This document shows positions 1-64,000 of a stretch of DNA of 64,000 nucleotides, one piece after another. The notes below the pieces were generated by a model that worked only from the letters and a program-made list of their open reading frames with translations, did no database searches and was not told where the DNA came from. Both the position numbers and the translations under genes were made by a program. Source of the DNA: an uncultured Candidatus Poseidoniales archaeon (lineage in GTDB: Archaea > Thermoplasmatota > Poseidoniia > Poseidoniales > Poseidoniaceae); contig CAJJAP010000004.1 in the NCBI GenBank assembly GCA_905182185.1, forward strand, positions 5,773-69,772. The letters are read 5' to 3'. The number at the start of each line of letters is the position of its first letter. The first letter of the stretch is position 1.

Positions 1-2056
1 TCTTTCCACCTAATGTAGAGTTACCTGCTTGTGTAGGACAGTCATCGAATAAGTCTGACCAGCCATCACCATCTTGGTCGATACAGCCTTGTTCGCCCAG
101 TGTTGAGTTACCTGCTACAGTCGGACAATCATCCAATACGTCGTCAATTGAGTCAGCATCGTCATCTAAGTCTTCATCACTATCACGGCAGCCATCACCA
201 TCTACATCTGTTGCTTGGTCTGAAACCCAAGTAGGTCTCGGTGGATTATATTCCGTCCATGGACATAAGTCATTTACATCATCGATTAGATCATTATCAT
301 CATCTGAATCTTCAGTATCATCCTTGCATCCATCATTATCCCAATCGGTTGAAGCGGATGGGTTGGCAGTATCTTGAGTGCTAGTCCAATTATATTCTCC
401 ACCACGGGGGCAATTATCAGGGAAATTATCTGTTAGTCCATCATTATCATCATCTGAATCACATGCATCTCCTTGACTATCAAAATCAGTATTTGCTTGT
501 ATAGGATTTGAATCGGAAGGGCAATTGTCGTTAATATCAGGAATCCCATCATTATCCATATCCTTCTTTGTTGCAGGGTCAAAGGCCCATAGGAATACAT
601 CATAACTTCCAGATGAAGTTACAGAATGTGTTCCTTTGGTAACAGTGCCGGAAAGTCCACCAGCAACAGTAACATATCAGACATGTTGACGCTCAAAGCG
701 AGACCCATTTCGTATCCTGCGCTTCCAGAAGTATCCAGCCAATCCCAAGTACCGGTGGAGCCTAAGCCACCCAATAAAATATCCTGATTACCTGTTGGAG
801 ATACGGTATTGCTACCCGCTGTGAAAGAACTGCTAATCGTTGTAGAAACAATAATTTCGCCAGTGGATAATAAAGCGACACCAGAGAATGAATCATTATT
901 CGAACTTCCTCCTGATGTAGCCCAACCATTACCGCTTACTGAATCCATAATTAAGAAAGCATCTCTATTTCCTTGACTTGCAGAAAGCGACCATCCTTGA
1001 CCTTGGAGAGTTCCACCAAATCCACCGACATAGTACATATTACCATTCATGTCTTCTGTAATACCAGTGATCAGTACTACCTCATTTGGCACACCATACC
1101 CAACCAATGTCACTATTGCCCCATTAGTATCGAGTTCTAAAAGAAACGAATCTGCGAATCCCACATTTGCATATAATTGTTGACCGAATGTAACTGCGTT
1201 TTGATTAATTCCAGCCAGAATGATTTGGCCGTTCATTGATGAATGTAAATCTAGAACACCTGTAGTTCCACTACCGCCACTAATCACCCAGATTAATTGA
1301 CCATTATTACCGTCATATTTTGCTACGTAAAGTGAAGGTAAAGCAGCATTTAGAATAGTTCCTCCGAAATCAGTATTACCATCAAATGATCCAGCAATAA
1401 CAATGTCTCCATTACACTCGACTTCAACTGCATCTACAGAACTTGTATTGTTATTTGTTCCAGTTGTTGCGTGGGAATGAGCCCACATAAAGTTTCCAAA
1501 TGGATCCGTTTTTGCTAGGTATCCATCGCCTGCTTGACTGGTAATCGTTTGGATTCCAAATTGTACTGAACCACTAAAAGAACCACCGATTACAGCTTCA
1601 CCGCCCATTCCAGCACCTACATCATAAACGAATGAATATCCATTGGAATGGTCTGCTGTAGCGACCCAATCCCAATCACCTGTGTCTGAAACTGAGCCTA
1701 AGAAAAATTCGCAATATCTACCTGCTAGTTGGGCGCAAGATGCGTGGTATGGACTAGTAGGATTGATAGTTGTTTGACCAAATGTTGCCACATATGATGT
1801 CGCAAATCCCAGCAACAATATTACCGTGACCAAAACCTGCCATAACCGAAGCATATTCAAACCAGTACCTACCTGCACTGGTCAAGTAATGATTTGCTTT
1901 TGCCCGACCAGAGACGGACAATAAAGTGATTTCTTCAAGTTGTTCAGATTCTTCTTCAACAATTTTCTCATCATACAATAAGATTGGAGTAAGTACTGAA
2001 AATAATAGAATCACAATTATACTGCGGGCAATTACACTTTGAGATAGACTACGCAT
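1..2056 (-). CDS. Secreted surface protein with beta-propeller-like repeats then thrombospondin type-3 (DxDxDG) Ca-binding repeats; frameshifted and running off the window edge
   Basis: ORFs 1754..2056 (signal-anchor N-terminus) and 619..1878 join through indels near 1810-1870. A frame change near 673 continues, by hand translation, as VTVAGGLSG...KDMDNDGIPDINDNCP...DWDNDGC...DQDGDGWSD to base 1. Confidence 0.75.
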
Positions 2057-2149
2057 ACATGGCGGTCATGCCAATAGGCAATCAATCCTTCCATCAATAG
2101 TGTCCCTTGCTTTCGCTAATTATATTGAAAATCTTCGGGCAAATATTGC

Positions 2150-2449
2150 TCATTCGATGTTATCATCGAGTGTTAACAAACTGCTATCGCCTGCATCTAC
2201 AACACATATGGTTGAAACTGAAAAAGGCTTACCACAAGCGACACCGAGTTCACGGTTTACTTGTGGTGTTCGGAACTTGGTGACCTCTGGATGTGATGCT
2301 TGAAGTGCATCAACATATTCAGTCGGGCAGTTTGCTGCAAGAATTATCAACTTTGCTTCACCACGTGTACAAGCATCAATGGTTTGACGTTGTCCAAATA
2401 GTAGTTTTCCAGTTGTATTTGCGTTTTTTAATTGTCGGCTTAGATCCAT
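2150..2449 (-). CDS. rpl30e: 50S ribosomal protein L30e
   Basis: TGKLLFGQRQT..AKLIILAANCP..ELGVACGKPFSVS (L7Ae/L30e family); GGAGG upstream of ATG 2449; canonical position after rpoA''. Confidence 0.93.
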   Translation of the reverse strand: MDLSRQLKNANTTGKLLFGQRQTIDACTRGEAKLIILAANCPTEYVDALQASHPEVTKFRTPQVNRELGVACGKPFSVSTICVVDAGDSSLLTLDDNIE

Positions 2450-2496
2450 TATATTATTCCTCCATTCTCCACATTTGTTTCTCATGGGGTGGAAAT

Positions 2497-4053
2497 TCAT
2501 TCAGGGATGTAGAACAGTTCTACACTACCAGTACCAAGTGAAATTGGTTGTCCTACGATGATGTTCTCTGCAACACCAGTGAGGTAATCTTTCTCACCGA
2601 TAATACCCGCCTTGAGCAAGTGGTTAACAGTAACTTCGAACGCAGCACGAGCAAGAATACTGTGCTTTGAACCGGATACACCATGACGACCAATTGCACG
2701 GACTTCACCTTCAGAAGTCATTACATCTGCAACCATCAATAAGTGACGTACATCGACTTCAAGACGGGCTCCGTCAAGAGTGTCTTGCAATTCGTTAATA
2801 ATCGCCTGTCGAGCTGCTTCAATACCAAGATAATTGTAAACTTCGAGAATGTTATTGGTATAGGTACGGGAGCGATCGATAGTTTCAAGTTCGCTTACAC
2901 GTTGAAGGTTTGAACCGATTGTAGAAAGATAATATTCCCCAGTTTTGTCATCCAATTGTACATTTGCTCGAAGGACATTAGGTATTCCCTTCAAACGCAT
3001 ATCTCTAATCTTCTCTTCTAATTGAAGGAGCATTGTATAGGATGGCGGGTTATCAGCAAGTTCTGCTAAATCTTCTGCACTATGAATACCAGGAATCAAT
3101 GTTAGAGTGGAAGGTTTCTTTTCCTTATCCGCTTGAACATAAAGCCTTGTAGCCCGTTCTAGTTTATCCTTAACTTCCAATTCAGTCATGCCCTTTTGCT
3201 TGAGCATGCCCTTATTCAATTTCAAAACTAATCTTCTTTGAGCAACGTCTGTTTCAAGAGAAGCAATGTTTACAGTCGTAGTTACTTCAATACCAGCAGC
3301 TAACTTCTTCGCTTCTTCTGCGGAGTGTTTCTTATCTCCTGCTAAACGAATTGTCATTGTTGGTGTTTGTGGAACCTTTCGTGCATCGACCACTTCAATA
3401 ATACGTGGAAGACCCATTGTAACGTTAATTGTAGCAACTCCCGCATAGTGGAAAGTACGCAGAGTCATCTGAGTACCCGGTTCACCAATTGATTGCGCTG
3501 TAATAATACCTGCTGCTTCATAAGGGTCAATACTTGCTCGCTCAAGTGCTATAATAGAACCGCTGATAACTTTCTTTGCCTGCGGCTTAGTTAGTTTATT
3601 CATCCCTCTATCATGAACTGCTTGTGTTAAGTCATGAAGAATTCGGTCATTAAAACGATCACTGCCTGCTGCTTCAACTGCACCAAGCAAGGACTTGAAG
3701 ACTGGGTCATCGGACAATGTATCTTCCAATGAAAGCAATTTCTTAGCACTATCATACGTTTCTAAGTCTGCTGCGATCTTAATTGTAGAGCGCTTCTTAG
3801 CCTTCTTCAGTTTGACATTTGTTACAGGACCGGTTGATTCGCTACCTTGGTCTTGTCCCTTCTTGGTCGCACCAATAATGATACCATGAATTGTGTCGCC
3901 AGTTTCAGAATCGGTTTCACAGATTTGAGCAATTTGTTGCGCTGTCAAAATCTTGACATCGTCCCATTTCCTGTCATCTGCCAGAGTATGTGCATAGTTA
4001 TCTGCAATACCCAAATCCATTAACTTCTTTTTGGTTGCACTCTTTACTACCAT
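2497..4053 (-). CDS. rpoA2: RNA polymerase subunit A'' (Rpo1C) with N-terminal extension
   Basis: AQSIGEPGTQMTLRTFHYAG, GLPRIIEVVDA, RHLLMVADVM, GVAENIIVGQ; 518 aa. Confidence 0.97.
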   Translation of the reverse strand: MVVKSATKKKLMDLGIADNYAHTLADDRKWDDVKILTAQQIAQICETDSETGDTIHGIIIGATKKGQDQGSESTGPVTNVKLKKAKKRSTIKIAADLETYDSAKKLLSLEDTLSDDPVFKSLLGAVEAAGSDRFNDRILHDLTQAVHDRGMNKLTKPQAKKVISGSIIALERASIDPYEAAGIITAQSIGEPGTQMTLRTFHYAGVATINVTMGLPRIIEVVDARKVPQTPTMTIRLAGDKKHSAEEAKKLAAGIEVTTTVNIASLETDVAQRRLVLKLNKGMLKQKGMTELEVKDKLERATRLYVQADKEKKPSTLTLIPGIHSAEDLAELADNPPSYTMLLQLEEKIRDMRLKGIPNVLRANVQLDDKTGEYYLSTIGSNLQRVSELETIDRSRTYTNNILEVYNYLGIEAARQAIINELQDTLDGARLEVDVRHLLMVADVMTSEGEVRAIGRHGVSGSKHSILARAAFEVTVNHLLKAGIIGEKDYLTGVAENIIVGQPISLGTGSVELFYIPE

Positions 4054-7000
4054 CAGCTCTCACCTCCATCATACTCAGATGCATCTTCCCATGCACCAAG
4101 ATCGTCTTCTGCTACTTCATGTTCAAAGGACTCTCTATCAACAAGAGTCTTTCCTTCAGTTCCAAGTGCATCATCGACAATTACATCAATGTTGAACGCA
4201 GAGCCGTGAACACCTCTTGAAGGGTCGATACCATCTTCACCATATGAGAATTGAATAATACGATTTGCAGTATTACGCACAGAGAACATATTATCGCTGG
4301 TAACCTTCAAGTCATCCATTGCGTTAATCAAACGGCGTTGCATATATCCAGACTTAGATGTACGAACCGCTGTATCTACCAGTGATTCTCTACCGGAAAC
4401 AGAGAGCATGAAAAACTCCGTTGGCCTTAATCCACGCTTGAAAGAAGAATCGATGAAACCTCTTTCACTAGCACCTCGACCTCCACGTTGGAAGTGAGGA
4501 AGAACACGGTCTAGGTATCCACGTTCTAGACGCTTACCACGAACCTTTGCTTGACCAATAGAACCTGCCATCATCGTCAAGTTGTCCATAGAACCACGAG
4601 CACCTGAAATAGCCATGTTAACCGCAGCGTTTGTAGAACCAGATTGGTTTAATTCATCCTTTGCAATATCTCCAGCAGTTTGCTTACCTTCATCCAACAT
4701 AACCATGATATTCTCTTCTAGAGTTTCACGGGTTGTACGACCAGGTCTGGTTTCGTAATTCTTTCCATCCTTACCAAACTTTTTAAGTTCTGAGTTTACT
4801 AATTGACGTGCATCTTCATTCGCTTGTTCAATAGCGCTCAATGCCTCAGCAGTCAAATCTTCATCATCAATACCTGTTGTAAATCCGAGAGATGTACAAG
4901 CTGCAATTGTTAATCGTGTGAATTCGTCCAAGAACTTAGCACCTAATTCAGGCCCTTTGGTCTGAACTATCTGGTCCAGTAGACGTCCGTCTTCAGCACC
5001 GATAGCACGCTTGTCTAGAGTTCCTGTGACCTTTCCATCTTTGACTATAACATCATCATTAGAACGACTGCGGAATCGAATATTGATATCGTCTGGAATA
5101 ATCAATGATATGAGATCCGTACCACGGAAAGAATCATTACCATTTTCATCCTTAACAATCTCAGGTAGTTCCCCTGTCCAGTCAATATTACCAAGCATCT
5201 CAAGTCCATGCTTAAAGGAAATAAGGGTACCTGGGCGTGTCAAAAGATAAGCACCGGAGATGTGATCGTGTATTCCACCGATAACCGCTCCACCATAACG
5301 AGGTGTTAGGATGTGCTCTTGTACTCTCATCAAAATATTAGCTTCTGCACGAGCCTCTTCGGATTGGATAATATGCAAGTTCATTTCGTCACCATCAAAA
5401 TCAGCGTTATATGGTGTACAAACCGCTAAGTTGAAACGGAAAGTACGACCTTCCATTACACGAACTTCGTGTACCATCATAGACATTCTGTGAAGAGAAG
5501 GTTGACGGTTGAAAATTACTACATCCCCATCTACTAAGTGACGTTCAACCAAAAGACCAGGCTTCGGGTTGCCGTTTCTATCAACGGTTGACAAACGATC
5601 TTCAACAAAGGTTCGGTCTCCCCATTCATCTTCAGGACTTCCACAATGTGGACAAGAGATGTTTAGGTGATCTGGAATTGGTTCCGGATGTACCTTATCA
5701 GATTGTGCCAGTTCCCACTTCCACCTGTTGTGAAGAACTGCGCGTGGGTCATCATCTTCAAGAGGATGTCCATCACGATCTTCACCACGAAGGTTAGCGA
5801 TAGTTGCTTCATCATCAACCACGTATTTTTCTTCAGCGATTGAACCATCGATTCCAAGAGAGGTTTCCTTGCGGATTACTAGACCTGGAAGGAAGTTAGG
5901 TGCATGAAGTACAGAATGTAGGTCAGGACGCAGGGTGTTTTCTGCACCGCTCTCACGGCATTCCGGGTTTCCACAGCGGTATCCAGCTTGCATTAGGCGG
6001 CTGCGTTGATTGATACGAACACGGCGACCGTCACCACGAATAATGTAGTTAACACCAGGGTGTACATCAGGTCCACGAAGAATCATATGTCGCATTTGCT
6101 CCTTGTTTCTTGTAGTAACACGGATTGGAACTGTTAATTCCTTAGCGGTTACCAATGGGACACCAACTTCGTTAACACTGAGGTATGGGTCTGGTGAGAT
6201 AACTGAACGTGCACAGAAGTTAACACGCTTACCGGATAGGTTAGAACGGAATCGCCCTTCCTTACCCTTCAAACGCTGTGTTAGAGTCTTCAGTGTACGA
6301 CCTGAACGATGACGTGCAGGAGGAATTCCTGCTGTTTGGTTATCGAAATAGGTAGTAATATGGTATTGTAGAAGTTCCCACAAATCCTCAACGATCAGTT
6401 GCGGAGCACCAGTATCACGGTTCTCTCTTAGACGCTGATTGATTCTCAATACATCGACTAACTTGTGCGTTAAATCGTCTTCTGAACGGTCACCGCTATC
6501 CAAAGTAATGGATGGGCGAACGGTGATTGGAGGAACTGGAAGAGCCTTTAGAACGATCCATTCTGGACGATTTAGCTTGTCCATACCAATGAAGATTAGA
6601 TGCTCGGAAGGAATACCACGAAGCCATTCTCTGACATCTCGTGGGTTGAGTTTCCTCTCAGTTTCCTTACCAGTACCTGCATTGTCAATTCTCTCTTTGA
6701 AAGTTGTTGGCTTGTCGAGCATAATCTTACCCTGTAAGTTGTCACAGTGCATACATTGCTTTCTCTTTACACCAGAAGTTACCTTCTCAACTTCTTTGAT
6801 AATCTTTGTAAACTCTGTTGAACCGACACCGTGCTTGGTGATGATATCACGAATTCTTGAACGGTAATAATCTTGCTCAGAATGCTCTACGTTAGTTGGA
6901 GAAGTTCCTGCTTCATCGTGCAGTAGAATCTTGTTACAATTGTTACATGTAGACTTCAAAGCGGTCTTGATCAAGTTTACGAAACCGATGTGTATAACCG

Positions 7001-7256
7001 GTAATTCCAGTTGAATATGCCCAAAGTGACCAGGTGATTCATCATACTTACAATTGTCAGTTGGACAAAGTAATCCCGGTTCGATTACACCCATGTGCGG
7101 GTCCATCAAACCTTGTTTGTATGCGTGTCCATCATCCTTGTATGTATCAGCAGTTTTGACCTCAACAGAAGACATCTTGCGTATTTCAATCGGGTCCATC
7201 AGTCCGAAGCGAATCAATGAGATTCGCTTAGGTATCATTATACTATTTTGGCTCAT
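4053..7256 (-). CDS. rpoA1: RNA polymerase subunit A' (Rpo1N) with large dock-region insertion
   Basis: Catalytic NADFDGDEMN, GHFGHI, FNRQPSLHRMS, LVDTAVRTSKSGYMQRRL; 1067 aa. Confidence 0.98.
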   Translation of the reverse strand: MSQNSIMIPKRISLIRFGLMDPIEIRKMSSVEVKTADTYKDDGHAYKQGLMDPHMGVIEPGLLCPTDNCKYDESPGHFGHIQLELPVIHIGFVNLIKTALKSTCNNCNKILLHDEAGTSPTNVEHSEQDYYRSRIRDIITKHGVGSTEFTKIIKEVEKVTSGVKRKQCMHCDNLQGKIMLDKPTTFKERIDNAGTGKETERKLNPRDVREWLRGIPSEHLIFIGMDKLNRPEWIVLKALPVPPITVRPSITLDSGDRSEDDLTHKLVDVLRINQRLRENRDTGAPQLIVEDLWELLQYHITTYFDNQTAGIPPARHRSGRTLKTLTQRLKGKEGRFRSNLSGKRVNFCARSVISPDPYLSVNEVGVPLVTAKELTVPIRVTTRNKEQMRHMILRGPDVHPGVNYIIRGDGRRVRINQRSRLMQAGYRCGNPECRESGAENTLRPDLHSVLHAPNFLPGLVIRKETSLGIDGSIAEEKYVVDDEATIANLRGEDRDGHPLEDDDPRAVLHNRWKWELAQSDKVHPEPIPDHLNISCPHCGSPEDEWGDRTFVEDRLSTVDRNGNPKPGLLVERHLVDGDVVIFNRQPSLHRMSMMVHEVRVMEGRTFRFNLAVCTPYNADFDGDEMNLHIIQSEEARAEANILMRVQEHILTPRYGGAVIGGIHDHISGAYLLTRPGTLISFKHGLEMLGNIDWTGELPEIVKDENGNDSFRGTDLISLIIPDDINIRFRSRSNDDVIVKDGKVTGTLDKRAIGAEDGRLLDQIVQTKGPELGAKFLDEFTRLTIAACTSLGFTTGIDDEDLTAEALSAIEQANEDARQLVNSELKKFGKDGKNYETRPGRTTRETLEENIMVMLDEGKQTAGDIAKDELNQSGSTNAAVNMAISGARGSMDNLTMMAGSIGQAKVRGKRLERGYLDRVLPHFQRGGRGASERGFIDSSFKRGLRPTEFFMLSVSGRESLVDTAVRTSKSGYMQRRLINAMDDLKVTSDNMFSVRNTANRIIQFSYGEDGIDPSRGVHGSAFNIDVIVDDALGTEGKTLVDRESFEHEVAEDDLGAWEDASEYDGGES

Positions 7257-10200
7257 CTTTGGTCCTCCAGTTCGAGACGCATGGCCACACCTAAACTCTT
7301 CATTTCGTCTAGTAGCAGCTTGAATGCATATGATGTTTGTACTTTGTAAACTTCAGCTCCATCACCATGTATAGGGCTGACGTATGTCCTACGTTTTGGA
7401 TCGTACCAAGCGATGTGACCGGATTCGGCACAAACATACATCTCAATACCATCTGATTCATCGAGTAGACGGTCTTTGATAACCATTGAAGCACCGTGTG
7501 CAATCAAACAATCACGTTCCATCTCACCAAATCGCAGACCTCCTTGGCGTGCACGACCTTCGGTCGGCTGACGTGTTAGAATTTGAACACGGCCACGAGA
7601 ACGAGCGTGTATCTTGGAAGATACAAGATGGTGAAGGCGTTGGTAGAAAATACAACCTACGAAGATATCAGCAGGGTATTCTTCTCCTGTTTCTCCATTG
7701 ATCATCAATTCACGGCCAGTGTGGTTTAGACCATTACGGACTAATCCATCACGTAGGCTGGATTCTTTTTCTCCACGGAAAGCAGTACCGTCAACACGGC
7801 GTCCTTCCATAGCTCCAACCTTGCCACCAATCATTTCCAATACGTGCGCAACTGTCATTCGTGACGGAATAGCGTGCGGATTAATGATTAGATCTGGGAC
7901 TACTCCATCAACTGTGAATGGCATGTCTTCAGATTCTACAAGGCGTCCAATAACTCCCTTCTGTCCGTGACGACTTGCAAATTTGTCACCGACTTCAGGA
8001 ATCTTTTGGCTACGAACCATTACACGAACGAGTCGACCAGAATCTAAAGATTCAGTAACATATACATTGTCAACCCAACCTTTCTCACCATGACGAACTA
8101 GCATAGAGGATTCTCTACGCTCTTGAGCAGTAAGGAATGCTCCACCTGTTGATTCTTCTAAGAATCTAGGAGGGCTGGTCTTACCAACGAGGACATCGCC
8201 ACCGGTCAATTCGATTTCAGGCATAGGCAAACCGTCATCTTCTAGATGATTATATGCCTCAGGTGCCTTCATTCCCTTTACTTCTTGTAGAGATGAACCT
8301 GGCTTCTCAATCAATTCTTCTTGACCACCTGGGAATCTTCTTCGTTCAGCATTGTAAGTTCTGTTAAATGTTGAACGTCCTAGAGCTCGGTCTACAGAGC
8401 CCTTGTTCATAATAACAGCGTCTTGCATGTTGTATCCGTGAAGAGACATAATAGCAACGATGTAATTTTGACCACCTGGACGGTCGTCGAAATTTGTTGT
8501 TGTCATTGCACGTGTACGTGTGATCGAACGATGAGGGTAGTGCAAAATATGCGCACGTGTGTCTGGACGTAGACGGTAGTTCGAACTAGGAAGACCTAGA
8601 GATTGCTTAACCATTGCAGTTCCACCAGTAACACGAGGTGTTGAGTTGTGTTCTGGGTAAGGAATCAATGAAGCACATACTCCATGAATCAATTGTGGAT
8701 CAATTTCAACGTGGGTATGTTCTTCTGTATACAATAATGGTACCATCAAAGTTGCTTCTTCCCATGAACCGTTTGGCATGCGAACACGAGCGAGTAATTC
8801 TGCTTCATTGGAGCCTGGGACTCCGAGATTTACCCACTTGATTTCTTCATTGGTTACCAATCTGCCCTTTAGTGGGCCATCTTCAACCATTTCTGGAGTG
8901 ATGAATGGACGAGGTGCAATATACAAATCTTCTTCTTCTTCTGCGTCAACCCATTCAACGATTCCTTCGTTAACCAATTCCTTGAATGACATCTTACCTG
9001 TGCGGAGAGATTCCAAATGTTCGTTGGTTAGACGTGGTGTACCATCGTATAGAATTAACAGAGGCCTTAGGATGCGGCCTTTGTCAGTATTGATGAAAAT
9101 ATCATTATTATCTTTATCGAATCTAATGGATACTTCTGCTGGGATAACACCACGGCGTCGTGCAGATTTGAAGTGTCTAACTAAGTTTGCACCACGCTTG
9201 TGTACACCGTAAATGTCACCATTCACGTGAATTCTGTCACCACTGGTCCAGTCATCAGGCTGAACAACATCTAGTTCATCAAGACGCTCACGAACTTCGG
9301 TCTCATCGATGTTCTCTGAGATATCGATCATTTGAGCTGCGTTCTTTACCAAACCACAGTTTTGACCTTCCGGTGTCTCATTTGGACATAGGCGGCCCCA
9401 TTGTGTTGGATGCAGGTCACGTGCTTCGAAGTGAGGTTGGCTTCGAACAAGTGGAGAAGTTACACGGCGCATGTGAGATAGTGCTGCTAGGTATGTTGTA
9501 CGGTCTAGAAGTTGTGAAACACCAGAACGTCCACCAACCCAGTTTCCTGTAGCCAATGCGTGCATAATCTTAGAGGTTAGAACATCTGGACGAAGGCAAG
9601 ATGTAATTTTCAATTCTCGCTTGCGATTGTGATGACGTTCAAGTTGGTACTTCAAGTCACGAGCAAGTTGCCCAGATGAAACACGGAATAAATCTTCAAT
9701 CAAGTCACCTGCAAGACGAACACGCTTGTTTGCATAGTGGTCCTTGTCGTTTGGTTCACGGTCGGTCATTGCCATTTCTAACACTTGACGGACGATTCTT
9801 CCAAGGAAGATAGCCTTCTTCTTTCGATCTTCTGTTTGGTCGCCCAAGTGAGGAAGAAGTTCTCTATCCAATAGTTGGTTAACACGTGCTTCTCGGTATT
9901 CGCGTTGTTGTCCTGCAGCGAATTTCTTCTGAAGCCATTCGTGTGATTCCAAGGTATTGTTGACAGCATACTCTTCGTTGTCGTTTACTTCGTTGATATT
10001 TGCAACGATATACTTGAAAGTCTCTGTTGGTCCTGCGATAGCTTGGAACACTTCTTGGTCATTTTCAATTCCTAGTGCACGCATTAGCATTACTACAGGA
10101 ATTGGTGTTGTTCCCACAGTACTAATCTTAACCATCAGCATTCCATCACGGCGCTTTTCAACAGTTAGTGGCTTTCTCATACCATCTTTCTGTGAGAAAA

Positions 10201-10870
10201 TCTTAGCAACTTCAGTCTTCTTTACCGAACGCTTATTGATTTCAACAGTAACTCTGTTAGGTGCTAAATCTTCCATTGAGATCAGAACTCGTTCTGTTCC
10301 GTTGATAATGAAATAGCCACCTGGGTCTAGGGGGTCTTCTCCCTTCTTGCGCAACAAGTCCTTCCATAGGTCAGCGTCTTCGCCAGAAGTTACAGGGTCT
10401 AGCACTCGGTCGCTGATGATGTGCTCTGGATGTAGATTACATCTGCGAGAGCGGATCATGATAGGCATGCTTCCAACTTGAACACTTTCTTCAAGAGGAG
10501 ATGGTATTCCACTACGATAGATTTGGAAATCGATTGAAACCGGAGACATGTATGTCAACTTTCTCAAACGGCATTCCATTGGAGTAGACTCCATATTTGC
10601 ACCATTTGCTTCACGAATTGTTGGCTTTCCAAGTTTGATGTCTTTCAAACGAATAACGATTTCTTGGTCAACTACGTCGAGTTTGATGTATCCACCTTCA
10701 TCATCATTGATTTCCTCGTCGGTTCCGACGCGGATATTACGGATGATTTTCTCCATACGTGATATTGTGCTGTCTCCCGCAGGAATACAGTCATTATATG
10801 ACGCCAATTGATGATTCACTAAGCTGCGCTCTTTGAAAAATGATTGAATTATTTCTTGCATAATAGACAC
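7253..10870 (-). CDS. rpoB: RNA polymerase subunit B (unsplit Rpo2)
   Basis: GDKFASRHGQKG, NPHAIPSRMT, RFGEMERDC, CPNETPEGQNCGL; single 1205-aa ORF. Confidence 0.98.
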   Translation of the reverse strand: MSIMQEIIQSFFKERSLVNHQLASYNDCIPAGDSTISRMEKIIRNIRVGTDEEINDDEGGYIKLDVVDQEIVIRLKDIKLGKPTIREANGANMESTPMECRLRKLTYMSPVSIDFQIYRSGIPSPLEESVQVGSMPIMIRSRRCNLHPEHIISDRVLDPVTSGEDADLWKDLLRKKGEDPLDPGGYFIINGTERVLISMEDLAPNRVTVEINKRSVKKTEVAKIFSQKDGMRKPLTVEKRRDGMLMVKISTVGTTPIPVVMLMRALGIENDQEVFQAIAGPTETFKYIVANINEVNDNEEYAVNNTLESHEWLQKKFAAGQQREYREARVNQLLDRELLPHLGDQTEDRKKKAIFLGRIVRQVLEMAMTDREPNDKDHYANKRVRLAGDLIEDLFRVSSGQLARDLKYQLERHHNRKRELKITSCLRPDVLTSKIMHALATGNWVGGRSGVSQLLDRTTYLAALSHMRRVTSPLVRSQPHFEARDLHPTQWGRLCPNETPEGQNCGLVKNAAQMIDISENIDETEVRERLDELDVVQPDDWTSGDRIHVNGDIYGVHKRGANLVRHFKSARRRGVIPAEVSIRFDKDNNDIFINTDKGRILRPLLILYDGTPRLTNEHLESLRTGKMSFKELVNEGIVEWVDAEEEEDLYIAPRPFITPEMVEDGPLKGRLVTNEEIKWVNLGVPGSNEAELLARVRMPNGSWEEATLMVPLLYTEEHTHVEIDPQLIHGVCASLIPYPEHNSTPRVTGGTAMVKQSLGLPSSNYRLRPDTRAHILHYPHRSITRTRAMTTTNFDDRPGGQNYIVAIMSLHGYNMQDAVIMNKGSVDRALGRSTFNRTYNAERRRFPGGQEELIEKPGSSLQEVKGMKAPEAYNHLEDDGLPMPEIELTGGDVLVGKTSPPRFLEESTGGAFLTAQERRESSMLVRHGEKGWVDNVYVTESLDSGRLVRVMVRSQKIPEVGDKFASRHGQKGVIGRLVESEDMPFTVDGVVPDLIINPHAIPSRMTVAHVLEMIGGKVGAMEGRRVDGTAFRGEKESSLRDGLVRNGLNHTGRELMINGETGEEYPADIFVGCIFYQRLHHLVSSKIHARSRGRVQILTRQPTEGRARQGGLRFGEMERDCLIAHGASMVIKDRLLDESDGIEMYVCAESGHIAWYDPKRRTYVSPIHGDGAEVYKVQTSYAFKLLLDEMKSLGVAMRLELEDQR

Positions 10871-10876
10871 CTCCCC

Positions 10877-11527
10877 TCAGTTACCCTCTACGATCAGACG
10901 GTATGCAACAGACTTACCAGCCGACGGGGATCGGCGGATAACTTTGATAACGCGGTCGGCAATCCAACCAGCAGGAAGTGGTGTATGGTCTGCATCTGCA
11001 GCCAAGTCGGCCATGTCTCCAATTTCAGCGGTTTCTTTAATCGCTTGAACAGCAGGGTCGGAAATCAAAATCTTTGGGAGAAGTTCTTTTGCTAGGCGAG
11101 GCATTTCTGTTTCCTCATCCATTTCAACGATGTCCCAAGGTGCGAGATGTTCGCTTTCTACTGCGAATTGTTCCTCGGCCGAAATATTTGCTTTGCCAAC
11201 TAATTCTTGGTGAGGCACTAATTCGTGATTTAGTGCATTGAATCTAGAAGTGATTTCTGGTCGGTCGAAATCATCAACGGTTTTTGCTCGAATTGTAATC
11301 TTCTTGCTTTTCTTTGCTGCCCTGCGTCGAGAACCTTGTTCTGCAATAACAGACATTACATTGGTAAATTGCTCAGAATCTTTGGAAACACCCAATACTG
11401 CAGCGATCTCATCAGAAGAAAGACCTTTGATGTCTGTCATGTTTCTGTCAGTCGCTAGTTTGTGGGCGAACTCTTCGGAGACTCCCAGTTCCATCAATCG
11501 CTTCTTTGTTGCGCTCTTTACTACCAT
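10877..11527 (-). CDS. rpoH: RNA polymerase subunit H (Rpo5) with about 90-aa N-terminal extension
   Basis: HELVPHQEL..LPKILISDPAVQAI..VIKVIRRSPSAGKSVAYRLIV; first gene of the rpo operon. Start placed at MVVKS by similarity to the RpoA'' N-terminus. Confidence 0.88.
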   Translation of the reverse strand: MVVKSATKKRLMELGVSEEFAHKLATDRNMTDIKGLSSDEIAAVLGVSKDSEQFTNVMSVIAEQGSRRRAAKKSKKITIRAKTVDDFDRPEITSRFNALNHELVPHQELVGKANISAEEQFAVESEHLAPWDIVEMDEETEMPRLAKELLPKILISDPAVQAIKETAEIGDMADLAADADHTPLPAGWIADRVIKVIRRSPSAGKSVAYRLIVEGN

Positions 11528-11576
11528 GTCAAAGTCCCCGTACCCAGTTTGCACCCTTGCCTGCCACCCTTTCAGG

Positions 11577-11650
11577 CGGGCCTGACGGGGTTCGAACCCG
11601 CGACCATCGGATTAAAAGTCCGACGCTCTACCTGACTGAGCTACAGGCCC
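11577..11650 (-). tRNA. tRNA-Lys (UUU)
   Basis: Reverse complement GGGCCTGTAGCTCAGTCAGGTAGAGCGTCGGA-CTTTTAA-TCCGATGGTCGCGGGTTCGAACCCCGTCAGGCCCG folds as a cloverleaf; CCA not encoded; no intron. Confidence 0.96.
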
Positions 11651-11692
11651 AAAGTAGCAACTTGGGCTTTACGGCCGACTTGCAAACTGCTC

Positions 11693-11698
11693 TTATAA
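11693..11698. promoter_or_regulatory. Candidate TATA box (palindromic TTATAA) between divergent tRNA-Lys and methyltransferase/birA
   Basis: TTATAA about 43 nt upstream of the mature tRNA 5' end; judged on position only. Confidence 0.3.
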
Positions 11699-11847
11699 CT
11701 TGCGGAGGGGGGGAATAGCGCCTCGCATCGCGAAGCTCGCTCCCAGAAGTGGCTTGGAGTTGGGCGAATATCGCCATCTAAGCCGCTGGGTGCATTTTGT
11801 GTTACAAGTGGACAGCCATAAAGGCTTCGTCCTATGACCGTCTCGGC

Positions 11848-13338
11848 ATGGTCATGGCGGACGAGAAACCCTTCAATATTGCTAGCGCCGAGCAAGAAAT
11901 CGACCGCTTGAATCGGCCAATAAAATCGGTGATTTGGCAAGCTCCGAAGGGTGAATCATTCACCCTCAGCATACCCCCAACTGTCTACCCCCCTAGAGAA
12001 GATACTGACCTTCTTGCTAATGCCATTGTTAGGATCGGTGCTGGACGTGGAAAAAGATGTCTTGAAATCGGTTGTGGCAGTGGAGCATTGTCCTTATTGG
12101 CCGCTAGACAGGGATGGAAGGTAAAGGCCTGCGACATCAACCCCTTTGCGGTGATGGCATCCCGACATTCTGCTAAAATTGCAGATATTGACCTTGACAT
12201 TCGAGAAGGCGGCCCAGGACCTAAAGAAGATGGTGAAATAAATCAGTGGTCCGGCCAAGAACTACACGACCTAATCATCTGGAACTTACCATATCTCGAA
12301 TTACCGAGTTCTAGCGATGAGGTTCTAGGGCCGTTTGAAGAAGCCGCATTACTAGATACGGATTCAATTGGACTTGTTTCCCGCCTAGTAAAATTGATAT
12401 CAACTGGAAAGTTGATGACCCCTTCTGGAATGGCCCTAATTCTGGTTTCAAATAATCAAAGAGGGAACGATACGAAAAGAATCTGTCTTCAAAATGGTCT
12501 ATCATGCCGTGAATTTTCCAGTAAACAATTTGATGATGGTGAGGAATTAACTGTATATTCGATTTGGCTGCCATTCTCAAATTGCCCAGTTAGCACACAT
12601 GATGAAATTGAATCGACAAACAAAGTATTGCTCGATAACGAAGGACAAATAGGAACCTCCATTAAAGCAAAAAGGCAACTTGAAGGAAAAGGTAGGCGTG
12701 GACGTAATTGGACTAGTGAAACAATTTCATTTGCAGGCTCCTGGATTGTCCACGATGGAAAAGGCGAACTGGTTCACTCAGACCTACAATTGGTTGGCGG
12801 ACTTGCTGTTGTTGATGCCATTAGAGCAATTTCAAATAGGGAGTGCAGTAACCGGATTAGACTCAAATGGCCGAACGACATCCTATTGAAAAATGAATCT
12901 TCTGAATGGGCCAAGGTATCTGGAGTATTATTAGAAGGTAGAAGCATTGCTTCCGAAATAAGATTAGTTCTTGGAATCGGAGTTAATATTTATTCTGCAG
13001 AGCCACTAGAAAAGCAAGATTTCAAAATTGCAACTCTCAATCAAAGTCTTGATTTGGATATTAATTTCGGACAATTTTCATCGGTGATTAGTGCGGCCTT
13101 ATCCTCACTGCTAGAACAAAAGATCAACATCCCAAATTTTCCATCCAATAAATTACTTAAAATCACTTTAGAAGAAATTAACAGTACTGTTCTTTCACTG
13201 GGCAACCCAATCTATAGAACAGATAGTTGTCAAGTTGTTGGATTAGATGAAAAGGGCCAACTACAAGTAAAAACGACTTCGGGAGAATTACTGAATCTAG
13301 ACGAAGGTGAAGATTTAATTTGGCCAAAATATAATTGA
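11848..13338 (+). CDS. birA: Fusion of HemK/PrmC-like SAM methyltransferase and biotin--protein ligase
   Basis: N-half VYPPREDT, LEIGCGSG, IWNLPY; C-half IESTN, GKGRRGRNW, LKWPNDI, KVSGVLLE, LGIGVN. Start uncertain (11797, 11848 or 11854). Confidence 0.85.
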   Translation: MVMADEKPFNIASAEQEIDRLNRPIKSVIWQAPKGESFTLSIPPTVYPPREDTDLLANAIVRIGAGRGKRCLEIGCGSGALSLLAARQGWKVKACDINPFAVMASRHSAKIADIDLDIREGGPGPKEDGEINQWSGQELHDLIIWNLPYLELPSSSDEVLGPFEEAALLDTDSIGLVSRLVKLISTGKLMTPSGMALILVSNNQRGNDTKRICLQNGLSCREFSSKQFDDGEELTVYSIWLPFSNCPVSTHDEIESTNKVLLDNEGQIGTSIKAKRQLEGKGRRGRNWTSETISFAGSWIVHDGKGELVHSDLQLVGGLAVVDAIRAISNRECSNRIRLKWPNDILLKNESSEWAKVSGVLLEGRSIASEIRLVLGIGVNIYSAEPLEKQDFKIATLNQSLDLDINFGQFSSVISAALSSLLEQKINIPNFPSNKLLKITLEEINSTVLSLGNPIYRTDSCQVVGLDEKGQLQVKTTSGELLNLDEGEDLIWPKYN

Positions 13339-13348
13339 TCTAGCACAA

Positions 13349-13879
13349 TTAGACATCTATTTCTGCATCAAGTATTTCCTCTTTGGAACTTTCTAATTGT
13401 TTCTCTTCTTTACGCTTATACAAACCAAAGACCAGCAGTAAAACTCCGATTGGATATACGATTTTATCCAACATACTCTGCCTATCGATTGAGATGACTA
13501 CTTCGGTAATGGCTGCATCATCTTCTCCGTCAACTGAGATGACGAGGTTGTAGTCCTTGCTTGATTTCGCCACATAAACAAATTCATCTTTAGAATCTTC
13601 AATCATTATAATTTCCTTTACAACCTCTCCTTCTAGACTAATTGTCACAGTTGTTGCATTTGATGTACTAAATCGCATCTTTATTTCATCACCCTCACTA
13701 AGTGAAAGGTTCTTGGAATGAGGCAGATCGTTGTTAATATTTTCTGGTTCAGGCCAAGAATGCATGATTAATGAACCAACTAATATTGAAATTGAGACCA
13801 GGATGAATACATCACTCATCTTCATTGCTGGTGCTGTGCCTCCGCCGGACATATTGTACGCCACCTGCATTGGTATCAT
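13349..13879 (-). CDS. Hypothetical membrane protein (N- and C-terminal TM segments around a beta-rich region)
   Basis: 176-aa ORF with two hydrophobic segments. Confidence 0.65.
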   Translation of the reverse strand: MIPMQVAYNMSGGGTAPAMKMSDVFILVSISILVGSLIMHSWPEPENINNDLPHSKNLSLSEGDEIKMRFSTSNATTVTISLEGEVVKEIIMIEDSKDEFVYVAKSSKDYNLVISVDGEDDAAITEVVISIDRQSMLDKIVYPIGVLLLVFGLYKRKEEKQLESSKEEILDAEIDV

Positions 13880-13907
13880 GAAGATAGTGATGCAACACTG
13901 ATTGAAA

Positions 13908-14318
13908 TCATCTACGTTCTCTATTTGGCTTAGGCAAATTCAATCGCTCCCTAATCAAACGTATTTTCCCACTCATACTAACGCTAAGCATGGAGTATTC
14001 GTCATAACCCTGCTCGGTTTCAATCAATATTCTAAAATCACTTGAGACCTCATGGGGAACCTGAATTATTGCTAATCCTTCATCGCCATTTAGAGATATT
14101 TTAGGAAGAGTTTGTTTTAAGTTAGTATGTGCCAACTCAGCACCCTCACTGCCACCACTGAAAAAATCCATAAGTTTTATTTCTTTTTTACTGCCTAATA
14201 GCTGTTGTAAATCATTCACTGCTGTTTGTAACTGGCTGCGAGTTGTCATCTCAGGCGAAACTACAACTCCAATCCAGCGCCTCTTGCCACGTAGTGCCTT
14301 GGTCAGTTTCTTTGCCAT
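13908..14318 (-). CDS. Rpp14/Pop5-family RNase P protein (probable)
   Basis: N-terminal LTKALRGKRRWIGV resembles archaeal Pop5 LPxxLRxKRRYI; C-terminal SVSMSGKIRLIRE resembles xSGTIKK. Confidence 0.65.
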   Translation of the reverse strand: MAKKLTKALRGKRRWIGVVVSPEMTTRSQLQTAVNDLQQLLGSKKEIKLMDFFSGGSEGAELAHTNLKQTLPKISLNGDEGLAIIQVPHEVSSDFRILIETEQGYDEYSMLSVSMSGKIRLIRERLNLPKPNRERR

Positions 14319-14406
14319 ATATCATGCCACAATACACTCCTACAATTAGATTTCACATGAAAATTTATGCCATACACTGAAAATATAGGACTGAGTCCCT
14401 AGCAAT

Positions 14407-15897
14407 GTGGCAGATGAGGTAGAGGCTAATACCTCCAAAGTTGAATCTGAAATTGAAATCGAACAGCCAGTAAATTCAGTTCTTGATGAACTATCTAATC
14501 AAAAAACTTCAATTTGGGGTCTTATCAAAACACTATTATCGCCTCAAACATTGCCTCATATCGCATTAATAGTGATGCTCTCATCTACGTTCTACATAAT
14601 TGCTAACATGGGTGGCGATTTTATTGCTGCCATAGGTTTCATTTCTGTTTCTTTTGGATATGCGATTACGGCAGTTACCTCCAATACAGAGTTCGTGCAG
14701 AAGTTAACAAAACTCCCAAGTAGGGATTCGAGTGATTTACGGGAAGGGCAATCACCTAGCGAACAATTAGGTCGATTGAAAAGAGTTATTTTCAGTTTTA
14801 GGATTTGTATATTCCCATTAGTGATGTCTACATTTACTCTACTTGGACTAATGTTTTTGTTCCTTGGCAATGGCGTACTGTCCGATTTGAAGGAAACAAT
14901 TTCACTAGCCCTTGCCTTTTTATTCATTATTTGGAGCATCGTTCAAGGACGCTCCTTTACAAAATGGACCTCTACCATTTCTGTTTCAAAAGTCCCACAA
15001 TCATCTGAGAAAAGAGGCAAACCGATGGCTCAAGCGATTATCCATGGCCTTGTAATTCTTCTAATCGCATTTATCGGAGTCTGCATATTCCGTCTACTAC
15101 AAGGAGGCGATATCGTACCATGGAAAATACTGGTCACAAACTCCCCATATCTAATTGCAACTTTGGGGTTACATGTTTTTGCTGTGACTTGGTCTTGGAA
15201 GTCAAGGGTTGCCGCATCTAGAGATGTTGCAATGTCTGCATTTACCTGGAAATGGACATTAATGGCTCAGCTATTCATTACCTGGCATGCGCTAACAATC
15301 TGGCGCCATATTGATTTGGATCCGAATGATTCCCAATTAATAATCGAGGAAGTTTTATTGATGATATTTACAGTATTTATGGCGATTTGGACCCTTACTT
15401 CACGTGGAATTAAATCTAAGCGCCCATTATTTAATCAAAATAACGCTCTCCCTTGGGGATTATCATTCGGATATGCCTATGCAGGTTCAGTTGCCATGCT
15501 AACAGTAGTTCTTGATGAATTAACCAATGTAATGATGGCTGGACATTTCGTAGTAATCTTAACCGTATTATGGATGCAACGCTCAGTATTAGCAAGTCTT
15601 GTAGAGGATAGAGACCAAGGGATTGAAGTCAAGCGAATTACTGAATCCATATTGGACAAGAAGTCTAAAAAACCAGAAGTATTATCTGAAAAATCGGATT
15701 CCCATGAAGTTGAAAAAATAGTTGCTACTTCGGAAGAAAGTAATGAAATGGATGAAATTGCAGTCATTGTTGAAGAAGACTCGCAAGAAATTGAAGGCAG
15801 TTGGCAACAAGATTCTACCACTGAATGGGGCAAACAAATAGAATCTATCAGTGATGATGTTGAATGGAATTCTGACGTTATAGAATTGGATGACTGA
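14407..15897 (+). CDS. Hypothetical multi-pass membrane protein with acidic C-terminal tail
   Basis: 496-aa ORF with about 10 hydrophobic segments. Confidence 0.75.
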   Translation: MADEVEANTSKVESEIEIEQPVNSVLDELSNQKTSIWGLIKTLLSPQTLPHIALIVMLSSTFYIIANMGGDFIAAIGFISVSFGYAITAVTSNTEFVQKLTKLPSRDSSDLREGQSPSEQLGRLKRVIFSFRICIFPLVMSTFTLLGLMFLFLGNGVLSDLKETISLALAFLFIIWSIVQGRSFTKWTSTISVSKVPQSSEKRGKPMAQAIIHGLVILLIAFIGVCIFRLLQGGDIVPWKILVTNSPYLIATLGLHVFAVTWSWKSRVAASRDVAMSAFTWKWTLMAQLFITWHALTIWRHIDLDPNDSQLIIEEVLLMIFTVFMAIWTLTSRGIKSKRPLFNQNNALPWGLSFGYAYAGSVAMLTVVLDELTNVMMAGHFVVILTVLWMQRSVLASLVEDRDQGIEVKRITESILDKKSKKPEVLSEKSDSHEVEKIVATSEESNEMDEIAVIVEEDSQEIEGSWQQDSTTEWGKQIESISDDVEWNSDVIELDD

Positions 15898-15899
15898 AA

Positions 15900-16811
15900 T
15901 CAACTACCAATTCCAGATAGCAATGTTACGACTCTAATCGAATCGTGTAAGTCATCACTCACTCTTGCTCCGAGAATTACTTGGGCATCAACATCCAGCG
16001 CAGCAGTAAACATGCTCGCAACTGTTTCGACTTGACCAATGGTCATCCCTTGACCACCCTCGATTTGAATTAAACAACCCTTAGCACCACTGACATCTAA
16101 TTCTGCCAAAGGTGCCATCATCGCCGATTTCAAAATCTCTTCCGGTTCATCTGCCCTTCCTACACCGACTAGCATAGTGGCTCCACCTTCGGCATCAACA
16201 ATTGCCCTTAGATCCATTAAATCCAAATTGATTAAGCCCATTCTTAGTAGAGTCCTGACTAAACCATCTACTAAATCTTCAATCCATTCAGCACCCATCT
16301 GCCATGCTGTACCCTTTTCTCTCGCTTGTCTTGCAAGTCTTTCAAGTGACAATTGTACTGTAATATGTGCATTGCTTTGTAAACGTTCAAGTCCTTCAGC
16401 AGCGATTTTCGCTCGTGTCTCTTGTATTTCGAAAGGTAATGCTGCCACCGACAATACGACCGCCCCAGATTGCCGCGCTTGTCGGGCAAATTCATGAGCT
16501 GCTCCCGTACCAGAGCCGCCGCCCAATCCGACTAGCAAAACAACCAATTCAACATCCTCTAAGATCGTTCTAGCAAGAGGTGCGAGCCCCCTCATTCGTT
16601 GTTCTGCCAAAGGAGGTAAAGCAGCACAACCGACTGAATCTAATGTATGTCCTAAGCGCAATACATGGGCCGAGTCACAACCTGTTAAACTAGAATCATC
16701 AGCATCAATAAGAACTAAGTCAGCGCCTCTTCCACACTTTTCATAAGCTCTTTTTGCCCAAGCACAACCTAAACCACCAACACCGGCAATTAGGATTTGT
16801 GAGGCTTCCAT
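15900..16811 (-). CDS. Divergent FtsZ/tubulin-family GTPase
   Basis: IAGVGGLG, IDAD, LGGGSGTG, LPF, GLINLDLMDL, C-terminal VILGA..IRVVTLLSGI. Confidence 0.85.
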   Translation of the reverse strand: MEASQILIAGVGGLGCAWAKRAYEKCGRGADLVLIDADDSSLTGCDSAHVLRLGHTLDSVGCAALPPLAEQRMRGLAPLARTILEDVELVVLLVGLGGGSGTGAAHEFARQARQSGAVVLSVAALPFEIQETRAKIAAEGLERLQSNAHITVQLSLERLARQAREKGTAWQMGAEWIEDLVDGLVRTLLRMGLINLDLMDLRAIVDAEGGATMLVGVGRADEPEEILKSAMMAPLAELDVSGAKGCLIQIEGGQGMTIGQVETVASMFTAALDVDAQVILGARVSDDLHDSIRVVTLLSGIGS

Positions 16812-16868
16812 CGACCTAATGGTGGCGATGAACCTCAATGAACTTTGGCTGTAGATATTTTCTTAATC

Positions 16869-17168
16869 CTACTCAACATAACGAAGATAACGCCTTCTTG
16901 CATCTCTCGCCCATGCGTTATCTGGCTCTAGTTCTAAAACCAAATCATAATACTTTATTGCATTCTCAAATTCGGAGAGGTGACGTCCATACAGATGGCC
17001 GAGATTGGATAGGACTGGGATGCAGCCTTCTTCCCCCTCTAACATCTTGAGCAGTAATTCTTCCGCAGCGCCAAGATGATTTTTCACCATCAACTCTTCT
17101 GCTTTATCGAGTTGTTCCAATTGTTCAGAGCTCAAATCGTAAGTATTTTCGAAGGTATGGCTTGACAT
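16869..17168 (-). CDS. Small TPR-repeat protein
   Basis: VLSNLGHLY..AIKYYDLVLELEPDNAWA matches the TPR consensus. Confidence 0.75.
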   Translation of the reverse strand: MSSHTFENTYDLSSEQLEQLDKAEELMVKNHLGAAEELLLKMLEGEEGCIPVLSNLGHLYGRHLSEFENAIKYYDLVLELEPDNAWARDARRRYLRYVE

Positions 17169-17401
17169 TCACTTCACCTTTCGTGTCCACGAGTAGGTAG
17201 TCAATCAAACCTTTCATTGCTAGACTCAACAATATTGTAAAAAATGGAAGATTTAACATTCCCAGAAGATTAAATTTCATAGGAATTACCCCCTATTATA
17301 CGGATATTCAAAACGCAACACTGCGAGTCATTTATCCATCACAATTGCAAGCAATGTTTAAGGGGTCCACCCAAGTCGCTAAGAACATCTTGGGTGCTGC
17401 T

Positions 17402-18217
17402 ATGCGAGTTGGTTCTTTTTCTACGAGAATTACCCTTCTTTTGGGGCTGGTAGGGCTATTGCTACTTCCGAGCCTTGCAACATCATATCACACCGGCATT
17501 GGAGGAGAACAATCCAATGCTGGAGAGACTATTGATGATGTGGCAAAGCAAGGCTGCTTATGCCATAATGGCGCAGCTGATAATTCGATTCAGGTAATTC
17601 TTGACAAAGTCCCATATGCTTGGAATGCTGGCGACACATATGAATTCAACTTGCAACTAATCGGCGGACCTGCTGGCGGAATTTATACCGCTGGATTTTC
17701 AATGCGCACTAGTGCAGGCGAACTATCCGGCACAGACCTACAAAACTGGGAAGAAGACGTGACAACACTCACTCATACCGACGCATCTGCAAGCAAAGAT
17801 GACCGTTCGTGGCTTTTGACATGGACCGCTCCTGCTGCGGGAGAAGGTAGCGTTAATTTCTGGATTACTGGGAATTCGGTTTCAGGCGAGGGACTCCCTG
17901 GTGAAGATGACAAGTGGAATCAATTATTATTCGCCCTTCAGGAAGGAGATGCAGATAGTATCGCCCTTGGAACAAGAACTTTGTTTGCTGGTGATGGAAA
18001 TGTTAGCCCTCCTGCACCCTCTTCACATGGAGTCGATCTACACAGCATGGGAGCCCCGCTAAGAGCGCACTGGCTCGGATTACTCGGATTTGGCGCTGTA
18101 ATCATTGTAATAATATTCTCAGGCCTAATGCTAAGATATGGATTCTCCACCTCCTACAAGGGACGTAGCAATGCTCTACGTCTCCGCTACAAATTGATGC
18201 AGAGAGGTGACCAGTGA
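17402..18217 (+). CDS. Membrane-anchored Reeler/choice-of-anchor-V-like protein with CxCH motif
   Basis: Signal peptide, GCLCH, beta-sandwich-type motifs (WTAPAAGEGSVNFWITGNSV), C-terminal TM; first gene of the respiratory operon. Confidence 0.6.
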   Translation: MRVGSFSTRITLLLGLVGLLLLPSLATSYHTGIGGEQSNAGETIDDVAKQGCLCHNGAADNSIQVILDKVPYAWNAGDTYEFNLQLIGGPAGGIYTAGFSMRTSAGELSGTDLQNWEEDVTTLTHTDASASKDDRSWLLTWTAPAAGEGSVNFWITGNSVSGEGLPGEDDKWNQLLFALQEGDADSIALGTRTLFAGDGNVSPPAPSSHGVDLHSMGAPLRAHWLGLLGFGAVIIVIIFSGLMLRYGFSTSYKGRSNALRLRYKLMQRGDQ

Positions 18218-18660
18218 TGGATGATACAATCACGACCCTGTTGCGAGGTGTTGCAAAAGGAAACATCAGTATCGCTGATGCGAGAACTGCTTTGGAAAGT
18301 GCTTCACTGACTGAAGAACAGATGCAGAAAGCAATCGACCATGGAGTATTCAATCCTGCCGAACTGGGATCCATCGTCAGTGCAACCCTAGCCCCTTCAG
18401 GCGCATCACATCTGGCAATGTTCTTCTTCGTCTGGGGATTATTTTGGAGTTGCTACTGGTCTTTTTCATTAATCTATGGACTACTACATGGTTGGGACCA
18501 ACAACAATTATCATTCCATTTAGCCATGACATTAACGACCATAATAATGATGGGAATAATCTACCTAAAATATATCCTACCTGACACTATTATCGTCAAA
18601 TATGCTATGAATAAGTTCGTAACTGAGCATAAAAAGGACTGGAAGGAGTACAACTGGTGA
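18217..18660 (+). CDS. Hypothetical 2-TM protein in the Rieske/cytochrome b operon
   Basis: 148-aa ORF abutting both neighbours; two hydrophobic helices. Confidence 0.65.
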   Translation: MDDTITTLLRGVAKGNISIADARTALESASLTEEQMQKAIDHGVFNPAELGSIVSATLAPSGASHLAMFFFVWGLFWSCYWSFSLIYGLLHGWDQQQLSFHLAMTLTTIIMMGIIYLKYILPDTIIVKYAMNKFVTEHKKDWKEYNW

Positions 18661-18665
18661 TTATT

Positions 18666-19514
18666 ATGGCTCGCGAATACGAACTCAAACCGGCACCAAG
18701 TGGTGAACAATCTTCTACAAAAACAGCAGGAGATTCATTAATCAATAGACGCCAATTCCTTAGTTATGGATTCAATACTGCCACAGGCGTACTAGCGGCT
18801 TCACTGGGAGTTCTTGGTTTCGCATCCCTATTGCTGCCACCTGGCGGTAGCACCGGTGGCGACCTTGCTGCAAAATACTGGGCTAAGGGTCGTGAAGATG
18901 AGGCATGGTATGGAGCAATGCATGAACAAGTAATGAAGAAATCTGATTTCGTTGCTGAGGCAGCAAAGAGCTCCACCGGAACATCAGGAGCGGCTGGTGT
19001 TTGGAACGGAGTTCCAATAGTAGTAACATATGTAAACCATTCAAAGAATGCTGGAACCCCTTTATCAAATGGTAAAGCACGATTCCAATTCATGGAAGGA
19101 TATGATGGAACTGGAAAATATGTTGGCCATTTTGATGACTTGGCTGATGCAGACCCAAGACTATCACCCTCTGAGAATTTAGTAATGATTTTTGCAAGGT
19201 GTACACATTTGTGCTGCATCCCAGGTTGGCAATTAGTTTCTAACTCTTATACTGAAGATACATGGACTCCAGGCGGAGGTGATGATGGTGGAACAAAATT
19301 ATTCTGTATTTGCCACTCCTCACGTTTCGACCCTACTGCTTTAGAGATGAACACTAATACAAATCGTTCTAATGGTGCTAAATTCAAGTACGCTGGCATT
19401 CGCAGAGCCGGCGGCCCTGCGCCAGTAGGATTACCAATAATCCCGATTGCCATGAATGGCGATATTATTGAAGGATTACCAGATTATGTGGATTGGTACA
19501 CATTTTGCGACTGA
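18666..19514 (+). CDS. Rieske [2Fe-2S] subunit of a cytochrome bc/b6f-type complex
   Basis: Tat-like RRQFL plus TM; boxes CTHLCC and CICHSSRF; GGPAPVGLP; GGTGA RBS. Confidence 0.92.
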   Translation: MAREYELKPAPSGEQSSTKTAGDSLINRRQFLSYGFNTATGVLAASLGVLGFASLLLPPGGSTGGDLAAKYWAKGREDEAWYGAMHEQVMKKSDFVAEAAKSSTGTSGAAGVWNGVPIVVTYVNHSKNAGTPLSNGKARFQFMEGYDGTGKYVGHFDDLADADPRLSPSENLVMIFARCTHLCCIPGWQLVSNSYTEDTWTPGGGDDGGTKLFCICHSSRFDPTALEMNTNTNRSNGAKFKYAGIRRAGGPAPVGLPIIPIAMNGDIIEGLPDYVDWYTFCD

Positions 19515-19525
19515 GGTGAAATGAA

Positions 19526-20392
19526 ATGACAACAATGTTTTGGATTCTTTGGTTCTTCATCGTGTTCGTAGTGGTTCTTGTAGCATTCACCCTACGCAAG
19601 GAATCAGAAGAGATGCCTCGTAGAGACATTCTTCGTGCTGTTGAGTCAACAGGAAAAATGGGTGTGGCAGAGCGATCTTTTCTCTGGGTATTCTCTTGGC
19701 TGGATACTAGATTTAGATTACAAGACTATTGGAATATGTCGAAAGGTGCCTACTATAACATGCACAGGCAAATGCCGCTAAGTCACGCAGAAAAGTACAA
19801 ATTGAGAATCATTTGGTACTGGTACCCACTATACTGCCTCGGTGGAATCTCATTCCTATCATTCATTATCTTGGTAATTACCGGAACTGTTCTTGGAATT
19901 TATTACGTACCTGGAGGAGAAGGTGACCCTGCTCCCGCATATGCAAGTATGCAATATATCATGACCGAATTGCCATTTGGATATATCCTTCGTGCGGTTC
20001 ACCATTGGACTACTCACTTTATGGTAGCAAGTGTATTCTTACATATGTGCAGAGTTTACTTTACTGGAGCATACAGAAACCCTCGTGAATTAAACTGGCT
20101 TATTGGAGTCGCACTGATGTTCCTAACCATCTTCTTTGGCTACTCTGGATATTTACTACCTTGGGATTCCTTGGCATATGGTGCTGCTGTTATCGGAATT
20201 AACATGGCCAATTCATCACCGTTGATAGGAAAGATTGCTTCAACTGCCCTATTCGGTGGTACATCGCTAACTCCTCGAACCGTTACAAGAATGTACTTTA
20301 TTCACGTATTTATTCTCCCTGTGATTGTGACATTGTTGATCATCATTCACTTGTTTATTGTCTGGGTGCAGGGCATTGCGGAGCCACATTGA
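19526..20392 (+). CDS. petB: Cytochrome b6-type (split) cytochrome b
   Basis: YCLGG, RAVHHW..FLHMCRVY, RELNWLIG, GYLLPWD, RMYFIHVFILP..IIHL; ends after helix D. Confidence 0.95.
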   Translation: MTTMFWILWFFIVFVVVLVAFTLRKESEEMPRRDILRAVESTGKMGVAERSFLWVFSWLDTRFRLQDYWNMSKGAYYNMHRQMPLSHAEKYKLRIIWYWYPLYCLGGISFLSFIILVITGTVLGIYYVPGGEGDPAPAYASMQYIMTELPFGYILRAVHHWTTHFMVASVFLHMCRVYFTGAYRNPRELNWLIGVALMFLTIFFGYSGYLLPWDSLAYGAAVIGINMANSSPLIGKIASTALFGGTSLTPRTVTRMYFIHVFILPVIVTLLIIIHLFIVWVQGIAEPH

Positions 20393-20411
20393 TATTTTGG
20401 AGGATTAAATT

Positions 20412-23225
20412 ATGGGATTAGTAGAAAATCTTGGAAGAGTTGCTTCCTCCTACATGGATGAGAAGGAAAACTTGCAGAGCGTTGAAGGAAAGAGAGAACG
20501 TACACGAATGGGACATGCTTTTTGGCCACATGAAGTCCTCCGTGACGTACTTATCTTTTCGTTTATGGGTGCAGTATTGTTATTCTATTCTTGGCTTATA
20601 CCACCACCATTACACAGTGCTGCCGACCCATATGCTCAAGCAGGATTCGTTTTCCCTGATTGGTATGTATTATTTTCATATGGATACCTTCGTTGGGGAG
20701 AGTATCTACCGCAATTCTCCGTACCTACCGGATTCCTAGGAGATATATTTGGTCAACCTTCGTTCCCTTGGAACGCTGCATGGTGGGGAGCTGCTCTTAC
20801 TGGAATTCCAGTAGGAATACTACTACTTCCACCATTGATTGGAGGTCGTGAAAAGAGACCTGTAGAAGACCCTTGGTTTGCAAGTGCAGGCGTAGTATAT
20901 CTTGCACACGTATGGTTTATCTCTGTCTTTTCGATTAATATCTTCTTGAAACTATATGGCAATAATAGATCTGATTATTGTAAATTGGATTCTCATGGAG
21001 ACCTGTTATGTGGTGCAAGAGACCCCTGGGTTGCGGATTTGTTCAATGCCATTCCGTGGATATTGACTGGTATTTTAATATGGATTATTATTTATTTCGT
21101 GGCTAGAACAATGATGGTAAAGGCTTGGGGTGCTGGCTTCACTCCAGCACATGGCAAGAGAATTCTTGTTGGAGCATTGATGGTTTCAACTGCAATATCA
21201 GTTTCTACTTGGGATGTTTATGATGATGGTTTCTGGGATGCAAAGGGATTGCTCACCATTTCCGATTATGAGGAACTTGAAGCGATGAGGTCACAACCAG
21301 TTGATGTTCATGTTCATGATACCAATGAATTTACTGACGCACAAGGTTGGTCTACTACAGAGATAGTACCAACCACTGCTTGGCTTGATTGGAACTTATA
21401 CCAACCCGCTAGATATATTATTACTGATTTTGGCGATGCCAATGGACATCAAGATGCTGCTAATGAAATAAATGCTGCAGCGGTCACAGATTCATTCTCT
21501 GGAGAGGCTGAATGGATTGCAATAGGCTCATTTACAGTTACTGAAGATTCAACCTACTTCCCTTATGGGCATCACAAGTCTGTAGAAACAATTACCACTG
21601 ATATGAAGTGCGAGTATAGATCTAGTGAAAGAAAGATCGGTGAATTATCTACTGCCGATATGTTGACTTCAACTTTCATGGTTACCGACTCATCTGGAAA
21701 GACAGTTTCATCATTCACTGGATGTGATGGAGCAACTGTTGAACTCAAGGTTGGAACCTATGACTACCAAATGACTGTCCAAGCAACTGGTTTACTTGCT
21801 CAAAACTCCTCAATTATGACTGAAGCTTCTATGGAGATCGCTTCATTCCAACCACTATTGGTTTGGGACGAGGATGCTCACTCAAGTCTTGCTGGTACGA
21901 GTGTCAATCTTTCAAGTTCCGAGGATATGGCTCTTGGAGATGGAAAATTCGCACCTATTGAGAATCCATCGTATCATAGAAATCCTAAATCCTTAGATGC
22001 AAAACTTACCTATGCTATGTTTATTCCATGTCTAACATTCGGCGCCCTTGTATTCGTATTACTAAGATACATGGCTCGTGGATATGAGTTCGAGATGAAC
22101 AAGTGCTACGGCTGTGACCTTTGTGATGATGCTTGTCCTGTCCGCCTATTCACTGGTGGAGACAAATTAAACATCATTTACAATTCTTGGAATAACGAAG
22201 ATGATGGTGTCCCGATGTATTCATGTTTGACATGTTCTGCTTGTACTAACGCCTGTCCGCAACTTGTCGATTACGACTCTTATGTAGATATTAGGCGTGG
22301 ACTAATTGTTGGTGCATCTCAAGCAGAGATACCTCACACTGTCCTTCAAGCAGTTCTTGCTGCTGAGGCAGAGGAAGAAGCCGATGCAGACTTCATCACA
22401 ACCGAAGATTATCCAATTAATTCCAAGGTGGGATACTATCCTGGATGTGTCGACTATCTTGACCAAGAGATGGTATTTTCACATGTCAATGATGGTGAGA
22501 TGAACTTAGGAGCCTCAACAACCGCTGCTTTCACTTTGTTTGAAGAGATGGGCAACGAAGTTTCATATCTTGGAAGAGACTTCCTAAAGTGCTGTGGCCA
22601 CGATCAAAAGTGGCAAGGTCTTGATGAAGTGTTTGAAAAACTAAAGGCATACAATCAACGTAAGATTGAGGAATCTGGAATAGATACCCTCGTATCTTCT
22701 TGTGCTGAATGTTTCAGAACATTTGCTCGGGATTATGAGCTAGAAGGTATCAAGGTAATGCACACAACTGAATATCTAACCGAGCAAGGATTTGATATGA
22801 ACTTGAGTACTGAAGAGACCACTGTGACATATCATGACCCATGTAGACTAGGACGTCAAATGGGAGTCTATGATGAACCACGTGATTTGATTACAGCCGT
22901 TGAGGGTGTTAATTTGGTTGAGATGGAACATAGTGGAGAGGATGCAATGTGTTGTGGTGTTTCGAGCATGATGTCATGTAACGAAGATGCTCGTTCACTT
23001 CGTGTATCTCGTATGGAAGAAATCCGTGCTACTGGAGCAGATACGATGCTCACATCGTGTCCTAAATGTGTTGCTCACTTTGAGTGTTTGAAGTTTGAAG
23101 GTGATGAACAGTATGCAGATATTGAAATCCTTGATGTTGTTACATTCTTGGCACGACAAGTTGATGCAAAGAAATCTGAACTAGTTGCTGCAAATACTGA
23201 TGCACAAGACCAAATCAAAGCTTGA
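20412..23225 (+). CDS. Cytochrome b subunit IV (PetD-like) fused to an extracellular domain and an HdrD/GlpC-like 2x[4Fe-4S] + 2xCCG oxidoreductase
   Basis: FWPHEVLRD, AADP, FPDWY; then CYGCDLCDDACP and CLTCSACTNACP; YYPGC, CCG, SCAEC, YHDPCRLGR, CCG, SCPKC. Confidence 0.9.
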   Translation: MGLVENLGRVASSYMDEKENLQSVEGKRERTRMGHAFWPHEVLRDVLIFSFMGAVLLFYSWLIPPPLHSAADPYAQAGFVFPDWYVLFSYGYLRWGEYLPQFSVPTGFLGDIFGQPSFPWNAAWWGAALTGIPVGILLLPPLIGGREKRPVEDPWFASAGVVYLAHVWFISVFSINIFLKLYGNNRSDYCKLDSHGDLLCGARDPWVADLFNAIPWILTGILIWIIIYFVARTMMVKAWGAGFTPAHGKRILVGALMVSTAISVSTWDVYDDGFWDAKGLLTISDYEELEAMRSQPVDVHVHDTNEFTDAQGWSTTEIVPTTAWLDWNLYQPARYIITDFGDANGHQDAANEINAAAVTDSFSGEAEWIAIGSFTVTEDSTYFPYGHHKSVETITTDMKCEYRSSERKIGELSTADMLTSTFMVTDSSGKTVSSFTGCDGATVELKVGTYDYQMTVQATGLLAQNSSIMTEASMEIASFQPLLVWDEDAHSSLAGTSVNLSSSEDMALGDGKFAPIENPSYHRNPKSLDAKLTYAMFIPCLTFGALVFVLLRYMARGYEFEMNKCYGCDLCDDACPVRLFTGGDKLNIIYNSWNNEDDGVPMYSCLTCSACTNACPQLVDYDSYVDIRRGLIVGASQAEIPHTVLQAVLAAEAEEEADADFITTEDYPINSKVGYYPGCVDYLDQEMVFSHVNDGEMNLGASTTAAFTLFEEMGNEVSYLGRDFLKCCGHDQKWQGLDEVFEKLKAYNQRKIEESGIDTLVSSCAECFRTFARDYELEGIKVMHTTEYLTEQGFDMNLSTEETTVTYHDPCRLGRQMGVYDEPRDLITAVEGVNLVEMEHSGEDAMCCGVSSMMSCNEDARSLRVSRMEEIRATGADTMLTSCPKCVAHFECLKFEGDEQYADIEILDVVTFLARQVDAKKSELVAANTDAQDQIKA

Positions 23226-23269
23226 GTATTTTGTCGTTCAATATTTCTAAGCACCCCTAGTGCTAAGAA

Positions 23270-23965
23270 GTGTTGTCACTAGCGCCATTCATGAACAGAC
23301 CTGCTTTGTATGTACTTACAATCGGCATCGGTTTGTACATCAGTGCTACTGGCCTGAATGGAATCATTCCGGACCATTGGGCTGAATGGCCAGTCAATAT
23401 TTGGTGCTGGTCTGTATTTGCATATATATTCTATAAGACCACTCGAAAGGAGCGTATTGAGATGCTGACTGTGTTGGCATTTGCCACCCCAATGGAACTA
23501 TTTTTTAGTGAAGTTTGGCTAATCTATGAATACCAACGAGGACTAATGCCCCTATTCGTTCCAGTGGGTCATTATTTCTTATTTGACCTGGGCAGGATTA
23601 TCGCCAATAAGATGAGAGAGAACCTCGCCATAATTTGCTTGACCCCATTTATTCCACTTGTCGCTTATGGCGTTTATAGCGGTGGCGATACGTCTGCGTT
23701 ATTCCTCCTGATACTGGTACTCGCATTCACAAAATGGGGACCTCAACCTCGATTATATGTTGCAATGGCTTGGGCGGCCTTAGCTATGGAATTATGGGGC
23801 ACACACTTGACCAATTGGACATGGGCTAACGAAGTCCCATGGACGGGACTAACCGCTTGGAATCCACCGCTATTGGTTGGTGCATTCTATTGTGTTGGAG
23901 ATTTATTGGTCAACCTTAGTGTTGCCAAGTTTGAAAGAGAAGTGACGGCTGAGGTGGTAGTATGA
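23270..23965 (+). CDS. Hypothetical multi-pass membrane protein
   Basis: 231-aa ORF with about 7 hydrophobic segments; overlaps the ferredoxin start (ATGA). Confidence 0.7.
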   Translation: MLSLAPFMNRPALYVLTIGIGLYISATGLNGIIPDHWAEWPVNIWCWSVFAYIFYKTTRKERIEMLTVLAFATPMELFFSEVWLIYEYQRGLMPLFVPVGHYFLFDLGRIIANKMRENLAIICLTPFIPLVAYGVYSGGDTSALFLLILVLAFTKWGPQPRLYVAMAWAALAMELWGTHLTNWTWANEVPWTGLTAWNPPLLVGAFYCVGDLLVNLSVAKFEREVTAEVVV

Positions 23966-24294
23966 CCACCAGTGACGAGTTGGCGACGAGACGAGCGGCT
24001 GAGGCTCTGGCCATCCGTACATCTCTAAATCGTCAGCGCGGAGTGCAGCGCGCTAATACAAAGGGTGGTGAAGGAACTGTTGCCTATGTTACTGCAGAGA
24101 AATGTATTGGCTGCGATCAATGTACAATCGTCTGTGATGATAATGCAATTGACATATACAAAGTAGAGATGGCCAGTCAATTCATCAAAGTGGAAAGTAA
24201 TCGCAAGGCCAAGATTATTCGCGATGCTTGTACTGGCTGTAGATTGTGCGTACTCGCTTGTCCTACAGACGCTATAACAATGATTGATTTGTGA
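23962..24294 (+). CDS. 2x[4Fe-4S] dicluster ferredoxin with N-terminal extension
   Basis: CIGCDQCTIVC and CTGCRLCVLACP. Confidence 0.9.
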   Translation: MTTSDELATRRAAEALAIRTSLNRQRGVQRANTKGGEGTVAYVTAEKCIGCDQCTIVCDDNAIDIYKVEMASQFIKVESNRKAKIIRDACTGCRLCVLACPTDAITMIDL

Positions 24295-24303
24295 GGAATT
24301 ACC

Positions 24304-24606
24304 ATGACAAAAGATGATGATGAAGAAGTTCAAAGATTCGGAGGAGAATTCGGACCTTACCGCAAGGAAGGGACTTCAGGAGTAAGCCTCGGAACATTCA
24401 AAACATTGGTCTGGACTTCCAATATAGGTGGACTTTTACTATGTGCATTATCCCTTGAAATGCTATTTGTTCGTAAAATGTTTGGCTGGGGATTATTGGC
24501 CCTAATGGCTGCAGTTGCCATCGCTTTATTCCCCTCAAATTATGAAATCGTTGGAATGGGTGATGAATCTATCACCTCCACCGATGATCAAAACACACAG
24601 GATTGA
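24304..24606 (+). CDS. Small 2-TM hypothetical protein
   Basis: GAGGA RBS; two hydrophobic helices; last gene of the operon. Confidence 0.65.
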   Translation: MTKDDDEEVQRFGGEFGPYRKEGTSGVSLGTFKTLVWTSNIGGLLLCALSLEMLFVRKMFGWGLLALMAAVAIALFPSNYEIVGMGDESITSTDDQNTQD

Positions 24607-24736
24607 TTTGTCGCAAATACAATTACAATACTGACTCCTTGTCACCGATTAATCAAGTCAAATGGTGAACTCGGCAAACTATAGTGGATGAGTAGCATAG
24701 GGACCAAGAAGTGGCTATTAAAGTTGAATCGAATCA

Positions 24737-25966
24737 TCAAACAGATGATTCATTAGCATACTTTATTGCTTCAGCACCCATTGCCAACATCGACAATTCT
24801 GCTACTAAAGCATGCCATCCCTTTGCATGCTCTCCATAGAGATGACCCACTTCAGATGAATCAAAGAATTCTGCACTAGGCGAGTTCAAATTATCCATAT
24901 CACCCTTCTTAGCATTTATTCTATAGAACCAGGATGCGGCTTCACCATCGACCAAATAAACAACAGGTTCAACTGGTGCTCCACCTTCTTCTGTTAGAAG
25001 AGTTGGAACTCCTTCTTGAATTAAGAAATTTTCAACATCTGCACCGCCTTTGGAATACATTAGTTTCTTCATTTTTCTATTGGACAGTTCAAGTAACTGC
25101 TCTCCCCGCTTGACCGCCATAATACCGAGTCCATATGTTCCTCTATCATTTTTTACAAAAACAACAGGCTCTCTTTCGATTCCAAGGGATTCATATTTTT
25201 CTTTAATCTGTTTAATAAATTCGTCTACTTCTGCCGCTAATTCAATCCTGCAATTCTCTTTTTCAAGACATTTATTCTTTGAAACAAACCAATTCGCCAT
25301 CAAATGCCAACTATCAATTTCTAACAATTGTGCCATCTCATCAACATATTGCTGCAAACAAGCATAATGTTCTGATTTCCTACGGCGATGCCATCCCATA
25401 CTCGGAGGCGGGCTCACATTATTGGCAGACAATCCAGGCACTATCCCTTCAGTAAGATCATTATTTAGCAATATCAAGCAAGGTCTTTCCCCTTCTACGA
25501 ATAACTCTTCCTTCCCATTTTCAAGTTTTAATTCAACTGTTGACAATTGCAACGGACCTGAAATCCCTGCCAAAGAACCATGAGCAGATAATTCAGGTGA
25601 ACCAACTGTACATCTGAAACCGGAAAGGTGTATTAAACGTTGAATAGTCGCTACATTCTCGACATATCCTGCATTCCGAGTATGTGATTCAGGGTACAGA
25701 TGAACCCATTCACATTTGGTTTTAAGTCTTAAAATATGATTTTTAAGAAGATTTGCAAGATGTGGTTCATCCTCCTTTGAAACATTGTTGAATCCGGCTG
25801 GAAAGTGATTGGCATCAACAACTGCGACCTTCCATCCAGCATCCCTCACATCAACACTACCATAGATTGGAATTGGCACTTCACTGCGCTTCTTTGCCAT
25901 CCATGCTGTGATCTGTTCTCTCTTAGATTCAAGTATTTGTGAGTATTCATGCACGTAATTCATCAT
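24737..25966 (-). CDS. gshA: Glutamate--cysteine ligase (GshA, PF08886-type ATP-grasp family)
   Basis: PIYGSVDVRDAGWKVAVVDANHFPAGFNN, ILLNNDL, VKNDRGTYGLGIM, IQEGVPT. Confidence 0.85.
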   Translation of the reverse strand: MMNYVHEYSQILESKREQITAWMAKKRSEVPIPIYGSVDVRDAGWKVAVVDANHFPAGFNNVSKEDEPHLANLLKNHILRLKTKCEWVHLYPESHTRNAGYVENVATIQRLIHLSGFRCTVGSPELSAHGSLAGISGPLQLSTVELKLENGKEELFVEGERPCLILLNNDLTEGIVPGLSANNVSPPPSMGWHRRRKSEHYACLQQYVDEMAQLLEIDSWHLMANWFVSKNKCLEKENCRIELAAEVDEFIKQIKEKYESLGIEREPVVFVKNDRGTYGLGIMAVKRGEQLLELSNRKMKKLMYSKGGADVENFLIQEGVPTLLTEEGGAPVEPVVYLVDGEAASWFYRINAKKGDMDNLNSPSAEFFDSSEVGHLYGEHAKGWHALVAELSMLAMGAEAIKYANESSV

Positions 25967-27744
25967 ATCACCTCATCCAGTAAATCAATTGCTGTTCCCG
26001 AACGCTTACTTCTACCACCATCAACAATATGCATTGCTTCAAACAATCCCAAACCTATCGCCAAATCAGGTTGATCTTTGAAAGCACCACTAATAAGTGG
26101 GTACTTACTCATTATTTGCTGCGCTCTTCCATCTAATTGTTGTAGCATATTGTGCAACAACTTAGGAGATGTTGCTGTACCGGCTGGTAATTTTGGTCTA
26201 CGTACAATTTCTGCTGGTAATTTAGTCAAATCAGCAGCACGGCGCAAGGCTATTTTCTCTTCAAATGAAGGTGGAAGGCGCCACTTCATCGGTAACTTAT
26301 GTGATGCTTGGCGGTGCGACTTGCCGAGGAATGGAACTCTAACTTCAAGAGAATGCGCCATAGAATGTCTATCGACTAAGCGTAATTGGAAATTACTCAA
26401 CTGCCCACTATCCAATTCAAATTGTAAGAAGTCATCTAATGAAGAGGTATGGGCAGTAGCTGAATGGTCATTTGAATAATAATAATCTCCAATAGGTAAT
26501 TGACCATTTTCAATGATTGATTTCGATGGGTGGTCCATCATATCAAAGCGAGATTGAATCACACTAGAATGATGCTCTAGATCTCTATAACGTGGATACC
26601 CTGCATGAAGTTCATCCGCTCCTTGACCGCATAATCCAACTGTTACCGATTCTGACATTTTCTCAAACAGTGGCTGGAAGAATAGAACAGTTACATCCAA
26701 ATCTTCACCATGCCAAGCCAAATCAGGTAACATTTTATCAAACGAATCCTCTTGTAAAATATGTTGATGATGTTCTAACTCAAGGCTTGATGCTACTAAC
26801 TCAGCAGCCTGCCAGTCAGGGTTTTCTTCACTCTCTGCAACCGTCCAACATGCAGGAACGGGATTACCACTTCTTTGGGCTGCTTCGTGAGCAACTGCGG
26901 CAACTAAACTAGAATCCAGTCCCCCGGAAAGTACTATGCCAACCGGCACATCTGACATCAACCTCTCTTCAACACTAACAACGAAAGATTCCAGTAACTT
27001 ACTAGCCTCTAAATCTGGATTCCATGTATCTGCAGGTTCTACCTTCTGCCTTTCCACGGTTGCTTTACCAGTTAATACTGCGCAACCATTGTTGTCAAGA
27101 CTCCATGTCTCAACTGTTCCTGGCTTTATTTGTGCAACATCCTTCAGCAGTGTTGTTCCATCTAAAGGGTACTCCCAAGCCAACCTTGCCACCAATGCAA
27201 GTTCATCGATTTGGGGTATATGTCCTTCATGGGCCCTAAGGGCTTTGGCTTCACTTGCAAATAGTAGACTACCATCAACCTCGGTCCTCATCAATGGCTT
27301 AATCCCCATAGGGTCTCTAGCCAATAGCAATTGCTTATCTTTTGGATTCCATATCGCTATCGCATACATTCCATTGAGTTGAGAGAGCCATTGCGCATGT
27401 TGTTTAGCGGAAAGTTTACCGTTATTTGTCGCTAATGCATTCTCATGTAGAGCCAGTATGGTCTCACTATCACCATTTGTAGTCCATGGATAGTGAGCCT
27501 GATTTTTGCGGAGATTTAGATGATTGTAAATCTCTCCATTGGCGATCAAAATATTTCCACTCTGCGCAGATATCGGTTGGTCACTTCCACTGATATCAAC
27601 AATCGCCAATCGAGTGTGTCCGAGTGCTATGCTTTCATCACTCCAAATGTCATTGCCATCTGGGCCTCGATGACGCATCAACAGATTCATTCGTTCTATT
27701 ACGGCGGAATCGGGGTTTCCAAACATACCACCAATACCGCACAC
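25963..27744 (-). CDS. asnB: Asparagine synthase B-family glutamine amidotransferase
   Basis: GTG start at 27744 exposes the Ntn Cys (CGIGG); HRGPD, GHTRLAIVD, NGEIYN, RDPMGIKPL, LSGGLDSS, GQGADEL. Confidence 0.9.
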   Translation of the reverse strand: MCGIGGMFGNPDSAVIERMNLLMRHRGPDGNDIWSDESIALGHTRLAIVDISGSDQPISAQSGNILIANGEIYNHLNLRKNQAHYPWTTNGDSETILALHENALATNNGKLSAKQHAQWLSQLNGMYAIAIWNPKDKQLLLARDPMGIKPLMRTEVDGSLLFASEAKALRAHEGHIPQIDELALVARLAWEYPLDGTTLLKDVAQIKPGTVETWSLDNNGCAVLTGKATVERQKVEPADTWNPDLEASKLLESFVVSVEERLMSDVPVGIVLSGGLDSSLVAAVAHEAAQRSGNPVPACWTVAESEENPDWQAAELVASSLELEHHQHILQEDSFDKMLPDLAWHGEDLDVTVLFFQPLFEKMSESVTVGLCGQGADELHAGYPRYRDLEHHSSVIQSRFDMMDHPSKSIIENGQLPIGDYYYSNDHSATAHTSSLDDFLQFELDSGQLSNFQLRLVDRHSMAHSLEVRVPFLGKSHRQASHKLPMKWRLPPSFEEKIALRRAADLTKLPAEIVRRPKLPAGTATSPKLLHNMLQQLDGRAQQIMSKYPLISGAFKDQPDLAIGLGLFEAMHIVDGGRSKRSGTAIDLLDEVI

Positions 27745-28010
27745 AGTAAAAGGTGTAAACCACCTCCTTTTCAATGGTTGTAAATAACCATGAATCAATT
27801 CACAGTAATACACTTAGACTGGCATCACCAAAGAGGCCATCTAAACATAGTAAATACAAGAGCTAAGACCGAAATACCAAAAAAGATGTAATATGATGTT
27901 TGAGGTGGGTCATTGGATTCGTTTTCCTCAGACATGGTAGTTCACTATTCCAAAGGGGAGAGCAACCACCATTTCAACATATTGAGGAATATGAATGGCT
28001 TTTTGCTAAA

Positions 28011-28652
28011 TCATAGCAAACCAATGAATGGGTCAAACAGTAAAATTGCGCATAATGGAATTAACATCATTGTGGCATTGTCATCTATCCATCGCAGTCG
28101 AGGCCATTCACTTATCATACAAAGTGGCGCCATTATTGGAATTAACCATAGTGGAGTCGCAACTAAATTCCAGCATGCTAACCAAATAATTGTAATAGCC
28201 AGAGTTGAATATATCATGACCTGCTTATCATCAAATCCTTTTCTTCTCAACTCTCCCATCAAAGGATCGCCTAACGATAGAGAAAGAACAAGGGGCCAGA
28301 TATATTCCTTAGTAGGCGCCATCAAAAATGCCAACCCGATTCCAATAGCACCCCATGCTAATGCTGAAACTTGGTGAGCCTCGTATTCTCTTTGACCGAA
28401 TATTGTTATTGAAAATTTAAGTCTAACCGCCTCAGCAGCGAGCATTGAAAGTATCAATGCAGAAACTAATTGAGGAAGTTCTAGTCCTACAAATTCTGCA
28501 CATTCCTCACCATATTCAAAGTAAATAAATGGAATGAAGGATAAACTCAAATGAATTACTCTTCTCAAGATATGCCCATAAACCCCACCCTTGGATTGTT
28601 GTATCGGGTCTGTCATCGCAACTTGTCCATTATTTTCATTCATAGCATTCAC
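28011..28652 (-). CDS. Membrane protein resembling CTP-dependent isoprenol/dolichol kinase (cytidylyltransferase family)
   Basis: RRVIHL, SLSLGDPLMGELRRK, DDNATM and several TMs; family assignment tentative. Confidence 0.5.
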   Translation of the reverse strand: MNAMNENNGQVAMTDPIQQSKGGVYGHILRRVIHLSLSFIPFIYFEYGEECAEFVGLELPQLVSALILSMLAAEAVRLKFSITIFGQREYEAHQVSALAWGAIGIGLAFLMAPTKEYIWPLVLSLSLGDPLMGELRRKGFDDKQVMIYSTLAITIIWLACWNLVATPLWLIPIMAPLCMISEWPRLRWIDDNATMMLIPLCAILLFDPFIGLL

Positions 28653-28659
28653 CTTTTAT

Positions 28660-29565
28660 TCAATTATTCAAATTATTAATCGCTTCATCCAATTCTATAT
28701 AACCGGATGCTAATGACAATAATATCTCATCTAGATTTGGATTCTGTAATATTTTTTGTTCAAGACCGGACAGCAGGCGTTCACGCCATCTAGCCTTTGA
28801 AGAACGTCCTGTAGACTGCAAAGTAAGCAAAATATCGGAGGCAAATTGGCATCCATCTCCATTCAACGCACAAGTCAATAATACTGGGGGAGATTGTCCA
28901 TCACCCAACTCGAAAGACTCTTTGATCTCGTCAGCATGCTTTCTGGCACCCACAATATCTGATTTATTGACAATTACAGCATCTGCTAATTCTAATAATC
29001 CAGCCTTTTCTGCTTGGATTCCATCACCTCTGGCCGGACCTTCAACAACTACAATTCTATCTGCAATCGCTGCACATCTAACTTCGGACTGTCCTGCGCC
29101 AACCGTTTCGATCACGACTTTATTCCAGCCGAGCGCCAGCAATAGCTGCGCCATATCGGAAACGACTGCTGGGACGCTGCTAGAAGATTTACGAGTAGCA
29201 ACCGAACGAACATAAACCATATCTTTTAGCATAATATCATCGACTACAGACAAGCGAACTCGGTCGCCTAATAATGCTCCACCTGTTCTAGAAGATGAGG
29301 GGTCAACTGCTAGTAATGCAATCTTCTTACCTTGACTTGCCCACTGAGAAATGATTTTGTCCACCAAACATGATTTACCAACACCTGGGGCACCCGTAAT
29401 CGCCATTATATTCCATTCAGATTGCTGAGAAGGATCATTTTCTATTTCACCCAGTAACGATAATGCATCAGCAATATCGAGAGTATTATTTTCAAGCGCT
29501 GATAGAGTTCGTGCTAATGACCTGCGGCAACCGTCTTTTGCGGCTAACACAATGTCGCTATTCAC
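28660..29565 (-). CDS. meaB: MeaB/ArgK GTPase chaperone of methylmalonyl-CoA mutase
   Basis: ITGAPGVGKS, VDPSS..GGALLGDRVR, IETVGAGQSE, GIQAEKAGLLELAD, NKSD. Confidence 0.92.
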   Translation of the reverse strand: MNSDIVLAAKDGCRRSLARTLSALENNTLDIADALSLLGEIENDPSQQSEWNIMAITGAPGVGKSCLVDKIISQWASQGKKIALLAVDPSSSRTGGALLGDRVRLSVVDDIMLKDMVYVRSVATRKSSSSVPAVVSDMAQLLLALGWNKVVIETVGAGQSEVRCAAIADRIVVVEGPARGDGIQAEKAGLLELADAVIVNKSDIVGARKHADEIKESFELGDGQSPPVLLTCALNGDGCQFASDILLTLQSTGRSSKARWRERLLSGLEQKILQNPNLDEILLSLASGYIELDEAINNLNN

Positions 29566-30009
29566 TCAAACACCCTGCCAATACCAATCGCTTGATTCTC
29601 CTACACCGACTTCATCCATTTCGTTTGCAATTTCAATGAAACTAAGTATTTCTGCAGTAGAGGTTCCTGGCCCAAAAATCGCTTTGAGTCCACAAGAGAA
29701 AAGGGCTTGCCTATCGGTTTTAGGAATGATACCTCCAGCGAATACGATCACATCATTCAATCCTGCTTTGCGCAGTTCTTCGCAAACCTTTGGGAATAAA
29801 TGACTATGTGCGCCAGAAAGTGAGGATAACCCAAGGAATGCGGCATCCTCATCACGTACTGTTTCAACTATTTGACTCGCCGTTCTTCGCAATCCAGTAT
29901 AGATTACTTCATGCCCTGCATCTCTTAATGCTCGAGCCACAACCTTAGCTCCACGGTCATGCCCATCAAGACCCGGTTTTGCAACTACTACGCGAATCAT
30001 TGCACCCAT
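29566..30009 (-). CDS. Methylmalonyl-CoA mutase cobalamin-binding subunit
   Basis: AKPGLDGHDRGAKV (DxHxxG), GLSSLSGAH, GGIIP. Confidence 0.93.
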   Translation of the reverse strand: MGAMIRVVVAKPGLDGHDRGAKVVARALRDAGHEVIYTGLRRTASQIVETVRDEDAAFLGLSSLSGAHSHLFPKVCEELRKAGLNDVIVFAGGIIPKTDRQALFSCGLKAIFGPGTSTAEILSFIEIANEMDEVGVGESSDWYWQGV

Positions 30010-30181
30010 GTCAAAACCGAGTAGGGCTTAGCCTATCAATAAAACCCATCCGAAAGGTGCAATCATAGTAGTTTAGGTGTGGATATTAAACTGGCCAAAG
30101 GAGACATACAGGGTACATTTTGACTATATATTGTCGCAACGCATAAGGAGGGAGTTTTCTTAGAGATAATCGGCGAAGCCT

Positions 30182-31736
30182 ATGGCATCCACCGAAGAAC
30201 GACTCAAAGACCTGCGTAATCGTAAGGCAAGAAGTGAAGCAGGTGGCGGTCAAGCACGTGTTGATTCTCAACATAATCGTGGTAAAATGACTGCTCGTGA
30301 GCGCATGGAATTACTTCTCGATGATGGTTCATTCCAAGAAATGGATGCTCTTGTTGAGCACCGATGTAAAGATTTTGGAATGGAGAAAAATATTATTCCA
30401 GGTGATGGAGTAGTAACTGGCCATGGAACAATAAATGGACGCGAAGTATTTGCATTTGCTCAAGACTTCACCGTTTATGGTGGTTCACTAGGAGAAATGC
30501 ATGGCCTGAAAATCTGTAAAGTATTGGATATGGCTCTAAAAACAGGTAGACCTGTTATTGGAATGAATGATTCTGGAGGAGCTCGAATACAAGAGGGAGT
30601 AGCTAGTCTAGGAAGTTATGCTGAAATCTTTTTCAGAAATGTAAGATCCTCTGGAGTCATCCCTCAAATCTCGGTGATAATGGGGCCATGTGCTGGTGGT
30701 GCAGTATATTCACCAGCGATAACAGACTTCGTAATAATGGTCGACAAAACTGCACATATGTTTATCACTGGACCTGAGGTTATCAAGACGGTAACAAATG
30801 AAGAAGTTTCTTTTGAAGACCTCGGAGGTGCGATGACGCATGGTAGTAAATCGGGAGTATCACATTTCACAGCAGTAAGTGATGAAGAAGCAATACAACT
30901 GGCAAGAGAACTAGCAGATTTACTTCCTCAGAATAATATGGAAAAGCCACCGATTAGAAAAACATCTGATCCAAAAGATCGGATATGTGAGAAATTGGAT
31001 ACTATTATTCCAACAGAATCCAACAAACCCTACGATGTAATTGATGTAATCAATGAAATCGTTGATGATGGAGCATTCTTAGAAGTTCAGGCAGATTGGG
31101 CAAAGAATATCGTAATCGGTTTTTCACACTTAGGTGGAAATACAATTGGTGTTGTCGCAAATCAACCAAAATTCCTTGCAGGTTGCTTGGATATTGATGC
31201 GAGTGACAAAGCCGCAAGATTTGTAAGGTTTCTGTGATGCTTTCAATATCCCAATTCTAACTTTGGAAGATGTCCCTGGTTTCTTGCCAGGTACTAGCCA
31301 GGAATGGGGTGGTATTATTCGACACGGTGCAAAATTATTGTATGCATATGCAGAGGCAACTGTGCCTTTGTTGACAGTGATATTGAGAAAGGCTTACGGG
31401 GGTGCGTACGACGTTATGTCCAGCAAACATATCCGTGGCGACTACAATGTTGCATGGCCGAATGCTGAACTAGCGGTCATGGGTGCTGATGGTGCTGTAG
31501 AAATTATTCATCGTAGGCGTATCGCAAATTCGCGTAATGCAGAAGAAGAGAGAACGAGATTAACCGAAGATTTCAACGATACTTTCGCAAATCCATACAA
31601 GGCTGCAGCTCTGGGATATCTAGATGATGTCATCGAACCTAGTGAGACTCGAAGTAAGTTGATTCGTTCTCTTGAGATGCTAATGGATAAAGAAGAATTA
31701 AGACCAGCAAGAAAGCATGGTAATATTCCACTTTGA
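30182..31736 (+). CDS. pccB: Acyl-CoA carboxylase/decarboxylase carboxyltransferase subunit (PccB/MmdA family), +1 frameshift near 31230
   Basis: [36 protein letters not shown]. Removing one T from AGGTTTCTGTGAT restores RFCDAFNIP and joins the two ORFs. Confidence 0.9.
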
Positions 31737-31748
31737 GGAGGTTTTGAT

Positions 31749-31943
31749 ATGACTAAAACAGATCAACAAACTCTGAGAATGGCCGCAATTGCTGGAGTTT
31801 TGGCTATGATTCAATCTCAAGGAGATGACCCCGGACAAATCGCAAGGAATCCTGGTATGCCTTGGTCACAAGACCATAGAAGAATGTTTTCTGGAAAATC
31901 TTCATTATTAAATCACAGAGCTAGTCGCTCACCATGGAAGTGA
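31749..31943 (+). CDS. Small accessory subunit of an acyl-CoA carboxylase (epsilon/PccX/delta-like)
   Basis: 64 aa with AAIAGVL and W..DHRR motifs; lies between the carboxyltransferase and the biotin carrier; GAGGAGG RBS. Confidence 0.5.
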   Translation: MTKTDQQTLRMAAIAGVLAMIQSQGDDPGQIARNPGMPWSQDHRRMFSGKSSLLNHRASRSPWK

Positions 31944-31947
31944 AATT

Positions 31948-32358
31948 ATGTCTGAGACAAGAAAGGTCATCATTGATGGAACTGAATTTGAAGTTGAAAT
32001 CGAAGGCGAAGGCACTACCTTTTCTGCAACCGTTGAAGGTAGGACTTTTGAAATTCAAATACCAGATGCAGCACCTGTGATTAAGAAAAAGCGCAGTGCT
32101 GGTGGAAAGAAAAAGAAATCAGGAACTGTTACCTCCAGCATTCCAGGAAAAATAGTAACCGTTGAAGTAAAGAAAGGTGACGAAGTTACTGAAGGCCAGG
32201 TCGTATTGATCTTAGAAGCGATGAAAATGCAGAATGAAGTTCAAGCACCAGTTACTGGAACTGTGATATCAGTAAATATATCTGAAGGCGATGCTATTGA
32301 AGCAAATATACCTCTTCTTGTGATTGAGCCTGTTGCTACCGAGGAAGATTCCGAATAA
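31948..32358 (+). CDS. Biotin carboxyl carrier protein
   Basis: ILEAMKMQNEV biotinylation motif; N-terminal KVIIDGTEFEVEI; Lys-rich linker. Confidence 0.93.
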   Translation: MSETRKVIIDGTEFEVEIEGEGTTFSATVEGRTFEIQIPDAAPVIKKKRSAGGKKKKSGTVTSSIPGKIVTVEVKKGDEVTEGQVVLILEAMKMQNEVQAPVTGTVISVNISEGDAIEANIPLLVIEPVATEEDSE

Positions 32359-32454
32359 GTTGTAATTATACTCTAACCTCGCGCCCTTGCAAAAAAGTGG
32401 CATTTTTTAACATTAATACAATAGTTAAAGTGAGTCCTATGTCAGCGCTATACC

Positions 32455-32694
32455 ATGGCGGAGACTGCAGTCTGTGATTTACCTGGTTGTGGAGATGAAG
32501 GAGTTATTGTTTCCCGCCTTTCCCCCGAAGGATATCTCGTTGCAACTGGCAAAAAAGCCTATTCATTTAGAGAGGCATATCGCCGTTTCCATTACTGTCA
32601 AAATCATCATGATGAATTGATGAGCGGAGTTTGGTCAAGGGTTAGAACTCCTGAAGATAAGAAAGAAGGGCATGTTGCACCGACTGCGATTTGA
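32455..32694 (+). CDS. Small hypothetical protein, possible Zn finger
   Basis: 79 aa with CDLPGC and YCQNHH. Confidence 0.5.
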   Translation: MAETAVCDLPGCGDEGVIVSRLSPEGYLVATGKKAYSFREAYRRFHYCQNHHDELMSGVWSRVRTPEDKKEGHVAPTAI

Positions 32695-32766
32695 GCAAAA
32701 AGTGCTATTTTAGAGTGACTCTCTCCCCTACATGACTATGATAAGGGGGTTGTCGTTGCATGGTTC

Positions 32767-35700
32767 ATGCGTGATAATGCAATACCTGCCACATCTGCAA
32801 AAATTAGACCTATACTCGTTGCATTATTGATGCTATTGAGCACCGTTGTAGCCGTTGCTGGCCCCGTTCAAGCAATAGGGCCAAATCAAACCGACTATGG
32901 GTTACAGGTGGCGATTCTACCAGACTACATGTCCACGTATGCTGTCAAACTTTACAGCACCCTTGCTGGATGGCACCTTTAGCGGTACTGACTATGGCCA
33001 GTTAGATGTCAATGATGACGAAGATTGGTTGCAGTCAATCTCTCGGCTCAATGAAGGCGTACCACTTAGCCTCTCATTTCAATACGACATATACTATCTT
33101 CAAATGGTTCAACATATACTAATGATTTTGATCTTGCAGATCTACGATGCAGAATGGAAATCTATGTAGTTTCTAAGTAATCCTGAAATGGTTACTACCA
33201 ATGGTTCACACGCACACATGGACTGTCTATGTCCAGATATCCGTTATTCAGGATATGGACTGGTAGTACTCGATATTATGGACATTCAGTACTTCATCTG
33301 GCAATGGAACGGGCGGAAATGGAACTACGTCTCCATCCAATTGTGTCGGCAACAATACACTTGCTCCGATATTTTAGAGCCTAATGACACTCAAGCAACT
33401 GCCACACAGGCATCTACCTTCCCGGTTTCTTGTACTGGATTGAGTATCCATTCAACCTTAGACGAAGATCTATTTGAGATTCAAATGATTAGTGGTGTCA
33501 CTTACTACACAAATGTTCACTTCCTGCATGCAATGGAGATTTGGATACTCAGATGGGAATCTCTGGCGTATTAGCTGGTTCCAGTTCAACTGTCTGATAA
33601 TGAAGCAATGTCATATACCTCCACGGTCAATCAAACCACATATATCACAGTTTACGGTTGGAGCGGAGCAACCAATACATACGATATTGACATTACTACC
33701 AACCTACCCGGTGGTGGCCAAAGTATGGAAAGTATCGATGTTATGTCCACTGGCCTAACATCTGCAACACTGACCTTTAGCGGATTGAGTATTGGAACTA
33801 CTTACAATTACAATTATTCAAGTGCACAAGTTCTCGATGACGGTACGACATATTGGTCTAATTCTACCAATATGTCATTCAATGCCACAGCAACTACAAT
33901 GGTCTACAATGTGACAGTATCCCAACCTCTGAGTATGGAATCTGAATTCTACATATTAGCATACTTTAAGGATTCAGTTGGTGGCTACATTGCCTATGAT
34001 GATGATTACACATACATAGAGATGGTAGAGATTACTTCTTCTTCCTCTTCAACTGGGGAAATATCGCTAACAAATTTGTCCATTGGTACAGATTACTATC
34101 TAGAATGGTTCGTCTTTGACATCGCCCTATTCAGTAACAATTTTAATGTTTCAATGGATGTCTATGCTGCACTCAATGCATCTACTATTGACACAGATAA
34201 CATGTCTTTCAACGCAACTGCAACCTCTTCTACGACTCAAATAAATTGGACTGGACCAACTACATTGAATGACCATCAATTCGTTGCAATTCTCTCTTTC
34301 AATAATACAGCAACCAATCTTAGCACTGGCAGTGGATGGATCGGTTTCCATTATGAGGGGTTCACTCCACAATTACCAACTTTACTAATTGACAATTATT
34401 CCACAAGCAGTACCTCAACGAACAATGATGTTACAACCAAGGGATATGATTTGGTCACTGGTGATGATTACAAATATCAAATTAGAATTACCGACAGCAG
34501 TGGTGCATCTGTTTCCACTTTGAATTTGACCAACTTTACCGCTACTGCGCCTAACATGAACATGCCATTATTCACTTATTCAACACCAGCAAATAGTGGA
34601 ATTTACTGTATTATCGTAGAATTATTCTCTGATGTTAACGTTCAACTAATTGGCGATTCTGCCTGCTTCTACCTCACTATCGATGACGATAATGATGGTG
34701 TTGCAAACGAAGCAGACAACTGTCCAAATACCCCAACTGGAACAACTGTTGACCAAAACGGTTGTGCTGATTCGCAAAAGGATACTGATGGAGATGGCCA
34801 TAATGACAATCTAGATGCATTCCCTAACGACTCAAGTCAATGGACCGATGCTGATGGTGATGGATATGGAGATAACATGTCTGGAAATAATGGTGATGCA
34901 TTCCCAAGTGACTCGAGCCAATGGTCCGATATTGATGGAGACGGATATGGTGACAATTCTGGTTTAAACAATTCAGATGCATTCCCTAATGACCCAACTC
35001 AGTGGTATGATGCAGATGGAGATGGTTACGGAGATAACTCCGGAGGCAATAATCCAGATGAATACCCACTTGATTCAACTCAATGGAAGGACAGTGATGG
35101 TGATGGATGCGGCGATAATAGTGCAGGCACTAACGGAGATCATTTTCCTAATGACCCAACACAGTGTTCCGATATTGATGGTGATGGCCACGGAGATAAC
35201 GCCAGTGGAACTGACCCTGATGAATTCCCAACCGACGCTACACAATGGAAAGATAGTGATGGTGATGGATATGGTGATAGCCAAACCGGTAACAATCCAG
35301 ATAGATTCCCTTCTGAACTCTACACAATGGAGTGATGCTGATGGTGACGGATATGGTGATAACCAAGCAGGTACCAATCCAGATGCATTCCCAAGCGATG
35401 GAACTCAATGGTCCGATGCTGATGGTGATGGATATGGCGACAACCCTACTGGGGCAAATGCTGATGCATTCCCTTCCGAACCTACACAATGGAGTGATGC
35501 TGACAATGATGGATATGGTGACATTGCAAGTGGCCTCAATGGAGACCAATGCTTAGACACACCCTGCAGGTAGTACTGTCGATGAGAATGGTTGTGCTGA
35601 AAGTCAAAAGGATGATGATTTAGATGGCGTAAATAACGCCATGGATGCTTGTCCGAATTCTCCAGCAGGTTCTCCTGTTGATACTTCAGGATGTGCTGCT

Positions 35701-36864
35701 AGTCAAGAAGACTCAGATGCAGATGGCGTAATGGATGCATATGATGACTGTCCTAGCACAACGCTGGGAGAAACTATTGATGCTGCAGGATGTGCAACTT
35801 CACAACTCGATACTGATTCTGATGGAATAATGGATGATAGAGACCAATGTCCGAACACATCGGCTGGAGCAAATGTCGATGGCTTTGGTTGTGCAAGCGA
35901 TGAAAGAGATACTGATTCCGACTATGTTGTTGATAGCAAAGATATTTGTGAAGGTACTTCTATTCTTGAAGTTGCAGATGCAGATGGTTGTTCAGATTCA
36001 CAAAAGGATGGCGATGGTGACCTCATTGCAGACGATATTGACCAATGCCCACTAACACCACCGGCTGAAAAAGAAGATGTTGATGTAAATGGATGTTCAG
36101 CCTCTCAACGTGACACTGATGGTGATCAGATAATGGATAACACTGATATTTGCCCTGCGACCCCGATTGGTGAGCAACCTGATAACGAAGGATGTGCAGA
36201 TTCACAGAAGGATGAAGATAACGATGACATCTGGAATTCAGATGACCTATGCCCAGATACTGGACTTGGTGAAGGTGTAGATTACAACGGTTGTTCTGAC
36301 CAACAAAAGGATGATGATGATGATGGTATTAGAAATTACCTTGATGATTGTCCGAATACGGTTCCTGGCTGGATTGTAGAAGAAGATGGTTGTGCTTTGA
36401 ACCAAGTTGACAGTGACAAAGACGGAGTAAGTGATGCAGATGATGCATTCCCTAATGATTCAAATGAAACTACCGATACTGATGGAGATGGTGTCCCTGA
36501 CCGCTGGGATTACTACCCAGAAGATTCACTGAAAAACCAGCAAGAAGTTACTGAAGAAAGTGGAAATGCAATGATTTATGCCATCATCGCAATGTTAGTT
36601 ATTGGAATTATTGCTGCTGTAATGTACTTTAAACGTGATTCACTAGTAACTCAATCACCGTTTGAAGTTGCTAATGCAGAACTTGATGTCGCTTCAGAAG
36701 CTGCCTTTTATCAAGCAGATAATGACAAGTCATTACCGGAGATTGTAACACCAAGTGAACCAATTCAATGGGAAGAAGATGGAATACATTGGTCCAAAGA
36801 TCAAAATGATGTATTATCATATTATGATAATGATACTGAATCTTGGCTCCCATACCAATCTTGA
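32767..36864 (+). CDS. Large membrane-anchored surface protein with PPC-like domains and TSP3-like repeats; several frameshifts
   Basis: Signal peptide in 32767..32982; EPND..EDLFEI motif; Thr/Ser-rich region; repeats; C-terminal TM. Removing single extra bases near 35323 (GAACTCT) and 35563 (ACACCCT) rejoins the repeat ORFs. Confidence 0.75.
34844..35550 (+). repeat. About 8-9 tandem 27-aa (81-nt) repeats xDxDGDGYGDNxxGxNxDAFPxDxTQW
   Basis: Read directly from the translation; degenerate at DNA level. Confidence 0.85.
35551..36500 (+). repeat. Tandem about 33-aa Cys-containing repeats CPxTPxGxxVDxxGCxxxQxDxDxDG
   Basis: Read from ORF 35641..36864. Confidence 0.8.
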
Positions 36865-36949
36865 TCATACCAAATAATCACAATAAGTCCGTGATAGTGA
36901 AGTATTGCGTCCAAAGCTTCTTTGTCTGGCCGTCGCAGAGGAGATTGTC

Positions 36950-37519
36950 ATGGAGGGGTTGAGGCGCAGTGAAACTGCAGAATTAGCCCTCGGCGCGTTA
37001 ATCTCTTTCATTGCGATAATGATCACTTCTACAGTACTGGCAGCGGTGACTGCTGTCTAATTGTTCAAACTACTTTCAGCAACTCTCAGGAACATTCATT
37101 AACTCAATCTGAGAATCTAAATGGTATTATTCAAGTTAATCGATTTGAATTATCTGAATATTCAAATCCTGGAAATGATGAACTCTATTTGGTATTTGAA
37201 CTCCCCTATATTCTCAATGAGGTCCCCGATACTGATGTCGTCTGGTCATTGCTATGCGGAAGCGCATCTATGCAATACAATATCTCTCGGGTGATTTTGA
37301 CACGGCGACACTGAGATCTCTGATGACGGGTTGAGCGCAGCAACAAACGATTTTTTCACCAATACTAGAATGTATCATATATTTATTTCAACTTCTGGTG
37401 TTTGTGATATTTCACCTGATTTTTCAGCAGAATTAGTAATTGCAGTAAATGGTGGAAGAACAAAAGTAATACCATTTGATGTTGGTTCAAGCCCCCATAT
37501 TGGGATGGTATTTATTTGA
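36950..37519 (+). CDS. Archaellin/type IV pilin-like protein 1 (frameshifted; mostly missed by the ORF track)
   Basis: MEGLRRSETA/ELALGALISFIAIMITSTVLAAV resembles the archaellin class III signal. Frame breaks near 37055 and 37290-37320; the last segment is ORF 37331..37519. Confidence 0.55.
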
Positions 37520-37528
37520 GGTGATGTT

Positions 37529-38121
37529 TTGAAAAAAGAATATGATAATAATGCACAGTTTGGTATTGGATTAATGATTGTCTTCATGGCCTGTATCCTA
37601 GTTGCAGCAATCTCCAGTGCCGTAATCATTCAGGCAGTAGAGGCATTAGCCCAGCAAACTCAGCACACAGCACACGATGCCAATAAGGAAGCTGCCACAA
37701 AAATGGTAATCCTAAATGCTTGGGTTGAAGATAATTATGACGATTATCTGTTCATGATAGAATATCAATCTGATGGGCAAAGAAGTGGACCCTGGTGATG
37801 TAGATTGGATATTATCATGCACCCACAATGAGTAATTTCTATTATAGAAGTGGTGTACTTGATGACTGGATTTCAGGACCTGGTTCAATTTGGGAGGTAG
37901 GCCAACAACCGAGTACGGTATCAAGTCTTGAATCAGGAAAAAGATATTTCTTCGGTATTGATTCCGGTACAAATTCAAATGTCGGTGGCGCTCAGTGTGG
38001 TCCAAATTGGATTGAGCAAAGAGGAATTACTGCTAATTTCATGATAAATATGCCTGATGGTGGCGTATCAACGCAAATACTCAAGGTCACCGATCTTACC
38101 ATTGGCGCTTCAGTGACATGA
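37529..38121 (+). CDS. Archaellin-like protein 2 (frameshifted)
   Basis: NNA/QFGIGLMIVFMACILVAAISSAVII..LAQQ; GAGGTGA RBS with TTG start; indels near 37776 and 37830 link it to ORF 37828..38121. Confidence 0.75.
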
Positions 38122-38197
38122 ATAAATGAACTATTTCAGTGGTCAGTAAACTGTCTGCCGGCTCAATCTTTATCGCATCTGCAGATGACCGTGATAT

Positions 38198-38599
38198 ATG
38201 TTTGACCTAAATTCATTGACCGTTTTCGAATTAAAACAGCGGCTGAAGAATCAATCTCTTTCAGTTTCTGGAAATAAGTCAGAACTAATCTCTCGGCTTG
38301 AACAACATCAAGCGGAATACCCACCCCCCACTAGTGATGAGAAGTTAGAAAAATTAGCGATAAATTGCCCTTCATGTAATTCTATTCTAAGATACCCACG
38401 TGATTACCATGGTAAATTGAGATGCCCCCCCTGTAGTAGAACTTTCAATCTCTCATCTCCAATAACATCTGGTTCACACATAAAGCCACTTGGTGCATTA
38501 TTATTCGGATCCATCGCATTAGTATTTCTCGCTGTGTTGATTTTTGTATATCTCGTTGTGATTCCAATGAGTTGCATGTGGAGTTATGGTGGGTGCTGA
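38198..38599 (+). CDS. SAP domain + Zn ribbon + C-terminal TM protein
   Basis: LTVFELKQRLKNQSLSVSGNKSELISRL; CPSC and CPPC; hydrophobic tail. Confidence 0.75.
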   Translation: MFDLNSLTVFELKQRLKNQSLSVSGNKSELISRLEQHQAEYPPPTSDEKLEKLAINCPSCNSILRYPRDYHGKLRCPPCSRTFNLSSPITSGSHIKPLGALLFGSIALVFLAVLIFVYLVVIPMSCMWSYGGC

Positions 38600-38722
38600 A
38601 AGCCAGATAATAGAATCCGCGATTAACTTTTTTTTATAGATTCAAGTACCTTCAATGAACGGAAATGAATCGGAAGCGGGTACCCGGATGCCATATATAC
38701 CGAACGTTTCGAAGTAGAAACA

Positions 38723-39340
38723 ATGTCAATAATACCCGAGTACTGGGGTGCCGCAAAACAACATCTGCGTTCAGTTGACACCGTTATTGGCAAACTCATT
38801 GATGATTATGAAGAGCCGCCTTTAAGTTCTAAAGATGAATTGTTTGAGACGCTCATTCATTCGATTGTAGGGCAACAAATTTCGGCGATTGCTGCTGACG
38901 CTATATGGGCTAGAATCGGTCTATTGGTCGAACTTAAAACTCCAAATTCGTATGCTAAGGTTAGCGATCAAGAGTTACGTGATGCTGGTTTGTCCTTCAG
39001 GAAAATAGAATATATCAGAGGAATTGTGGAGTCTTGGCCTCGTCTTTCTTTGATAGACTGGAACAATATATCCGATGAAGAGGTTCGCAGGGAATTGATT
39101 TCTTTACGAGGCATCGGGCCATGGACTGTAGACATGATTTTGATTTTTAATCTACTGAGACCAGATATATTGCCCCTCGGAGATGTTGGTGTTGTAAGGA
39201 TGATTGAGCGTTTTTATGCCAATGGTGAATCATTGGACACTGAAGAGTTGAATAAAGTTGGAAATGTCTGGGCCCCATATCGTACTGTTGCAGTATGGTA
39301 CCTTTGGCGCAGTCTTGACCCCGAACCAGTTGAATACTGA
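38723..39340 (+). CDS. alkA: DNA-3-methyladenine glycosylase (AlkA/HhH-GPD family)
   Basis: SIVGQQIS, HhH LRGIGPWT, LPLGDVG, WAPYRTVAVWYLW. Confidence 0.9.
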   Translation: MSIIPEYWGAAKQHLRSVDTVIGKLIDDYEEPPLSSKDELFETLIHSIVGQQISAIAADAIWARIGLLVELKTPNSYAKVSDQELRDAGLSFRKIEYIRGIVESWPRLSLIDWNNISDEEVRRELISLRGIGPWTVDMILIFNLLRPDILPLGDVGVVRMIERFYANGESLDTEELNKVGNVWAPYRTVAVWYLWRSLDPEPVEY

Positions 39341-39442
39341 ATGATTCATCCTAGTAATTTAGTCTAGCTTACGCACACTTTCGAATTTTTGAAATTACCC
39401 CTCAGTATTTATCAGAGGTATTTAGACAGCGAAGAGACGCTA

Positions 39443-40841
<1,399 letters not shown>

Positions 40842-40967
40842 CTAACCCCTTCTAATAGTTGCCATTAATAGTATACAAAAAATACCGATTTACAATGCCG
40901 CTCAAGAACCACAGTGGCCTTTCCAAACCAGCAAGAATAGTACTATTAGGTGTAATAATTAAACCGT

Positions 40968-41417
40968 TCAGCTGTATGGGCAAATGGTATTGAAACGTTC
41001 TAATCGTTCAAGTCTCCTAGAACCTTTTTCATCAACTTCTTCCATTGCCCGTATTGCTTCTTCGATTAGACAATGTTGATCTTCCTGTAGTCCAATCAAA
41101 TCTCTGAGATGATTCAGCATCTCCCATTCATCTTCACTGATTACTTCATCATCAAGTGCTGCGATCAAAGCACCTTGGTAAGTAGCAACATCTCCGATAT
41201 GATGTCCCGAATAGTCGACTTGGCTTTCTGCGAATGGATCATCCTCTTCACCACGGACAACTGAAAGACAGGATGCTGTATCACTTGGATAGACGCCCAA
41301 GGCATTTGCCAATACGCGTAGTATTGATGCCTCATTATCAGTGACAATTCCATCATCCATTGCAGTTCTAAGTGTATTGATGTAGAGGTATAAACCACGT
41401 GAAGGAGTTAGGGCCAT
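40968..41417 (-). CDS. Hypothetical protein with two TerB-like repeats
   Basis: AMDDGIVTDNEASILRVLANALG and ALDDEVISEDEWEMLNHLRDLIG. Confidence 0.5.
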   Translation of the reverse strand: MALTPSRGLYLYINTLRTAMDDGIVTDNEASILRVLANALGVYPSDTASCLSVVRGEEDDPFAESQVDYSGHHIGDVATYQGALIAALDDEVISEDEWEMLNHLRDLIGLQEDQHCLIEEAIRAMEEVDEKGSRRLERLERFNTICPYS

Positions 41418-41696
41418 GCCCTTACGTAAGGAGGTTAGTGTTTAGCATTTATTGAGGGTTGACCCCACTAAACCGGTCATGGAGGTTGTATACGATTTGT
41501 CATACGATAATATAGAATCTCGCGAAACTAAACCCCCACCATCCATCACAAAACTCGAAAAGTGCTTCGCAGTGTGGTTTTTCCGATTAGTAGATAATAA
41601 TGGAGATTGTTGTAATCGTTTGTAAGTCATTTCGTAATCAAATAGAATACTATTATATGCTGGGGCCAAGTGTCTCGGATTACGGAGGAATCGAAC

Positions 41697-42071
41697 ATGA
41701 GCAATCCAAGCAGTCTAGTTTCACTACGAATAACTGAAGATGACCTCAATTCTTTAGAATCGAGAGTCGGACTTGATGGATCCCGAAATCGCTCTGATGT
41801 GATCCGCCTTGCAATACATCAATTTCTCCAAGGACAGCCATTATTACCAGATATGGATTCTGTTCGAATCCCAATTGGCCGTGCCACTAAAATGCACCTA
41901 GGCCAGTTATATGAACTTCAAGGAATTACAACCGAAACTGCATGCCAGGAAGGATTGAAACTCTATATCGCTAATGCAATTAAGCATGATGCTGAATCAA
42001 CTGAAACATTAGAAGCTGCTCTTGAGGTGTCTCGAGCGGTTACAATTAGACGTGAGGAATACCACGAATGA
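41697..42071 (+). CDS. Ribbon-helix-helix (CopG/MetJ-like) DNA-binding protein
   Basis: LVSLRITEDDLNSL..NRSDVIRLAIHQFL followed by a second degenerate RHH-like unit; GGAGG RBS. Confidence 0.75.
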   Translation: MSNPSSLVSLRITEDDLNSLESRVGLDGSRNRSDVIRLAIHQFLQGQPLLPDMDSVRIPIGRATKMHLGQLYELQGITTETACQEGLKLYIANAIKHDAESTETLEAALEVSRAVTIRREEYHE

Positions 42072-42330
42072 GTGGGTGAGCTCGGAGGGGATGGGATGTC
42101 TTGGCAAAATGAGGGGAATATACCACATGATGCCACCTTTGGGTCTGTGTATGGCGGGGCCAGCCTACACGGATTAGCCACCTTGCGTCTACGTGCCCGT
42201 CTTGCACGAGATGGCCAAAACCCAACAGACGACAGCCTCCCCGATGACGGCGGGGAGGACTCCGATTCCACACAAGCCAGTTGAGCTAGTGGTTACAACC
42301 CGTGCCCAGACCCCCCAAATTTCTGGGCAC
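42068..42330. ncRNA. Candidate structured non-coding RNA of unidentified family
   Basis: About 57% GC (137/240 over 42061-42300) against about 40% background; four stem-loops (see findings). Confidence 0.4.
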
Positions 42331-42404
42331 ATTTACTCAATTAAGGCGTAAGCCTTGTCATCTACTCCCCAATCCTTTAGAAGGGTCGGCAATGGAGTAT
42401 AATT

Positions 42405-44504
42405 ATGACGTCGCAGAATCCATTGGATCACCCTGCGATTGAATACTTGGCTCATCAAACACCAAGACCTGGCCAAATCGATATGGTGATCGAAGCAAAT
42501 AAGTCATTATCCAATGGAGGATTCCATTTGGCCGCTGCTCCAACCGGTATTGGAAAGACCGCTGCTGCCCTTGCGGCCGCTATTGAGGTTGCCAAAAAAT
42601 CCAACTCTGATAAGAAAATATTCTTCCTCACATCGCGTCAAAGCCAACATAGAATTGTTGTTGATACTGTAAGAAGACTCAACCAATTACGACAGGATAA
42701 GGAGAAAATAACTTTGGTGGACATGGTTGGACAATCCGGAATGTGCGTTCAGCCATTTGCTAAGGAATCGCCATTGGTATTTTCTATTCTTTGTTCACAA
42801 GCGCGTAAAACTCGTGGTTGTATACCGTGGATCACACAAGCACCTAATCTTTCACAAAGGATTTTGAATAGCCCATTACATGTTGATGAGTTAGTAGAAT
42901 TAACCAAAATCCATAGAGAAAATCAAGTATTAACACAGACTTGCCCATGGAAAGTCGCCCGTGAATCAGTAAAACATGCAGATGTATTCGTTGGTGATTA
43001 CAATCACCTATTCGATGATGGTGTTCGCGAAGCGAGTCTAGAAGCGATGGGTGTTAGCCTAAGTGATATTATTATCATAGTTGATGAAGCACATAACTTA
43101 GCAAATCGAATACGTTTGACAATGGAAAAAAGATTGACCCCCACCATTGTAAGAAATACCACTATGGAACTAGAAGAACACTTTGGGTCGTTACAAGAAA
43201 ATTCAAATCTCCCTGGAAGCCAAACCAATGGTGAAGAAATAGAATTAGTTTCATGGGGATTAGATGTAATGAGGGCATGCGTAAAAACATTCGCTGAATT
43301 ATTCAATTCTTTACATACCTCACTACCAAATGGAAAAGATGAACAGAAAGTAAATGTTAGTGATTTTATCGATGCGATTCATCGGGCATGTGATATGAGC
43401 GAAGGAATTTCGCAGCAAAAGACAATTATCGGAGATACTGAACCAAAAGCACCACTTGTAAATCGTAATAAACGTTTGAAAACAATTCAACAACTACTAG
43501 CAAATGTCGATATTGAAGTCGAAACGGATTCTGATGATGCGACATATGAACCGGATTCACATCGTTTTGCAGAGATTATTGAATGTGTAAACCGTTTCGG
43601 CGAGGGCACAGCGATGACACTAATCTTTGATACCAAAGGCAAAGATGGAAAAATTGCAACTCACTTATTGGACCCAGGATTAGTCTCTAGGCCCGTTTTT
43701 GAGAATTCTTCAGGTGCAATCCTGATGTCTGGTACTCTTTATCCTCCAACGATGTATGCCAATTTGTTAGGCCTCCCCGATGGAAAAACCACTTCTAGAT
43801 CGTATAAATCACCATTTTCAGGAAGCAGAAGACCGGTATTATTAGCACATGACGTTACTACAAAATATACAGAAAGAGGCCATAATATGACTCTTAAGAT
43901 TAGAGCCCAGATAGCTGCTTTAGTCAAAGGAACTCCTGGCAACATTGCAGTATTTGTTCCATCATACAAGATGCTCAATGAAATTTTTGAGGATGCTTAT
44001 TTTCCTGGTATAACCAAAGTAACCGAATCAAGAGATTGGTCAAAACAAGATATTGACGGAATCGTTGAACAATTGAGAGATGGTAAGGAGTCGGGTCAAC
44101 GAATACTATTGTGTGGAGTATTTGGTGCTAGGTTGAGCGAAGGTGTTGATTATAATGGTGGAATCTTAGATGCAGTTGCTTGTATAGGGATACCGAACCC
44201 ACCTCCATCTGTATTGAATAACGCATTAAAGGAATATGTTTCTGAACGTTTTGGCAAAGATTTAGCCTGGCAATATACATCGACACAACCTGCAATAAAT
44301 GCCATTATGCAAGCGATGGGTCGGCCGATTAGGTCAATAGGAGACCGTGCCCTCATTCTACTCTTGGACAAACGTCATTCCGATAGAGTCTATGCTAAAT
44401 GCTACCCAAGTGATTTGTTGATGAGTAGCACATCTGGACCTGAGACCACAACAAGTTTTGCAAGGCGCTTTTTTGCGAAGGTTCATACCACAAAAGAGGA
44501 ATGA
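42405..44504 (+). CDS. xpd: XPD/Rad3/DinG-family Fe-S DNA helicase
   Basis: APTGIGKT, four Fe-S Cys (GMC, ILC, RGC, TCPW), DEAH, MSGTL, SEGVDY, QAMGRPIR. Confidence 0.92.
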   Translation: MTSQNPLDHPAIEYLAHQTPRPGQIDMVIEANKSLSNGGFHLAAAPTGIGKTAAALAAAIEVAKKSNSDKKIFFLTSRQSQHRIVVDTVRRLNQLRQDKEKITLVDMVGQSGMCVQPFAKESPLVFSILCSQARKTRGCIPWITQAPNLSQRILNSPLHVDELVELTKIHRENQVLTQTCPWKVARESVKHADVFVGDYNHLFDDGVREASLEAMGVSLSDIIIIVDEAHNLANRIRLTMEKRLTPTIVRNTTMELEEHFGSLQENSNLPGSQTNGEEIELVSWGLDVMRACVKTFAELFNSLHTSLPNGKDEQKVNVSDFIDAIHRACDMSEGISQQKTIIGDTEPKAPLVNRNKRLKTIQQLLANVDIEVETDSDDATYEPDSHRFAEIIECVNRFGEGTAMTLIFDTKGKDGKIATHLLDPGLVSRPVFENSSGAILMSGTLYPPTMYANLLGLPDGKTTSRSYKSPFSGSRRPVLLAHDVTTKYTERGHNMTLKIRAQIAALVKGTPGNIAVFVPSYKMLNEIFEDAYFPGITKVTESRDWSKQDIDGIVEQLRDGKESGQRILLCGVFGARLSEGVDYNGGILDAVACIGIPNPPPSVLNNALKEYVSERFGKDLAWQYTSTQPAINAIMQAMGRPIRSIGDRALILLLDKRHSDRVYAKCYPSDLLMSSTSGPETTTSFARRFFAKVHTTKEE

Positions 44505-44532
44505 AATTTCATACTGAGGAGGACGAAGGTTC

Positions 44533-45030
44533 ATGGACATCGCAAACAACGGCAACAATATGGAACAGTGGCAGCACATGGACATCTCTCTGAATGAGCC
44601 AATTGATTTGGCACCTGAGAAGCCTATTTCGAATGGACTAGAAGTAACTCCGAACCTACTTCATGATCAATTCCAGCAACAGGCGGAACACTTGAATGAA
44701 GTTGCACAATTACATAGTCACGTAATGGTCACTGCTGGCATGCTACCAGAGACACACATCGCTGATGTTCAGCCTCAGCGTCAATTGGCTTGGGTAATCA
44801 AGGAATTACATGGAAGGTTGAATCCTGACGGATTAACCGTCCCACTTTTGGGTGCAGATATAAATCAAATTAATTTGCAGGTATTGAGGACAGAAACTCG
44901 TGCAACCGTGAAACTGACTATTACTGAAGAAAACAATTCTACCTTTGAGAGATTAATGCCACTGCCTGAAGAAGCAACTGGTGACATCAATGCGCATTTT
45001 GTCAATGGCAGATTGCACCTTCGATGGTAA
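44533..45030 (+). CDS. Hypothetical protein with Hsp20/alpha-crystallin-like C-terminus
   Basis: TFERLMPLPE..INAHFVNGRLHLRW resembles F.R.I.LP..A.Y.NGVL; GGAGG RBS. Confidence 0.5.
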   Translation: MDIANNGNNMEQWQHMDISLNEPIDLAPEKPISNGLEVTPNLLHDQFQQQAEHLNEVAQLHSHVMVTAGMLPETHIADVQPQRQLAWVIKELHGRLNPDGLTVPLLGADINQINLQVLRTETRATVKLTITEENNSTFERLMPLPEEATGDINAHFVNGRLHLRW

Positions 45031-45043
45031 GTGTAGATTATTA

Positions 45044-45139
45044 TTACTTCTTGAAAATGAAGTACAAAATAATGCCTACTATTATTACTATACCAATCAT
45101 TGCCCTAATACTAAGACCTGAGGGAACTGAGTCTGCCAT
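45044..45139 (-). CDS. Putative 31-aa single-TM microprotein
   Basis: Hand translation MADSVPSGLSIRAMIGIVIIVGIILYFIFKK*; below the ORF-track cutoff. Confidence 0.4.
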   Translation of the reverse strand: MADSVPSGLSIRAMIGIVIIVGIILYFIFKK

Positions 45140-45346
45140 GGATTACTGATTATGCAGCAGTAGTTAAGTTCTAATTATTAGGACAACGTTTTTGAGTTGA
45201 TAAATTGAACAATTCATGAAATCTTATCTTGAGCATGATTTTGCAACATTATTACGCTATATAAACCTGAATCGCTTACATGTGGTTCTAAGATCATACC
45301 GACCCTATACCATCACTGAATGTGATTGGGCTGAGGCCAACTGTGA

Positions 45347-48300
45347 TCAAGTTCTAGGCGTGATCTTTTGCAATTGTGTAATCTCAGTGCTCATTCGATT
45401 CAATGCTTGTACTGCAGCCTCTTGGTGGACTCCACCCATCTCTTCACGGCTGTATCTTGCCATCTCGAAGGTATTGTCCATAGCAACGAGTGCATCATTG
45501 GAGATACCAGGCATGGCTTGACGAATAGCAACTTCGAACTCACGAACTGTTTCGAAGTCACGTCGTAAGAAGTCTCGCTGTTGTAGCAAGGAACACAAGT
45601 CTTGGTAGCAATTGAAAATCGCTTCTCTAATCGAATCACCCGCTGCTAGTAATTCAGCAGTATATGCGAAGATTTCAGCAGCATCTGACATTATTTCAGC
45701 AGACTTTTTCCTCTTGTACATTACAACACCTGCCGCTCCTAATGCTGCGATTAGCAGCATTAACACATATGCCCACATACTCACTTCTTGCACATCTTCT
45801 GCATATGAATAACTAGGTGCGAATCCATCTTGGCGTATTGCTGCAAATGTTGCAAGGCTTTCATCACTCAAACGTGGGTCATTGATGATGATGTCCATGT
45901 AGACTTCACCCCAGCGACTTGCATCGCCATATGGTGGGTCTGAATTGAATCCGATTTCTACAAGACCATTTTCGTCTGTAATCTTCTGTAACGGGTTACT
46001 CAATTGAGTATCGTTTCCATCATAGAGGTAGACAGTTACACTAATCCCAGGTATTCCAGCGCCAGTATCTTGGGCAGTGATTATTACATTGCCAGAAACA
46101 TCTTCATTCTTACCTTCTACAACTTTATCAATTGCGATACTGAAGTCTGCATTGACCTTAACGAATAATATCTGTGAGGTACTTTCTGCATTCAGGTATA
46201 GTGAATCATTTCTAGGTGCATCTATTGAAATCCATTGGGAACCAGATTCCATCCATGATGGAGCAGGTCCACTAACTGAGAAGTTACCGTTTAACCAAGT
46301 GATTAGAAGACCACCGATGCAACTTGCGCCTTCGCGATTATTGACACAGTCTGTTCCATTTCCTATGTGGAGAACAAGATTTTCAAAGACTTCTCCTTGA
46401 CCACCAATTTCTGCGATAGAACCAGTTAGAATAATTGGCGCAAATGTACCATCAGAGCGTGTAACTATCTTAGATGATGTTTCATCGAGATTAATTACCA
46501 TATCAGACCAAACAATTGCAATAGCATTAGTCGATGCCTCAAGATGAGCATTGGTTCCTACGAAATTTACTGTAAAGGTGTGTTCACCTCTTGCCAATTC
46601 CATTGTTGCTGGAATTACTACATTCCAAACACCAGCATCATCAGTAGTTACAGTTGCAACTTCTACATCATCGAGAATGATACTTAGCATCATTCCTTCA
46701 ATACCGTCTCTGTTTACCGTATCAATATCAAACAATCTTCCGGATAGTGCCCATGTATCTCCACGGGTAGCATCTCTTCCATCATCAAATATCAGAGTTA
46801 CATCTGAACGATGTGCTAAGAAGAAGGTTGTGTTGCCCGTATTGGAGCGATAGAAGCCTTGAGCAGGAGAAATTGCATCCATCGTATGGTCACCGAATGA
46901 GAAGATATCAGGTATTGTCCAATCATATGAGAATGCTCCTTGTGCATCTGTGGTTACGATCGCTATCATAACCCCCTCAACATTCAGTTCCACTTGATGT
47001 CCAGATATCGGATTCAATTGATTATCAACCACTGAACCGATTATTGTAATATTTTGTGATACTGCTACCGGACTTGGCATTTCAACTGTAACCAGAACCT
47101 TACTGAATACATTCCAAGTTCCACTTTCTTGACTTGGCAAATAGAACGCCGTTCCTGTAAATCTAGTTTCAAGTGATAATGGACCTAAATTCGCATCTGC
47201 TGGAACTGCATGCACTGCAGTGAACATTCCATCGACATCGGTGGTGACATTTGTCAACCAGTTTCCATCAAGCCAAATCTCTATAGTCATATTGGAAAGA
47301 GGTGAATCAACAAGATCCAGTAACCTTCCTTGGATAGTCATACTGTCTTCTCGGTCAACATCGCCTGTTGGAGTAATCAGTAGAATCTTGGTTGGAACAC
47401 TGACATTGAATGATACAATATCATTGCTTGGATGGTAGTAATCTGGGTTCGCAGGATCGCCTACCCCAATTGGGTCAACCCAATCTCTACCACCGGTAAA
47501 GCGTACTTCGATTTGGTGTGCTCCTGCACTTGTATCTTCAGGTAAGACCCAACTCAAAGAGAATGTTCCACTCATTGCATCGGTTTCAACACTTGATACT
47601 GGGATACCATCCACCAAAAGATGGACGATGGCTAAAGATTCAACTCCATTGATATAGAGTGGTAATCCGAGGTCATCTAGTAATGTCCCATTTACTGTGA
47701 ATGTATCTCCAGCCGTAAGTGCACTAGGGCTTTCCGTTATCGTCAAATTGGTTTCAGCCAATACTGCAAATTGTGTTGTCGCATTGCTACCCAATAATCC
47801 AGTCGTTCCAGCAATTCCACTAAATGTAACTCTAAGGTCTGCAGGGCCAACTGATAGGTTACTTGGAACATTTAAGGTTCCAAGTGCAGTCCCATTAGCT
47901 GCAGTAGTGAATACCGCACTGATACTAGTACCAACTATCTCGACTGTTATCGCTTGTTGTGGAACGCTTTCACCAGTATTGTCTCTTAACAAAATTTGCA
48001 ATGAAACATTATCGCCACGGTTTGTTCTATCGTTTAGAGAAGGTTGTCCAAGACCATCTATTGATGGCTTGATGAATACCAATGTTGTATATCCACGGCT
48101 ATCAAAGGTGGTATTATCTTCAGACCCTATGTAGAAATTAACATTAGGAACATATGATGCTTCCACGACGTGATTTCCTGCCATGAATGTTTGGCTCAAG
48201 GTGATTGTTGCATTCCAGAATCCACCGGTCATAACAGTTCCATTAGAAACTGTGAATTCGGTTGGATTATCATCTAATGTGAACAGGATGTTGGCCAGTA

Positions 48301-51300
48301 AATCTGTGCCATCTCTTTGTTCTAAGCCACTTCCGTTATCTGAAACGACTCTACCAGATACATTGAATGATTGTCCTGCTACTGGATTCGCCGTGATGGT
48401 ATCGACGATCAAGATTGTAGCGGCTCTAATTGTGATAGTGGACAAATTAGCGTTAGTGGATAATAAATCACTTGAACCATTGAATACGATGTTAACCGAA
48501 ATCAAACCGAGTGGATGGCTTGTAGGTACTACATGAGTAAAGTTGGCAAAGCCTTCACCATCGGTAATAGTTGGTACCAACCATGTCTCATGGAATTCTA
48601 TTGCCACATCATATCCAGCAAGAGGTTGCCACATATCAGAAGATTCAACTAACTTAGAAGTAATGTTAACGCTATCTCCACGGTTGATGATAATTGGGTT
48701 AAGTGGTTGCAAATTTTCAAATCGTGAAACACCCATCACTAGGATTCCATTCTGTGTTGACGCTGTAAGATAGAATGGAGAAGAACCTTCTACCACGCTG
48801 ATTACCAACGTTTTCATTCCTCTAACAGTTCCATTATTCAATGTATCAGTCGGAATTGAAATATTAAATGTTCCATTTGATGAAGTGATATACCCATCTA
48901 TCAGTGTTTCATTTGGATTCTCTAACCAGAATACTGTCAAAGCCACACCGCTAATCAATGGCCTGCTGCCATTATCTGCATCGAGTACTTGTCCTAACAC
49001 ATTGAAATTAATTCCAGCTGTAACAGTGTTTGGAATACTATCAATTCGGAAGTCACTGTCTACTTGAACTGTAACATTGACTATAGTATCATTACCGTAG
49101 CGTCTTGAATTACCTTGGCTTAGCCCATCTGTTAAGTCATCATAGACTACCATTCGCAGATCGTAGTATCCTGGACTAATACCTATAGGAGACCATGTCA
49201 AACTAACATTACCAAAATTATCAGAAATTACACTTCCGATGGTGACATTGGTATTCCCATAATCAAAGATAAACTCAACAGTTGCATCACTGACATTAGA
49301 CATATCGGCAACATCAAAAATTGAAGCATTAAGGAAAACCGAGTTATTCATCTCAACAATTACCTTAGAACGCTCTGATTGGACAACGAACTCCGATTCA
49401 ATACCTACCAAGACAGATGGTAGATTTGGTGGCTGAGGTGGATCTGATGGAGGACTTAGGTCAAGCAATTGGTAGTACGCGCCTCCGACTTGTGCAACTG
49501 TTTCAAAGTCCATTCCTAAACTGAAATCATATGCGTTACTAGGTTGATTAATTGGCATTGTAACTGAAAGATTGAAAGTTCCTGTAGAATTATTGAGCAT
49601 CCCTTGGGATATATCGATCATATTGCCATCTGGCAATTGCATCAGAATTGCAAGAATTGAATCATTGCCAGTAATTGGAGTCAAGTGGACTGGGTCAAAT
49701 ATATCACCGTAAATATAGGTATTAGTCCCCAAATGGTTCCAATCTTGCCCGACACTAATATTCCATCCAACTTCTGCCTGTGTCCTCAATGTACCAACTC
49801 CGATAGAAGGTTGGAAATATTGTGAACCGTTAAAATTTATATCTAGGACATAATCGTATGCGATCTTACTAGAATTCAAATCCCAACTTAGCCCTATTAC
49901 GGTAGAACCTGGGTCTGAAGTAGTATTTACCCAGTTGCCATCAAAGAAGAAATCATAATTTCCAATTGTTTCAAACCCTTGGGTTACGCCTCTATGATCC
50001 TCTATTTGAACACGCACATTTGTCGCAATACCACGCATCTGAGGCATTGCTTCAATAGAGAAGTCAAGAGTTCCTTGTAACCAATATGGAACGTTTACTG
50101 AAACATTTGCATCATCCGTTGCTAATAGAATATCTGGGAAGAAACGCAATTGAATCTCTATTTCACCTGCGGCAACAGGAGTATCTCCTGCAACGAGCAA
50201 GTGTGAAATTGTGAAAGAACCATTGACTGTAAGGTTGAATACTTCAAGCCATTCCATACCAGAATCATTTTGACGAATCGAAAGAGATAAATTTCCGAGC
50301 ATAGCAACTGGAGTCGCTCCGATACTCATAGAAGAACCGTTAATGAAAATATCATCACCCAGTACAAATACACTATTATTCGCTAACGGGCCTTCTGCAG
50401 TTGCAGTTAGATTAGGCGCATCGCGAATATCTAAAGTAATGGTATGAGTAGATGGACGTAAATGAAATTGAGGTGGAGTGAATGTTGTTATAGAATTGTC
50501 CACCCAACCAGAGTACCCAAGTGTTGCGGAAAGATTCGTTTTGAATTCTAACGGGTCTAAATCGACTACAATGCTCCAGATTCCGCCAGGGCCTACATCT
50601 CCGCTGAGATTTGTGATTCCGTTAACTGAAGAAGTAAATTCCAGCCAAACAGTTTGATTTTCAATTTCACCATTCCAAGTAGTTGGTGGATTTTCGAATG
50701 AAAGTAATCCTTGGATAACCGTTGTCGCTCCAGCACCGGCAACCGGTGAATCTATCGTTTGTGGGCTAGTGTGATTTATCACAGAATCATCCGTGATATT
50801 CACATACATATCCAAGATTATACCGTCGTGAGAAACATATCCGCTTTGGAGATGTTCCACTACAAGACGATGTATACCTGGTCGAATCGCGTTTACAGGA
50901 ATACCATTCATGGTAAAATTACCATCAGCCGAACTGATAGACGAGGAAAACATCCTGTCAGGGTCGCCGCCAGCACCAGGAACTTGGTCAGCTTCTTCAA
51001 GAGGGACGAGATAACCAATTAGTTGGATCTCGGAAAGTGGAGTACCATTTGCCACAAACCTAAGTTGCCCTGAAACGCTGAGATTAGTTTGTCCATCTCG
51101 ATCCCAAGTCAATGGACTCGCTGTTTGATTAACGATTTCAATCTCTTCCGCTGCTGGGCAGGCATCAAATGCAACCCATCCCATGTCTAGATTGCCATTT
51201 GCTGAATTTTGTTGGAGTTTAACTTCGCCCCATGTAGAACGATGTTTTGAATAGACCTCATAGCCACTTCCAGTCCAAGAACCACCGACAAAGCCAGTGA

Positions 51301-54280
51301 CATATCGTGCAGGTAATCCCGCCAAACGAGCCATTGTAACAAAGGCTGTGGAGAATTCAGAACAGGTTCCTTCCAATACATCTCCAACTAGAATATTTGT
51401 CAGATCCTCTTCGCTTGGAGCACCTGAACCATTGTAGTTTCTTTTGAATTCGGTAGTTGAGTTACCATTGATTAAGAAATCTGAAATCGCGGATGCTTTA
51501 GAATAAGCATCCGTTGCTCCTGCATCACTAATTACAGCATTTGTAATATTGAAAACACCAGAATTCATATGAGTTAGATCTTTGAAACTCGAGTCTAGTG
51601 CCAATTCATAGGCAAACCCTGGACTGGCGATTGAGGACGCTGAGTTGTTAGTCCAATCAAAGTAATACTCTGAATTATTGACCCATAATTCACTGAGTGG
51701 ACCCGGATTAGCAGTAACCAAATAGGTATCATTTGACACATCTAAAGAAGCAATAGCATCTGCCCAGAATGAAAGTTCAGTCCATGAATCAGGCATTGGC
51801 ACTGCTCCATTCATTATTGGATTATTCATTTGAACGGTCCACTGAATAGTATCATTTGCGAAGGTTAAGTCAGCGAGATTGGTCTTGTTAGTAGTCGGTA
51901 CACTAACGATTGTACTTGGATGAACTGTTCCTAGGTGAGCATATGTAGTACCTGTATAGAAATCGTTAGTGGTTTGTCTCCATCGGTGCATCATGAAAAC
52001 ATCTACGACACCTGTTGTGTTATTTGCCCAAAATACTACTTCGTTTGAAATTGTATCATCGGCTGGGTCCCATGGATTGAATGGTGATCCTACACAATTT
52101 ACAAACCAAAACTGTATCGGACATTCATCTCCATCTAGCATTCCTCCGCCATCGGTGTCTGGGTTGGTCCAATCTGTTCCAGTTTGGTTTTCTATTGCAT
52201 CAGGAATTCCATCACCATCAAAATCATCAGCGAGTAAATCATCACTTGGGTCGTTTTCTGGATTTGTACCATCAAAGTATTCTGAATTATCATCAACACC
52301 ACCACCATCGGTATCAGTAGCAGATATATCTGTAACCCAAACGTCTAGGGAGCCATTTGAGATTCCTATCCAAGATAAATCGCAACCAGTAGTAACTTCA
52401 AAGTAATTGTTTAGCCCATCAAGGTCGTCATCTAGTAGATTGGAACAAGCTTGTGTTGGATCTGTTCCATCTCTCCTGACCTCATCATAATCACTTACTC
52501 CGTCACCATCGGTATCGGATAATGAAGGATTTGAAAACCATCCAAATGTTCCAAGTAACTCTTGCCAGTCAGCCAATCCATCTCCATCAGAATCAGTGTA
52601 GTCATCATCACAATAATTTTGAGTTGTCAGTATGGTCCCTGCTTGTGTTGCACTATAATGACAGAAGGAACCGTTACGATTCTCTATACTTATCACACCG
52701 GGACCGGGACCTGTCGAGACCCCTTGAATAATATTATTGACAACTGACGCATAGGCGAACGAACTGGTCGCCCCCGATGCATTATACCACCCTACACCTC
52801 CTGCAGGATTAAATCCTGAGCCATCACTAACAGCGAGTTGACTTGTTCCACTATTCCATGAAACAAATGGTGTTGAATAGTTTATAATTGAATCACAAGG
52901 GTTTGTTCCGTGCGAAACATTTCGCTCCTCACCATCATTTATTCCGCCGAAATCGGTATCTGCGATATCCCAAGTAGTACAAGAAAGGTTTTCCTCCCAA
53001 TTTTGAATTCCATCGCCATCTGCATCACCTGAATCTTCGCGACGGGTTGGGTCTGTTTCTCCTGCATCCATTATGCCATTAGAGTTCAAATCTTCTTCGC
53101 CATCATCAAATGCATCGTCGTCAGTATTGTTATCTCGAGGGTCACTCGCTTGAGGAGGGTTTCCATAAGCACCATTGATTTCTACTCCATCACTGATTCC
53201 ATCGCCATCGGTATCGGCAGAAGTAGGATCTGTCAATAATGTCAGTGCCTCGTAAGAATCGTTTAATCCATCGCCATCAGTATCTGCTTTTTGTGGGTTG
53301 GTAGACATTATTCCATCAACCTCTGCTGTAAGAGTTGCACAGGCACCAGGCCCAATTCCTTGAGCAGGGTTACAAGGTGAAACTGTTTCAGTCACTATAC
53401 CATCTGGACCATTGCGGAAACAAGGTGATGCGCCGCACATAGTAGTCCAAGAAGGGTTGACATATTCCATTAAATTATTTAGTCCATCGCCATCAGGGTC
53501 TCCATTTGCCCCATCTGCGTTAGATGCTTGTGTGGCATTCAAACCGTTTGCTGCTTCCCAACCATCAGGCATTCCATCGCCATCAGTATCCCATCCAGCA
53601 ACGTCTTCATCAGCGACTCCGTCACCATCGTCATCATTGCTTGAACAATCTTGATCACCATCATTATCTGAATCGGCGGAATCAATGAATCCATCTTTAT
53701 CATCATCAAATCCATTCGCACAAATATTTCCAACAGGGTCTTCATCGCACAAAATTATAGATCCCGTTCCATCATTTCCGCTGCCTCCACAAGCAACTCT
53801 TGTGTATTGCATTGCGTTTTCTTCATCCCAGTCGTTTACTGGAACAGTACCATTCCACCAAACTCCTTTATCGAGCACATTTGCAGTTGTAGTTGAATCC
53901 CACCCAGTAGGAAGTAGGTAGTTGTATTCCATCAAATTGGTCATGCTATCGCCATCAGGGTCACCCGTGGCTCCATCTATTCCTTGACTTGATAATGGAT
54001 TCAATCCATATTGCCATTCCCATCCATCCGGTAGACCATCATTATCTGAATCTGGGTCATTTGGCTGAGTCCTCATCAAATATTCAAGACCATATGTCAA
54101 ACCATCACCATCTTGGTCTGATGCTGCTAAAGCACTGTAAGAATAAAAATCAATTGTTGCGAATGTAGATAGCAACATTAGCATCACTAATGAGAGTGAT
54201 TTGGCAACATCACGATGCTTCAAAATCTGCAATCCTGGGCGCGCCAAAGCGGGGGGGGAATACTTGCGCATAGTTTTCAC
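45347..54280 (-). CDS. Giant (2977 aa) surface protein: DxDxDG repeats, transglutaminase-like domain, Ig-like repeats, TM and DUF4129-like tail
   Basis: Signal peptide; SDNDGLPDGWE-type repeats; GTCSEF..ARLAGLPARYVTGF..WGEV..WVAFD; C-terminal YQDL..ETVREF..FEMARYS. Confidence 0.85.
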   Translation of the reverse strand: MKTMRKYSPPALARPGLQILKHRDVAKSLSLVMLMLLSTFATIDFYSYSALAASDQDGDGLTYGLEYLMRTQPNDPDSDNDGLPDGWEWQYGLNPLSSQGIDGATGDPDGDSMTNLMEYNYLLPTGWDSTTTANVLDKGVWWNGTVPVNDWDEENAMQYTRVACGGSGNDGTGSIILCDEDPVGNICANGFDDDKDGFIDSADSDNDGDQDCSSNDDDGDGVADEDVAGWDTDGDGMPDGWEAANGLNATQASNADGANGDPDGDGLNNLMEYVNPSWTTMCGASPCFRNGPDGIVTETVSPCNPAQGIGPGACATLTAEVDGIMSTNPQKADTDGDGLNDSYEALTLLTDPTSADTDGDGISDGVEINGAYGNPPQASDPRDNNTDDDAFDDGEEDLNSNGIMDAGETDPTRREDSGDADGDGIQNWEENLSCTTWDIADTDFGGINDGEERNVSHGTNPCDSIINYSTPFVSWNSGTSQLAVSDGSGFNPAGGVGWYNASGATSSFAYASVVNNIIQGVSTGPGPGVISIENRNGSFCHYSATQAGTILTTQNYCDDDYTDSDGDGLADWQELLGTFGWFSNPSLSDTDGDGVSDYDEVRRDGTDPTQACSNLLDDDLDGLNNYFEVTTGCDLSWIGISNGSLDVWVTDISATDTDGGGVDDNSEYFDGTNPENDPSDDLLADDFDGDGIPDAIENQTGTDWTNPDTDGGGMLDGDECPIQFWFVNCVGSPFNPWDPADDTISNEVVFWANNTTGVVDVFMMHRWRQTTNDFYTGTTYAHLGTVHPSTIVSVPTTNKTNLADLTFANDTIQWTVQMNNPIMNGAVPMPDSWTELSFWADAIASLDVSNDTYLVTANPGPLSELWVNNSEYYFDWTNNSASSIASPGFAYELALDSSFKDLTHMNSGVFNITNAVISDAGATDAYSKASAISDFLINGNSTTEFKRNYNGSGAPSEEDLTNILVGDVLEGTCSEFSTAFVTMARLAGLPARYVTGFVGGSWTGSGYEVYSKHRSTWGEVKLQQNSANGNLDMGWVAFDACPAAEEIEIVNQTASPLTWDRDGQTNLSVSGQLRFVANGTPLSEIQLIGYLVPLEEADQVPGAGGDPDRMFSSSISSADGNFTMNGIPVNAIRPGIHRLVVEHLQSGYVSHDGIILDMYVNITDDSVINHTSPQTIDSPVAGAGATTVIQGLLSFENPPTTWNGEIENQTVWLEFTSSVNGITNLSGDVGPGGIWSIVVDLDPLEFKTNLSATLGYSGWVDNSITTFTPPQFHLRPSTHTITLDIRDAPNLTATAEGPLANNSVFVLGDDIFINGSSMSIGATPVAMLGNLSLSIRQNDSGMEWLEVFNLTVNGSFTISHLLVAGDTPVAAGEIEIQLRFFPDILLATDDANVSVNVPYWLQGTLDFSIEAMPQMRGIATNVRVQIEDHRGVTQGFETIGNYDFFFDGNWVNTTSDPGSTVIGLSWDLNSSKIAYDYVLDINFNGSQYFQPSIGVGTLRTQAEVGWNISVGQDWNHLGTNTYIYGDIFDPVHLTPITGNDSILAILMQLPDGNMIDISQGMLNNSTGTFNLSVTMPINQPSNAYDFSLGMDFETVAQVGGAYYQLLDLSPPSDPPQPPNLPSVLVGIESEFVVQSERSKVIVEMNNSVFLNASIFDVADMSNVSDATVEFIFDYGNTNVTIGSVISDNFGNVSLTWSPIGISPGYYDLRMVVYDDLTDGLSQGNSRRYGNDTIVNVTVQVDSDFRIDSIPNTVTAGINFNVLGQVLDADNGSRPLISGVALTVFWLENPNETLIDGYITSSNGTFNISIPTDTLNNGTVRGMKTLVISVVEGSSPFYLTASTQNGILVMGVSRFENLQPLNPIIINRGDSVNITSKLVESSDMWQPLAGYDVAIEFHETWLVPTITDGEGFANFTHVVPTSHPLGLISVNIVFNGSSDLLSTNANLSTITIRAATILIVDTITANPVAGQSFNVSGRVVSDNGSGLEQRDGTDLLANILFTLDDNPTEFTVSNGTVMTGGFWNATITLSQTFMAGNHVVEASYVPNVNFYIGSEDNTTFDSRGYTTLVFIKPSIDGLGQPSLNDRTNRGDNVSLQILLRDNTGESVPQQAITVEIVGTSISAVFTTAANGTALGTLNVPSNLSVGPADLRVTFSGIAGTTGLLGSNATTQFAVLAETNLTITESPSALTAGDTFTVNGTLLDDLGLPLYINGVESLAIVHLLVDGIPVSSVETDAMSGTFSLSWVLPEDTSAGAHQIEVRFTGGRDWVDPIGVGDPANPDYYHPSNDIVSFNVSVPTKILLITPTGDVDREDSMTIQGRLLDLVDSPLSNMTIEIWLDGNWLTNVTTDVDGMFTAVHAVPADANLGPLSLETRFTGTAFYLPSQESGTWNVFSKVLVTVEMPSPVAVSQNITIIGSVVDNQLNPISGHQVELNVEGVMIAIVTTDAQGAFSYDWTIPDIFSFGDHTMDAISPAQGFYRSNTGNTTFFLAHRSDVTLIFDDGRDATRGDTWALSGRLFDIDTVNRDGIEGMMLSIILDDVEVATVTTDDAGVWNVVIPATMELARGEHTFTVNFVGTNAHLEASTNAIAIVWSDMVINLDETSSKIVTRSDGTFAPIILTGSIAEIGGQGEVFENLVLHIGNGTDCVNNREGASCIGGLLITWLNGNFSVSGPAPSWMESGSQWISIDAPRNDSLYLNAESTSQILFVKVNADFSIAIDKVVEGKNEDVSGNVIITAQDTGAGIPGISVTVYLYDGNDTQLSNPLQKITDENGLVEIGFNSDPPYGDASRWGEVYMDIIINDPRLSDESLATFAAIRQDGFAPSYSYAEDVQEVSMWAYVLMLLIAALGAAGVVMYKRKKSAEIMSDAAEIFAYTAELLAAGDSIREAIFNCYQDLCSLLQQRDFLRRDFETVREFEVAIRQAMPGISNDALVAMDNTFEMARYSREEMGGVHQEAAVQALNRMSTEITQLQKITPRT

Positions 54281-54435
54281 TAACCTCGGGTTGTTCTTTT
54301 ACCTCATAAGGGGAATGGTACGCTGTTCATACATTGCTCATTTAGAGATGGTACCGACATGTAGATAAACGGCAGACTGGGGCTTGATTGGCCCAATTGA
54401 TAAAAAGTTGTCAATGTTTCATTAGAAATGTTGCT

Positions 54436-57381
54436 TTAGAGATCATCTAACTCGTCGAGTAACTCTAAATCATCATCTTCTTCGATTTCGATTTGCACTT
54501 CTTCTTCCAAGGTATCTTCAGTAGTTTCAACTTCAAAGTCATCCTCGAATTCATATTCTTTTGCCTCACCAGATAATTTGGCCTTGTTATAGAAACTGTA
54601 TAGTCCGAGAATAATTATTACCATAATGATGGCTAATGTTGAAGGCTCTGGATTGATTATTTCAGTGAATATACAAGAGACACCGCTACATTCAGTCATA
54701 AACACAACCTCCTTGATTTGAGTGTAATTTCCGTCATATGGAGAATTCTCATCCATAGGAGTCATCGTTAGTGAAAATGAGACTTCCCCACTATTCTTCA
54801 ATTGAGAAGGAGATGTAATCTCCACTGAGAAATCACGAATAGAATATGCCGGCAAATAGAGGATGATGAATGGACCTCCTGCTTGATCGGATGAGGCTCT
54901 AATTACCCCTTCCCAATCAGTAGGCTCATCCAAAGTGATGACCACATCGAGAGGGACATTGTTTTGATTATCTATTTTAAATTCAATATTCTTTGTCTCA
55001 TCAGGTGAAAAACGTGTTTCTTCACTTTTTAATGTAACTACTAGGCGACCCGCACGAACATCTTTCTGGACTTCAATAACCACTGGTAGATCGAAGTATC
55101 TTGCGGTTTCAGCATCTACCCCTTCTTCGATAATGCGGGTGTAAATGGTATGATTTCCAGCTTCAACTTCAGAGAGTAAACCGATGTCCAATTTCAAATC
55201 AACATATTCACCTTGAATAAGAGTGACCACTACTATGTCGCTGTTTGAACCATTGGAAACGGCATAATCCCAATTCGCATAATTAGGATTAGTATCTGTG
55301 TTTCTAGACAGTGAATCTGGTTTAATTATTCTCCATGTTGTTTGTGAGTTTCCACTTTCACTTGAGTCGGTAATGCGTAAGTTAAACCACATACTTGCAT
55401 CAGGTGCTACCGGTCCCACGTGTGCCAAAGTACCGCTATCACTATCCGCAGTAACTTCGACAAGAACTCCAAATGTACGATGTACAGTAAATCCGACTTC
55501 AGTTTCCAAGTCAGCCTCACCGGAACTACTAAACGTCATTTTAATCAATCCAATATCTTGGGAATCTCTATCGTCTGGAGGATATACTTCCATCCTTACA
55601 ATCATGATTTGATGTGAACCAATCTCAGGTGTCAATGAATGAATACCCTCCTCAGTCAATTCTAAACCGGACTCATTGTCGTATAGACGATATTGCCAAG
55701 CATCTGGTAAATCAACCACTCTAATGCGGAAGTAATCATTATCAAACCCAGAATTAAATACATCGATGAAGAACATTCCTGTTTCACTCTCATCTACATA
55801 GTGCGAGATAGATTCGTCATATGCTTCTGGTCTTGTTGAATCTGCAATCTGCCTTTGATGCTCTACATCTTCGAAAATTGAGATTCTAGGTGCTGAGAAC
55901 ACGCCTACCTCTTCTACTTCTAAGTACAGTGTTTTTATTGCAACTTCAACTGTTTGTCCTTCATCGTTTTGTGCGTATGCTCTGGCCTCTATTTTCAACC
56001 GATCAGGAGCGCTGGACAAATCACCATTAGGCACATCTATTTGGAGAATAGGAATAATCGATGCTCCGCCGCTACTCAATGTATACCCGCCAGGTTGGTC
56101 CCATATTGGTTCGGACCAAGTAGAAGGTAATCCAGGGAATGCTAAATCCATTTGGATTTCAATAGTTGATTCGGAGGAACCAGTATGCTCAAGTAAAAAT
56201 TGAACTGATGAAGTTTGACCTGGGGCAATAAGAACTACATCTGGTTGAACCAACGGTAAACTAAGGAATACATCATGCTCTACCAATGTGATTCCTTCAT
56301 GATTGAAAATTACATTATGGCCTTGCACATCGCTTATTTCAAGGTATAACGGATAGTCTCCCGCAGCCATCCCCGCATCATAAGTCATTGTGAAATTACC
56401 TACTAGTCCATTATTATCCAATCTCAAATCGTCCTCGGTAAAGGTCTTATCAAATACAGAAGTTGCACCATTAGGAGTACTCATTACCAAGTTTACACCT
56501 TGGATGTCGTCTCTTCCAAATGCATCTCTTACATCAATTGAAAAATGCATTTCCCTAAACTCTGGGCGATGGTTTGGAGACCATTCTACTTTTTCATTAT
56601 CGCTCCATCCACATCCATAATCTGCATGACAACTGTGAACTTTTACTGCTGAACCAGAAAGTGCATTCGCTTTTATTTCAAGTTTCGAGGTGGTTTCAGT
56701 TTGATCGAAATCACCAAATTGGATTGAAACATCACAATCTCCACCTTGCCCGATTCCGCCACCACCTTCACAGGTAGCTTGAGCATCAACGCGAAGTTTC
56801 AATTGCTTCCCATTAGGAACTGTAAAACCAGATTCCGGAATGTCAAAAGATACAAAGTTCATTGTATAAGTGCAAGAAGATGACCCAGGGAAGCCAGTTT
56901 CAGCACATGGGTCCTCTAGAGTTTCGGTATATGAGGCAATGTCTGAATCACCTGCCTCCAAAGAGTATGTCACATCGGCAGTTGAACCTTCACTGCCTTG
57001 GAATTGTAAATAGATTGACAATTGTACTGTGTTTTGAGTCCCAACTCCAAACACTTGTAAATCACTAATCATTTCTCCGCTGCGGAATTCAAGACCTCCC
57101 AACGCACTCTCTTGTTGTTGGGCTCCGTCTGGTTCAGAAGTAGAAATCGAACCATCTCCTCCATTTTCCGATACCGGCTCATCTAGATACAAGTCATAAG
57201 ATTCAATCGACCCGACTACATTAGAAACTTCAGATTTAGTCTCTAATGCCATTGCTGCATCATTTGTATCAACATTAGAGAACATTGCAAGAGGTGCAAG
57301 AGCACCGATCATTACGCCAACAAGAATCAATGGGATAAGCATGCTATTTACGCTTCTCTTGCTTGTCAGCATCTTGTTCAT
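54436..57381 (-). CDS. Large membrane-anchored secreted protein with repeated Ig-like beta-sandwich domains
   Basis: GAGGT RBS before ATG 57381; signal anchor; IDNQNNVPLDV..W-type repeats; C-terminal TM and acidic tail. Confidence 0.75.
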   Translation of the reverse strand: MNKMLTSKRSVNSMLIPLILVGVMIGALAPLAMFSNVDTNDAAMALETKSEVSNVVGSIESYDLYLDEPVSENGGDGSISTSEPDGAQQQESALGGLEFRSGEMISDLQVFGVGTQNTVQLSIYLQFQGSEGSTADVTYSLEAGDSDIASYTETLEDPCAETGFPGSSSCTYTMNFVSFDIPESGFTVPNGKQLKLRVDAQATCEGGGGIGQGGDCDVSIQFGDFDQTETTSKLEIKANALSGSAVKVHSCHADYGCGWSDNEKVEWSPNHRPEFREMHFSIDVRDAFGRDDIQGVNLVMSTPNGATSVFDKTFTEDDLRLDNNGLVGNFTMTYDAGMAAGDYPLYLEISDVQGHNVIFNHEGITLVEHDVFLSLPLVQPDVVLIAPGQTSSVQFLLEHTGSSESTIEIQMDLAFPGLPSTWSEPIWDQPGGYTLSSGGASIIPILQIDVPNGDLSSAPDRLKIEARAYAQNDEGQTVEVAIKTLYLEVEEVGVFSAPRISIFEDVEHQRQIADSTRPEAYDESISHYVDESETGMFFIDVFNSGFDNDYFRIRVVDLPDAWQYRLYDNESGLELTEEGIHSLTPEIGSHQIMIVRMEVYPPDDRDSQDIGLIKMTFSSSGEADLETEVGFTVHRTFGVLVEVTADSDSGTLAHVGPVAPDASMWFNLRITDSSESGNSQTTWRIIKPDSLSRNTDTNPNYANWDYAVSNGSNSDIVVVTLIQGEYVDLKLDIGLLSEVEAGNHTIYTRIIEEGVDAETARYFDLPVVIEVQKDVRAGRLVVTLKSEETRFSPDETKNIEFKIDNQNNVPLDVVITLDEPTDWEGVIRASSDQAGGPFIILYLPAYSIRDFSVEITSPSQLKNSGEVSFSLTMTPMDENSPYDGNYTQIKEVVFMTECSGVSCIFTEIINPEPSTLAIIMVIIILGLYSFYNKAKLSGEAKEYEFEDDFEVETTEDTLEEEVQIEIEEDDDLELLDELDDL

Positions 57382-57590
57382 ACCTCGGCCTGCCCAACCG
57401 ATGGTTAAACCGTTTTGCATCATTTGCTCTCTAATCACCCCCTCTACGAGGGGGAATGATAAAGCCAACAATCAGTATTTATTCCTTCATCTAGTGATGT
57501 TCTTTGTCAAACTATTAACAAAATAATGACTTCAATCTCTGTTAGAAAAAGAGTATCATTGAAAGACTCTAGGCGACCCGACCAGTTTAC

Positions 57591-57673
57591 GCAGGGGTGG
57601 CTGAGGCGGTCAAAGGCGCCGGGCTTAAGATCCGGTCCTTATGGGTTCGTGGGTTCGAATCCCACCCCCTGCA
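57591..57673 (+). tRNA. tRNA-Leu (UAA)
   Basis: GCAGGGG acceptor stem pairing with CCCCTGC; anticodon arm CCGGG-CTTAAGA-TCCGG; long variable arm; GGTTCGAATCC. Confidence 0.96.
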
Positions 57674-57705
57674 TCTATTTTCACAGATTTTCATAGAAGG
57701 AGATT

Positions 57706-58452
57706 TTACTCATTTAGAGACCAGCCACCATCGACGGCGATCACTTGCCCAGAAAGATGAGGGCTGTTGATGAGAAATAATATCGCCTTGGCAACATCCT
57801 CTGGCTGACCTTCTCTACCGAGAGGAACTTTTTCAATAATGGAAGCATAATGAGAGACCTCCCAATCAGCAGCTAACACTGCTCCAGGAGCCACACAATT
57901 TACTCTTATTTCGGGTGCTAATTCCCCTGCTAAATTCATCATTAATTGACGTAATCCAGCCTTGCTTGAAGTATAGTGCGAGAGCCCCACCCAAGAGCGC
58001 CCTAAAGAGGTGTCAACTATTCCAATTACACTGCCGTTAACAGACTTTATTTGCGGTATTAATGCCTGAGTCAAGAGGAATGGTACTTCAACATGAATCC
58101 GATTCATAAATCGTAAATCATCCAAAGAAATATCCTCTACATCCTTTGGTTTATAGAATGAAGCATTATGTATTAGGGCGCAAATCCCATCCGCTTCAAT
58201 TACTTTTTTTGAAGATTTTACCTCTGCGATAAAGCGCTCTAGTTGTTCATCTACTTGGAAGTCTGCTCGAATGATTTCTGCACTCGACTTAGACCCAGTT
58301 TTTTGCTCAAAATCATCAACTAATTGTTGTGCTTCTTGCAGACTATTATTAACGTGAATAATGACATGCCAACCCATCTCTAAAAAGGCAGTGGAAATCG
58401 CCGCTCCGATTCTCTTTCCACCACCGGTAATGATAGCGACTGGCTTGGCCAT
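57706..58452 (-). CDS. Short-chain dehydrogenase/reductase, pteridine-reductase (FolM/PTR1)-like
   Basis: TGGGKRIG (Arg typical of PTR/FolM), IHNAS, YTSSK, VNCVAPG, VDGG. Confidence 0.75.
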   Translation of the reverse strand: MAKPVAIITGGGKRIGAAISTAFLEMGWHVIIHVNNSLQEAQQLVDDFEQKTGSKSSAEIIRADFQVDEQLERFIAEVKSSKKVIEADGICALIHNASFYKPKDVEDISLDDLRFMNRIHVEVPFLLTQALIPQIKSVNGSVIGIVDTSLGRSWVGLSHYTSSKAGLRQLMMNLAGELAPEIRVNCVAPGAVLAADWEVSHYASIIEKVPLGREGQPEDVAKAILFLINSPHLSGQVIAVDGGWSLNE

Positions 58453-58586
58453 ATCAATCCTAAAATGCACTCCGCTTTTCAAGTCTTGTTTGATGTAATT
58501 CCCACTTTGAAGAAGATATTGAAACCATACACCCTCACACACCTTTTTGATAGGCGAATCGTGGCATTGGGTGAGGGGGAAGAAGA

Positions 58587-59616
58587 ATGACAGGCAAACC
58601 ACTTCCTATGGCGCAAACAATTTCTCCTGCTTTGCGAGAAAAACCAAAGCGTGAAAGATTGCCTGAATGGTTTAGAACTTCATTACCAAATGGCAAACAG
58701 CAAGCCATTTTCAATGAAACTAAGGCAGCGGTTGCAGATAATAAATTACATACTGTTTGCCAAGAAGCTCGTTGCCCGAATATCCACGATTGTTGGGCTA
58801 GCGGTGATGCTACATTCATGATCGCAGGTCAAGAATGTACTCGTGGCTGCCGCTTCTGCGCAGTTGGAACTATCAAAACCCCACCACCACTTGATGCGGA
58901 TGAACCAAAGAATCTTGCTGAAGCAGTTACTTCAATGAATCTAAAACATGTCGTCATCACCGTTGTAAATAGAGATGACCTGCCTGATTCTGGTGCTGAA
59001 CATTACAAGAAATGTATCGAAGCAGTTCATCTCGCTCAGCCACATATCACCCTGGAATTACTTTGTTCAGACCTCGCAGGAGACATGGATGCATTAGCAG
59101 ATTTACTTCACAAACTCACCACTCTCAGTATTCGCTCATAATGTGGAGTGTGTGCCGCGACTTGACAAAGCGGTGAGAGACCATCGGGCAAGTTTCTCAC
59201 AATCGATTTCAATTTTGGCCGAGGCAAAAAGATTGAGGCCTGATATTTTGACAAAGTCGTCAATAATGGTCGGGGTAGGAGAAACCGATGAAGAAATTAC
59301 TCAAACTCTACAATTGCTAAGAGATGCAAATGTGGATTTAGTGACTATCGGACAATATCTTGCACCTTCATCAAAGCACCTCACAGTTGACCGATTCCCA
59401 CAACCTGAAAAGTATGACACTTGGGCAAAACAAGCTATTGACATGGGATTCAGCGGTATTGCCAGTGGACCATTGGTTCGTTCATCTTTCAAAGCAGGCC
59501 TACTGCTAAGAAAATCACAAGACCCAAACAACTCAGAATCCATGCCCGGCGCCTATGTTTATGTTGGGGCATTGCAAGACAAGCAAACGGCATCACTTAA
59601 GGCGGATATTGATTGA
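58587..59616 (+). CDS. lipA: Lipoyl synthase, +1 frameshift near 59108
   Basis: CQEARCPNIHDC (CX4CX5C), CTRGCRFC. Removing one base restores LLTNSPLSVFAHNVECVPRL and joins ORF 59143..59616 (TKSSIMVG, GQYL, RSS). Confidence 0.92.
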
Positions 59617-59625
59617 GGTGAGACG

Positions 59626-60867
59626 ATGACGGACAGAAAGACGCTGATTACGAGTCCTTACACCCTCGGCGCACCGCCATCACGGCCCGGAGAAACTACC
59701 GATTTCGGGGGTAAATGGAAAGAGCAGCCAGAAGATTTGGGCCGCCCAGATCCTGCAACGTGCAGTTCACAAGATACCGCCTCTCATGCCTCTGGATTAA
59801 TTAGGGTCCTAAATGACAAAGGTGAAGCAAAGGGTGAATGGAATCCCAAGTTGAAATCTGAAACTTTAATCGAGGGCCTAGAATACATGATGCGTTTGAG
59901 AATTTTTGACGACCGAATGATCAAAATGCAGCGCACTGGTAAACTTTCATTCTATATGCGTTCATTGGGTGAAGAGGCAGTTGCTATTGCACAGACTATG
60001 GCACTGCAGGAACAAGATTGGATTTTCCCATCATATCGACAACCTGGAGCTCAATTCGTTAGAGGAAGAAGTATGGTAAGCATGATATGCCATTGTATTG
60101 GGAACACTGAAGACAATGTTAAGGGAAGGCAAATGCCAGTTCACTACACATGGAAAGAAGGAAGATTCATCTCTATATCTAGCCCTGTTGGAACTCAATT
60201 TTCACAAGCGGTTGGAGTTGCGATGGCCAGTGCCTACAAAGGTGATGATGAAGTTTGTATTTCTTGGCTAGGTGATGGAACATCTGCTCAAGGTGACTAT
60301 CATTACGCTCTTAATTTCGCTTCAACTTTCAAACCACCTGTTATTCTAAATGTTGTAAATAACCAATGGGCCATCTCAACCCATAGAAATTTAGCAACTG
60401 GTGGAAGAACTTTCGCAGAACGTGGATTAGCATATGACATTCCAAGTTTCAGAGTTGATGGCAATGATTTCCTCGCACTATACAGTGTTACTAAGTGGGC
60501 TCGTGACCGTGCTGGTGCTGGATTAGGACCGACTCATATCGAAGTTTACACCTACCGTACTGGCCCTCACTCATCTTCCGATGACCCAAGTGTCTATCGT
60601 CCAGCGGATGAGTTTGCTTCGTGGCCTGGTGGCGACCCGATTGAAAGATTGAAAGAGCACCTCATCAACAAAGGAGATTGGGATGAGGAGAAAGATGCTG
60701 CCTTGGAAAAGAAAATCGACGCTGAGGTAATGACTGCCTACAAAGAAGCATGTAAATTTGGAGATTTGGCAAGTGGCCCATATCCTCCAGCAAGTACAAT
60801 CTTTACCGAAGTATACGAAACTGTACCTTGGCATATTCAAGAACAGCGCGAGGAATTAGGGAAGTGA
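59626..60867 (+). CDS. bkdA1: 2-oxoacid dehydrogenase E1 alpha, probably branched-chain (BCKDH)
   Basis: YMRSLGEEA, SSPVGTQ, TPP motif GDGTSAQGD..NNQW, HSSSDDPS. Confidence 0.8.
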   Translation: MTDRKTLITSPYTLGAPPSRPGETTDFGGKWKEQPEDLGRPDPATCSSQDTASHASGLIRVLNDKGEAKGEWNPKLKSETLIEGLEYMMRLRIFDDRMIKMQRTGKLSFYMRSLGEEAVAIAQTMALQEQDWIFPSYRQPGAQFVRGRSMVSMICHCIGNTEDNVKGRQMPVHYTWKEGRFISISSPVGTQFSQAVGVAMASAYKGDDEVCISWLGDGTSAQGDYHYALNFASTFKPPVILNVVNNQWAISTHRNLATGGRTFAERGLAYDIPSFRVDGNDFLALYSVTKWARDRAGAGLGPTHIEVYTYRTGPHSSSDDPSVYRPADEFASWPGGDPIERLKEHLINKGDWDEEKDAALEKKIDAEVMTAYKEACKFGDLASGPYPPASTIFTEVYETVPWHIQEQREELGK

Positions 60868-60871
60868 TATC

Positions 60872-61882
60872 ATGACAAAAATGAATATGATTGCAGCCCT
60901 AAACTCAGCACTGCGCTGCCAATTGGAAAAGGACCCAAATATCGTCATATTTGGAGAAGACATCGGTTATTTCGGTGGTGTTTTCAGAGTCACTGATGGA
61001 TTACAGAAGGACTTTGGAGCTCACAGAGTATTTGATGCACCACTTGCAGAAGGTGGTATTGCCGCAATTGCAATGGGAATGAGCCTGAATGGATTACGCC
61101 CAGTAGCAGAAATACAGTTTGCAGATTATATCTTCCCTGCATATGACCAAATCGTCAATGAAATTGCAAAGATAAGACATCGCTCAGGTGGAGAATTCTC
61201 AGCACCATTGACAATCCGTACACCTGCCGGCGGTGGAATCAAGGGAGGCCACCATCACTCACAATCCCCAGAATCTCAATTCACCCATACACCTGGATTG
61301 AAAGTTGTTTATTGTTCAAACCCATACAATGCTAAGGGATTATTGACCAGCGCCATTGAATCAAATGACCCTGTAATTTTCTTTGAACCAAAACGCTGCT
61401 ACAGAGGCCCATTCTATGGTGACCCTCACGATGTTCCAACATGGAACGACCATCCTGATGGTGAAGTGCCAGACGAATATTATTCAATTCCACTTGAACA
61501 AGCAAGAATTGTTAGACAAGGTGAGGCTTGTACAGTAATCGCATGGGGAACTATGGTTCATGTTAGCGAACAAGCGATCAAGAACTCTGGAGTAGATTGT
61601 GAACTGATTGACTTACAGACATTACTACCTTGGGATAGAGACACAGTTGTCAATTCTATCAAGAAAACAGGTAGATGTGTAATCGTTCACGAAGCGCCAA
61701 AGACCTCAGGATTTGGTGCTGAGATGAGTGCATCCATCCAAGAGAGATGTTTCTATCACTTAGAATCACCAATTCTACGCGTTACCGGATGGGACACACC
61801 ATTCCCGCATACTACAGAATGGGACTACATGCCTAGTCCAGAGAGAATCGCTGAAGCAATAAAGAAAACACAGGAGGAATAA
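60872..61882 (+). CDS. bkdA2: 2-oxoacid dehydrogenase E1 beta
   Basis: GEDIGYFGGVFR, EIQFADY, HHSQSPE, FFEPK, HEAPKT. Confidence 0.8.
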   Translation: MTKMNMIAALNSALRCQLEKDPNIVIFGEDIGYFGGVFRVTDGLQKDFGAHRVFDAPLAEGGIAAIAMGMSLNGLRPVAEIQFADYIFPAYDQIVNEIAKIRHRSGGEFSAPLTIRTPAGGGIKGGHHHSQSPESQFTHTPGLKVVYCSNPYNAKGLLTSAIESNDPVIFFEPKRCYRGPFYGDPHDVPTWNDHPDGEVPDEYYSIPLEQARIVRQGEACTVIAWGTMVHVSEQAIKNSGVDCELIDLQTLLPWDRDTVVNSIKKTGRCVIVHEAPKTSGFGAEMSASIQERCFYHLESPILRVTGWDTPFPHTTEWDYMPSPERIAEAIKKTQEE

Positions 61883-61884
61883 GT

Positions 61885-63159
61885 ATGGGAATATTTGCAT
61901 TTAAAATGCCAGACATTGGAGAAGGAGTAGTTGAAGGAGAAGTTGTTGAATGGATGGTCGCTGTAGGCGATTCCATCAAAGAAGATGATCCAATCCTATC
62001 AGTAATGACCGACAAAGCAACAGTAGAAATCCCATCTCCAGTAGATGGAACTGTCAAAAGAATAGTAGGTGAAGCAGGTGATATTCTTCCAGTAGGAGTC
62101 GTTTGTATTGAATTTGAAGTAGAAGGCGATGGAAACGCATCTTCTGATAGCACACCTGCTCCTGAAAAGAAAAAGGTTGAAGAAAAATCAAAGGCACCTG
62201 CTGAAACAAAGGCTAAGCCTGCACCAGTTGAGGTTTCAGCGCCAGTTCCTGCAGCACCTGCAGTTACTAGGGCTGCTGGAACAAAAGCACTTGCAAGCCC
62301 AGCAGTTCGTCAACGTGCACGTGAAGCAAATATCAATCTCGAGCATGTTGCTGGTTCAGGACCTGCTGGAAGAATTTCTCATGCAGACCTAGATGCACAT
62401 ATCGCTGGTGGCTCTAATGCTACTCGTTCATCACCTGTAGGTTCAACCACCAAGGTTGAACTAAACGGAACAGAAGAACACAAGGTCATTGGATTGCGTC
62501 GCAAGATAGCAGATAGCATGATGGCTTCATACAGCACTATTGCACATTTCTCATACTTTGAGGAAGTTGATATCACCGCATTGGAAGAACTTCGTCAACA
62601 TCTAAACGCAACTCGCCCTGAAGGTGCTCCAAAACTAACCTACTTGCCATTCATCATGCTTTCATGTGTCAAGGCTCTAGCTAGAAGCCCAGAATGTAAT
62701 GCTCTGTACGATGATGATGTAGGCGTTGTTACACGACACCAAGCCATCAACTTAGGAATTGCAACTCAAACTGATAGGGGACTATATGTCCCTGTTGTCA
62801 AACATACAGAAGCAATGGATATTTGGCAAGCAGCAGCAGAGATGATGAGAGTTACCAGCGCAACAAGAGACGGTAAGGCAGGAGTAGAAGACCTAACTGG
62901 TTCTACTTTCACAATCACCAGTCTTGGAAGACTTGGTGGATTAGGAGCAACTCCAATAATCAACAAACCTGAAGTTGGAATTCTAGGAGTTCACAATGCC
63001 AAGGAACGTGCTGTAGTTAGAAATGGAAATATTGTTATTCGTCGTATGATGAATCTATCTTCATCATGGGATCATCGTGTAGTCGATGGCCATGATGGTG
63101 CTACAATGGTTCAAACATTGAAAACGTACTTAGAAAACCCAGCAACTATCTTCATGTGA
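61885..63159 (+). CDS. bkdB: Dihydrolipoamide acyltransferase E2
   Basis: Lipoyl domain VMTDKA, E3-binding ASPAVR, catalytic WDHRVVDG. Confidence 0.85.
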   Translation: MGIFAFKMPDIGEGVVEGEVVEWMVAVGDSIKEDDPILSVMTDKATVEIPSPVDGTVKRIVGEAGDILPVGVVCIEFEVEGDGNASSDSTPAPEKKKVEEKSKAPAETKAKPAPVEVSAPVPAAPAVTRAAGTKALASPAVRQRAREANINLEHVAGSGPAGRISHADLDAHIAGGSNATRSSPVGSTTKVELNGTEEHKVIGLRRKIADSMMASYSTIAHFSYFEEVDITALEELRQHLNATRPEGAPKLTYLPFIMLSCVKALARSPECNALYDDDVGVVTRHQAINLGIATQTDRGLYVPVVKHTEAMDIWQAAAEMMRVTSATRDGKAGVEDLTGSTFTITSLGRLGGLGATPIINKPEVGILGVHNAKERAVVRNGNIVIRRMMNLSSSWDHRVVDGHDGATMVQTLKTYLENPATIFM

Positions 63160-63168
63160 GGTGTAATT

Positions 63169-64000
63169 ATGCAGACTAAAAAATGTCAAGTGTTAGTAAT
63201 AGGCGCAGGCCCTGGTGGCTATGTTGCAGCAATTCGTGCAAGTCAATTAGGACTCAAAACGATAATAGTTGAAGCGGATAAAGCAGGAGGTACTTGCCTA
63301 ATCAGAGGATGTATTCCTAGTAAGGCTTTGATTCATGCAGCTCATACGTTCCACAACTTGGCTCAACACTCTAGTGGTGATGGGCACATGGGAATTACAA
63401 TCCCAGGACCTGCAGAATTGAATATGTCTGGCCTTATCGGCTGGAAAGAAGGTATCGTAGACCGTTTAAACAAGGGAGTTGAACATCTTCTCAAGACATC
63501 CGGAGCAGAATTAGTAACCGGATGGGCTGAATTTCAAGATGCAAAAACTGTCAAAGTTGGAGAGGGTAAGGATGCAATAATCATTCAAGCAGACAATGTC
63601 ATTCTCGCCAATGGTAGCGTTCCGATTGAACTTCCATTTATGAAATATGGAAATAATGTAATCTCAAGCCGAGAAGCACTACAACTACAAGAAAAACCTG
63701 ACCATGTTGTTGTTATTGGTGGCGGATATATTGGATTGGAATTGGGAATTACTTACAAGATGCTTGGCTCAGAAGTGACTATTATCGAAGCAATGGATAG
63801 CGTACTGCCGATTTTTGATAAAGAATTACGCAGACCGTTAGAGAGGCACTTGAAGAAAAGCAAGGTTAATGTTCATCTCGGAGTTTTTGCTAAGGGTGTT
63901 GAAGACCAAAAGGATGGAAAAACTAAGGTTAACTTCATTGATAAAAACGAGAAGGATGAGTCCAAAATGCAATCTATCATTGCTGACAAGGTTCTCGTCA
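63169..64000 (+). CDS. lpdA: Dihydrolipoamide dehydrogenase E3 (partial; runs off the window and is absent from the ORF track)
   Basis: Hand translation MQTKKCQVLVIGAGPGGYVAAIRASQLG..GGTCLIRGCIPSK..VIGGGYIGLE. Confidence 0.93.
   Translation, partial: MQTKKCQVLVIGAGPGGYVAAIRASQLGLKTIIVEADKAGGTCLIRGCIPSKALIHAAHTFHNLAQHSSGDGHMGITIPGPAELNMSGLIGWKEGIVDRLNKGVEHLLKTSGAELVTGWAEFQDAKTVKVGEGKDAIIIQADNVILANGSVPIELPFMKYGNNVISSREALQLQEKPDHVVVIGGGYIGLELGITYKMLGSEVTIIEAMDSVLPIFDKELRRPLERHLKKSKVNVHLGVFAKGVEDQKDGKTKVNFIDKNEKDESKMQSIIADKVLV

Follow-up and report, generated by a model that had tools for sequence, protein, structure and literature searches.

The dock is the surface by which TFB, TFIIB and their relatives recruit all RNA polymerases (RNAPs) of archaea and of the eukaryotic nucleus. 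We take it to be about residues 391-450 of yeast Rpb1 (Cramer et al. 2001). The element that bears this name in the literature is described as an archaea-specific insertion of the double-psi beta-barrel (PMC11515920). The zinc ribbon of TFB recruits RNAP through the dock (PMC7289017, PMC13502027), nascent RNA is guided along it to the exit (PMC7111264), and exit-mouth factors such as FttA bind through other zinc domains of the enzyme (PMC11616081); in Thermococcus, ZBD1 and ZBD3 are the contact points for this termination factor (PMC11616081). These ZBDs of the exit mouth (RpoA' ZBD1, RpoB ZBD3) are small Cys-rich surface metal sites near the RNA exit, as would be the insert described here from Poseidoniales archaea, but they are universal in archaea and consist of short loops, whereas the insert is specific to one order and would clasp a domain of about 100 residues.

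The lineage-specific insertions of the bacterial RNAP beta and beta' subunits (SI1, SI2, SI3; BEAN, HABAS; Lane and Darst 2010; PMC11515920) are self-folding domains set within conserved stretches of the catalytic subunits, are confined to lineages, follow the organismal tree and lie at the surface, and the Poseidoniales insert appears to be like them in these respects. Their folds are few and recurring (sandwich-barrel hybrid, BEAN, HABAS) and none of them is a Cys4 domain in the archaeal/eukaryotic dock; the Poseidoniales insert, unlike them, is archaeal and is placed by alignment inside the archaea-specific double-psi beta-barrel insertion. The largest subunit of human Pol I, RPA1, likewise carries a lineage-restricted domain, named 'dock II', which is proposed to be a protein platform (PMC9438803). 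It differs in being an insertion of the foot (RPA1 1060-1155) with an HMG-box fold and without zinc, and it was ruled out as a parallel for a dock insertion, given that the paper puts the domain in the foot (PMC9438803).

The window, that is, the whole stretch of 64,000 nucleotides analysed, contains the rpoA'/rpo1N gene at 4053..7256 on the minus strand, which is the host gene of the insert and whose open reading frame (ORF) translates into 1067 aa. The product contains the Pfam RNA_pol_Rpb1 domains 1-5 in order (E 1e-91 to 2e-20) and the catalytic NADFDGD motif (aa 617-623), and its nearest solved relative by phmmer is Pyrococcus furiosus Rpo1N (8cro_A, E 9e-271). By these sequence matches it is Rpo1N/RpoA', the N-terminal part of the largest subunit of archaeal RNAP. 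Pfam matches on the neighbouring ORFs give the operon order rpoH-rpoB-rpoA'-rpoA''-L30e. Extra modules, as lineage-specific additions, are also seen on RpoH and RpoA'' of the same operon. The usual gene after L30e is nusA. The ORF that follows L30e here was considered as a partner of the insert and rejected: its product of 419 aa has an N-terminal hydrophobic segment and Gly/Ser/Thr-rich repeats and was judged by eye to be secreted or surface-exposed, and no transcription factor.

The insert occupies a 150-residue interval (aa 416-565, 5562..6011, minus strand, as are all features below), which is translated without stops, is acidic and splits the Pfam Rpb1_2 domain. It is bounded by the N-terminal dock strand YIIRGDGRRVRI (aa 404-415, 6012..6047), whose residues are the last canonical ones and align with 8cro_A up to residues 394-398, and by the C-terminal dock/barrel strand PGLLVERHLVDGD (aa 566-578, 5523..5561), with the boundary at PGLLVERH, where the canonical sequence resumes at residue 409 of 8cro_A and G429 of yeast Rpb1. 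The phmmer alignment with 8cro_A matches aa 415 to residue 394 and aa 567 to residue 409. Between these points the Poseidoniales protein has 151 residues and P. furiosus Rpo1N has 14, which makes a net insertion of 137 aa; yeast Rpb1 and the sister order also have a spacing of about 14 residues. The large insertion of roughly 135 aa that had been predicted from the sequence is thus confirmed. Its predicted location in the dock is borne out as well: the flanking strands match P. furiosus Rpo1N 394/409 and yeast Rpb1 416/429, and the phmmer alignments, taken with the published description (PMC11515920), put the insertion point within the segment that archaea and eukaryotes have inserted in the double-psi beta-barrel.

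Two Cys pairs, which the original prediction had placed near the start and near the end of the segment, are found there. The first, CGNPEC (C428 and C433; aa 428-433, 5958..5975), begins 13 residues into the interval and has the family consensus CxNP[ED]C, with G-[FY]-R before it, and the second, CPHC (C535 and C538; aa 535-538, 5643..5654), stands 27 residues before the interval end and is invariant. Between them lie APNFLPG (aa 452-458, 5883..5903), with the invariant pattern A-P-N-F-x-P-G (A42, P43, N44, F45, P47 and G48 of alignment A2), and NRWKWE (aa 510-515, 5712..5729), whose invariant R-W (R101 and W102 of A2) falls in a long predicted helix (model residues 94-108). After the second pair, EDRLSTVD (aa 552-559, 5580..5603) forms a conserved return segment to the dock, with D143, R144, L145 and D149 of A2 invariant. 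The conservation of the four Cys had been named as a check on the prediction, and all four are invariant in 28/28 diverse relatives, while both pairs are kept in 123/123 database proteins.

The insert was found in 40 of 41 relatives and in 120 of the 126 Poseidoniales genomes of the class sample, which by family are 74/77 in family f1 and 46/49 in f3; both genomes of family f2 have it too, so that all three sampled Poseidoniales families carry it. Family f5 gave 0/2, and family f4 gave 1/22 in the class sample, through a single spurious match (E 0.005). The sister order, with Rpo1N proteins of 892-905 aa, has no insert, no gap at the site and a 14-residue spacing, and about 150 other Thermoplasmatota genomes (completeness at least 90%) have no insertion, with contiguous matches of 119-131 aa running across the site. 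A weak match of the insert in the Thermoplasmatota genome G371 (E 2.5e-4, query residues 7-57) was judged spurious; it runs across the stop codon (locus position 1259) that ends a radical-SAM-like ORF in the same frame (L077, 3..1259), and the 293-aa frame reported for it is absent from the ORF list. Because the block and its four Cys recur in relatives, in class-sample genomes and in database proteins, the insertion is not a product of chance. The comparison of Rpo1N across Thermoplasmatota suggested at the outset therefore yields a trait of the order Poseidoniales, not one general to Thermoplasmatota, and among the organisms searched the insert is restricted to this order. No prior description of an Rpo1N insert in Poseidoniales/Marine Group II was found in the open-access papers searched.

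In the AlphaFold2 model, the flanks on either side superpose on solved Rpo1N/Rpb1 structures (2pmz_A: Z 7.8, rmsd 2.0 Å over 64 residues; 9mu7_A: Z 7.6, rmsd 2.0 Å over 61 residues, chain 381-442), the insert looping out between them, and the dock flanks are thus predicted to keep their canonical geometry. The insert has pLDDT values of 80-95 in context and, when modelled alone, a mean pLDDT of 84.8 and a pTM of 0.75; the 101 residues between C433 and C535 are modelled as four helices and a beta-hairpin, and the insert would be a self-folding alpha/beta domain. Searching 1.84 billion representative sequences returned 22 matches in all, of which 20 are full-length or short fragment proteins matched over one contiguous stretch at 48-73% identity, apparently pieces of Rpo1N from the same clade, and the other two are weak and repeat-like. 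The insert holds no Pfam domain (Zn_ribbon_3 reaches E 0.07, below the cut-off), and a profile search of the PDB gave only matches at E 0.7-1, to eS31 and bL36m. With the insert-only model, there was no match by Foldseek against the PDB (best E 1.1) and no fold match by VIA-align against 48,161 chains (best Z 2.2), and chains of the sandwich-barrel hybrid/HABAS or BEAN folds were absent among these results. A shape search of the ESM Atlas returned the clade's own RNAP clusters plus weak rows (TM at most 0.45), the best score of the Atlas language-model feature search was 0.88, below lead level, and the BFVD fold search gave no match (best E 0.36). The insert is therefore without a match among the solved or predicted folds searched.

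The four Cys probably hold one zinc that closes the base of the domain. The original prediction of an inserted domain based on a zinc knuckle stands in part: a Cys4-based domain fits the conservation and the confident AlphaFold2 model, but no classical knuckle or ribbon is found, and the metal itself is presumed from the Cys. Judged by its sequence, the Cys4 site would form a zinc clasp closing the base of a larger domain, and not a knuckle or ribbon of the classical kind, because about 100 residues separate the knuckles and no zinc-ribbon profile matches above the cut-off; of the features of a zinc ribbon, the insert has the two conserved Cys pairs but not the small three-stranded sheet with close knuckles. 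The natural ligand of the dock, the TFB/TFIIB B-ribbon, is likewise a Cys4 module at the same enzyme surface, and the TFB ribbon and the insert each have one CxxCGS knuckle. On the other hand, the TFB ribbon has about 15-20 residues between its knuckles (10-25 in classical zinc ribbons), whereas the insert has 101 and a whole domain between them, and TFB is a separate, retained protein, whereas the insert is built into Rpo1N.

The explanation that best covers all of this, and to which we give roughly even chances, is that the insert is a lineage-specific accessory domain at the TFB-ribbon/RNA-exit face of the enzyme, acting as a protein-contact or steric/electrostatic module. The 137-residue domain would loop out of the tip of the Rpo1N dock element, its base closed by a zinc bound to C428/C433 and C535/C538, and, at the back face of the enzyme, would neighbour both the TFB zinc-ribbon site and the opening of the RNA exit channel. 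As the canonical dock strands keep their usual geometry in the model, docking of TFB is probably still possible. The domain might adjust the holding of TFB and its release at promoter escape or, alternatively, might offer a landing site to a factor that acts on the emerging RNA. Co-adaptation of TFB with the insert was considered and not found: TFB1 shows neither insertions nor deletions when compared with the sister order, and over its N-terminal 110 residues identity across the order is 86-96%, against about 50-57% for the insert between families. The lack of any sign of co-adaptation counts against this reading. Prediction of a complex between the insert (A2), with two Zn, and the TFB1 ribbon (A3 1-50) scored 0.06 and 0.01, with the mark at 0.32, a result that speaks neither for nor against binding.

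The foremost alternative, clearly less probable though well within consideration, is structural accretion, in which a single fixation in the ancestor of the order was followed by retention of the domain for its foldedness only, with no partner and no effect on transcription; a misfolded domain would damage an essential enzyme, so its folding has to be maintained. Such a history agrees with the pace of change, as the insert evolves 1.5-4 times faster than the remainder of the subunit, and with the makeup of the 31 invariant columns of alignment A2 (n=28), which include all four Cys and of which many are Cys, Pro and Gly, as a purely structural constraint predicts. It agrees, too, with the lack of a matching change in TFB and with the other lineage-specific additions on the same polymerase. 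Many lineage-specific insertions of bacterial RNAPs have only mild or unknown roles. However, R-W, N-L-x-G-E, D-R-L and N-F are invariant over the divergence of the whole order although they are not structural residues, and dN/dS in the insert (0.04-0.22, against 0.01-0.06 in the remainder of the gene) rises no higher than 0.22; the insert is under purifying selection.

A stronger version of the accessory-domain reading, which we hold to be unlikely, is that the insert serves a function in the transcription cycle for which other archaea have no counterpart, either a zinc/redox gate or a factor-like module by the RNA exit; in the latter form it may alter the hold and release of TFB or recruit an order-specific termination or coupling factor. 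Nucleic-acid binding is common among Cys4 modules, and the insert could in principle be a zinc module for nascent RNA or DNA at the RNA exit, a built-in RNA chaperone or a sensor of pausing or termination. The site adjoins the RNA exit path (PMC7111264), and there are several invariant basic residues, few as they are (the R411-R414 region, R427, R511, R554 and K565). Against this stands the charge of the domain: all 28 sequences are strongly acidic, with a mean net charge of -14 (range -8 to -20) and a pI of 4.7 (range 4.4-5.4), and the insert contributes about half of the net negative charge of the whole subunit. This acidity speaks against bulk binding of nucleic acids, the insert matched no family or fold that binds them, and such a module is improbable; from its sequence, the insert is most likely a protein-docking or steric module and not itself a nucleic-acid binder.

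Mimicry of the TFB ribbon is harder still to credit. It supposes that, before TFB arrives, a Cys4 module in cis fills the dock or acts as its gate, or that it replaces part of the factor, and it draws on the coincidence that the insert stands exactly where an external Cys4 ribbon binds, as well as on the built-in factor-like domains of eukaryotic Pol I and Pol III (for Pol I, PMC9438803). But an hhalign comparison with the TFB N-terminus gave a probability of 7.8% over 13 columns around one CxxCGS knuckle only, from which, together with the unribbon-like spacing of the knuckles, the insert does not appear to be homologous to the TFB ribbon, and every genome searched retains canonical TFB1 and TFB2 with intact ribbons.

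Very improbable, likewise, is a zinc/redox switch, in which the domain would unfold, and polymerase activity change, when the Cys4 site is oxidised or gives up its zinc in sunlit, metal-poor surface water. The Cys4 set is invariant on an exposed accessory domain, the hosts inhabit surface ocean water (PMC6461757), and ZBD1 has changed in the protein of the window, where it reads C-PTDN-C-KYDE-S-PGH instead of the canonical CxxC-x6-C-PGH, with Ser in place of the third Cys and an altered spacing of the first pair; the second Rpo1N zinc site, CNNC...CMHC, is intact, and the assignment of the gene is unaffected by the change. As ZBD1 ligands are lost in this protein's family, the use of zinc in the enzyme has changed in the lineage. 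A tie between the insert and this loss of Cys ligands was nevertheless rejected, because family f3 has the insert alongside a canonical ZBD1; beyond the presence of the Cys4 site the switch finds no support, and most Cys4 sites are purely structural. Lastly, descent from a mobile element (mini-intein, homing endonuclease or HNH nuclease) is effectively refuted, as is an assembly artefact: the size is like that of a mini-intein, two Cys pairs also occur in HNH nucleases and the GC content is slightly higher (0.48 in the insert against 0.41-0.45), but the Pfam Hint, LAGLIDADG and HNH profiles do not match, intein splice-junction residues are absent because the first residue is Asn and the end is Asn-Pro-Lys followed by Pro at the downstream junction, the sole invariant His lies inside CPHC, the one before R-W being replaced in some sequences by Tyr, Gln or Leu, and the block keeps the reading frame, is subject to purifying selection and recurs at one site in over 120 independent assemblies.

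To our knowledge, a conserved orphan domain of 137 residues nested in the dock has few known archaeal parallels. Marine Group II archaea rank with the most abundant archaea in surface seawater and are uncultured, so that their transcription apparatus is known from sequence only. The insert block offers a clean order-level signature for Poseidoniales in metagenomes and, with about 160 residues, a compact target for expression, metal analysis and structure determination. Together with the modules on RpoH and RpoA'', it suggests a polymerase decorated in ways that are absent from model systems. If the insert is indeed a functional part of the transcription cycle, basal transcription in these archaea would be mechanistically unlike that of the Pyrococcus and Sulfolobus models.

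The large RNA polymerase subunit Rpo1N of the Poseidoniales (Marine Group II) very likely carries, nested in its dock, a genuine accessory domain that is order-wide, folds independently and is in all probability stapled by zinc. Near-identical database proteins bear the names 'Candidatus Poseidoniaceae' and 'Poseidoniales archaeon', which identifies the host as a Marine Group II archaeon. In the window, the rpoA' gene that encodes it is an open reading frame at 4053-7256 (minus strand; 1067 aa in translation), and its same-strand neighbours are rpoH, rpoB, rpoA'' and L30e. Pfam RNA_pol_Rpb1 domains 1-5 are present in order, domain 2 being broken into two stretches, and the nearest solved structures are the Rpo1N subunits of Pyrococcus furiosus, Thermococcus kodakarensis and Sulfolobus (E 1e-233 to 9e-271). 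The inserted segment, aa 416-565 (5562-6011, minus strand), is translated without stops, is bordered by YIIRGDGRRVRI upstream (aa 404-415) and PGLLVERHLVDGD downstream (aa 566-578), and contains a first Cys pair in CGNPEC (aa 428-433) and a second in CPHC (aa 535-538), all on the minus strand. The HMMER match to P. furiosus Rpo1N ends at query 419 and target 398 and restarts at query 567 and target 409, while the alignment to yeast Rpb1 restarts at G429, past the insert. Since 151 residues of Poseidoniales Rpo1N stand against 14 in the solved enzymes, the net insertion amounts to 137 residues. The original prediction of an approximately 135-aa Cys4 insertion, made from sequence alone, proved accurate throughout.

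The insertion point lies directly after the dock-hairpin strand RRVRI, and Cramer and colleagues are said to have set the dock limits in 2001 at approximately Rpb1 391-450. In a model of the insert in context, the flanks superpose on the corresponding region of solved large subunits, 2pmz_A (Z 7.8, rmsd 2.0 Å, 64 residues) and Drosophila Rpb1 381-442 (Z 7.6, rmsd 2.0 Å, 61 residues), with the insert looped out, so that the predicted dock geometry is undisturbed and the earlier placement of the insert in the dock is borne out. Given this position right after the RRVRI strand, the extra domain would project beside the TFB ribbon site and the RNA exit mouth. Acting through the dock, the zinc ribbon of TFB recruits the polymerase (PMC7289017, PMC13502027, PMC10881513), and the dock guides nascent RNA toward the exit (PMC7111264); TFIIB release is driven by a clash of the ribbon with RNA of 12-13 nt (PMC6212726). 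The exit mouth is occupied by the termination factor FttA, which contacts the RpoA' and RpoB zinc domains (PMC11616081). Apart from the active centre, the dock and the area around it belong to the enzyme's best conserved parts (PMC2680338), and the archaeal subunit's double-psi beta-barrel bears an archaea-specific inserted element (PMC11515920).

Whole-genome searches with the 150-aa segment alone recovered the insert in 40 of 41 relatives, with 2/2 in family f2, and, in a sample of the class, in 74/77 and 46/49 genomes of the Poseidoniales families f1 and f3, respectively. Every full-length match sits within a single open frame of about 1030-1130 aa. No insert was found in the sister order (0/2 genomes in family f5; in f4, 1/22, a 45-residue match with E 0.005 in an unrelated frame); its Rpo1N, inspected in five genomes, is 892-905 aa long, the query halves adjoin at about 10 codons from each other, and the site reads RRVKL, 13 residues and PGF. 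A phylum-wide search found the segment in Poseidoniales only. Unrelated insertions at the same site were sought in 200 further genomes of the phylum (at least 90% completeness) with the uninterrupted 127-aa sister-order segment, and none was found, all of the approximately 150 non-Poseidoniales genomes giving one contiguous match of 119-131 residues that spans the site; Poseidoniales genomes were matched only downstream of the break. On present sampling, this distribution indicates a single origin at the base of the order.

All four Cys are conserved, as was checked in two sets: they belong to the 31 invariant columns of an alignment of 28 sequences (21 genera, three families; 47-94% identity to the query over insert and short flanks), and R-CxNP[ED]C together with CPHC occurs in 123/123 database proteins spanning the region. 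At any other column Cys appears in at most 4/28 sequences, and further invariant motifs are A-P-N-F-x-P-G, T-x-x-N-L-x-G, R-W, D-R-L-x-x-x-D and P-x-x-G. The pairs lie 13 residues past the segment start and 27 ahead of its end, 101 residues apart, and the site is best described as a putative zinc clasp shutting the base of a larger domain, for which classical zinc ribbon is not an apt name; Pfam reports only Zn_ribbon_3 (E 0.07), at the CPHC knuckle. AlphaFold2, run with our own alignments, gives a confident predicted fold both in context (264 aa; ten-residue blocks over the insert averaging pLDDT 75-95) and alone (161 aa; mean pLDDT 84.8, pTM 0.75). The predicted order is a helix, a short strand with the first Cys pair, two helices and a beta-hairpin, followed by a helix, a long helix with R-W and a return segment, largely irregular, that holds the second pair. 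The insert-only model had no structural match: the best E was 1.1 in Foldseek against PDB and 0.36 in BFVD, the best Z was 2.2 in VIA-align against 48,161 chains, and ESM Atlas gave only RNA polymerase clusters of the clade and weak rows with TM of at most 0.45. For a model of such confidence this Z is unusually low, and it may reflect either a fold that is new or a shape that is not compact and is sensible only when packed on the enzyme. With phmmer against 1.84 billion representatives, no sequence relatives were detected outside the clade: 20 of 22 matches are full-length or short fragment proteins aligned over one contiguous stretch (48-73% identity), read as Rpo1N pieces of the Poseidoniales clade, and the other two are repeat-like and of low complexity.

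The canonical clamp-core zinc site ZBD1 is CxxC-x6-C-PGH. In the window (7017-7067, minus strand; aa 64-80 of Rpo1N) it is degenerate, C-PTDN-C-KYDE-S-PGH, with Ser replacing the third Cys and an altered spacing of the first pair, as in 119/119 database Poseidoniaceae proteins; one Cys is left in family f2 and the sister-order genus g25, and the site is canonical in family f3 and the sister-order genera g23 and g24. Loss of a universal polymerase zinc site inside this class looks unusual, and its distribution does not follow that of the dock insert. RpoH (10877-11554, minus strand; 225 aa) has its Rpb5_C domain confined to aa 152-221, and RpoA'' (2497-4053, minus strand; 518 aa) is about 130 aa longer than usual, so the polymerase bears further lineage-specific additions. 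Elsewhere in Thermoplasmatota the dock-segment open frame is sometimes far longer than usual, with 1019-1164 aa in genus g28 of family f7, which also lacks the match to the region immediately ahead of the dock, and 1269, 1636, 1652 and 1979 aa elsewhere, the genomes noted being G320, G254, G298 and G324, which suggests other Rpo1N insertions, fusions or inteins. Directly past L30e, the usual archaeal gene is nusA. In the window this place is taken by a 419-aa protein (619-1878, minus strand) that has a hydrophobic N-terminal segment, repeats rich in Gly/Ser/Thr and no Pfam match, followed by an ORF (2-559, minus strand) with many Asp-x-Asp-x-Asp-Gly repeats, judged by eye to be calcium-binding and to resemble thrombospondin type 3. 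The two have the appearance of secreted or surface proteins, which places the end of the transcription operon at L30e.

The genome encodes two TFB paralogues, both with intact ribbons. TFB1 has no indel relative to the sister order, and its first 110 residues (ribbon, reader, linker) are 86-96% identical across the order's two large families, while identity to the sister order is 55-60%; TFB has therefore been kept in canonical form, with no obvious co-adaptation to the insert. A complex prediction of the insert with the TFB1 zinc ribbon scored 0.06 and 0.01 against a mark of 0.32, which counts neither in favour of binding nor against it. The TFB1 N-terminus (L047, G000:C6; loci L048-L076) is far more conserved than Rpo1N of the same genomes, and the second TFB (L046 1384-2394) is extended at its N-terminus by about 38 residues ahead of the ribbon and occurs throughout the order. 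We give an even chance, against its rivals, to the reading that the insert acts as a protein-contact or steric/electrostatic module at the enzyme face of the TFB site and the RNA exit. Pairwise dN/dS (Nei-Gojobori) is 0.04-0.22 for the insert versus 0.01-0.06 for the remaining 915 codons, which, with the conserved columns, points to clear purifying selection, 1.5-4 times more relaxed than in the core. The main rival, neutral structural accretion, is less likely than the contact-module reading. Binding of RNA is a minor alternative, and the uniform acidity of the insert (net charge -8 to -20, mean -14, and pI 4.4-5.4 in all 28 sequences, making up about half of the net negative charge of the 1067-aa subunit) speaks against nucleic-acid binding. 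Action as a ribbon mimic or gate, or as a zinc or redox switch, is likewise minor. For descent from a B-ribbon no evidence was found, hhalign against the TFB N-terminus giving a probability of 7.8%, with 13 columns aligned around CxxCGS. An intein or nuclease remnant is disfavoured by the junction residues, the lack of a profile match and the lack of an invariant catalytic His. In GC content the insert slightly exceeds the remainder of the gene (0.48 versus 0.41-0.45), and composition shows no sharp break.

A full-text search of the open-access literature found no prior description of the insert. Bacteria offer well-known cases of lineage-specific domains nested in catalytic subunits, such as SI1-SI3, BEAN and HABAS (PMC11515920), and metazoan Pol I has one, called "dock II" but actually located in the foot (PMC9438803). 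The Poseidoniales insert is of this same kind and differs in its archaeal host, its dock site, its putative Cys4 clasp and a fold unmatched in the searches. In the proposed role of a contact or steric/electrostatic module, it might adjust how the ribbon is bound and let go during promoter escape or, alternatively, might serve as a landing site for a factor acting on the emerging RNA.

Follow-up and report, generated by a model that had tools for sequence, protein, structure and literature searches.

In a Poseidoniaceae (Marine Group II) archaeon, two RNA polymerase subunits encoded in one operon, RpoH (Rpo5) and RpoA'', begin with the same additional domain. This raises the questions of whether the extensions are genuine, where they came from and what they contribute to the enzyme. 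Archaeal RpoH has been stated to have no N-terminal extension (PMC2847245, and likewise the abstract of PMC3906176). We analyzed a window of 64,000 nucleotides, meaning the whole stretch of DNA, in which the operon tRNA-Lys / rpoH / rpoB / rpoA' / rpoA'' occupies the minus strand between positions 1 and 12000. All features described below lie on that strand.

The operon encodes two extended subunits with related N-terminal domains

RpoH, a protein of 216 amino acids, is the translation of 11527..10877, and RpoA'', of 518 amino acids, that of 4053..2497. On its 5' side, rpoH is bounded by the tRNA-Lys(TTT) gene directly upstream (11575..11650), identified with ARAGORN. The gene rpoB (7253..10870; 1205 aa) lies between rpoH and rpoA' (4053..7256; 1067 aa), and the stop codon of rpoA' overlaps the start codon of rpoA'' (TGATG), placing the GGAGGTG ribosome-binding site of rpoA'' within the 3' end of rpoA'.

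The shared extension proposed in the initial annotation is confirmed. Both proteins begin with MVVKSATKK, 24 of the first 42 residues are identical by hand count, and BLASTP aligns residues 1–61 with 46% identity (E 2e-13). According to Pfam and NCBIfam, the canonical parts cover residues ~97–214 of RpoH and 136–514 of RpoA'', so that the extensions measure ~95 and ~135 aa, respectively. Each consists of a module of ~62 aa and a linker whose proximal part is rich in Lys and Arg. The RpoH module (aa 1–62; 11342..11527) was delimited as a predicted five-helix, (HhH)2-like unit from AlphaFold2, Foldseek and its conservation in Poseidoniales. It is followed by a basic flexible linker (aa ~63–96; 11240..11341; EQGSRRRAAKKSKKITIRAKTVDDFDRPEITSR) with low pLDDT, and by the canonical Rpo5/RpoH core (aa ~97–216 and the stop codon; 10877..11239), assigned with PF01191 and NF007129. 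In RpoA'', the paralogous module (aa 1–62; 3868..4053), recognized by BLASTP, tree and hhalign, leads into a longer linker (aa ~63–135; 3649..3867) that precedes the TIGR02389 match, and then into the canonical subunit (aa 136–518 and the stop codon; 2497..3648).

The Lys/Arg-rich stretches noted behind each module, SRRRAAKKSKKITIRAK in RpoH and VKLKKAKKRSTIK in RpoA'', are indeed basic and disordered. The RpoH linker carries a net charge of +6 here and of +1 to +6 over 21 genomes; the corresponding range for the A'' linker is 0 to +9. The module itself has a net charge of only −3 to +1, and the basic parts are confined to the N-terminal arm and the linker. A further claim, that the first codons of the two genes are nearly identical in DNA, did not survive inspection. 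Of the 24 residues shared within codons 1–47, 15 are encoded by different codons, nucleotide identity over these codons is 57%, and codons 2–12 give a pS of 0.81 against a pN of 0.057. The DNA of the first codons therefore looks similar because of amino-acid constraint.

Behind their extensions, both proteins are recognizable polymerase subunits. The RpoH core matches PF01191 with 34.1 bits (cut-off 23.5; residues 143–212) and contains the FNxLNHxLVPH...YRLIVEG motifs, the first of which starts at aa 96. Its score against the NCBIfam equivalog NF007129 is 42 bits, under the cut-off of 83, because of lineage-specific insertions in the core; together, the PF01191 and NF007129 matches span residues 143–214. 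The window's RpoH thus contains the C-terminal assembly domain of Rpb5, and with 216 aa and a 95-aa extension it departs from the single-domain archaeal RpoH of ~75–90 aa without an N-terminal extension. RpoA'' scores 423.6 bits against TIGR02389 (cut-off 420.65; residues 136–514) and is an A'' equivalog. The extensions alone, scanned against Pfam and NCBIfam, yielded sub-threshold noise only (Sigma70_r4_2 with 17.5 bits, CusF), and a profile of the module searched against PDB sequences returned only a designed repeat protein, a spurious repeated match.

The extensions are coding sequence under strong purifying selection

Both extensions are present in all 106 Poseidoniales genomes sampled, which cover both families, with exactly two copies per genome. 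Copies were counted by a search with the RpoH module; one of them heads an open frame of ~200–250 aa and the other a frame of ~520 aa. The same search found none in other families of the same class. An apparent third copy in one genome (G056) proved to be a duplicated A'' fragment spread over two contigs.

Some public gene calls start RpoH at Met12, giving a protein of 205 aa. We therefore considered whether the extensions might be an annotation artefact, with true starts downstream (Met12 of RpoH, an internal Met of A'') and an upstream similarity that is non-coding or belongs to a leader. This we regard as highly improbable. A start codon (ATG, GTG or TTG) occupies position 1 in 21 of 21 genomes from 18 genera. 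The ATG of A'', which overlaps the rpoA' stop, is preceded at 7–9 nt by GGAGGTG or GGGGGTG, and the start of rpoH at 7–12 nt by a G-rich, GGGG-like element. On the conserved start codons and ribosome-binding sites, we reject a downstream start. Residues 1–11 are nearly invariant as protein throughout the order while their codons vary, the module folds confidently in prediction only when residues 1–65 are included, and a start at Met12 would cut through helix 1. Between orthologues, the module shows a pN of 0.02–0.18 versus a pS of 0.53–0.87, with a dN/dS of ~0.03–0.07 where it could be estimated. Both extensions are real coding sequence under strong purifying selection.

The module is predicted to adopt an (HhH)2-like fold

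We modeled the module with AlphaFold2 on an alignment of 61 sequences. The model has a mean pLDDT of 87 and comprises five helices (residues 5–14, 18–24, 30–34, 38–45 and 52–64). In a model of full-length RpoH, the module (pLDDT ~86) and the Rpo5 core (~90) are separated by residues 66–100 with a pLDDT of ~50 (49–56). These predictions describe the RpoH module as a domain on a disordered tether of ~35 aa.

[quoted passage not shown] The E-values are not significant (0.35 or worse), and SAM domains also occur among the matches. Non-significant E-values are usual in Foldseek for domains of 60 aa. The first hairpin is in register with the HhH pattern LxxLGhxxxxAxxL; its second Gly is lost or replaced in the A'' copy of Poseidoniaceae (CETD). 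At the level of sequence profiles the relationship is faint: hmmscan detected no match to Pfam HhH or HHH models up to E 10, and hhalign of the module with HHH_5 units from other A'' extensions reached a probability of 37% (E 3.5e-4), which is not a significant profile match. The earlier proposal of a duplicated helical module of HhH type agrees with the five predicted helices and with the (HhH)2 domains that are its best PDB fold matches. On the predicted structure, which has the five-helix (HhH)2 architecture, we consider the assignment of the domain sound as far as its fold is concerned.

The A'' module extends beyond Poseidoniales, whereas the RpoH copy does not

The initial annotation held that neither subunit normally has such a module. 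This is correct for RpoH, which is canonical elsewhere in the phylum, but not for RpoA'', where an N-terminal extension of HhH type is very frequent in Thermoplasmatota. In other Thermoplasmatota, RpoH is short; its stop-to-stop frames mostly measure 80–157 aa and cover the full profile. A few longer RpoH frames occur in one family (f30); the two of these that were read, and a frame of 151 aa from the same family, turned out to be canonical RpoH with a spurious upstream frame, in DNA that by eye is high in G+C.

For RpoA'', we scanned 300 Thermoplasmatota genomes with TIGR02389 and obtained open frames mostly of 460–930 aa, where a canonical A'' has ~380–400 aa. Reading 20 of these A'' sequences distinguished several types of extension. 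In several families, among them the sister family f3, which belongs to the same class, A'' starts with MA[RK]KDTxxALxxRG[IV]xxxAxxL..., followed by a basic linker. Other families carry arrays of canonical HhH repeats, three have a different, beta-rich domain, and in a few A'' is canonical. When eight extensions were scanned with Pfam HHH_5, the two repeat-bearing families among them (f11 and f40) scored 105.6 and 79.4 bits at the A'' N-terminus (cut-off 27); on visual inspection, three further families (f29, f33 and f19) have this repeat pattern too.

The Poseidoniales module is related to the first of these types. Its profile gives weak hmmsearch matches at the RpoA'' N-termini of other Thermoplasmatota families (for example, E 1.9e-5 in genome G200), and hhalign aligns it with the MA[RK]KDT group over 42 columns (probability 94.9%, E 4.4e-8) at ~21% identity. 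In Methanomassiliicoccales, f3 and other families, the homologous region is the first ~45 aa of RpoA''; the group includes Ca. Methanomassiliicoccus intestinalis (A'' of 483 aa), and the M. luminyensis homologue likewise has 483 aa. We discounted as noise the weak profile matches with a primase-like protein (G360), a small membrane-like ORF (G200, C32) and an acetyltransferase-like ORF (G212). A scan of genome contigs recovered only close Poseidoniaceae RpoH loci and added no diversity.

As judged from sequence comparison, the RpoH copy of the module is found only in Poseidoniales, and the A'' module is not confined to the order. In a tree rooted on A'' modules from outside Poseidoniales, the order's H and A'' copies together fall into a single clade (support 98/98). 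In the scenario that we favor, the A'' copy would be the ancestral one, HhH-type domains at the A'' N-terminus being old in Thermoplasmatota, and the module would have been duplicated onto RpoH once, in the Poseidoniales stem.

The two copies have evolved separately since the duplication

In the genome studied here, the first nine residues of the H and A'' copies are identical, and it had been suggested that ongoing gene conversion keeps the copies similar. Such concerted evolution is very hard to reconcile with the paired-copy phylogeny, within-genome identity and synonymous saturation, and we reject it as most implausible. A maximum-likelihood tree of 42 modules separates the H and A'' copies into reciprocal clades with support of 100/99, across both families. 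An H copy is on average no closer to the A'' copy of its own genome (48% identity) than to those of other genomes (49%), and the paralogues have reached saturation at synonymous sites (pS 0.86). Diagnostic residues, KKR..E..NM in H and KKK..D..KW in A'', are fixed across the order. Since the duplication, the H and A'' copies have followed independent courses, each under strong purifying selection and without gene conversion.

Mobile elements carry near-unchanged copies of the module

A search of 1.84 billion representative proteins with the module profile returned 205 proteins at E<=0.001. Besides fragments of RpoH and A'', these include dozens of proteins of 110–1292 aa that are headed by a near-unchanged MVVKSATKKKLMDxG..AHxLAxDRKWDDVK and then diverge fully. 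One non-polymerase protein has the module at its C-terminus, and in an AAA_15/AAA_21 ATPase (P0212/P0278) it is internal. This ATPase is also the only family that PHROGs and Pfam recognized in the tails of these proteins, and the longest of them (P0195; 1292 aa) had no match among PDB sequences. Residues 1–35 are conserved far beyond what the fold requires, and it is exactly these residues that the mobile elements preserve.

The module-bearing contigs (7–30 kb) consist of tightly packed, largely co-directional orphan ORFs. Recognizable genes include a Holliday-junction resolvase, helicases, a Cas4-like nuclease, a thymidylate-synthase-like gene and TFB; no capsid gene was seen in the parts examined. 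The elements appear to be virus-like or plasmid-like. The TFB proteins of two contigs (L134 and L135) are 50–56% identical to chromosomal Poseidoniales TFB and only 22–28% identical to known archaeal virus TFBs; we therefore assign the elements to Poseidoniales hosts. In a poorly resolved tree, most element modules fall among the A''-type copies and two in the H clade. Among dedicated virus resources, a scan of IMG/VR gave 97 pattern matches, none of which was confirmed, tblastn against GenBank phage records gave no match, and Foldseek against the viral structures of BFVD no convincing one. The module, together with a host-type TFB, provides a sequence marker that ties uncultured mobile elements to Poseidoniales hosts.

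A proposed location at the lower jaw and candidate functions

Position 66 of Pfam Rpb1 domain 5 marks the split between A' and A''. On the Pol II map, we take this point to be the start of the 'foot', within the 'shelf' module to which the Rpb5 assembly domain also belongs. Our reading of the Pfam split and the Pol II domain map is that the A'' N-terminus lies at the foot/shelf; from that position, both tethers would exit close together, below the downstream DNA channel. H is a tight binding partner of A''; in the preinitiation complex it can be cross-linked to downstream DNA between +10 and +20 (PMC2847245). The site next to Rpo5 that faces downstream DNA is occupied by Rpo13 or the Rpb5 jaw (PMC2675907). 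An N-terminal domain is absent from archaeal H, and for this reason the Pyrococcus furiosus elongation complex is missing the Rpb5–DNA contact (bioRxiv 2024.01.05.574147).

Given these features, we consider it on balance probable that the polymerase carries twin tethered (HhH)2-like modules, ancestral on A'' and duplicated on H, which act as DNA handles and probably also offer a docking surface. The tethers of H and A'' would exit at the shelf/lower jaw, where H binds A''. The modules and their Lys/Arg-rich linkers would form putative, non-sequence-specific handles for double-stranded DNA, holding the polymerase on downstream or flanking DNA and thereby contributing to open-complex stability, processivity or salt tolerance. 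The same surface may in addition serve for specific docking, be it of a shared partner or of one module onto the other. Because sister lineages have HHH_5 arrays at this place in A'', a pair of non-specific DNA handles appears the most likely role. The added docking role is suggested by residues 1–35, which are near-invariant and reused by unrelated mobile-element proteins.

Docking could also be the whole story. The module would then be a protein–protein handle, with the H and A'' modules pairing or both binding one shared host factor and any DNA contact being secondary, and element proteins with the A''-type module would use the same site to gain access to the host polymerase or to disable it. 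Residues 1–35 hardly vary among H, A'' and dozens of orphan proteins that are otherwise unrelated, while A'' modules of the same fold in other lineages are only ~21% identical; in the element proteins, conservation this strict is more readily explained by a specific protein partner than by generic DNA binding. The domain itself is not basic, and the best fold matches, FANCM/FAAP24 and XPF, are (HhH)2 domains that work as dimers; those of FANCM–FAAP24 and XPF–ERCC1 are obligate ones. The host-derived TFB on the same contigs points to interference with transcription. Against this, the extensions at the same A'' position in sister lineages are canonical DNA-binding HHH_5 arrays, which argue for a DNA ligand, and DNA-binding and docking roles can coexist, as in the bacterial alpha-CTD. 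We consider docking as the primary function possible, if rather unlikely, and keep docking or pairing as a strong rival or second function of the DNA handles because of the strict conservation of residues 1–35, the non-basic domain and the heterodimer-type fold matches.

A more far-reaching version, which we put forward as doubtful, treats the module as a transcription 'address tag' of Poseidoniales. The H and A'' types would pair or bind one hub at the lower jaw, and viruses or plasmids of these archaea would have equipped dozens of different effectors with copies of the A''-type tag, alongside a TFB of their own, so as to dock on and take over the host polymerase. If true, this would be a modular, tag-based hijacking of the host polymerase with no described archaeal counterpart. 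More generally, that virus-like elements with a host-type TFB also have the module suggests a possible new mode of host-polymerase manipulation.

Comparison with known polymerase add-ons and (HhH)2 domains

The extensions may be seen as domain accretion on RNA polymerase, analogous to the bacterial alpha-CTD, the Rpb5 jaw and Rpo13, with a function that we infer. Like the Poseidoniales module, the alpha-CTD (PF03118) is small, helical and of (HhH)2 type, and each polymerase has two copies of it on flexible linkers, so that the two tethered modules echo the two alpha-CTDs of bacteria in architecture. The alpha-CTD binds DNA (UP elements) and docks regulators, a dual role that matches what the evidence suggests for the Poseidoniales module. 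The A'' extension of one sister lineage (f11) lies just over the PF03118 cut-off (25.6 vs 23.8 bits). The window modules, in contrast, have no match to PF03118 and no detectable sequence relationship to it, which limits the comparison to an analogy. Unlike the alpha-CTD, they are N-terminal, and they belong to two different subunits, A'' and H, instead of to duplicate copies of a single subunit; and whereas the alpha-CTD leaves the enzyme on the upstream side, they would leave it on the downstream, lower-jaw side.

The eukaryotic Rpb5 jaw (PF03871) likewise precedes the conserved Rpb5/H assembly domain as an additional N-terminal domain. Its contact with downstream DNA and several regulators in Pol II is missing in the archaeal polymerases studied (PMC2675907, PMC2847245, bioRxiv 2024.01.05.574147). 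The jaw differs from the Poseidoniales module in fold, shares no sequence match with it and has an independent origin; it is rigidly packed on the assembly domain, whereas the Poseidoniales module is predicted to hang on a disordered linker of ~35 aa.

Rpo13 of Sulfolobales and Desulfurococcales is a lineage-specific, small helical add-on beside the N-terminal part of Rpo5/H, and its Lys-rich flexible tail faces downstream DNA (PMC2675907, PMC13257274). It is a separate subunit with a helix-turn-helix core, present in one copy, as opposed to a fused (HhH)2 domain present in two. We know of no viral proteins that share Rpo13. If the lower-jaw placement is correct, the Poseidoniales modules would be a third independent contact for downstream DNA or regulators beside H, after the Rpb5 jaw and crenarchaeal Rpo13.

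In fold, the closest relatives are (HhH)2 domains of HHH_5 type, such as the N-terminal domain of RadA/Rad51, XPF/ERCC1, FANCM/FAAP24, the UvrC C-terminus and the topoisomerase V repeats. They share with the module the five helices and the LxxLGhxxxxAxxL pattern, include its best Foldseek matches and, as bona fide HHH_5 arrays, take the corresponding place on A'' in other Thermoplasmatota. The Poseidoniales module differs from them in lacking a Pfam HHH match, in its low hhalign value, in the replaced second Gly of the first hairpin and in the extra invariant N-terminal arm, MVVKSATKK.

We found no published description of the H or A'' extension in open-access papers and bioRxiv preprints. The accessible part of a 2026 survey of archaeal polymerase subunit evolution (Rpo6, Rpo8) describes neither, and papers on Poseidoniales viruses do not mention the module. 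To our knowledge, Poseidoniales has no cultured member and its transcription machinery is unstudied. The main addition made here is the presence of the A'' module beyond this order, in Methanomassiliicoccus and other Thermoplasmatota. Methanomassiliicoccus luminyensis is cultured. With the A'' module present in this species and in related methanogens, its function becomes testable in a named, sequenced organism or with recombinant proteins.

Additional segments in the RpoA' and RpoH subunits

The Rpo5 core of Poseidoniaceae RpoH differs from that of the other family of the order by two insertions, both found in the core encoded in the window (10877-11239, minus strand). The first, of about 9 aa, follows the motif HQELVG, and the second, of about 10 aa, precedes PLPAGW. 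Because of these two insertions, the RpoH of the window falls below the cut-off of the NCBIfam equivalog for this subunit (NF007129). The RpoA' encoded at 4053-7256 (minus strand) is 1067 aa long, the usual length of this subunit being about 880 aa. The model of Pfam Rpb1 domain 2 matches it in two separate pieces rather than one, with a large gap without a match before residue 565; the region of interest covers about residues 340-565.

Other N-terminal extensions of RpoA'' in Thermoplasmatota

In Thermoplasmatales-like and Aciduliprofundum-like genomes, the N-terminus of RpoA'' is formed by a different domain, beta-rich and about 100 aa long (LLWRD...ITINKKNFTYHVVISGVRKY), for which a Pfam scan returned no match. 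It is N-terminal in the RpoA'' of L153 (genome G317), L159, and L166, and a segment judged by eye to be related to it is internal in that of L154, L156, and L160. Such internal segments (GFIWTAPD.../GVIWSLPDG...) lie within A'' extensions of 350-450 aa in families f3 (the sister family), f12, and f20. In family f17 (L155, genome G164), RpoA'' has no folded module at its N-terminus but an extension of about 100 aa that is of low complexity and very rich in Lys (KKKDKKHQVKKITVKPQHKHK...).

Transcription factor B and module-bearing proteins on mobile elements

Two virus- or plasmid-like Poseidoniales contigs, L134 and L135, carry their own TFB genes (7074-8027 and 8319-9266, respectively). The encoded proteins share 50-56% identity with host TFB and match phrog_20431 (E 9e-58), and the neighbouring genes encode helicases of the XPD/DEAD type, a Cas4-like nuclease, and a resolvase of the Hjc type.

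The module also occurs in non-polymerase proteins of mobile elements. Five of these (P0209, P0220, P0225, P0199, and P0210; 210-225 aa) form a family, matching no known family, in which the module is combined with repeated F/YRGLGSLF motifs and the C-terminus ends in ...GLGSLFG. P0212/P0278, of 851 aa and located on JGI contigs of 8-9.5 kb, carries the module at residues 93-146, in its H-type form (KKR..E..NM); the protein also contains C2H2 zinc fingers and an OLD/Abi-type ATPase (AAA_15/AAA_21). A possible role for P0212/P0278 is in defence or anti-defence, employing the polymerase module.

Follow-up and report, generated by a model that had tools for sequence, protein, structure and literature searches.

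The window considered here, i.e., the whole stretch of 64,000 nucleotides of Candidatus Poseidoniales DNA that was analysed, contains the only Rieske/cytochrome b operon of this archaeon. Close homologues assign the archaeon to the Poseidoniaceae (Marine Group IIa). The first gene of this operon, referred to below as the target, encodes a membrane protein with a Cys-x-Cys-His (CxCH) motif, and its position at the head of the operon, which had been pointed out in an earlier sequence-only reading of this DNA, can be read directly from the gene order. The genes and features of the operon are listed below, with positions counted from the first nucleotide of the window.

17402-18217, + strand: coding sequence of the CxCH Reeler/cytochrome f-like protein (271 aa; ATG start; NF041895 match)
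17402-17485, + strand: signal peptide, aa 1-28 (hydrophobic, ending in PSLATS and followed by YHTG)
17486-17956, + strand: ectodomain, aa 29-185, consisting of an N-terminal arm and a Reeler-type beta-sandwich (AlphaFold2 model, fold searches)
17552-17566, + strand: G-C-L-C-H, aa 51-55, proposed covalent haem site (motif conservation)
17771-17779, + strand: T-H125-T, candidate distal ligand (His kept in about 90% of the family and in 25 of 26 orthologues)
18035-18052, + strand: juxtamembrane D-L-H214-S-M-G, specific to the Rieske-linked subfamily, with the His conserved
18059-18139, + strand: C-terminal transmembrane anchor, aa 220-246 (AlphaFold2 model, sequence)
18214-18660, + strand: 148-aa membrane protein, the constant second gene of the operon
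18657-19514, + strand: Rieske iron-sulfur protein (CTHLCC ... CICHSS; family scans)
19526-20392, + strand: cytochrome b6-type cytochrome b (family scans)
20412-23225, + strand: 937-aa protein with a membrane N-terminal part and a 4Fe-4S/CCG (HdrD-like) module (family scans, C-terminal module)
23270-24606, + strand: trailing genes for a 231-aa transmembrane protein, a 2x[4Fe-4S] ferredoxin and a 100-aa transmembrane protein

An alternative and longer TTG start for the target reading frame is present at position 17345. Cleavage of the signal peptide is predicted after A-T-S, which would make Tyr29, located three residues ahead of the invariant Gly32 in the orthologue alignment, the first residue of the mature protein. 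The sole cysteines of the target, Cys52 and Cys54, lie within QGCLCHNG, and the stretch spanning the motif is QGCLCHNGAADNSIQVILDK. After the transmembrane helix, the chain ends in a short basic helix. The signal peptide, GCLCH, beta-sandwich and C-terminal anchor that the sequence-only reading described are all present, based upon the sequence and the AlphaFold2 model. That reading also drew attention to additional His and Met residues in YHTG and LHSMG; of these, His214 is indeed conserved, whereas His30 varies among the orthologues and Met216 is a Leu in the sister order, and these two residues were rejected as family-wide ligands.

The stop codon of the target overlaps the start of the next gene (GTGA, 18214-18217), and because of this overlap the target and the 148-aa gene are considered to be translationally coupled. 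The membrane N-terminal part of the 937-aa protein, for which the family scans gave no match, was interpreted as subunit IV because it comes next to cytochrome b6 in the operon, directly behind it. The CxxCH motif is absent from every open reading frame of the operon, which bears out the earlier statement that no cytochrome of this kind is encoded in it. A full-length orthologue of the target is found in all 121 Poseidoniales genomes, and the gene order target, transmembrane protein, Rieske protein, cytochrome b, subunit IV/HdrD and ferredoxin is the same at 10 of 10 Poseidoniales loci from three families, where the operons are also flanked by the same divergent genes for FtsZ-like and TPR proteins. 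In the sister order, a 231-aa protein with the sequence G-C-[NS]-C-H, which shows 28% identity to the target, heads the same operon at three of three loci. Linkage to Rieske genes in relatives, which had been put forward as a test of the original proposal, was thus observed at all of these loci from both orders. Across the Poseidoniales loci the target shows about 50-58% identity as against about 82% for cytochrome b, indicating that it evolves faster.

Family membership and behaviour of the Cys-His motif

The target matches the NCBIfam family NF041895 (choice-of-anchor V) over aa 19-173 with a score of 81.8 bits (cut-off 42; E-value 5e-23), and the architecture by which this family is recognized, viz. 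a secretion signal and a variable C-terminal anchor, is also that of the target. No family was detected at an E-value of 0.1 or less, including Reeler (PF02014), when the target was scanned against Pfam, and a sequence search with the target against the PDB yielded only noise; one relative, P0270, does match PF02014 with an E-value of 2e-5, and the only clusters retrieved from the ESM Atlas were those of a "putative Reelin domain-containing protein". When a profile was made from an alignment of 113 family sequences and compared with the PDB sequences, the F-spondin reeler was matched with an E-value of 8e-4. Because of this match the family is regarded as a remote relative of Reeler, and the description of the target as Reeler-like, for which the fold matches discussed below provide further evidence, has held up.

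Within the same alignment of 113 sequences, the residues G51, C54, H55, and G98 are invariant, while G32, C52, P71, Y80, F99, G106, W137, W141, A143, and P144 and, in the C-terminal part, N158, V160, G162, D170, and W172 are conserved in at least 90% of the sequences; His125 is conserved in about 90%. In the 26 orthologues, G32, G35, G-C-x-C-H, H125 (25 of 26), H214, and the transmembrane helix are all conserved. The target shares with NF041895, and also with NF041894 (MXAN_6652 family), a signature consisting of G-C-x-C-H, GGF, WxxxWTAP, and NxVNGDG...D-W. The NF041895 family has no assigned function, and the subfamily of the target differs from the remainder of it in possessing its own transmembrane anchor and juxtamembrane motif, and in its location in a respiratory operon.

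The G-C-x-C-H sequence is near-invariant across the family and it is also present in all five paralogues found in the source genome; because of this, its presence in the target is not a chance match. The conservation of C-x-C-H, upon which the sequence-only reading had made its proposal depend, therefore extends throughout the family. The spacing of the two cysteines is informative. In 131 representative homologues that cover the site, the C-H pair is retained in all 131, and the first Cys is separated from it by one residue in about 119 (about 90%). This spacing is two residues in two homologues, which are P0270 (Pfam Reeler, PQQ dehydrogenase) and P0271 (a Bacteroidetes T9SS protein), four in five homologues, five in one and six in one, and the first Cys is missing in three others. 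A paralogue with CX3CH adjoins one with CxCH in the relative G027. As judged from these aligned sequences, an invariant C-H in combination with a movable or dispensable first Cys is the pattern of a covalent haem site and not that of a disulfide or a bis-thiolate metal site. The known variants of the covalent haem c motif include CX3CH, CX4CH, CX15CH, CXXCK, and A/FXXCH, and the CX1CH of the target is outside both the canonical CXXCH and this list of accepted c-type variants; CxCH is not known to bind haem c.

Some more distant proteins are also relevant in this regard. In one family of Thermoplasmatota (f19), the weak matches to the target family are proteins of 730-820 aa that contain the canonical sequence A-N-C-x-S-C-H-S-S. 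The next gene encodes a 410-aa protein in which a signal peptide and CxxCH are combined with a transmembrane module that is weakly b-type, and the third gene a Cytochrom_C_asm protein with the motif WGSFWSWDPKE. Two genomes that are negative for PF01578 (G306 and G272) contain sub-threshold Reeler-like proteins without any Cys-His.

Predicted fold and resemblance to cytochrome f

A structural model of the target, constructed with AlphaFold2 from the alignment of 113 sequences, has a mean pLDDT of 84 with the core above 90. A Foldseek search with this model placed the F-spondin reeler first (E-value 1.6e-5), with cytochrome f chains at about 3e-4. In a VIA search of 48,161 chains, which is independent of Foldseek, cytochromes f occupied ranks 1 and 2 with Z scores of 10.1 and 9.3, and in a second VIA look they accounted for 16 of the top 17 chains, including those from algae, plants and cyanobacteria. 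These cytochrome f matches have Z scores of 9.2-10.1 and rmsd values of 2.8-3.2 Å over 131-142 aligned residues; below them are Reeler domains (Z 9.1-9.2) and unrelated cohesins (Z of 8.7 or less), so that the margin of the cytochromes f over unrelated beta-sandwiches is a modest one of 1-1.5 Z units. The structure prediction and fold search suggested by the sequence-only reading have thus yielded a confident beta-sandwich with cytochromes f as the top matches and Reeler next.

The ectodomain of the target aligns over cytochrome f residues 1-250, the small domain excepted, with about 140 of the 250 residues aligned. In cytochrome f, the amino group of Tyr1 serves as the sixth haem ligand, and it is this residue with which residues 29-31 of the model align, Tyr29 being the predicted mature start of the target. 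Both proteins have a signal peptide, a Cys...Cys-His located about 20 residues past the mature N-terminus, a beta-sandwich (the large domain in cytochrome f), and a C-terminal transmembrane anchor, and both have as partners a Rieske protein and a split, b6-type cytochrome b. Unlike cytochrome f, the target contains CxCH rather than CxxCH and a single sandwich without an inserted small domain; it has no Pfam match and no detectable sequence match to cytochrome f, its affinity in sequence is to Reeler, and it comes from a non-photosynthetic archaeon. Using hhalign, the family alignment was also compared with 75 cyanobacterial petA genes, gathered with the degenerate pattern GRIVCANCHLA, and this comparison gave a probability of 3.5% (P-value 0.012) with only the signal peptide, the C-H and the transmembrane helix aligned. 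The resemblance between the target and cytochrome f is therefore architectural, and homology is not claimed. The comparison with cytochrome f drawn in the sequence-only reading thus fits better than could have been foreseen from the sequence alone.

Haem maturation genes, possible redox partners and alternative explanations

The source genome (63% complete) encodes a CcmF/NrfE-type protein with the sequence WGGYWAWDPVE, and in complete relatives PF01578 is represented twice, by a CcmF-like and a CcmC-like gene, alongside a CcmE of the archaeal CxxxY type with C-P-S-K-Y at its end. The Ccm maturation genes for which the earlier reading suggested a search are therefore present, CcmF in the source genome and CcmC, CcmE, and CcmF in its relatives. 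An archaeal CcmABCEF system with a CxxxY-type CcmE is functional in Methanosarcina (PMC9084895). No canonical cytochrome c was found either in the source genome, at 63% completeness, or in the closed 1.6-Mb genome of the relative G027, where in both cases CxxCH is restricted to thioredoxin-like, Fe-S and zinc-ribbon proteins. G027 contains five CxCH proteins and one CX3CH protein. Because no canonical cytochromes c were found in these two genomes, the CxCH proteins are the only evident substrates for the Ccm system. Among 301 Thermoplasmatota genomes, PF01578 is present in 101 of the 102 with an over-cut-off match to the domain and in about 18% of the 176 without any match to it, a co-occurrence that is confounded by phylogeny and aerobic lifestyle. 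The single exception (G246) possesses CX3CH and CxCH proteins with PF01578 undetected. In the family f29, CcmE was found in none of 10 genomes, yet each of them has two PF01578 genes.

The CxCH domain is also found joined to other redox modules. In the source genome it is joined in one protein to oxidase subunit I (COX1), at the N-terminus of the latter, and the gene lies in an operon consisting of COX2, COX1, COX3, COX4, and SCO1. The COX2 protein retains the CuA motif CAEYCGLNHAKM, and an external electron donor is therefore needed. Among the family representatives, whose long sequences were used to identify fusion partners, there are further fusions to COX1 (P0200 and P0252), and also fusions to a plastocyanin domain (P0173), to DUF4079 (P0264), a membrane module resembling cytochrome b561, and, in P0270, to a PQQ glucose/sorbosone dehydrogenase. 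In the genome G136, the gene for the domain follows NrfC-like and NrfD genes in one operon and occurs with a multicopper oxidase in another, and ccmC, ccmF, and a 13-haem cytochrome are nearby. Elsewhere in the source genome (C5:13949-14461), there is an anchored plastocyanin-like protein with a signal peptide and a C-terminal transmembrane helix. The premise of the sequence-only reading that an outer-side acceptor is lacking was too strong in view of this protein, which could itself be reduced directly by the Rieske protein, as is thought for halocyanin in haloarchaea.

What the analysis shows is the architecture of the target, its family and predicted fold, the conserved motif and gene order, the fusions, the presence of Ccm genes and, for the source genome and G027, that no canonical cytochrome c could be found; the attachment of haem, its ligands, membership in the complex and the path of electrons are what we infer. 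The target probably carries covalently bound haem on Cys-x-Cys-His and, on balance, we favour its being a c-type, cytochrome f/c1-like outward redox subunit of the Rieske/cytochrome b6 complex of Marine Group II (MGII) archaea. The protein would be exported and its signal peptide cleaved before Tyr29, after which covalent attachment of haem at Cys52-x-Cys54-His55 would fall to the archaeal Ccm system (CcmC, CcmE with CxxxY, and CcmF). With His55 as the proximal ligand, the sixth position would be filled by one of two candidates, His125 or the newly formed N-terminus around Tyr29, the latter by analogy to cytochrome f. The C-terminal transmembrane helix and the H214 motif would hold the protein beside Rieske and cytochrome b6, where it could accept an electron from the Rieske cluster. 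The onward route would lead through the anchored plastocyanin-like protein, the COX1-fused CxCH domain or both to CuA and O2.

A different explanation for the motif is that Cys-x-Cys-His binds Cu(I) or Fe, with the target acting either as a copper or metal chaperone (Cox11, Sco or PCuAC-like) or as a metal-centred electron carrier. The location of a CxC on a membrane-anchored beta-sandwich recalls the CFCF of Cox11, the fusion of the domain to COX1 lies in a cox operon that includes SCO1, the multicopper oxidase noted above is a neighbour in G136, and YcnI-type copper proteins are among the weak fold matches (Z 6.4). However, a two-thiolate site should not tolerate spacings of 1-6 residues, or loss of the first Cys, with C-H remaining invariant; copper is not required by a Rieske/cytochrome b complex, the genome has an SCO1 of its own, and the relatives with canonical CxxCH adjoin haem-handling genes. 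The target has no Pfam or NCBIfam match to the Cox11, Sco or cupredoxin families, and in contrast to Cox11/CtaG, which has an N-terminal anchor and CFCF and defines the CtaG_Cox11 family that the target does not match, its anchor is C-terminal and its GCxCH contains an invariant His. A Cox11-like copper chaperone was ranked low on account of the missing family match and the variable Cys spacing, and we consider a metal-binding role as a whole to be quite unlikely. Of the haem or copper that the sequence-only reading suggested as possible cofactors, copper is the less likely, and haem is the one that may be bound.

The target could also be a non-redox accessory or structural subunit, acting for instance in assembly, as a tether to the S-layer or cell surface, or as a dock for plastocyanin, in which the cysteines form a structural or redox-regulatory CxC disulfide. 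Animal Reeler domains are binding modules, proteins of the "choice-of-anchor" type are typically found at the cell surface, some family members are long and adhesin-like, with the domain placed ahead of Ig, CARDB, and calcium-repeat regions in a surface protein, and the faster evolution of the target in comparison to cytochrome b also accords with such a role. The homologues with a single Cys nevertheless exclude a conserved disulfide and would leave the invariant His unexplained; together with those of variable spacing, they argue against the possibility, raised in the sequence-only reading itself, that the Cys pair is only a structural disulfide, and this reading of the motif was rejected. 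A structural role also leaves unexplained the repeated fusions and operons specifically with redox modules, the link to Ccm and the lack of other Ccm substrates, and it is in our view unlikely, if the least so of these alternatives. It is improbable, lastly, that the target is a haem protein outside the Q-cycle output, e.g., one for extracellular electron transfer or haem/iron handling that is merely co-transcribed, with plastocyanin oxidising the Rieske protein directly. The anchored plastocyanin-like protein and the presence of several paralogues per genome in other contexts are in accordance with such a role, but the first position and translational coupling of the gene are conserved across two orders, the Rieske-linked subfamily is set apart by a conserved juxtamembrane motif and transmembrane helix of its own, and the architecture of the target is that of cytochrome f. 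In summary, of what the sequence-only reading proposed, the conservation of the motif, the Rieske linkage, the Ccm genes and the fold have stood, whereas His30 and Met216 as ligands and the premise of a missing acceptor have not.

Relationship to known systems and significance

Close counterparts with regard to fold are found in Ignicoccus (Desulfurococcales), where Igni_0759 and Igni_1052 are predicted to be Reeler-fold monohaem cytochromes c (Kletzin et al., 2015; PMC4429474). Like the target, these proteins are exported and modelled on the F-spondin reelin-N domain, with an N-terminal Cys...Cys-His, a conserved downstream His and, in some, a C-terminal transmembrane helix, and His125 of the target is comparable to His111 of Igni_0759 (PMC4429474). 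They differ in having canonical CxxCH and in being unreported as subunits of Rieske/cytochrome b complexes; their haem, too, is a prediction (PMC4429474). Almost no cytochromes c were counted in Thermoplasmata in the same study (Kletzin et al., 2015; PMC4429474), the census of which used haem c attachment-site patterns and is therefore expected to miss CxCH. Genomes of MGII archaea have been reported to encode a Rieske protein along with a cytochrome b, but not a bc1 complex of the canonical type (Tully, 2019; PMC6336850).

In terms of gene order, the present operon resembles cbsAB-soxLN of Sulfolobus. In this operon, CbsA (cytochrome b558/566) replaces cytochrome c1 and holds a non-covalent haem b. 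CbsA is likewise exported, C-terminally anchored and mostly beta, and its gene is the first in the operon, followed by those for a small hydrophobic protein, the Rieske protein and cytochrome b. It differs from what is proposed for the target in the non-covalent binding of haem b, and the likeness between the two is one of gene order and architecture, with no sequence relation seen in the family scans. A further parallel is provided by the caa3 oxidases, the b6c complex of Bacillus and the actinobacterial bcc-aa3, where there is no outer membrane and the electron carriers, instead of being soluble, are tethered or fused to the complexes. In the source genome, similarly, the CxCH domain occurs at the head of the complex III operon in one copy and on COX1 in another; unlike these other systems, the domain is a beta-sandwich rather than a class I cytochrome c, it has another motif, and its fusion partner is subunit I and not subunit II or IV.

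Our literature search yielded nothing on the choice-of-anchor V family, on the binding of haem by CxCH, or on a link between Reeler and cytochrome f. Lineage-specific third subunits of Rieske/cytochrome b complexes are already known, and what we regard as new is the CxCH motif in a subunit of this kind. A broader possibility, bold and rather unlikely, is that CxCH is an unrecognised natural covalent haem c motif, matured by the archaeal Ccm system, and that Reeler-fold cytochromes are the stock from which cytochrome f was derived, as beta-sandwich cytochromes with an N-terminal ligand and a C-terminal anchor that had already partnered a b6-type Rieske/cytochrome b complex outside photosynthesis.

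Few microbes in surface ocean waters are as abundant as the Marine Group II archaea, and the target provides a testable candidate for the missing complex III outlet of this group, with the sister domain on oxidase subunit I forming, if this is correct, the opposite terminus of the same electron path. Should the target bind haem, CxCH would be an addition to the covalent haem motifs known so far, and censuses based only upon CxxCH would have missed a widespread family of cytochromes in both Archaea and Bacteria. The occurrence of a cytochrome f-like architecture beside a b6-type cytochrome b also offers a starting point for explaining how cytochrome f originated.

Surroundings of the Rieske Operon and Respiratory Loci of the Source Genome

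Window 15900-17168 (-): degenerate FtsZ-like gene and TPR gene, divergent from and upstream of the Rieske operon
Contig C4, 70631-72781 (L013): 716-aa choice-of-anchor V paralogue with GCTCH, about 860 bases past the window end
Contig C5, 89005-95461 (L009:5005-11461): terminal oxidase operon with COX2, COX1, COX3, COX4, SCO1 and a 187-aa anchored protein
Contig C5, 6998-14461 (L010): CcmF-like gene and anchored plastocyanin/halocyanin-like gene

The position of the FtsZ-like and TPR genes was retained in all of the Poseidoniales loci examined (10/10). In the 716-aa paralogue, the domain is followed by repeats and then by about 10 calcium-binding-type repeats (D-x-D-x-D-G-V-G-D-N); a TM helix and, last, a tail rich in Q and P complete the protein. 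Within the oxidase operon, COX1 carries a choice-of-anchor V CxCH domain at its N-terminus and an additional TM helix, COX2 contains a long insertion with CuA intact, COX3 is long, and the 187-aa protein is Cys-rich. The plastocyanin/halocyanin-like gene lies a few kb away from the CcmF-like gene (856 aa), and the genes between them, judged by their leading residues, look like those for geranylgeranyl reductase, UbiD and UbiA; if so, this region would constitute a small respiratory/quinone neighbourhood.

Variant Motif Spacing and the Link to Ccm Genes

Relative G027, C1:1530092-1533921 (-): 884-aa CxCH paralogue, then 392-aa CX3CH protein

The 392-aa exported protein, with the motif T-C-G-G-S-C-H, directly follows the 884-aa paralogue, and the distance from motif to signal peptide is equal in both. 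CX3CH and CxCH members of the choice-of-anchor V family were also found in G246 (family f44; L308, L313), one member carrying an additional CX5CH. No match to PF01578 (Cytochrom_C_asm) was detected in this single-contig genome of 3.6 Mb, a potential exception to the co-occurrence of the domain with Ccm haem-attachment genes.

Redox Loci in Other Genomes and Exported CxxCH Proteins

G136 (family f18), L160:605-11052: choice-of-anchor V redox locus
Family f19, L304:6130-10083 (also L305, L306): three-gene unit
Source genome, C9:33730-34344 (-), and G027 at 158781, 715316 and 1074004: exported thioredoxin-like proteins, active site C-x-x-C-H

At the G136 locus, one choice-of-anchor V gene shares an operon with the multicopper oxidase gene that precedes it, and another comes after NrfC-like and NrfD genes. 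Also present within 10 kb are ccmC, ccmF and a cytochrome with 13 CxxCH motifs. The first gene of the f19 unit encodes a Reeler-like protein of 730-820 aa with canonical CxxCH. The second encodes a 410-aa protein in which a signal peptide and CxxCH are combined with a four-His TM module of weakly b-type character, and the third a short Cytochrom_C_asm protein with a WWD motif; in some genomes this third gene contains an in-frame TGA. Most CxxCH matches among exported proteins were to the thioredoxin-like proteins, which may have a role in the reduction of apocytochrome or Sco thiols.

What the first reader, a model, noticed from the sequence alone, without database searches (positions are those of the whole stretch)
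17402..24606. Eight-gene respiratory operon with a ferredoxin and three unknown membrane proteins
Seen: eight co-oriented genes with gaps of 45 nt or less and several overlaps: CxCH protein, 2-TM, Rieske, cyt b, subunit IV-Fe-S fusion, multi-TM, 2x[4Fe-4S] ferredoxin, 2-TM. The Rieske has CTHLCC (extra Cys) and CICHSSRF, keeping the Ser but replacing the potential-raising Tyr with Phe. Inference: the small membrane proteins may be extra subunits or assembly factors, the ferredoxin a mobile partner of the CCG module, and the Rieske of intermediate potential.
Basis: partly seen in the sequence, partly recalled or inferred. Interest (0 to 1): 0.65.

Follow-up and report, generated by a model that had tools for sequence, protein, structure and literature searches.

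The report
Archaeal complex III with ferredoxin cassette
In this Marine Group II archaeon the eight genes are a conserved five-gene Rieske/cytochrome b complex, whose subunit IV is fused to a heterodisulfide-reductase-like iron-sulfur module, followed by a movable three-gene ferredoxin cassette that in most relatives is transcribed from the opposite strand.

Summary
The eight co-oriented, tightly packed genes are real. They are two units, not one fixed operon.

- **Core, genes 1-5.** It encodes a reeler-like GCxCH ectoprotein, a DUF7318 membrane protein, a Tat-type Rieske protein, a b6-type cytochrome b, and subunit IV fused to an HdrD/EtfD-like 2x[4Fe-4S]+2xCCG module. These five genes are contiguous in every Poseidoniales locus examined.
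- **Cassette, genes 6-8.** It is co-oriented only in the window's own clade (6 genomes). In 61 other MGIIa loci it lies inverted, behind the convergent asnB-gshA pair. In one sublineage it sits 10-13 kb away.
- **Ferredoxin and 2-TM protein.** They directly follow gene 5 on the same strand in 10 of 10 MGIIb loci. A ferredoxin also follows the HdrD-like gene in MGIII and in another Thermoplasmatota family. They are therefore ancient partners of the complex.
- **Gene 6.** It is an MGIIa-only orphan, absent or unlinked in MGIIb.

Most likely mechanism (inferred): menaquinol is oxidised at a PDWY Qo site. A cytoplasmic Fe-S wire couples ferredoxin to the heme bH/ci-Qi side.

The Rieske motifs are confirmed.

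The parts
17402..18217 (+). g1: membrane-anchored ectoprotein with a reeler-like beta-sandwich (choice-of-anchor V domain) and an invariant G-C-x-C-H. Candidate electron acceptor on the outer side.
   Evidence: - NCBIfam NF041895 matches at 5e-23.
- It has a signal peptide and a C-terminal TM helix.
- The AF2 model has pLDDT 77.8. Its best Foldseek match in the PDB is the F-spondin reeler domain, 2zou_B, at 2.6e-5.
- GCxCH is 100% conserved across 84 full-length family members, and H125 is 91% conserved.
- It is the first gene of the operon in MGIIa, MGIIb and MGIII.
18214..18660 (+). g2: small 2-TM protein of Pfam family DUF7318. Candidate extra subunit or assembly factor of the core complex.
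   Evidence: - All 9 orthologues scanned match PF24002, best 2.7e-14.
- It overlaps g1 and g3 by 4 nt each.
- It lies between g1 and the Rieske gene in MGIIa, MGIIb and MGIII. A g2-like gene also lies in the f24 locus.
18657..19514 (+). g3: Rieske [2Fe-2S] protein with a Tat signal (RRQFL), box I CTHLCC and box II CICHSSRF.
   Evidence: - The sequence is.
- TIGR01416 gives a partial match at 3.8e-9.
- CTHLCC is present in 70 of 71 MGIIa copies and CICHSSRF in 71 of 71. MGIIb has 5 copies with F and 5 with Y at the last position.
19526..20392 (+). g4: b6-type cytochrome b (helices A-D plus one extra N-terminal TM helix), with the YCLGG cysteine at the heme ci position.
   Evidence: - PF00033 matches at 3.5e-41.
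- The best solved matches are cytochromes b6 (1vf5_A, 6.5e-44). YCLGG aligns with FYCLGG of b6.
- His spacing is 13 residues in helix B and 14 in helix D.
- CLGG is conserved in 93 copies from relatives.
20412..21218 (+). g5 residues 1-269: subunit IV / cytochrome b C-terminal part (helices E-H plus a fifth TM helix), with the Qo motif PDWY.
   Evidence: - Profile A4 hits cytochrome b C-terminal halves (9fks_a, 5.3e-8) and b6f subunit IV (2e74_B, 4.2e-4). PDWY aligns with PEWY.
- Pfam Cytochrom_B_C matches 3 of 6 family members, best 4.2e-9.
- The TM helices were mapped.
21219..22004 (+). g5 residues 270-531: variable outer-side insert found only in Poseidoniales, partly a beta-sandwich. A sixth TM helix follows at residues 532-550.
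   Evidence: - It is poorly conserved in alignment A1.
- It is absent from the 4-TM relatives in MGIII, f22 and f30.
- Only residues ~345-480 are confidently folded, as beta strands, in the AF2 model.
22077..23225 (+). g5 residues 556-937: cytoplasmic HdrD/EtfD-like module with two CxxCxxCxxxCP motifs and two complete CCG motifs.
   Evidence: - PF02754 matches at 7e-24 in 2 stretches, and Fer4_8 at 2.2e-7.
- NCBIfam matches TfrB at 4.8e-32 and LdhH at 6.9e-25, both below cut-off.
- The only solved relative found by sequence is M. smegmatis EtfD, 9ojn_A, at 4e-24.
- All ten CCG cysteines are invariant.
- Six TM helices place this module on the N-terminal, cytoplasmic side.
23270..23965 (+). g6: orphan multi-TM protein. 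The start is probably the ATG at 23291. It is the first gene of the separable cassette and occurs at this locus only in MGIIa.
   Evidence: - No Pfam or NCBIfam match.
- The 120 homologues listed (of 1183 hits) carry only names such as 'hypothetical protein', and are mostly 224-226 aa long.
- It is absent from 6 of 8 MGIIb genomes and unlinked in the other 2.
- A conserved leader, CACCCCTAGTGCTAAGAA (23252-23269), travels with it in both orientations.
23962..24294 (+). g7: 110-aa 2x[4Fe-4S] ferredoxin with a basic N-terminal extension. Probable redox partner or subunit of the HdrD-like module.
   Evidence: - Fer4_21 matches at 2.8e-14. RnfB TIGR01944 matches at 2.9e-12, below cut-off.
- It is single-copy in the genome.
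- It directly follows g5 on the same strand in 10 of 10 MGIIb loci. A g7-like domain follows the HdrD-like gene in MGIII and f30.
24304..24606 (+). g8: 100-aa 2-TM protein, always paired with g7. Candidate membrane anchor for the ferredoxin.
   Evidence: - TM helices were mapped.
- It lies next to g7 in every MGIIa locus that holds both genes and in all 10 MGIIb loci. Two MGIIb loci have a ~1.3 kb insert between the two genes.
- The conserved N-terminal motif RFG(A/G)EFGP is seen.
24737..27813 (-). Context: the convergent asnB-like amidotransferase (25963-27813) and gshA (24737-25966) pair. The cassette is attached to this pair in most MGIIa genomes.
   Evidence: - GshA PF08886 matches at 1.4e-100. 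Asn_synthase matches at 4.5e-47, with GATase domains.
- In inverted loci g6 starts within about 24-96 nt of gshA in 45 of the 55 loci where this gap could be measured.
- In G037 the genes asnB-gshA-g6-g7-g8 are contiguous.

Best explanation
**What it is.** The stretch is a composite of two units.

1. A conserved five-gene operon encodes the only Rieske/cytochrome b complex of Poseidoniales. Its parts are:
   - a reeler-like GCxCH ectoprotein;
   - a DUF7318 membrane protein;
   - a Tat-exported Rieske protein;
   - a b6-type cytochrome b with the heme-ci cysteine;
   - a subunit IV whose C-terminus, after an even number of TM helices, carries a cytoplasmic HdrD/EtfD-like chain of two cubane [4Fe-4S] sites and two CCG-type cluster sites.
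2. A separable three-gene cassette follows (orphan membrane protein g6, di-cluster ferredoxin g7, 2-TM protein g8). In this lineage it reads on from gene 5. In most MGIIa relatives it is flipped onto the convergent asnB-gshA operon.

The ferredoxin and its 2-TM partner are ancestral companions of the complex. g6 is a late, lineage-specific addition.

**How it probably works (inferred).** Menaquinol is oxidised at the PDWY Qo site. One electron goes to the Rieske cluster and on to an outer-side acceptor, probably the GCxCH ectoprotein. The other crosses hemes bL and bH. On the cytoplasmic side, the fused Fe-S wire connects the g7 ferredoxin with the heme bH/ci-Qi region. g7 may be anchored by g8. 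Reduced ferredoxin from 2-oxoacid:ferredoxin oxidoreductases could then reduce quinone there. This would be a hard-wired version of the ferredoxin-to-heme-ci route proposed for cyclic flow in b6f.

**Shown:** gene content, domain identities, conservation and gene order.

**Inferred:** cofactor occupancy, the partners, and the direction of electron flow.
For: **Gene order**
- g1-g5 are contiguous and co-oriented in all 80 MGIIa loci where they are present, and in 10 of 10 MGIIb loci.
- The full-length fusion occurs in every sampled f1 and f2 genome.
- The cassette is co-oriented in 5 of 66 informative MGIIa loci and inverted in 61.
- The co-oriented clade is one of five deep MGIIa lineages.
- In MGIIb the order is g5-g7-g8 on one strand, without g6.
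- A ferredoxin follows the HdrD-like gene in MGIII and f30. An HdrA/MvhD-like flavoprotein takes that place in f22 and f24.

**Domains**
- Supported.

**Topology**
- g5 has six TM helices. The distant relatives appear to have four and lack the middle insert (read from the sequences). Both counts place the Fe-S module in the cytoplasm.

**Cluster sites**
- The HdrD-like part keeps all ten CCG cysteines.

**Physiological context**
- 2-oxoacid:ferredoxin oxidoreductase is present in 19 of 21 relatives.
- Futalosine-pathway MqnA/D genes are present in 17 of 21. This fits a menaquinone pool and a PDWY-type Qo motif.
- The same GCxCH domain is fused to oxidase subunit I across the order. This supports an outer-side redox role for g1.
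- Tully 2019 (PMC6336850) noted an 'MGII specific complex III' and an orphan RnfB.
Against: - Co-transcription of g5 and g6 in this genome is therefore unproven. A conserved g6 leader suggests the cassette may have its own promoter.
- In most MGIIa genomes the ferredoxin is tightly packed behind gshA, not the complex.
- The direction of electron flow cannot be read from sequence.
- Both CCG motifs are intact, as in catalytic Hdr. The CTG and His variants of the pure electron wire EtfD are not present (PMC13083937). This leans towards thiol/disulfide chemistry.
- The AF2 model of g5 was too poor to place the Fe-S chain relative to the membrane part (pLDDT 47).
- No cofactor has been observed.
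Confidence: 0.55

Rival explanations
1. There is one obligate eight-gene operon encoding an eight-subunit complex. g2, g6 and g8 are extra subunits or assembly factors, and g7 is a freely diffusing partner.
For: - In the window and its 5 closest relatives, all eight genes are co-oriented with gaps of 65 nt or less.
- g2 is universal with the complex.
Against: - 61 of 66 informative MGIIa loci have g6-g8 on the other strand.
- One sublineage has them 10-13 kb away.
- g6 is missing from 6 of 8 MGIIb genomes and unlinked in the other 2.
Confidence: 0.1
2. The fused module is an electron exit: a membrane-bound thiol/disulfide reductase like HdrDE or DsrMK. Electrons from quinol pass through the b hemes to the CCG clusters. 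There they reduce the disulfide of a low-molecular-weight thiol made by the neighbouring asnB-gshA pair, or a protein disulfide.
For: - Both CCG motifs are complete, as in catalytic HdrB/HdrD. EtfD, a pure wire, has C-T-G and a His ligand instead (PMC13083937).
- The best NCBIfam match is the thiol-dependent TfrB at 4.8e-32.
- gshA and asnB lie convergent next to the operon in both MGIIa and MGIIb.
Against: - Moving electrons from heme bH to a thiol couple near -240 mV is uphill and runs against the membrane potential (established bioenergetics).
- gshA is not near the complex in MGIII or the other families.
- The partner conserved beyond the order is a ferredoxin or an HdrA-like flavoprotein, not a thiol enzyme.
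- CCG proteins such as GlpC, LdhH and SdhE also act as plain quinone-linked wires.
Confidence: 0.2
3. The g6-g7-g8 cassette belongs functionally to the asnB-gshA thiol pathway, for example redox support or export. It sits beside the respiratory operon only by conserved neighbourhood.
For: - In most MGIIa genomes the cassette follows gshA at short distance on the same strand (about 24-96 nt in 45 of the 55 inverted loci where the gap could be measured). It stays with gshA when the block moves 10-13 kb away.
- Earlier scan notes describe asnB-gshA-membrane protein-ferredoxin-small protein strings in several genomes.
Against: - In 10 of 10 MGIIb loci, g7 and g8 are on the strand of g5 and convergent to gshA.
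- In MGIII and f30 the ferredoxin follows the HdrD-like gene with no gshA nearby.
Confidence: 0.12
4. The fused module is the ETF acceptor, an EtfD analogue. It would feed beta-oxidation electrons into the quinone pool through the complex.
For: - EtfD is the only solved relative found by sequence (4e-24 and 2.4e-27).
- EtfAB is present in 21 of 21 relatives. The ETF-QO signature domain is present in only 2 of 21.
Against: - The genome has a separate true EtfD orthologue at G000 C8:5925-8030. It matches 9ojn_A at 2.8e-99 and has the EtfD-type C-S-G and C-P-H-C motifs.
- etfBA is not linked to the operon.
Confidence: 0.05

Closest known systems
Cytochrome b6f and the b6-type Rieske/cytochrome b complexes of Firmicutes and Heliobacteria
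   Same: - Cytochrome b is split into a b6-like protein and a subunit IV-like protein.
- A cysteine sits at the heme ci position, aligned with b6.
- Helix D has 14-residue His spacing.
- There is a PDWY/PEWY Qo motif and a Tat-type Rieske protein.
- The pool is probably menaquinone, as in the Firmicute enzymes.
   Different: - There is no c-type cytochrome; none of the eight proteins has CxxCH. A reeler-like GCxCH ectoprotein heads the operon instead.
- Subunit IV has extra TM helices and a 380-residue cytoplasmic HdrD-like Fe-S module.
- Rieske box I reads CTHLCC.
HdrDE, DsrMK and mycobacterial EtfD (a membrane b-type cytochrome joined to an HdrD-like Fe-S/CCG module)
   Same: - A cytoplasmic 2x[4Fe-4S] + 2xCCG chain is attached to a heme-b membrane part that talks to the quinone or phenazine pool.
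- EtfD is the closest solved relative (4e-24).
- EtfD shows such a chain can wire a cytoplasmic donor to menaquinone through heme b (PMC13083937).
   Different: - The membrane partner here is a Rieske/cytochrome b (Q-cycle type) complex, not a NarI/HdrE-type cytochrome.
- Both CCG motifs are complete, whereas EtfD has C-T-G and a His ligand.
- A genuine EtfD orthologue exists elsewhere in the genome.
Sulfolobus SoxLN-CbsAB-OdsN complex (an archaeal Rieske/cytochrome b complex with a non-c-type ectoprotein). This comparison is recalled from the literature and was not tested here.
   Same: - An archaeal operon in which a membrane-anchored, non-c-type outer protein and a small hydrophobic protein precede the Rieske and cytochrome b genes.
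- There is no cytochrome c1.
   Different: - CbsA is a heme-b protein unrelated by sequence to the choice-of-anchor V domain, as far as tested (no family match).
- There is no HdrD-like fusion and no linked ferredoxin.
Rnf complex subunit RnfB
   Same: - g7 is a small poly-cluster ferredoxin whose best NCBIfam match is RnfB.
- Tully 2019 counted an orphan RnfB in MGII.
   Different: - The score is below the family cut-off (46.5 against 68.7 bits).
- All other Rnf subunits are reported absent from MGII (PMC6336850).
- g7 has no TM anchor of its own.

Membership tests
Rieske/cytochrome b complexes (bc1/b6f superfamily) | Rieske protein with CxH...CxxH cluster boxes and the disulfide cysteines | tested here: met
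   CTHLCC and CICHSSRF are present, with an RRQFL Tat motif. TIGR01416 gives a partial match at 3.8e-9.
Rieske/cytochrome b complexes (bc1/b6f superfamily) | Cytochrome b with four His ligands in helices B and D | tested here: met
   H159/H173 and H260/H275 align with the b6 ligands. PF00033 matches at 3.5e-41.
Rieske/cytochrome b complexes (bc1/b6f superfamily) | C-terminal cytochrome b part / subunit IV with a PEWY-type Qo motif | tested here: met
   Profile A4 hits cytochrome b C-terminal halves at 5.3e-8 and subunit IV at 4.2e-4. PDWY aligns with PEWY. PF00032 matches 3 of 6 relatives.
Rieske/cytochrome b complexes (bc1/b6f superfamily) | c-type cytochrome subunit (c1, f or di-heme c) | tested here: not met
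   None of the eight proteins has CxxCH. This feature is also missing in other archaeal members of the superfamily.
b6-type subgroup (b6f, Firmicutes) | Split cytochrome b, a Cys for covalent heme ci, and 14-residue His spacing in helix D | tested here: met
   The gene is split. YCLGG aligns with b6 FYCLGG. The spacing is 14. Whether heme ci is actually attached cannot be tested here.
HdrD/HdrB CCG-domain Fe-S proteins | Two CxxCxxCxxxCP motifs plus two CCG motifs (C...CC...CxxC) | tested here: met
   PF02754 matches at 7e-24 in 2 stretches. Cysteines 565-615 and 679/727/728/764/767 and 811/847/848/883/886 are invariant. The first C-to-CC spacing is 47 residues, longer than the usual 31-39.
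HdrD/HdrB CCG-domain Fe-S proteins | Heterodisulfide (thiol/disulfide) reductase activity | not testable with these tools
   All NCBIfam equivalog scores are far below cut-off: TfrB 111 against 385, DsrK 38 against 400, HdrB 19.6 against 345.
EtfD (Rv0338c-type ETF:menaquinone oxidoreductase) | NarI/HdrE-like five-TM heme-b domain, C-T/S-G at cluster D1, and a C-P-H-C histidine ligand | tested here: not met
   g5 has a subunit IV-type membrane part, CCG and C-A-E-C. The true orthologue is G000 C8:5925-8030, at 2.8e-99.
Rnf complex (RnfB) | Score over the family cut-off and presence of the other Rnf subunits | tested here: not met
   TIGR01944 scores 46.5 bits against a cut-off of 68.7. RnfACDEG are reported absent from MGII (PMC6336850). 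I did not re-test that absence.
Single eight-gene operon conserved as a unit | The same order and strand of all eight genes in relatives | tested here: not met
   Only 5 of 66 informative MGIIa loci share the arrangement. MGIIb lacks g6 at the locus.

The most novel reading that the evidence does not exclude
Marine Group II archaea may run a respiratory chain without cytochrome c. One reeler-like GCxCH ectodomain family would act as the electron relay. One copy heads the complex III operon (g1). Another is fused to subunit I of the terminal heme-copper oxidase in nearly all Poseidoniales.

The same complex III would also carry a hard-wired cytoplasmic Fe-S entry. This entry would let ferredoxin reduce quinone at the heme ci/Qi site. 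One enzyme would then be both a ferredoxin:quinone reductase and a quinol oxidase.
Probability: 0.3. Interest if true: 0.85.

Novelty: new variant of a known kind. Interest (0 to 1): 0.62.

Why it matters
Poseidoniales are among the most abundant archaea in the surface ocean, and they remain uncultured. Their energy metabolism is read only from genomes.

The literature found here mentions the enzyme only briefly. Tully 2019 describes a cytochrome b plus Rieske pair 'lacking the canonical bc1', that is, an 'MGII specific complex III', together with an unexplained orphan RnfB. Sources label gene 5 'heterodisulfide reductase subunit D', 'heterodisulfide reductase-related' or just 'Fe-S oxidoreductase'.

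Recognising three points gives a concrete, testable model of how these organisms re-oxidise ferredoxin and pass electrons to oxygen:
- subunit IV of their only complex III carries an HdrD/EtfD-like Fe-S wire;
- the 'RnfB' is its old gene neighbour;
- the outer-side partner family is also fused to the terminal oxidase.

The work also bears on a long-standing question about b6f: whether heme ci is an entry point for ferredoxin electrons. This complex is a natural case where a cytoplasmic Fe-S chain is covalently tethered to that side.

For annotation, the work shows that the apparent eight-gene operon is lineage-specific and that g6 should not be counted as a subunit.

Tried and rejected
- **Transcript evidence.** Co-transcription is untested.
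- **Promoter and terminator scans.** The sigma-70 and intrinsic-terminator scan was uninformative for an archaeon. Promoter-like counts were at the shuffle level (21 against 20.4) and terminator-like counts were modestly above it (10 against 5.7, sd 2.5).
- **Inversion mechanism.** No inverted repeats flank the cassette.
- **Polarity of the inversion.** The tree leaves the five deep MGIIa lineages as a polytomy. It is unresolved whether the window's arrangement is ancestral or a re-inversion.
- **Identity of g6.** There is no Pfam or NCBIfam match even at E = 10 across 15 family members. All listed homologues are 'hypothetical'. A resemblance of its ME...W/Y-x-W/Y motifs to carotenoid-type membrane enzymes is only a recollection and was not testable.
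- **g6 as a heme-ci maturation factor.** Rejected, because MGIIb keeps the YCLGG cysteine without g6.
- **ETF-acceptor role for g5.** Considered because EtfD is the closest solved relative and ETF-QO is missing. Rejected after a true EtfD orthologue was found elsewhere in the genome.
- **Structure of g5.** The AF2 model was too poor (pLDDT 47, pTM 0.32), so it was not fold-searched.
- **CxCH as a c-type heme site.** No evidence. The motif is a family-wide hallmark of choice-of-anchor V domains (126 of 149 representatives), but its cofactor is unknown.
- **Literature.** Searches for a prior description of the fusion found none.

Full report
**1. The observation**

Window 17402-24606 holds eight + strand ORFs.
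- Three junctions overlap by 4 nt: g1/g2, g2/g3 and g6/g7.
- The other gaps are 11, 19 and 9 nt.
- The g5-g6 gap is 44 nt with the GTG at 23270. It is 65 nt with the ATG at 23291, which public gene calls use.
- The window is contig C4:5773-69772 of a 1.55-Mb, 63%-complete genome. Record titles of near relatives name Candidatus Poseidoniaceae, that is Marine Group IIa.

**2. Identities of the core genes**

- **g1.** It has a signal peptide, a 200-residue ectodomain and a C-terminal TM helix.
  - It matches NCBIfam choice_anch_V at 5e-23.
  - An AF2 model (pLDDT 77.8) is closest to the F-spondin reeler domain (2zou_B, 2.6e-5).
  - A profile search finds 3539 representatives. G-C-x-C-H is invariant in 84 full-length members, and a second His is 91% conserved.
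- **g2.** It belongs to Pfam DUF7318 (9 of 9 orthologues, best 2.7e-14).
- **g3.** It is a Rieske protein with RRQFL, CTHLCC and CICHSSRF.
  - Both boxes are fixed in MGIIa (70 of 71 and 71 of 71 copies).
  - In MGIIb the last residue is F in 5 copies and Y in 5.
- **g4.** Its closest solved relatives are cytochromes b6 (6.5e-44).
  - YCLGG aligns with the heme-ci cysteine motif.
  - His spacing is 13 in helix B and 14 in helix D.
- **No c-type heme motif.** None of the eight proteins has CxxCH.

**3. The fusion protein g5**

- **N-terminal part.** A profile of the first 240 residues hits cytochrome b C-terminal halves (5.3e-8) and b6f subunit IV (4.2e-4). PDWY aligns with PEWY. Pfam Cytochrom_B_C matches three distant relatives.
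- **Topology.** Hydropathy gives six TM helices. A variable 260-residue outer insert lies between helices 5 and 6. Relatives in MGIII, f22 and f30 appear to have four helices and no insert. In both designs the C-terminal module is cytoplasmic.
- **Fe-S module.** It has two CxxCxxCxxxCP motifs and two complete CCG motifs. All are invariant in a 12-sequence alignment.
- **Closest solved relative.** By sequence the only one is M. smegmatis EtfD (9ojn_A; 4e-24, or 2.4e-27 with a profile).
  - The EtfD paper shows a wire from the CCG clusters through two cubane clusters and heme b to menaquinone.
  - It also shows that EtfD replaced one CCG cysteine (C-T-G) and added a His ligand, which makes its clusters non-catalytic (PMC13083937).
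  - g5 keeps CCG in both domains and has Glu at the His position.
- **Distribution.** The full-length fusion occurs in every sampled genome of families f1 and f2. Sources label it heterodisulfide-reductase-related or Fe-S oxidoreductase.

**4.

In 80 MGIIa loci, g1-g5 are always contiguous and co-oriented wherever they are present. The cassette g6-g7-g8 varies:

| Group | Arrangement of g6-g7-g8 |
|---|---|
| Window's clade, MGIIa (window plus 5 loci, ≥89% identity in g5) | co-oriented, directly after g5 |
| 61 other MGIIa loci | opposite strand, convergent with g5; g6 about 24-96 nt behind gshA in 45 of 55 measurable loci |
| One MGIIa sublineage | asnB-gshA-g6-g7-g8 as one contiguous block, 10-13 kb from g5 |
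| MGIIb, 10 of 10 loci | g5-g7-g8 on one strand, g6 absent from the locus; approximate g5-g7 gaps 10-656 nt |

- A g5 tree makes the co-oriented genomes a single clade. It is one of five deep MGIIa lineages in an unresolved polytomy.
- g6 is missing from six of eight MGIIb genomes tested. It sits on other contigs in the other two.
- Outside the order, MGIII loci keep g1, g2, Rieske, cytochrome b, subunit IV with the Fe-S part, and a CCG part. A two-domain ferredoxin follows, whose C-terminal half resembles g7.
- An f30 genome has cytochrome b, the fusion without the insert, and a g7-like polyferredoxin.
- f22 and f24 genomes have an HdrA/MvhD-like flavoprotein in that position.
- A short leader upstream of g6 (window 23252-23269) is shared between the window's clade and one of the inverted MGIIa lineages. 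The cassette therefore moves with its own 5' flank.
- No inverted repeats mark the cassette borders.

**5. Context in the genome**

- g2 to g8 are single-copy.
- g1 has four paralogues.
  - One is fused to the N-terminus of heme-copper oxidase subunit I at C5:90009-92267. The choice_anch_V part matches at 1.7e-22 and the CtaD part at 4.4e-188. COX2 and COX3 flank it.
  - The full-length fusion occurs in about 37 of 41 Poseidoniales genomes.
- A separate true EtfD orthologue lies at C8:5925-8030. It matches 9ojn_A at 2.8e-99 and has the C-S-G and C-P-H-C motifs.
- EtfAB occur in 21 of 21 relatives.
- 2-oxoacid:ferredoxin oxidoreductase occurs in 19 of 21.
- Futalosine MqnA/D genes occur in 17 of 21. 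No true MenA or MenB was found.

**6. Mechanism**

What is shown is the parts list and its conservation. The rest is inferred.
- The PDWY motif and the futalosine genes point to a menaquinol-oxidising Qo site.
- The Rieske cluster needs an outer acceptor. The operon-leading GCxCH ectoprotein is the best candidate, because its domain family is also fused to the terminal oxidase. Its cofactor is unknown.
- On the inner side, a covalently tethered chain of four cluster sites ends near the heme bH/ci side of cytochrome b.
- The deep gene-order partner of this chain is a di-cluster ferredoxin with a 2-TM companion.
- I therefore favour a ferredoxin-to-quinone entry at the Qi side. This flow is energetically downhill and supplies a route for re-oxidising ferredoxin.
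- The main rival is an Hdr- or DsrMK-like exit to a thiol/disulfide couple. The intact CCG motifs and the neighbouring gshA-asnB pair keep it alive. It is uphill from heme bH, and it has no gene-order support outside the order.
- The ETF-acceptor idea is unlikely, given the separate EtfD orthologue.

**7.

- 'Extra subunits or assembly factors' is reasonable for g2, possible for g8 as a ferredoxin anchor, and unlikely for g6.
- 'Ferredoxin partner of the CCG module' is supported by deep synteny, but 'mobile' is not shown.
- 'Intermediate potential' could not be tested.
  - The Ser is kept, and Phe replaces Tyr in all MGIIa copies.
  - MGIIb is split between F and Y.
  - The likely menaquinone pool would by itself suggest a lower potential.

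**8. Comparison with the literature**

- Tully 2019 (PMC6336850) noted a cytochrome b plus Rieske pair without a canonical bc1, an 'MGII specific complex III', and an orphan RnfB.
- Five text searches found no description of the fusion, of the cassette, or of the ectodomain link to the oxidase.
- Earlier notes of this scan on other genomes describe the same complex. They also describe asnB-gshA-membrane protein-ferredoxin strings as a separable module. My gene-order analysis agrees and joins the two pictures.

**9. Limits**

- There is no usable model of g5.
- tblastn-based gaps are approximate.
- Genome sampling was by one representative per species.

Noticed in passing
G000 contig C5:89005-93671 (outside the window): The terminal heme-copper oxidase subunit I is fused at its N-terminus to the same GCxCH choice-of-anchor V ectodomain as g1. 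The domain occupies residues 15-161, then a TM helix, then CoxI at 223-732. COX2 with a CuA motif and COX3 flank it. The full-length fusion is present in about 37 of 41 Poseidoniales genomes.
   Followed up: partly
G000 contig C8:5925-8030 (outside the window): A 701-aa true EtfD orthologue: a multi-TM heme-b part plus 2x[4Fe-4S] and CCG domains with the EtfD-type C-S-G and C-P-H-C motifs. It matches 9ojn_A at 2.8e-99. EtfBA lie at C4:180617-182297 with no fixCX next to them.
   Followed up: partly
window 23252-23269: A leader, CACCCCTAGTGCTAAGAA, lies upstream of g6. It is present in the window's co-oriented clade, and similar forms (ACCCGTTCTTGCTAAG...) occur in one of the inverted MGIIa lineages (e.g. 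L006, L025, L027). It is a possible cassette promoter or regulatory site.
   Followed up: no
L092:6134-7393 (-) and L093:9206-10996 (+): In two other Thermoplasmatota families, f22 and f24, the cytochrome b and subunit IV::HdrD genes are followed by an HdrA/MvhD-like flavo-Fe-S protein (FlpD, Fer4 and FAD-type matches) instead of a small ferredoxin. This hints at a flavin-based bifurcating partner in those lineages.
   Followed up: partly
L095:7411-9584 (MGIII): In MGIII the counterpart of g5 appears split. Subunit IV plus the 2x[4Fe-4S] part ends at a TGA, and the CCG part continues in another frame or ORF. The genome search flagged 1-2 in-frame TGA codons in several MGIII genomes. This could be a split gene, a frameshift or a recoding event.
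   Followed up: no
L101:6366-16761 and L102:489-10930: In one MGIIa sublineage a block of about 10-13 kb separates g5 from the asnB-gshA-g6-g7-g8 string. The block includes a 1362-aa secreted protein and carboxylase-like genes.
   Followed up: no
window 15900-17168 (- strand): A divergent FtsZ-like gene (Tubulin 8e-14, FtsZ_C 5e-18) and a 99-aa TPR protein lie upstream of g1. They keep this position in both MGIIa and MGIIb loci.
   Followed up: no
G000 C4:70631-72781, C10:99554-100198, C9:65491-66078: Three further GCxCH choice-of-anchor V paralogues. One is a 716-aa protein with long acidic Asp-rich repeats and a C-terminal TM helix. It begins about 860 nt past the end of the window.
   Followed up: no
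L021 (NZEQ01000055.1) and protein P0099: Contigs carrying this archaeal operon are filed under a Verrucomicrobiales MAG and a Flavobacteriales MAG. These are probably binning errors in public records.
   Followed up: no
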